Assembly: GCA_016196885.1 (NCBI GenBank)
Contig: JACPWU010000055.1
Span: 1 to 13,393 of the forward strand
Length of the DNA stretch: 13,393 nucleotides
DNA from: Chlamydiota bacterium
Lineage (GTDB): Bacteria > Auribacterota > JACPWU01
Reading direction: 5' to 3'
How positions within the stretch are numbered: position 1 is the stretch's first letter; the number at the start of each line of letters is the position of its first letter. Shown here in pieces: positions 1-13,393 of this stretch. A model generated the notes under the pieces. It saw only the letters and a program-made list of their open reading frames with translations. It did not search any database and had not been told where the DNA came from. Made by a program: the position numbers and the translations under genes.

Positions 1-209
1 CCAAGCTGCTTAATACTGTTTTTCCGCTCCTACTTTTTTCTATCATCCCCTCTTGCTACCTACTTCAAGGGACAATACGAAGCAAAATCTTTTGGATTTG
101 AATGATGCATACACACCCCCCTCCCCTTGGACTTAAAGCTTTTCAAACCCACACAATCCCGTTTTGGGGGTGACAGACCCTTTAGAATAAAAACATAATC
201 CTTTTGCTC

Positions 210-1496
210 TCATTTCCTTAGCTCCTTTTCCCCGATTCCTTCTCGATCTCTAGAGTTAACTCCAGAGTCAAGAAAATTTTTATTCTTTCGATAAAATAGT
301 TCGCATCCTAAAAAAAGATAAAACGGTCCATAAATGGCGGACATCCGCAACCCACTCCAAAGGTCAGGCACTCCATTATCCTGCGAAGATAGAAAATAAA
401 AGAACATCGTCCCCGAAAGCAACCACCAGGCCTTGAACCGTGTTATTCCGGTAAAGACTAGAATCCAGGTAAGATACCACGGGTGAACGCAAGGGCTCAC
501 CATCAAGAGCCAGGCCAAACTATAATGAATGCCCTGTATAGGATTGCACCAAAATTTTTTAAGAAGGACAGCCCCACCCGTCAAAAATATCCAAAGCAAT
601 ATCGTATTTTTATCCCGGGGAATAAACATAGACAAAGAACCATTCGATGAAGCGACTTTCCAAAATCGAATCGATTCCTGTAGTTGCGGGAAAGGGTGTC
701 CGTACAATATCAACCCTAAACAGGGAATTATGAAGACAAGCCATAACCAATTCTTTCTTTTCATCCTGAGCGCATAAAAGGGAAGCGCTATCACTGCCAC
801 TTCTTTAAAAAGAATGGAACAACACAAGAACAGGATCGCAAGAGCCTCTTTATTTTTCAAGAGACATCACAGACTTGCCAGCAAAAAGAAAATCATTAAG
901 CTGTCAAAATGCCCGCCTCCTGAGAAACTATAAATAACCAAGGGATTCCAGGCATACCACCATAGACGATGCTGAGGTATACCACAGAACCGCAGCATGT
1001 TCTGAAGAAAACAAATGATTCCAAAATCAGCGATTGTAAAAAGAACAGGGTTTTCTGCGATCCCTGAACATATTCTAAAAGTCAACTCTGCCAGGGGGGG
1101 ATAAATCGCTGAATAATCAGGGTGATTGATGAAAGGCCAATAGAATGTGCGAAGTGCCTCCAACTCATGAGAGCCTGGAGATAGCAAATAAGGACTATAT
1201 CCAAAATTCTGTATTTTCCCTTCCCAAATATATCTCCAAATATCATCCCCCGGATACATGGGAATAAGGATAATTCTAAAAAGAATGGCAACGGTGTAAC
1301 CTATCCACAAAGGTATTAATTTATTTTGGGTGAGAAAACGGCAAGCTAGGCCATACCCCCCCATGGCAAGCATTGCACCTAGAACGAAAAAAACGGGATA
1401 ATGAGGCTGGCGAAAATCGCCAAAAAAAGACAGAACAACAACCCCTACCCCCTCTATAACTAGAAAGGGGAAAATAAAAACAAAATTTTTCTTCAC
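210..1496 (-). pseudogene. Polytopic GT-C-fold membrane glycosyltransferase (DUF2029/GT87-like mannosyltransferase type), split by one in-frame TGA at 867..869
   Basis: ORFs 867..1496 and 210..860 are in the same frame. The minus strand reads ...FFLLASL-TGA-CLLKNKEALAIL..., which continues a hydrophobic helix across the stop. The N-terminal part has a first-loop acidic motif (YPGDDIWRYIWEGK) and YPPLAE. The C-terminal part has the HPWYLTWILVF motif typical of this family. There are many predicted TM helices. The start is GTG at 1496, 27 nt after the upstream stop. Confidence 0.6.
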
Positions 1497-1523
1497 AACT
1501 CACCACTCACTCATCACGATTGT

Positions 1524-3269
1524 TCAGATTCCGATCGTATTTAGTTTTAAAACATCTGTCGGGCAAACACTCACACAAAGGCCGCAGCCAATGCACGAGC
1601 TGTTGAGGTTGGTCAGCGTCTCGCCTTTTAATGCAAATTTTCGAACGTCAATTCCCACTTCGCAGTAACGTGTGCAAAGGTTACAGGCGATACATCTTTC
1701 CTTTCTGGGAAGAATGGCATAGTGACTTCGCCCTTTCTTTGTAAACCAGGCCGAAATCAAATGCATGAATCCGGCTGTCGGACACCAGTACCGGCACCAA
1801 ATTTTCCCGCCCAGGAAGGGATAAAGAGAGACTGGAATCACCGCGATTAAAGCAAAATCAACCGTCCAACTATAAAGCGTTTTGATAAAATTTTCACCCG
1901 GCACCTTGAGCATGGCCCAAAGGGTCGCAATCACCGCAAACGTCATGACGTAAAAAATCTGCCTTTCACGCTGACTATTGACTTTGCCTCCAGGCCGATA
2001 ATGACGCCATTTGTCCCCTAATGTTTCAGCCAACCCGCCACAGCCACAAATCCAAGAACAGTATTGTTTCCCTGTAAACATCACAAAGACCGGTAAAAGG
2101 ACAAATGATAAAATGACCGTCCACCAAAAATAAAACTTCTGTGGGCTTTGCAAAAAGGATTGCACCGTCACAGGGCTTAATCCCAAAGGCCAGGCGTATA
2201 AAAGGGAATACGCCTGCCAATGGTGCAAGATCACTTCAGGGATCACGCTAAAGAAAGTGGTTTGAAAGAAAACCGGCGAAAGATATTTTTTTGTTTGAAG
2301 AGAATCGCGATATCTTAGAATCGCTTTAATCCCAAAAATCCAGACCACGCCCGTATAAAGCCAGGGATAGAAAGAGCCTAAATTAAAATTTCCAAATTGA
2401 GGATGAATCTTTTTGAGTGTGTAAAACAAGCCTATCAAGCTCACCCACGAGAAAAACCAAATCCATGTCTTCCATCCAAATGTTCTTTCAAACCTTAAAG
2501 GAATTCGACAGAGCATATCCTGTGGAAGCTGGGTCACTTCCACATTTTCTTTTGTGACACAACCCTTTTCTTCGGCCACCTGAAGCTTGTTTAAAAGAAC
2601 GAGTTTTCCCACTGCGAGAATCACATGCTGAGCCTCATATTGGGCCCCTTCTGCGGCCTTTACGGCAAAGCGCCCCCCTTGCTTCAAAATGTCTTTAACT
2701 TGCTCTCCTATTTTTACTTTAATAGGATGCTCCTTCATCCAATCATCCCATTCGCTCAAAATCTTGTGTGTGACTGAATCATGAAATTCCAGATCCGACA
2801 GAACATGTTTTAACCCTGTCTTGGCGTAAAAAAGCGGCAAATCCTTCTCAAATTTTCGAACGGTTGTAAAAAGTTCGCTTTTCTCCAGCACAAGATAATC
2901 TACTCCCTGTTTCTCTAACTCCAAAGCTGCCGCAACCCCTGCAGGTCCGCCTCCAATAATTAAAACGGGCCAGATATCTTTCTCTTTCTTCTTCCCCTTC
3001 AAGCACTTTTCATAAAGATAACGGGCCGCAAGGACACCCTGATTTAATGCGGCTTTGATGTCTGGCTCACCTGAAAGATTCCCAATGATAAAAAGATTAT
3101 GAATATTGCTCTCGCCATGACGTGTGAGAACAGGATAGCGTTCCCCAAATTCCAAGATGGAATCCTTCCCGGTAAAAAGCGATTTCCACGTCGCGGGGTT
3201 TACCAATGCTTTTGTGTCTTCCCACACTGCTTTCAGTATTTGACGCAGACTAAGGGTAGTAATTTCCAT
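1524..3269 (-). CDS. Membrane flavo-iron-sulfur oxidoreductase: N-terminal FAD/NAD(P)-type Rossmann domain fused to a NapH/MauN-like polytopic domain and a C-terminal 2x[4Fe-4S] ferredoxin domain
   Basis: The 581-aa ORF has a dinucleotide-binding motif VLIIGGGPAGVAAALELEKQGVDYLVLEK and an HVILAVG (ATG-type) motif. It has several TM helices with the NapH-like motifs CSWICGCGG and WCRYWCP. The C-terminus has CIACNLCTRYCE and CIGCGLCVSVCP (CxxCxxCxxxC(P)). A GGGAG Shine-Dalgarno lies 5 nt upstream of the ATG, with a 10-nt gap to the upstream gene. Confidence 0.75.
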   Translation of the reverse strand: MEITTLSLRQILKAVWEDTKALVNPATWKSLFTGKDSILEFGERYPVLTRHGESNIHNLFIIGNLSGEPDIKAALNQGVLAARYLYEKCLKGKKKEKDIWPVLIIGGGPAGVAAALELEKQGVDYLVLEKSELFTTVRKFEKDLPLFYAKTGLKHVLSDLEFHDSVTHKILSEWDDWMKEHPIKVKIGEQVKDILKQGGRFAVKAAEGAQYEAQHVILAVGKLVLLNKLQVAEEKGCVTKENVEVTQLPQDMLCRIPLRFERTFGWKTWIWFFSWVSLIGLFYTLKKIHPQFGNFNLGSFYPWLYTGVVWIFGIKAILRYRDSLQTKKYLSPVFFQTTFFSVIPEVILHHWQAYSLLYAWPLGLSPVTVQSFLQSPQKFYFWWTVILSFVLLPVFVMFTGKQYCSWICGCGGLAETLGDKWRHYRPGGKVNSQRERQIFYVMTFAVIATLWAMLKVPGENFIKTLYSWTVDFALIAVIPVSLYPFLGGKIWCRYWCPTAGFMHLISAWFTKKGRSHYAILPRKERCIACNLCTRYCEVGIDVRKFALKGETLTNLNSSCIGCGLCVSVCPTDVLKLNTIGI

Positions 3270-3279
3270 ATAACTCCCA

Positions 3280-3744
3280 TCATTTTAGTATTTTGAACCC
3301 ATCACCTACAGCCTTCGCCACGTTCCCAAGACAGCAAGTCCCCTGGGGATTAGAGCGCTCACAAAAACAATGGCCAGAGCTGACCTCTTGTGTTATTGCT
3401 TCGACAGCCGTGGATTTGCCTGTCTGGCGAATTTCATCCCAAATTCTCACGCGATCCCACCCGAAGCAGTAACATACAGGAATAGGATCTTCTTTTTCTT
3501 TAATTCCCACCCTTACTTTTAAATCAGATTTATGGAAAAGAGAACCCCCTTGCAGCGAAAAATAAACGACAGGGCATTCAGAAGTTGAGCAAAACCAATA
3601 AGGCACGTCCTCAATGATGGATATGTCTTTCAAAAGATTTTCAGGAGTGACCCTCTGAACGGGTTTTCCTACCTTGCCGCATTCCGGGCAAGTCGTCTTT
3701 ACAGGTCTGACAGGTTCACAGCAGTTTCCCATACCAAGCCTCAC
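3280..3744 (-). CDS. CopZ N-terminal-domain-like zinc-ribbon/[2Fe-2S]-type Cys-rich metallochaperone candidate
   Basis: The ORF is 154 aa. Zinc-ribbon cysteines sit in TCPECGK...WFCSTSECPVVYF. The conserved block KVRVGIKEKEDPIPVCYCFGW...GHCFCERSNPQGTCCLGNV matches my recollection of the Archaeoglobus CopZ N-terminal Zn/[2Fe-2S] domain family. The GTG start at 3744 overlaps the upstream stop (GTGA). An alternative ATG lies at 3732. Confidence 0.6.
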   Translation of the reverse strand: MRLGMGNCCEPVRPVKTTCPECGKVGKPVQRVTPENLLKDISIIEDVPYWFCSTSECPVVYFSLQGGSLFHKSDLKVRVGIKEKEDPIPVCYCFGWDRVRIWDEIRQTGKSTAVEAITQEVSSGHCFCERSNPQGTCCLGNVAKAVGDGFKILK

Positions 3745-4301
3745 AATTTGGGTTTTTCAGCTTTGTAGCCTGTTCCATTAACTGCATTGACGATTTCGTC
3801 CAGGGACGTCTTTTGGGAATCGTAAGAAACTTGGGCAGTTCCCTCCCGGGCACTGGCCTGAACACTGCTGACACCGGGCAGTTTTTTTACGGCTTGTTGG
3901 ATAGCGATCTCACAGGTAAAACAGCTCATTCCTTTGACAGGAATTGAAACCTGAACGCCTGACTTTGAAAGACCCTCCTTAAGATTTCCCTTGGCGTAGG
4001 TGAAAAAATTAAGCCCTGCCAAAGCTAAAACAACCACCGAGGCCGAAATAAGAATGTTTTTGGTCATTTTCCTCCCTCCCATTTCACAATGAGCCGAAGC
4101 ACATGCCTTCCTTTCCTTGAAATAGCCTCTCCAAGCAAAGGCCAGCAACGCCGCAGCCCCCAGGATAAAATACCAATGATATTTTCCCAGAATCGCCCCT
4201 AAACCCAACCCTCCGAATCCAACCAAAACCAGCACAACCGGCCCCAAACAGCAAATGGATGCGATCATTGCTGATAGAAAACCTAAAACTTTTGCCTTCA
4301 T
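3741..4301 (-). CDS. merTP: MerT-like mercuric/soft-metal transporter fused to a C-terminal MerP-like HMA domain (MerTP-type fusion)
   Basis: TM1 reads AMIASICCLGPVVLVLVGFGG, comparable to Tn501 MerT ILASACCLGPLVLIALGFSG. A second Cys pair lies in a loop after TM2 (AWRGYFKERKACASAHC). After a third TM helix comes an HMA fold with GMSCFTCE (MxCxxC). A GAGGAG Shine-Dalgarno lies upstream of the ATG at 4301. Confidence 0.75.
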   Translation of the reverse strand: MKAKVLGFLSAMIASICCLGPVVLVLVGFGGLGLGAILGKYHWYFILGAAALLAFAWRGYFKERKACASAHCEMGGRKMTKNILISASVVVLALAGLNFFTYAKGNLKEGLSKSGVQVSIPVKGMSCFTCEIAIQQAVKKLPGVSSVQASAREGTAQVSYDSQKTSLDEIVNAVNGTGYKAEKPKL

Positions 4302-4321
4302 CTCCCCAATCTCCTCTCACA

Positions 4322-5032
4322 TCATTTTTGTTCATCATCATTCAAAGACCAATCATATCCTGTATACCGGATGCCATACGACGCCAAGTCGGACGGGGCT
4401 TTCGGCAGATAGGGCTCAATAAAGGATAAGACGGATCCCGACTTCTTTACAAAATCTGCTTCGAACCACTTAAAGATCGGTGATAAATAAATGACACCTT
4501 TAGCCGCGTCTAAAGAGTTTTTATTTTTATCGGATAGAAATATGCGGGCTTGGTCTTCCAATTGTTTTTGCAATTGATCCGGCACGTAAGGTTCCTCGCG
4601 AAGCGTGGGGCAGCCGCGCGCGGCACAGACCAGCGCGAAATGGATCAGGGGTTCCTGATACTGCTTTCGCAAGATGTCATGCTCAAGCGTACCCAAAGTC
4701 AAAGTCTTTCCAAATAAGCGAACGACAGGCTGATCCCAGGGCCCTTTAAAAAAGGTCCCGATTTTCTTGATACTCGCCACGGGATAATGATCAATCACCA
4801 GTGCGAGCGTTTGGGCATTATACAGATTGATCAAAAAGCTCAAACGCTGTTCTAGAGTCCATTTTTCGAATTCCTCTTCGGATACAGCCGCTGTTTTGTT
4901 CAGATACACATCCAATGTCAGCCGATCCGCCTTTAAAGCCGCATAATCAACACGGCCGTTTTGAACGTATTTTTTCAAAACATCGCCGTAGCGCGTATGC
5001 GTGTGATCAAACTCGGCAGCAAAAGACATCAT
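4322..5032 (-). CDS. DUF547 domain protein (mature domain only); its apparent signal-peptide coding part (5033..5087) is out of frame because of a G8 tract
   Basis: Family-typical blocks are present: NLYNAQTLALVIDHYPVASIKKI, PWDQP, LTLGTLEHDILR, EPLIHFALVCAARGCPTLREEPY and YLSPIFKWFEADF. An upstream ATG at 5087 preceded by GGAGAAG encodes MKNLKKLVIFALLAGG..., which is offset by 1 nt from the 5032 frame. Confidence 0.8.
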   Translation of the reverse strand: MMSFAAEFDHTHTRYGDVLKKYVQNGRVDYAALKADRLTLDVYLNKTAAVSEEEFEKWTLEQRLSFLINLYNAQTLALVIDHYPVASIKKIGTFFKGPWDQPVVRLFGKTLTLGTLEHDILRKQYQEPLIHFALVCAARGCPTLREEPYVPDQLQKQLEDQARIFLSDKNKNSLDAAKGVIYLSPIFKWFEADFVKKSGSVLSFIEPYLPKAPSDLASYGIRYTGYDWSLNDDEQK

Positions 5033-5038
5033 GGATGG

Positions 5039-5046
5039 CCCCCCCC
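5039..5046 (-). repeat. Homopolymeric G8 (minus strand) / C8 (plus strand) tract at the signal peptide/mature domain junction of the DUF547 gene
   Basis: Direct reading gives plus-strand cccccccc at 5039..5046. Removing one G fuses MKNLKKLVIFALLAGGPSMMSFA-AEFDH in frame. Confidence 0.9.
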
Positions 5047-5102
5047 GCCAATAAAGCGAAAATAACGAGCTTCTTGAGATTTTTCATGTTCTTCTCCATT
5101 TT

Positions 5103-5269
5103 AACCCTAAAACCGAAATTGGCGCGTGAACCGAGACGCAAGAGCTTGAGCCAGATTGGCCTGAAGAAAACGTAGGCATACATTGACAGATGTCTGTCGA
5201 GGCTTTCTGAAGGCCAAGGTGGCCAAGATCTTGCGTCGAATTCCGCGGTCCAATTTCGGTTTTAGGGTT
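5103..5269. repeat. Long imperfect hairpin with 20-bp perfect terminal inverted repeats (AACCCTAAAACCGAAATTGG / CCAATTTCGGTTTTAGGGTT); MITE-like element or structured leader RNA
   Basis: The arms at 5103..5122 and 5250..5269 are perfect reverse complements. The interior also pairs: 5135..5142 gacgcaag with 5230..5237 cttgcgtc, and 5156..5162 with 5211..5217. An apical hairpin forms between 5185..5189 and 5194..5198. TTA flanks a 165-bp core on both sides (5101..5103 and 5269..5271). Confidence 0.6.
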
Positions 5270-5328
5270 TAAATAAGTTTTCAGAATTAATTTCAAGAAA
5301 GTTCCTCATAAAAAAGTCATGGGCCATT

Positions 5329-6624
5329 TCACAATAAAAACACACCGTACAAAGGAACGGATTTGATATGATTCTCGAACCCAAAATTTTTTGCGGATAC
5401 CCTGATGGAATATTCAGACGGATATTTGGATAAATAAACCGATAGGCTTCTAGAACGCGTATGAGTTCCGGCTTTGACTTCTATCGGAATGACGAAGCCC
5501 TCTTTTTGAATCACAAAATCTATTTCCGCAATGCTTTTGGATTCCCAATAATGAAGGAGATATCCGTTTTTTTGCAATGCTTGTGCAACATAATTTTCCG
5601 TGATAGCACCCATAAAAGCGGCTCCTCCAAACGAGGAAAGAACGGCCTGTTGCGGAATCCCTGATTTTGCTGTCAAAAGCCCCACATCACTCATGTATAA
5701 CTTGAAACTGGATAAATCTTGATGCGCGCTCAGGGGGAGAAAGCCCTGTTCAACTTTTGTACATTTTAAAACAATACCCGATGCTTGCAACCAATCGAGC
5801 GCGATACCAAAAATGCTTGTGGTCCCCCCTTTTCGAACGAGCTTATATTGAAATTTCTTATTTTCCTTGGCAAGCTGTGTGGGAATCGAATCGTAGGCAC
5901 CCCTTATTTTGACACTTTCCGTAGGCGTCGCGTACTTTGCCATATCGGAAATGTACGCGTTCAGGATGTCGTTTTGAATGTCAGGAACGAGAAGTAATTT
6001 CCCTTCTTTAAGATATTCACGAATGCTTGCCGGCATCCCCCCCACAATGAGGTATTTTTGATATAATTCCAGCGCCTTCACGTGCAAGGCTTCTGGCAAA
6101 GGTGTATTCACGGCAAAGGCATTTCTGATTTCGTCTAACAAAGCCTCTTCGCCCAACGACCACAAAAACTCTTCAAAATCAAGAGGATGCAATGTCTCAA
6201 TTTCCACTTTTCCAACGGGGAATGAATATTTTTCTCTATTCAGCGCAACGCCCAAAAGACTTCCCGCGGCCATGACGGGGTATTCATGGGCCTCTTCACA
6301 AAAATACTTCAAGGAAGTCAGGGCCCTTTCGCAAATTTGGACCTCATCAAAGACGATGAGTGTTTGCCGCGGAAGAATGCGGACTCGGGAACTTGCTTCA
6401 AGGAGTGGAATGATTCGCTTGGGAGAAATATCTTGATCGAAATATGAGGCAATAGCAGGATTTGTTTCAAAGTTGACGTACACAAAATTTTGATAATGTT
6501 GAACAGCAAATTCGGTAATGAGATATGTTTTTCCGACTTGCCTTGCCCCATTCAAAATCAGAGGCTTGCGCTCGGATGCCCTTTCCTTCCATTTAACAAG
6601 CGTATCCATCATCTTTCGTTTCAT
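5329..6624 (-). CDS. AAA+ ATPase with C-terminal DUF4143 (PD-(D/E)xK nuclease-like) domain
   Basis: The ORF is 431 aa. It has a Walker A motif (LNGARQVGKTYL) and a Walker B-like motif (LIVFDEVQ). The C-terminal motif AEIDFVIQKEGFVIPIEVKAG is typical of the AAA_14/DUF4143 ATPase family. It looks intact. Confidence 0.85.
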   Translation of the reverse strand: MKRKMMDTLVKWKERASERKPLILNGARQVGKTYLITEFAVQHYQNFVYVNFETNPAIASYFDQDISPKRIIPLLEASSRVRILPRQTLIVFDEVQICERALTSLKYFCEEAHEYPVMAAGSLLGVALNREKYSFPVGKVEIETLHPLDFEEFLWSLGEEALLDEIRNAFAVNTPLPEALHVKALELYQKYLIVGGMPASIREYLKEGKLLLVPDIQNDILNAYISDMAKYATPTESVKIRGAYDSIPTQLAKENKKFQYKLVRKGGTTSIFGIALDWLQASGIVLKCTKVEQGFLPLSAHQDLSSFKLYMSDVGLLTAKSGIPQQAVLSSFGGAAFMGAITENYVAQALQKNGYLLHYWESKSIAEIDFVIQKEGFVIPIEVKAGTHTRSRSLSVYLSKYPSEYSIRVSAKNFGFENHIKSVPLYGVFLL

Positions 6625-6641
6625 ACATTCACCAGAAGCTA

Positions 6642-6670
6642 AATATACAAAATTATGATTAATAAGTCAA
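6642..6670 (-). promoter_or_regulatory. Candidate sigma70-type promoter for the ATPase gene (TTGACT-N17-TATATT), with the -35 inside the palindrome arm
   Basis: On the minus strand TTGACT lies at 6670..6665 and TATATT at 6647..6642, with a 17-nt spacer. The -10 ends 17 nt upstream of the ATG at 6624. This rests on the hexamer match only. Confidence 0.35.
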
Positions 6671-6709
6671 ATATAATAATTTATATATTATTATATTTGA
6701 CTTATTAAT
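6658..6709. repeat. Perfect 23-bp AT-rich inverted repeat with a 6-nt spacer, in the ArsS/ATPase intergenic region
   Basis: 6658..6680 (attaataagtcaaatataataat) is the exact reverse complement of 6687..6709. The spacer is ttatat. The repeat starts 8 nt after the ArsS stop codon. Confidence 0.9.
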
Positions 6710-6716
6710 TTAGCGC

Positions 6717-7697
6717 CTACGACCCATACGCCAACTGGTTTGAGGTTAGTGCCCCCTGACAACTTGAGCCGCATCCAGCAGTACATGCAAAACAATGGTT
6801 GGCCATCAGGATAGGAGCTTCTTTCAAATCCTTTAAACAGACGTCGAAAATAGTTACTGGTTTTCCATTTCTAATTTGAATCCCAAGCATTTGATTAAAA
6901 TCGCAATCATAAATCCTTCCATCCCATCCGACACTTAAAGTGTCTCGGCACATCAATTCCCCTAAAGTTCCGGGATTAAAGCTGTTAATTAAGAGTTCGA
7001 TATAAGATTCATAATGACTGAGGGCCTTCAGGTATTTTGCATAACGCGTGATGGGCATATTGGTAATCGTGTAAAGCTGGTTAAACGCAATTCCAAAATC
7101 ATCGCGAAGTCTCTTTTTGTAATCCGCTTCCAACTCCGCTTGAGAGGGCGGAAGATGAGGGCCTACTGGATTGTAAACTAAATTGAGAGCAAGCCCCGAT
7201 TCCGGCCGGCCATAGCCTAACCGGTTCAGCCATTGAAGCGCTTCGATAGACTTTGCAAAGGTTCCACGCCCTCGCTGCTCATCCACATTCTCCTTGGAGT
7301 AGCACGGAAGTGAAGCAATAACCTCAACCTGATGTTGAGCTAAAAAATCAGGGATGTCCTCCATTCCATGCTCAAAAAAAACGGTTAAATTGCAGCGATC
7401 GATCACATGAAGATTCTTGCGTCTTCCCTCCTTAATCAGATATTTAAAATGGGGATTCAGCTCAGGGGCTCCGCCCGTGATATCCAACGTTTCGAAACAA
7501 GCTTGATCCATCAACCTGACCACAGCCTCTGCTGTGGCGCTCGTCATATTCTCTTTCTTTTTTGACGGCCCAGCCTCGACATGACAATGGACACAGGCAA
7601 GATTGCAAAGCTTACCGACATTGACTTGGAGGATATGAAGCTTGCCCTTTTTCAACTTTACGCCCAGCGCTGTAAGTTTCTGATCAAAATGATTCAT
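6717..7697 (-). CDS. arsS: ArsS-type radical SAM/Cys-rich-domain protein (arsenosugar-biosynthesis radical SAM family; all-Cys form of a family that includes selenoproteins)
   Basis: The radical SAM motif is CNLACVHCHV. Family blocks are present: LDITGGAPELNP, IDRCNLTV, ASLPCYSKENVDEQRG, LVYNP, TITNMPI and WDGRIYDCDFNQML. The C-terminal motif is HCFACTAGCGSSCQGAL. I start the gene at ATG 7697 (MNHFDQK), which overlaps the PiT stop as ATGA. The longer track ORF to 7805 would overlap the upstream gene by 112 nt. Confidence 0.85.
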   Translation of the reverse strand: MNHFDQKLTALGVKLKKGKLHILQVNVGKLCNLACVHCHVEAGPSKKKENMTSATAEAVVRLMDQACFETLDITGGAPELNPHFKYLIKEGRRKNLHVIDRCNLTVFFEHGMEDIPDFLAQHQVEVIASLPCYSKENVDEQRGRGTFAKSIEALQWLNRLGYGRPESGLALNLVYNPVGPHLPPSQAELEADYKKRLRDDFGIAFNQLYTITNMPITRYAKYLKALSHYESYIELLINSFNPGTLGELMCRDTLSVGWDGRIYDCDFNQMLGIQIRNGKPVTIFDVCLKDLKEAPILMANHCFACTAGCGSSCQGALTSNQLAYGS

Positions 7698-8530
7698 ACC
7701 TTCACCATAAACGTATTCAATACCCAAAAAACTGTTCCCGCCAGAACCGCGGCAAGCGGCAGGGTTAACACCCACGCCGAAACAATTCCCCCAATCATTT
7801 TCCATCGAGCCTTACCCGTCACCATCCCAATTCCAAAGAGTGAGCCACAGGAGACATGTGTTGTGGAGACAGGGAGTCCCCAGCGGGAGGCAAAAATCAC
7901 GAGAATGGAGGTGATTAAGTTGGCCGTGAAACCCTGTCCATGGTTCATCCGGGTGATTCGATGAGACATCGTATAAGCCACTTTTTTTGCGCTAAAGAAC
8001 CCGCCTGCTCCCATGACGACGCCCACTAAAAAAATATTCCAACTCAAACCCAATTCAAGCGCGCCTGCAGCGACTGAAAGCGCCACCATTTTCGGCGTGT
8101 CATTTAAACCCCGCGCAAAACTGACTGCACCCGCGCTCGCAAAATGGAAAAAATTCAAAACCTTTTGCGCATCAAGGCCAAACACTCTTCCTGCATAAAG
8201 CTCTACGGCCGTTCTATCGCATGAAACCTTATCTCCCACAAAAATATCCAAGGAACGCCCGTGAGATTCACAAAGAGAGCCTCCTGTATTTAAAGCCAGG
8301 CTTCTTACGGGAACGAACCGCTCCCCAACACAAACACAAGATTGCTTATTCACACGCAAGGCCAAGCGGACCCATCTGAAAAGAGGATAAATGATCGACG
8401 TTAAGACAAGGGCCATGAAGGGGCTCAAAATGAGCGGGAGAAAGAAATTCTTTCCTAGAACGGTATAGCCTAAATTGCCCTTGAGCGCCACAAATCCTGC
8501 CCCGCCAAGGCGCCTTACTATTACCCACAA
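7694..8530 (-). pseudogene. PiT (PHO4) family phosphate/anion transporter, 5'-truncated by the IS; native sequence ends at 8513
   Basis: PiT signature blocks are GLNDTPK and GLPVSTTHVSCGSLFGIG. The N-terminal GANDxA-type repeat half is missing. The track start (TTG at 8530) and the first 5 to 6 codons lie inside the IS left inverted repeat. Confidence 0.7.
8514..8529. repeat. IS left terminal inverted repeat CTTACTATTACCCACA
   Basis: It is the exact reverse complement of 10389..10404. Confidence 0.85.
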
Positions 8531-8565
8531 GTAGGGGTGATCCCTGTTTAAGATTTATATTTTCA

Positions 8566-8868
8566 TCATTGCCGTCTCTTCACATCCGATACCCATGGGG
8601 CATTTAGCAAAGCCTGTTTTAGGAGTAAGGCAATCTGTTTTTGAAACTGCCTGTACCGAGCCACTCGATTCTTGCACTCTCGTGCGACCTCCCTGCTGAT
8701 TGTTTTTGTAGTTCTCTTTCCTTCAAGAACCCCTGTCCAGCGATAGTAAGTTCCATGCAGCTTGGGTTGTTTGGATTGGCACACGCAGTTTTGTTTTCCA
8801 CACCGGCTTTTCGCCGTTGAAATGCTCCCAGGCAAAATAGGTCCTTTGAAATGGATGATTATTTTCAT
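8566..8868 (-). CDS. Small IS-internal Cys-motif protein (DUF6788-like: GS-x7-CGKxNCxC-x7-HGxYY), divergent from the transposase
   Basis: The 100-aa ORF reads PGSISTAKSRCGKQNCVCQSKQPKLHGTYYRWTGVLEGKRTTKTI, followed by a basic helical tail. It lies between the left repeat and the transposase start. The family assignment is from memory of the motif. Confidence 0.55.
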   Translation of the reverse strand: MKIIIHFKGPILPGSISTAKSRCGKQNCVCQSKQPKLHGTYYRWTGVLEGKRTTKTISREVARECKNRVARYRQFQKQIALLLKQALLNAPWVSDVKRRQ

Positions 8869-8934
8869 ATCTTAATGTATTATAGCATTAGGATACGATG
8901 GAATCAAAAGAATCAAATTCAATGGGGAGGGAAC

Positions 8935-10383
8935 ATGAATTCAAAGAAAGAGGAAAAGCACGCCGACGATTGGGCTGCCAAGGAGTTTGGAGCCATTGAT
9001 TTTGGAGACAAGCGACTGACAAAACGCCTTATTCAAATTGCCGATCGTTTATCAGAAGCACCCCAGTCCCCTATTAATCAGGCTTGTGGCAGGTGGGCTG
9101 AAACGAAGGCTGCCTATCGATTTTTTCAAAATGAGACTGTTTGCGAAAAGGACATCTTATCTTCACATGTACAACAAACAGTCGAAAGAACCAAAAAACA
9201 GGAAACGATCTTGGTGATCCAAGATACAAGCTACGTGGTCTATACAAGTCATGAAAAGACGACGGGTCTTGGCATGATCTCGGCAGCCCCAGGAAAGAAC
9301 GTAAAGGCGGTATCGACAAATGGACTGATCATGCATACCTCCTTTGCCGTCACGACGGAGGGACTCCCCATAGGTCTTTTAGATCAAAATGTTTTCTCTC
9401 GAAAATCTCAGTCGGAAGAATTAAAAGAGAAAAAGAAGAGGAGTCACAACACCAATGTGGCCATTGAAGACAAGGAAAGTATTCGTTGGCTAAACGCACT
9501 GAAAAAGACTCAAGGTGCGGTTTTGGGTTCCAAAGTGCATGTGGTGACTGTTTGCGATCGTGAAGGAGATTTTTATGAATTTCTAGAATGGGCGCATGAG
9601 CGGAATGCTTCTGTTTTGGTCAGAGCACGGGAAGATCGGAAGATCAATCAGTCTTCACGCTATTGTAAAACAAATAGCTGACTTTGGGGTACGATCTACG
9701 CCCTGCCCAGTCAGGGGATTATTGAAGTTGAGATTCCAGCCAGAAATCAAAAGCCCGCAAGAACTGCAAAACTAGAAACGAGGTTTGGTTCCTTTAGAAT
9801 GAATCCTCCTCGTAATCATATTCGACATAAAACCGAAAACTTACCTGATCTTAATCTCAATGCCGTGTACGTTGTGGAGACACACCCCCCGGATGGAGGA
9901 GAGGCGCTGGAGTGGATGTTACTGACGGATTTGCCTGTGACTCATTTTGATGAGGCCGTTGAAAAAGTGCGATGGTATTGTCTGCGTTGGCGAATAGAGG
10001 TTTTTCACAAAGTTTTAAAATCGGGGCTTCGGGTTGAACAGTGCAGACTCCAGACAGCAGATAGACTCATTCGGTATCTGACGGTCATGAGTATTATTGC
10101 ATGGAGAATCTATTGGACGACCTTGATTGCTCGCACAAATCCCCAGACGCCATGTACTTCCCTTCTTGCTGAAGAAGAGTGGAAGGTGTTGTATTCCAAG
10201 ATTCATAACACAAAATCATATCCCAAAAAGCCTCCGCCCATACGAGATGCCGTTCGTTGGATTGCGATGTTGGGCGGGTTTTTGGCCAGAAAATCAGATG
10301 GGGAGCCGGGAGTCACTACAGTGTGGCGAGGCTGGAAACGCTTATTTGACCTATCAGAGGGCTGGAACCTTGCTCAGACTTAG
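8935..10383 (+). pseudogene. IS4-family (Tn5 Tnp-like) DDE transposase with a single in-frame TGA at 9679..9681
   Basis: The start is ATG 8935, preceded by GGGGAGGGA. The N-terminus ADDWAAKEFGAIDFGDKRLTKRL resembles Tn5 AADWAKSVFSSAALGDPRRTARL. The DDE context is IQDTSY, VCDREGDFYEF and RWRIEVFHKVLK. The C-terminus reads LGGFLARKSDGEPGVTTVWRGWKRL. Both track ORFs are in frame 1, and 9682..9798 has no further stop. Confidence 0.85.
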
Positions 10384-10940
10384 ACATCTGTGGGTAATAG
10401 TAAGTTTAACACGGGATAACGTCCCTTCGTCACTTTCAATTCTGCTCGAGCCATTGCGTATTTTCCCTTAAGCTCATCGACTTGATCCTGAGAAATGAGA
10501 TTTGGGCTTTTTTTAATAAGTTCTCGAGCCCTTTCATACTGCGCTTTTTTCCAAGTCCAGTCCGCCTTGGCTTTTTTGATTTCGAGGGGAGCCAGGGCGA
10601 GCGCGGCTTTCTGGGCTTCGAGCTCCTTCATCAATTCAGGGATCTGAATTTGAGCCAAGACCTGTCCCTCCTTGACCCAAGAGCCGCGATCGACCTCCAA
10701 ACGGTCGAGATAGCCACTGACATGACCATAAATGATGACCTCTTGATCAGCCACAACATCTCCAGGAAGAACCAAGATACGATTCATGTCTTTCTTGAGG
10801 GGAATTTGTACCTCAACATGCGGTTGTTTTTCCAACTCCGAGGAAACACGATTCTTATCTTTTGAAATCAAAACCTTGATCCCGCTAACACCGACGATCA
10901 CAACAAAAAAAACAGCCAAAATAACAATGATTTTACGCAT
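10380..10940 (-). pseudogene. RND-type periplasmic adaptor (membrane fusion protein, HlyD family), 3'-truncated by the IS; native sequence is 10405..10940
   Basis: From ATG 10940 the protein starts MRKIIVILAVFFVVIVGVSG (membrane anchor). A lipoyl-type segment (GHVSGYLDRLEVDRGSWVKEGQVLAQI) and the start of the coiled coil follow. The reading frame then runs into the IS right repeat, so the last about 8 codons and the TAA are IS-derived. Only about half the expected length is present. Confidence 0.7.
10389..10404. repeat. IS right terminal inverted repeat TGTGGGTAATAGTAAG
   Basis: It is the exact reverse complement of 8514..8529. Confidence 0.85.
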
Positions 10941-13393
10941 GATTTGCCTCTCTCTTTTTGAACATGGAATATAAAATCGGTAGAATATACGCAGATAAAA
11001 CGGTCGATGAAAAGACGCCGCCAATCACGGCTCGAGCCAGGGGGATATTGGCTCCCCCCGCAATGGCCATGGGGACAAGCCCCAACATCGTCGCCAGTGA
11101 AGTCATGAGAATAGGTCTCAGACGAGGTTTTGAAGCTTGGAGAATGGCGTCATGGACCGTGGCCCCTTCGGCCAAAAGACGATTGGCAAAATCAACTCTT
11201 AAGACCGAAGAGGAAACTTCAATTCCGATCGCCATGATCATCCCCATCAGAGACTGAATGTTGATATGTATCCCCGTTAAAAACAACATCCACAAGACGC
11301 CAATCATCCCCAAGGGAACAGCGGACATCACGAGCAAAGGATCTTTCATCGAGCGGAATTGAACCACCATGACGAGATACACAAGCAAAACGGCTAGAAT
11401 CAATCCAAAACCTAAATCTCCAAATGAATCCTTCATACTTTTGACCTCCCCTCGGCTGATCAAACGATAGCCTGAAGGAAGCCTTCCTTCTTTTTCAATT
11501 TCGCCCATCACGGTTTCGACCTCTTTGGAAACACTGCCCAAATCCCGCCCTTCTACATCGGCGTAGACATCTATCACGCGATTAATATTATAGTGCGTCA
11601 CCTCGGAAGAAGCAGACGAACGTTTTAGATGGACGAGATTGTGCAAAAGAACAGGATCTCGTTGATTGGGTCCTGTAATCGGAACATTGAGAAGCGTTTC
11701 CAAATCCTTGAAATCCTTTTCAGGATATTGGGCGCCAATCCAATAATGGTTTCCGTTTTTCTCATCAATCCAGAAGGATTTTGAAAAACTAATCGATGAA
11801 TTAAACGCCGTCACGACATTTTTCACCACATCGTCTGGAGAAAGTCCCAGTTCGGCGGTCTTACGCCGATCCATCTCAATTTTAAATTGAGGATAGTCCA
11901 GCCGCTGCTGAATCCGAACATCCACGGTCCCTCGAATTTTTTTAATGCGTTTTTTGAGTTCCTCTGCGATCCCGTATGAGACATGCAAATCATTTCCCTG
12001 AACCTGAACATTGATCGGGGCCGACATTCCAAAATTAAGAGCGGAGCGAAGCATGCTGTTGGGTTCGAAGGTAAATTCAATTCCGGGATAGTGATCCGTT
12101 AGGACTTGGCGCAACTTTTTCATATATTCTCGATCGCTCATCGGCCGATGATCAAAAAGTTGAACCAGCATAAAGGCATCCTGCGGCCCAGAATTGGGCG
12201 TATAGGCCGCGGGCCAGTCATTTAAAACCCCAATATTGGTAATGAGTTTACGCAGATTTTTTGGGCCAATCTCTTCTCGCACCGTCTCCTCGACCTGAGC
12301 AAGAATTCGCTCCATTTCATTGACCTGAGTCCCGGAATTGGCCCTGACCCGAAGGGTCAACTGTCCTGAATCCACCTGAGGAAATAATTCTGTACCCACG
12401 AAAAAAATTAAAACGAGCGATGCAAAAAAAGCCGCTGCAACAAGGGCCAGCGCCTTTAGGCGAAAAGAGGACAGGACTCGATCAAGAGACCGCATGTAAA
12501 TTGCTTGAAGTTTTTCAAACGCATGAGCAAGCCCACCTGCAATACCTCTCTCTTCTTGAGCATGCAACGATTTTTTAAAAAATCTCGCCGCGCAAGCAGG
12601 GACAAGGGTCATCGCCATCACATAGGAAGCGGCCATGGCCAGCATCACCGCTAAAGCCAAAGGGGTAAATAAATATTTACCAATCCCCGTCAAAAAGATC
12701 ACGGGGAAAAAGACAATGCAAACCGTCATCACAATAATCAAAACAGGCTTGGCAACTTCTAGGGCCGCGTCCTGGGCCGCAACCGAGGGCTCCTTCCCCA
12801 TTTTCAAATGCCGCTCTGTATTTTCGAGCACCACAATGGATTGATCGATTAGAAGACCAATGGAAATAGCCAAACCTTCAAGTGTCATGGCATCCACAGA
12901 ATGCCCTGTAAAATAAAGTCCAATTAAGGCAGCCAGGATGGAAAGCGGCAGGGAAAGAAGAATAATCCAGGTCGAACGAAAACTTCTCAAAAAAAGTAAA
13001 ATCATGATCGCCGCAAGTAACGTCCCGATCAGTCCTTCATGGACAAGATTTCGAATTGATTCGCGAACAAAAGTAGATTGATCAAAAACAACTTCGAGAT
13101 CGACTCCCTTGGGCAATCTCGCATTCAACTCCGGAATCGCTTTACGCACCCCGTCTACCACCTTGAGCGTATTGGCGCCGGGCTAACGGTAAATCGGAAC
13201 ATACAGCTGTCTTTTCCCATCCACGCGCACAATATTAGACTGGAGTTCCGCGCTGTCCTGGGCACGGCCAATGTCTTTCAGGAGGACAGGGGCTCGACCG
13301 TCTAACTTGATCGGAAATTCATTCAGGCCCGAGGCTTGAGGCACCATCGCATTCGATTCAATCTGATATTCGATGGGCCCCATCCGAGCACTC
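10933..13393 (-). pseudogene. RND efflux permease (AcrB/CzcA superfamily), partial at the window edge, with an in-frame TAG at 13183..13185
   Basis: ORFs 13183..13383 and 10933..13161 are in the same frame. The minus strand reads ...QLYVPIYR-TAG-PGANTLKVVDGVRKAIPELN. RND blocks are present, including GLAISIGLLIDQSIVVLENTERH, with TM bundles and porter domains. The frame stays open to 13393. Confidence 0.8.

Follow-up and report, generated by a model that had tools for sequence, protein, structure and literature searches.

Four minus-strand genes that recall the uptake half of a mer operon raise the question of whether they form a metal-handling unit of their own or belong to something larger. 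They lie in a 13,393-nt stretch of DNA from a Chlamydiota bacterium (hereafter the window) and encode a DUF547 protein, a MerT-HMA fusion, a CopZ-N-like protein and a membrane flavo-Fe-S protein. The original prediction was a soft-metal or metalloid uptake-and-reduction module in which the flavo-Fe-S protein stands instead of MerA and MerR. We examined the window by searches against Pfam and NCBIfam, by tblastn and by comparison with related loci (L numbers).

Layout and state of the locus

The four co-directional genes are present as originally described, with the stated domain contents and, between the open reading frames, spacings of 20, -4 (GTGA overlap) and 10 nt. The window ORFs scanned against Pfam and NCBIfam contained no MerA, MerR, MerB or P-type ATPase, and probing the window by tblastn with the MerR and MerA-like proteins of related loci gave no match, in agreement with their predicted absence.

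Table 1. Features of the cluster and its surroundings, with positions in the window.
Feature	Position	Strand	Assigned by
DUF547 ORF	4322-5032 (4322..5087 with the signal-peptide ATG)	-	Pfam PF04784
MerT-HMA	3741-4301	-	Pfam MerT + HMA
CopZ-N-like	3280-3744	-	zf_CopZ PF18423, NCBIfam NF047645
Flavo-Fe-S, 581 aa	1524-3269	-	Pyr_redox_3, Fer4_5, Fer4_21/Fer4
GT87/MptA_B-like polytopic glycosyltransferase	210..1496	-	tblastn with L084 MptA_B protein
AAA_14/DUF4143 ATPase	5329..6624	-	Pfam AAA_14, DUF4143
ArsS radical SAM, arsenosugar biosynthesis	6717..7805	-	TIGR04167; Radical_SAM + DUF3641
PiT/PHO4 phosphate (arsenate) transporter, 5'-truncated	7694..8530	-	Pfam PHO4
DUF6788 gene + broken Tn5/IS4-type transposase	8566..10383	.	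Pfam

The cluster is not bounded at position 1524; the GT87-like gene begins 27 nt downstream of the quartet. As predicted, ArsS and PiT lie one gene upstream, giving the co-directional order PiT, ArsS, inserted ATPase, DUF547, MerT-HMA, CopZ-N-like, flavo-Fe-S and GT87-like. ArsS scores 447 bits with TIGR04167 against a cutoff of 300. The model match starts at residue 51 and the true start is probably M37 (position 7697), which the PiT stop codon overlaps as ATGA (translational coupling). The ATPase gene sits between the two largest gaps of the cluster (92 and 241 nt), has no counterpart in any related locus examined and is probably an inserted gene outside the system.

The DUF547 gene as encoded is broken. 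A G8 run at 5039-5046 carries a +1 frameshift, and the ATG at 5087, from which the signal peptide would be read, lies in a different frame from the DUF547 ORF. When one G is deleted, the N-terminus aligns with the signal peptides of the homologues P0122 and P0123. The predicted secreted protein with a CAARGCP cysteine pair is confirmed in its domain and motif, while the frameshift severs its signal peptide. PiT lacks about 112 N-terminal residues: its PHO4 match in Pfam covers profile positions 98-350 of 350, and in tblastn the full-length PHO4 proteins of L168 and L169 align from residues 112 and 115, respectively, to the C-terminus. A Tn5-like IS lies directly upstream of PiT with its Tnp_DNA_bind, DDE_Tnp_1 and Dimer_Tnp_Tn5 domains split across two ORFs, and this broken Tn5/IS4-type transposase bounds the cluster and truncates it in PiT. 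The GT87-like gene has an in-frame TGA at 867-869; one tblastn HSP with the L084 MptA_B protein covers both GT87 ORFs, and the gene was aligned with four orthologues. ArsM, TIGR04282 and TIGR04283 were not found in the window by tblastn. A nearby RND pump gene also has an in-frame stop codon, a TAG, at a site where AcrB-type homologues typically have RQPGAN.

The quartet proteins and their known relatives

The DUF547 domain (PF04784, E 8e-24) carries the motif VCAARGCP, and the CxxxxC motif (VCAxxGCP) is invariant in this periplasmic protein. We found 4079 homologues at E<=1e-10, with 53-73% identity to the window protein among the top matches listed. The AF2 model has a pLDDT of 92.8, and a PDB fold search with it gave no match.

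MerT-HMA consists of a MerT-like three-helix transporter (PF02411, E 4e-13) and a C-terminal HMA/MerP-like domain (PF00403, E 6e-14) that is predicted to be periplasmic. We read CC in TM1, a CASAHC loop and GMSCFTC in the HMA domain; the TM1 CC and the CxxxxC loop were invariant in 8 homologues. The protein stays below the NCBIfam cutoffs for MerTP_fusion (106 vs 180 bits) and the MerT equivalog (51 vs 150 bits), and the best matches of its HMA domain are copper chaperones and copper ATPases. In common with the mer transport half (MerP, MerT, MerTP, MerR), it has a three-helix MerT with the TM1 CC and a cytoplasmic Cys pair, a periplasmic MxCxxC HMA domain and, in four related loci (L165, L168, L169, L095), a MerR-family regulator upstream of the pair that it forms with the CopZ-N-like gene. 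Unlike in mer, the loop is CxxxxC, MerA, MerB and MerR are missing from the window, and the partners are arsenic genes. The related MerR-like proteins scored below every metal-specific cutoff.

The CopZ-N-like protein is a stand-alone protein of the Zn-ribbon/[2Fe-2S] type that has a CC motif at its C-terminus. It matches zf_CopZ (PF18423, E 8e-17), passes NF047645 (126 bits, cutoff 100) and aligns over the whole domain with the N-terminal domain of A. fulgidus CopZ (PDB 2HU9, E 1.6e-17), a Zn ribbon plus [2Fe-2S] domain that reduces Cu(II). The cysteines checked by eye match, the terminal CC included. In contrast to A. fulgidus CopZ, there is no fused HMA; the HMA of the window is on the transporter, predicted periplasmic, and the protein is partnered by a MerT-like importer instead of a CopA ATPase. 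ATG 3732 is the more likely true start of the gene, with GAGG 7 nt upstream, and fits the 150-aa product annotated by NCBI (P0241). This start leaves an 8-nt gap to MerT-HMA, so the predicted 4-nt overlap holds for the ORFs and probably not for the genes.

The flavo-Fe-S protein has three parts: a permuted TrxR/YpdA-type FAD domain, a polytopic NapH-like region bearing two CX3C motifs, and a 2x[4Fe-4S] domain at the C-terminus. Its 4Fe-4S motifs read CIACNLCTRYC and CIGCGLCVSVCP. Pfam gives Fer4_5 (NapH-type), Fer4_21/Fer4 and a Pyr_redox_3 match to profile positions 1-157 of 305 only, and NapH/MauN TIGR02163 scores 61 bits, below its cutoff of 213. Its layout, in which a cytoplasmic 2x[4Fe-4S] domain follows a polytopic region carrying two CX3C(P) motifs (Fer4_5), resembles that of NapH/MauN, NosR/NirI and CcoG, and CcoG provides an example of a metal reductase built broadly in this way. 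The flavo-Fe-S protein differs from all of these in its N-terminal FAD domain, which none of them is known to have; NosR has a periplasmic FMN-binding domain. We found no NapG/NapA, NosZ or cbb3 oxidase genes near the flavo-Fe-S gene.

In the AF2 model (pLDDT 73), residues ~75-210 match best, in fold and in sequence, to YpdA/Bdr bacillithiol disulfide reductase, TrxR and TrxR-type ferredoxin-NADP reductases (Foldseek E 3e-7; hmmsearch E 2e-19). The match is confined to the first half of the FAD domain. Unlike in these enzymes, the domain is joined to a membrane Fe-S module, and the C-terminal GD-type FAD motif has moved to the N-terminus, where it reads GN. The NAD(P)H subdomain, kept in longer relatives, is deleted. 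The usual route for electrons from NAD(P)H is therefore closed, in line with the prediction that they do not arrive through a soluble NADPH-dependent reductase. An alignment of 19 homologues of the same architecture has 100-odd invariant columns, all of which the window protein matches; within the flavin domain it showed neither a conserved cysteine nor any other evident metal site. The short form of the protein always occurs with ArsS and usually adjoins a GT87-like glycosyltransferase.

Conservation across loci

As a unit, the quartet is not co-conserved. MerT/CopZ-like genes were near the flavo-Fe-S gene in 3 distinct of ~165 loci, and the flavo-Fe-S protein occurred in 0/6 loci found through DUF547 or CopZ-like; the loci were found by searches with the genes being counted and these frequencies are therefore biased. 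Flavo-Fe-S relatives at 30-47% identity lack all three partners, and L086-L091, with the same architecture at 38-47% identity, have no arsenic genes in their DNA at hand.

What recurs is the larger ArsS cluster, which is the conserved unit. Every part of the quartet is found again in ArsS-centred clusters of Omnitrophota, Elusimicrobiota and unclassified metagenome contigs, with ArsM-like, PiT, ArsS, TIGR04282 and TIGR04283 as recurrent content. A flavo-Fe-S orthologue of at least 50% identity defines six distinct loci (the window, L001, L081/82, L083, L084 and L085), and all six carry arsenosugar-cluster genes. ArsS is present in five of them; in L083 its place is taken by a radical-SAM/methyltransferase fusion that lies at the edge of the contig. 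In 5/6 the GT87-like gene is adjacent, directly adjoining the flavo-Fe-S gene in L001, L083, L084 and L085, and DUF547 and PiT are usually there. Neighbours pass ArsS, TIGR04282 (156 and 205 bits, cutoff 134) and TIGR04283 (227 bits, cutoff 182), and ArsM-like and ArsC-like proteins also occur among the neighbours of related loci. The three neighbourhoods sampled through DUF547, on unrelated contigs, all have ArsS-type genes adjoining it, with ArsM-like, PiT, ArsS, DUF547 and DedA consecutive; two of the three additionally have a MerA-like protein. Such clusters commonly include a MerA-like class-I flavoprotein together with a DedA partner, and in L081 and L083 this flavoprotein stands alongside the flavo-Fe-S protein. 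With this flavoprotein in relatives and MerR ahead of the pair in four loci, the idea of a replacement for MerA and MerR fails.

The MerT(-HMA) and CopZ-N-like genes form a conserved soft-metal(loid) handling pair, as originally proposed, and adjoin each other in 8/9 distinct loci examined. A dedicated MerR regulator often accompanies the pair, and its fusion into one operon with the arsenosugar genes is frequent. All examined CopZ-N-like homologues of ~62% identity or more lie in or beside ArsS-type clusters with a MerT-like gene adjoining, namely those of L168, L169 and L171 (64-72% identical); L081 and L165 also carry the pair at arsenosugar-type clusters. No dedicated regulator accompanies the pair in the window, L081 or L171, where it lies <=25 nt from cluster genes on the same strand, which indicates co-transcription. 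Homologues at 37-52% identity occur without arsenic-biosynthesis context, as in L170 (ArsR-CopZN-MerT-HMA alone) and on a Peribacillus plasmid (MerR-CopZN-multicopper oxidase), so the pair may have a generic role in Cu/Hg handling.

ArsS in the window is bona fide and coupled to PiT, and related loci have the full arsenosugar set (TIGR04167 ArsS, the 'arsenosugar biosynthesis glycosyltransferases' TIGR04282 and TIGR04283, and NF038099 ArsM) in one orientation with quartet genes. The window differs in lacking ArsM and both glycosyltransferases. The pathway as described does not include DUF547, the MerT-HMA/CopZ-N-like pair, the flavo-Fe-S protein or the GT87-like gene, and our literature search found no paper naming any of these in an arsenosugar context.

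Weighing the readings

We read the quartet as variable accessory genes in the downstream part of a partly decayed ArsS arsenosugar-type cluster, with a probability of about one half; that it belongs with ArsS arsenosugar clusters is highly probable. The prediction of an uncharacterised cluster with a metalloid context is upheld, specifically for arsenic, and that of a self-contained mer-style unit is not. In such a unit, MerT-HMA would import Hg or Cu, the CopZ-N-like protein would receive it and the flavo-Fe-S protein, taking the role of MerA, would reduce it much as the cupric reductase CcoG does. Precedents are CcoG itself, a Cu(II) reductase of the membrane with 2x[4Fe-4S], and A. fulgidus CopZ, whose Fe-S domain also reduces Cu(II) (PMC7558416). 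The MerT-HMA, CopZ-N-like and flavo-Fe-S genes lie side by side in one direction in the window and L081/82, a long-form relative in L095 lies 4 kb from a MerR-CopZN-MerT-HMA operon, and the regulators in four loci and the plasmid homologues beside merR and a multicopper oxidase fit as well. However, the two parts rarely meet in either direction of search, opposite-strand genes lie between them in L095, the flavo-Fe-S protein has ArsS and the GT87-like gene, rather than MerT, as its constant partners, and its flavin domain has no obvious metal site. We consider this the least likely of the readings.

It is slightly less improbable, though still unlikely, that MerR-MerT-CopZN is a generic copper/mercury homeostasis cassette that tends to share metal(loid) islands, but no pathway, with arsenic genes. 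The pair has its own MerR or ArsR in L165, L168, L169, L095 and L170, divergently oriented genes part it from the ArsS block in L165, and both the distant homologues and the copper-type HMA matches agree with this. The regulator-free, closely spaced pairs argue against it, as does the presence of all the closer homologues at ArsS clusters in at least 4 lineages, for which chance is hard to invoke. Decay is a possible but doubtful explanation of the whole arrangement: the order in this Chlamydiota MAG would come from rearrangement and gene loss, with no current function. The truncated PiT beside the broken IS, the frameshifted DUF547, the stops in GT87 and the RND pump, the three absent arsenosugar genes and the unrelated ATPase all point that way. 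Nevertheless, ArsS, MerT-HMA, CopZ-N-like and the 581-codon flavo-Fe-S gene are intact, the last keeping every invariant column, and the homopolymer shift and single-base stops could be MAG assembly or sequencing errors. Decay is also compatible with our preferred reading for intact relatives, e.g. L084 and L085.

For the accessory genes of the arsenosugar-type cluster, we tentatively propose an arsenic thiol relay and a reductase. Arsenate would enter via PiT. The HMA domain would catch thiophilic trivalent arsenic species in the periplasm. These would cross the MerT-like protein by way of its TM1 CC pair and its cytoplasmic CxxxxC loop, along the path that Hg(II) takes in MerP/MerT. The CopZ-N-like [2Fe-2S] protein may then take over the arsenic with its CC motif and pass it to the methylation and adenosylation enzymes, of which ArsS is present in the window and ArsM, presumably lost from this contig, in relatives. 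The flavo-Fe-S protein would have all its cofactors on the cytoplasmic side, and its NapH-like part would link the quinone pool to a cytoplasmic two-electron step. This step would most likely hold arsenicals, or the carriers of these, in the reduced state, given that ArsS depends on trivalent DMAs(III) (PMC13598754). Since the ArsS reaction is redox-neutral after priming, a dedicated reductase is not needed, which speaks against this role. The flavo-Fe-S protein could also take part, next to the GT87-like glycosyltransferase, in a late lipid-linked step, and the periplasmic DUF547 may work on the exported product.

With three damaged genes and ArsM, TIGR04282 and TIGR04283 missing, the window copy may be non-functional. 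For the cluster family, our best reading is that organoarsenical synthesis would be served by a thiol relay of the mer type together with a quinone-linked redox protein.

The quartet genes are recurrent members of ArsS clusters

All four genes of the quartet, encoding the DUF547, MerT-HMA, CopZ-N-like and 581-aa flavo-Fe-S membrane proteins, are recurrent members of ArsS (arsenosugar-type) clusters. The original prediction held that the four form an uptake-and-reduction module of their own. The neighbourhood search covered loci with relatives of the 581-aa protein (80 genome loci, 80 metagenome loci and four from exact-protein look-ups). The window proteins were searched by tblastn in the 80 genome loci, and a repeat in which phmmer was run on the six-frame ORFs from 165 loci gave the same outcome: the quartet is not co-conserved. 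MerT/CopZ-like genes lie near a flavo-Fe-S gene at only three distinct loci, namely the window, L081/L082 (one organism) and L095, where they are 4 kb away with opposite-strand genes in between. Near the distant flavo-Fe-S relatives in the 80 genome loci, tblastn detected none of the partners.

Six distinct loci carry a flavo-Fe-S orthologue of at least 50% identity (the window, L001, L081, L083, L084 and L085), and all of them have arsenosugar-cluster genes. ArsS is present in five, and at the contig edge of L083 there is a radical-SAM/methyltransferase fusion instead. A GT87-like gene is directly adjacent in 5/6, and DUF547 and PiT are found in most. Also among the neighbours are a TIGR04282 protein ("arsenosugar biosynthesis glycosyltransferase"; 156 bits, cutoff 134), a methyltransferase resembling ArsM, with 220 bits on NF008823 where the cutoff is 263, and an ArsC-like phosphatase. 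The fusion, of about 830-850 aa, stands in place of separate ArsS and ArsM at L165:661-3213 and L083:1-459.

When 12 ArsS-type loci were counted, PiT was present in ten, DUF547 and ArsM-like genes in nine each, and MerT plus CopZ-N-like, MerA-like, DedA, GT87-like and flavo-Fe-S genes in six each; these frequencies are biased by the search route to the loci, and all six flavo-Fe-S genes were found by searching with that protein itself. Three loci on unrelated contigs were reached through DUF547 (L165 from Elusimicrobia, L166 and L167). They have ArsM-like, PiT, ArsS, DUF547 and DedA genes in a row, with the ArsS slot counted as either ArsS or the fusion, and two of the three add a MerA-like flavoprotein. 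Beside a distant flavo-Fe-S relative, DUF547 was seen only once (L065).

The metalloid context that had been proposed is borne out, and the uptake pair holds as a conserved element, with MerT-like and CopZ-N-like genes adjacent in relatives. The idea that the membrane protein stands "instead of MerA/MerR" did not survive the comparison: relatives have MerR-like regulators and MerA-like flavoproteins (393-404 bits on TIGR02053, under the cutoff of 454), though the window has neither.

Gene content and state of the window locus

Positions 210-8530 form a single gene run. ORF and domain searches confirmed the four genes, their operon-like packing with spacings of 20, -4 and 10 nt and their domains as originally described. 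The -4 nt overlap between MerT-HMA and CopZ-N-like holds for the ORFs and not for the probable CopZ-N-like start, ATG 3732, which has GAGG upstream and agrees with the 150-aa NCBI product (P0241).

Genes of the cluster in the window, in gene order
Feature	Position	Strand	Remarks
PiT	first in gene order; ends at 7694	minus	5'-truncated, ~112 N-terminal residues missing
ArsS	6717-7805	minus	TIGR04167, 447 bits (cutoff 300)
AAA_14/DUF4143 ATPase	5329-6624	minus	between ArsS and DUF547
DUF547	4322-5032 (ORF)	minus	PF04784, 84.5 bits (Pfam gathering cutoff 27)
MerT-HMA	after DUF547	minus	Pfam MerT, 50 bits (cutoff 33)
CopZ-N-like	after MerT-HMA	minus	NF047645, 126 bits (cutoff 100)
581-aa flavo-Fe-S membrane protein	after CopZ-N-like	minus	partial Pyr_redox_3 plus NapH-like part
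GT87/MptA_B-like glycosyltransferase	last; ORFs 867-1496 and 210-860	minus	split by in-frame TGA

Next to the truncated PiT are a DUF6788 gene and, broken into ORFs 8851-9681 and 9799-10383, a transposase of the Tn5/IS4 type (region 7694-10383). Since ArsM is directly upstream of PiT in relatives, exactly where the window cluster is cut, the insertion sequence probably removed the window ArsM. ArsM, TIGR04282 and TIGR04283 were not found in the window by tblastn with the L168/L169 proteins, and DedA, a MerA-like gene and MerR were also absent by tblastn; ArsM and both glycosyltransferases are present in L084, L085, L168, L169 and L171. If ArsS starts at Met37, its start overlaps the PiT stop as ATGA at 7694-7697, an overlap suggesting that transporter and radical SAM enzyme are translationally coupled. 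The same order, with PiT directly ahead of ArsS, is found in L166, L167, L168, L169 and L171. The ATPase gene has the largest flanking gaps and a counterpart in no related cluster, and it is probably an insertion.

The single in-frame TGA of the GT87-like gene (867-869) falls where aligned homologues have Leu or Ile, and for this reason we consider selenocysteine unlikely. Recoding of TGA was rejected because DUF547, MerT-HMA and CopZ-N-like end in genuine TGA stops at their homologues' end positions. The RND (AcrB-type) pump gene next to the cluster, which overruns the contig end, has an in-frame TAG at 13183-13185 (reading VPIYR*PGAN), a position which we take to be normally Gln (CAG) in AcrB-type pumps. 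Together with the other defects, this stop speaks for gene decay in general or for an assembly of low quality. Given the truncation, stops, frameshift, gene losses and inserted ATPase, the window locus is therefore decaying or poorly assembled. ArsS, MerT-HMA, CopZ-N-like and the flavo-Fe-S gene are intact. An Rfam search of the window gave no RNA families, and its scan for promoters and terminators stayed at background level.

The frameshift is in DUF547. Its ORF starts at 5032, and the signal-peptide ATG at 5087 is out of frame with the body of the protein because a G8 run (5039-5046, minus strand) amounts to a homopolymer +1 frameshift. Removal of one G yields the N-terminus MKNLKKLVIFALLAGGPSMMSFAAEFDH, alignable with the N-termini of the closest homologues. 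The proposed secreted DUF547 protein is right as to family, and as encoded the gene is broken, with its signal peptide in another frame; the frameshift could be a sequencing error, a pseudogene mutation or a slippage-prone tract. We found 4079 DUF547 homologues at E<=1e-10. The AlphaFold model of 4322-5032 is confident (pLDDT 92.8, pTM 0.90), and Foldseek matched it to no PDB entry at E<=0.001; judged from this model, the protein appears to be without a solved structural relative. With its many homologues and confident, unmatched model, DUF547 is a worthwhile structural target by itself.

The uptake pair and the flavo-Fe-S protein

MerT-HMA carries the CC pair of MerT in its first helix, a cytoplasmic CxxxxC loop and, following helix 3, an HMA domain with MxCxxC, and this arrangement points to a MerTP-like protein with a predicted periplasmic HMA domain. 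In its working the window system would resemble a mer operon's transport half, yet it does not belong to that group, since it fails the equivalog cutoffs (MerTP_fusion, 106 against 180 bits; MerT PRK13751, 51 against 150; NCBIfam) and has no MerA. The chaperone is a true member of the CopZ N-terminal CC family: it belongs to NF047645 ("putative iron-sulfur cluster-binding metallochaperone") and can be aligned (E 1.6e-17) to 2HU9, the N-terminal Zn/[2Fe-2S] domain of CopZ from A. fulgidus, with cysteines matching by eye.

Three sampled CopZ-N-like homologues, 62-72% identical, come from L168 and L171 (same MAG) and L169 (Omnitrophica), and each has an adjacent MerT-like gene inside or at the edge of an ArsS cluster. 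At L165, MerR, MerT-HMA, CopZ-N-like and HMA genes lie 5 kb from the ArsS block. More distant homologues have no arsenic-biosynthesis context: ArsR, CopZN, MerT and HMA stand by themselves in L170, CopZN is alone in L172, and in L174 (Peribacillus asahii plasmid NZ_CP085715.1, 113287-115860) the CopZ-N-like "(2Fe-2S)-binding protein" gene is translationally coupled to a MerR named Hg(II)-responsive by PGAP, with a multicopper oxidase next. An ars operon lies 2.5 kb from these L174 genes. A further plasmid match annotated "merA" (H9) was a 411-aa CopZ-like fusion and not a true MerA. MerT-family selenoproteins are mentioned only in passing in a selenoprotein preprint by Haft.

Ahead of the pair, L168 and L169 have a MerR-family gene (L168:8934-9589; L169:8806-9425) followed by a conserved 57-codon ORF. 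MerR, ZntR, CueR and CadR models score these regulators about equally, all below cutoff; their CC pair and single C-terminal Cys are a possible three-sulfur site. The MerT-like proteins at 9651-10004 of both L168 and L171 are without HMA and end in QCACP, possibly a minimal Cys pair in the periplasm that stands in for MerP/HMA.

In the 581-aa protein the flavin domain covers Pyr_redox_3 positions 1-157 of 305, the first half only. Longer relatives of 690-780 aa (e.g. P0094) have a second GxGxxG/NAD(P)H subdomain between the flavin half and the membrane part; it is deleted in the window's clade, where permutation has placed the C-terminal FAD motif (IIGN..G.PDIKAALN) at the N-terminus. The best PDB matches were YpdA/Bdr, TrxR and TrxR-type ferredoxin-NADP reductases, over ~130 residues only, and the YpdA/Bdr model TIGR04018 gave 55 bits against 340 (profile positions 2-135 of 316, NAD(P)H subdomain absent). 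An alignment of 19 homologues has no conserved cysteine in the flavin domain. The earlier expectation that electrons do not pass through a soluble NADPH-dependent reductase is upheld to the extent that this domain architecture predicts NAD(P)H independence.

The membrane part resembles NapH, NosR and CcoG; the window protein differs in adding the flavin domain and in falling short of the NapH/MauN cutoff (TIGR02163, 61 against 213 bits, residues 367-577 only). It has the two CX3CP-type motifs of NapH (CSWICGCGG and CRYWCP, invariant in the 19 homologues) plus two CxxCxxCxxxC, as in a C-terminal 2x[4Fe-4S] domain. Similarity to CcoG was a weak Fer4_18 match (E 4e-4, below cutoff), and no CcoG model was among its best 25 NCBIfam matches. 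About six long membrane helices are seen in the AF2 model (pLDDT 73), and every cofactor is predicted to be cytoplasmic. An exact-match look-up of the protein returned no contig on record; the database holds a partial copy (P0001). In the wider family, unbiased neighbour clustering found nothing metal- or arsenic-specific, and the only recurrent partner was a ~260-aa Cys-rich membrane protein at 55 loci. Its gene is conserved in the same direction upstream of the 690-780-aa long forms (L161:1157-1945 and 54 other loci); the protein has a CxxC...GD element, a C-terminal zinc ribbon and no Pfam family, with weak DZR matches only.

Possible roles in organoarsenical biosynthesis

As a whole, the window cluster belongs to the NCBIfam-named ArsS-type arsenosugar clusters. 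The pair could act as a thiol relay in the manner of MerP, MerT and NmerA. In the window, L081 and L171 it lies within 25 nt of arsenosugar-operon genes and has no regulator of its own; this tight fusion suggests a thiophilic trivalent arsenical, bound for ArsM/ArsS, as the cargo. Because the NAD(P)H subdomain is gone, the NapH-like part most plausibly links the flavo-Fe-S protein to the quinone pool, and its flavin would then be available for reducing either a partner protein or some small substrate. ArsS adenosylates DMAs(III) in a reaction that is redox-neutral after priming (PMC13598754), and we have downgraded a dedicated supply of reductant to ArsS on that ground. We favour reduction of pentavalent arsenicals or their carriers, with low confidence, since the ArsS reaction is redox-neutral and the flavin domain shows no evident site for a metal or arsenic. 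The soft-metal uptake-and-reduction model of the original prediction is a minority rival, kept alive by analogy with CcoG and A. fulgidus CopZ, which are precedents for Fe-S metal reductases (PMC7558416). What stands of that prediction is the metalloid context, the conserved uptake pair and the NAD(P)H independence; the four-gene unit and the replacement of MerA/MerR do not.

Polyprenyl-phospho-sugars are the donors of GT87-family enzymes. The GT2 (TIGR04283), DedA, GT87-like and periplasmic DUF547 proteins would fit an export route linked to polyprenyl phosphate; flipping of undecaprenyl phosphate has been proposed as the activity of DedA proteins (PMC10127716). Taken together, some bacteria may run the mer logic on arsenic. 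Under MerR-like sensor control, a MerP/MerT-like relay and a [2Fe-2S] CC-motif chaperone would deliberately import trivalent arsenic for conversion to arsenosugar-type products. The NAD(P)H-independent, quinone-linked flavo-polyferredoxin would be the long-sought reductase, bringing pentavalent (methyl)arsenicals back to the trivalent form required by ArsM/ArsS, and the product would leave by the lipid-linked route (GT2, DedA, GT87-like) to periplasmic DUF547. That import relay, reductase and export all hold jointly is unlikely, at perhaps one chance in seven.

Much of the arsenic in the biosphere takes the form of arsenosugars and arsenolipids, which are major species of the element. The literature searched on the pathway describes only ArsM and ArsS and nothing on the window's accessory genes; the extended cluster is not described in the papers retrieved on DUF547, on DUF2064/TIGR04282, on the surroundings of ArsS or on gene clusters for arsenolipids. 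The pathway would further need supply of trivalent arsenic, its maintenance in the reduced state, glycosylation and export. Five uncharacterised families are nominated here as recurring ArsS-cluster parts (DUF547, the MerTP-like importer, the CopZ-N-like Fe-S protein, the flavo-polyferredoxin lacking an NAD(P)H domain and the GT87-like transferase) and, with the DedA/MerA-like pair of the relatives, they are concrete candidates for these steps. Among the lineages that have ArsS clusters with such accessories are non-photosynthetic ones, for example Chlamydiota, Omnitrophota and Elusimicrobiota, which to our knowledge are not known for arsenosugar production. The functions are read from gene context and the window copy is damaged, but we regard the accessory families as good experimental leads into organoarsenical biosynthesis.
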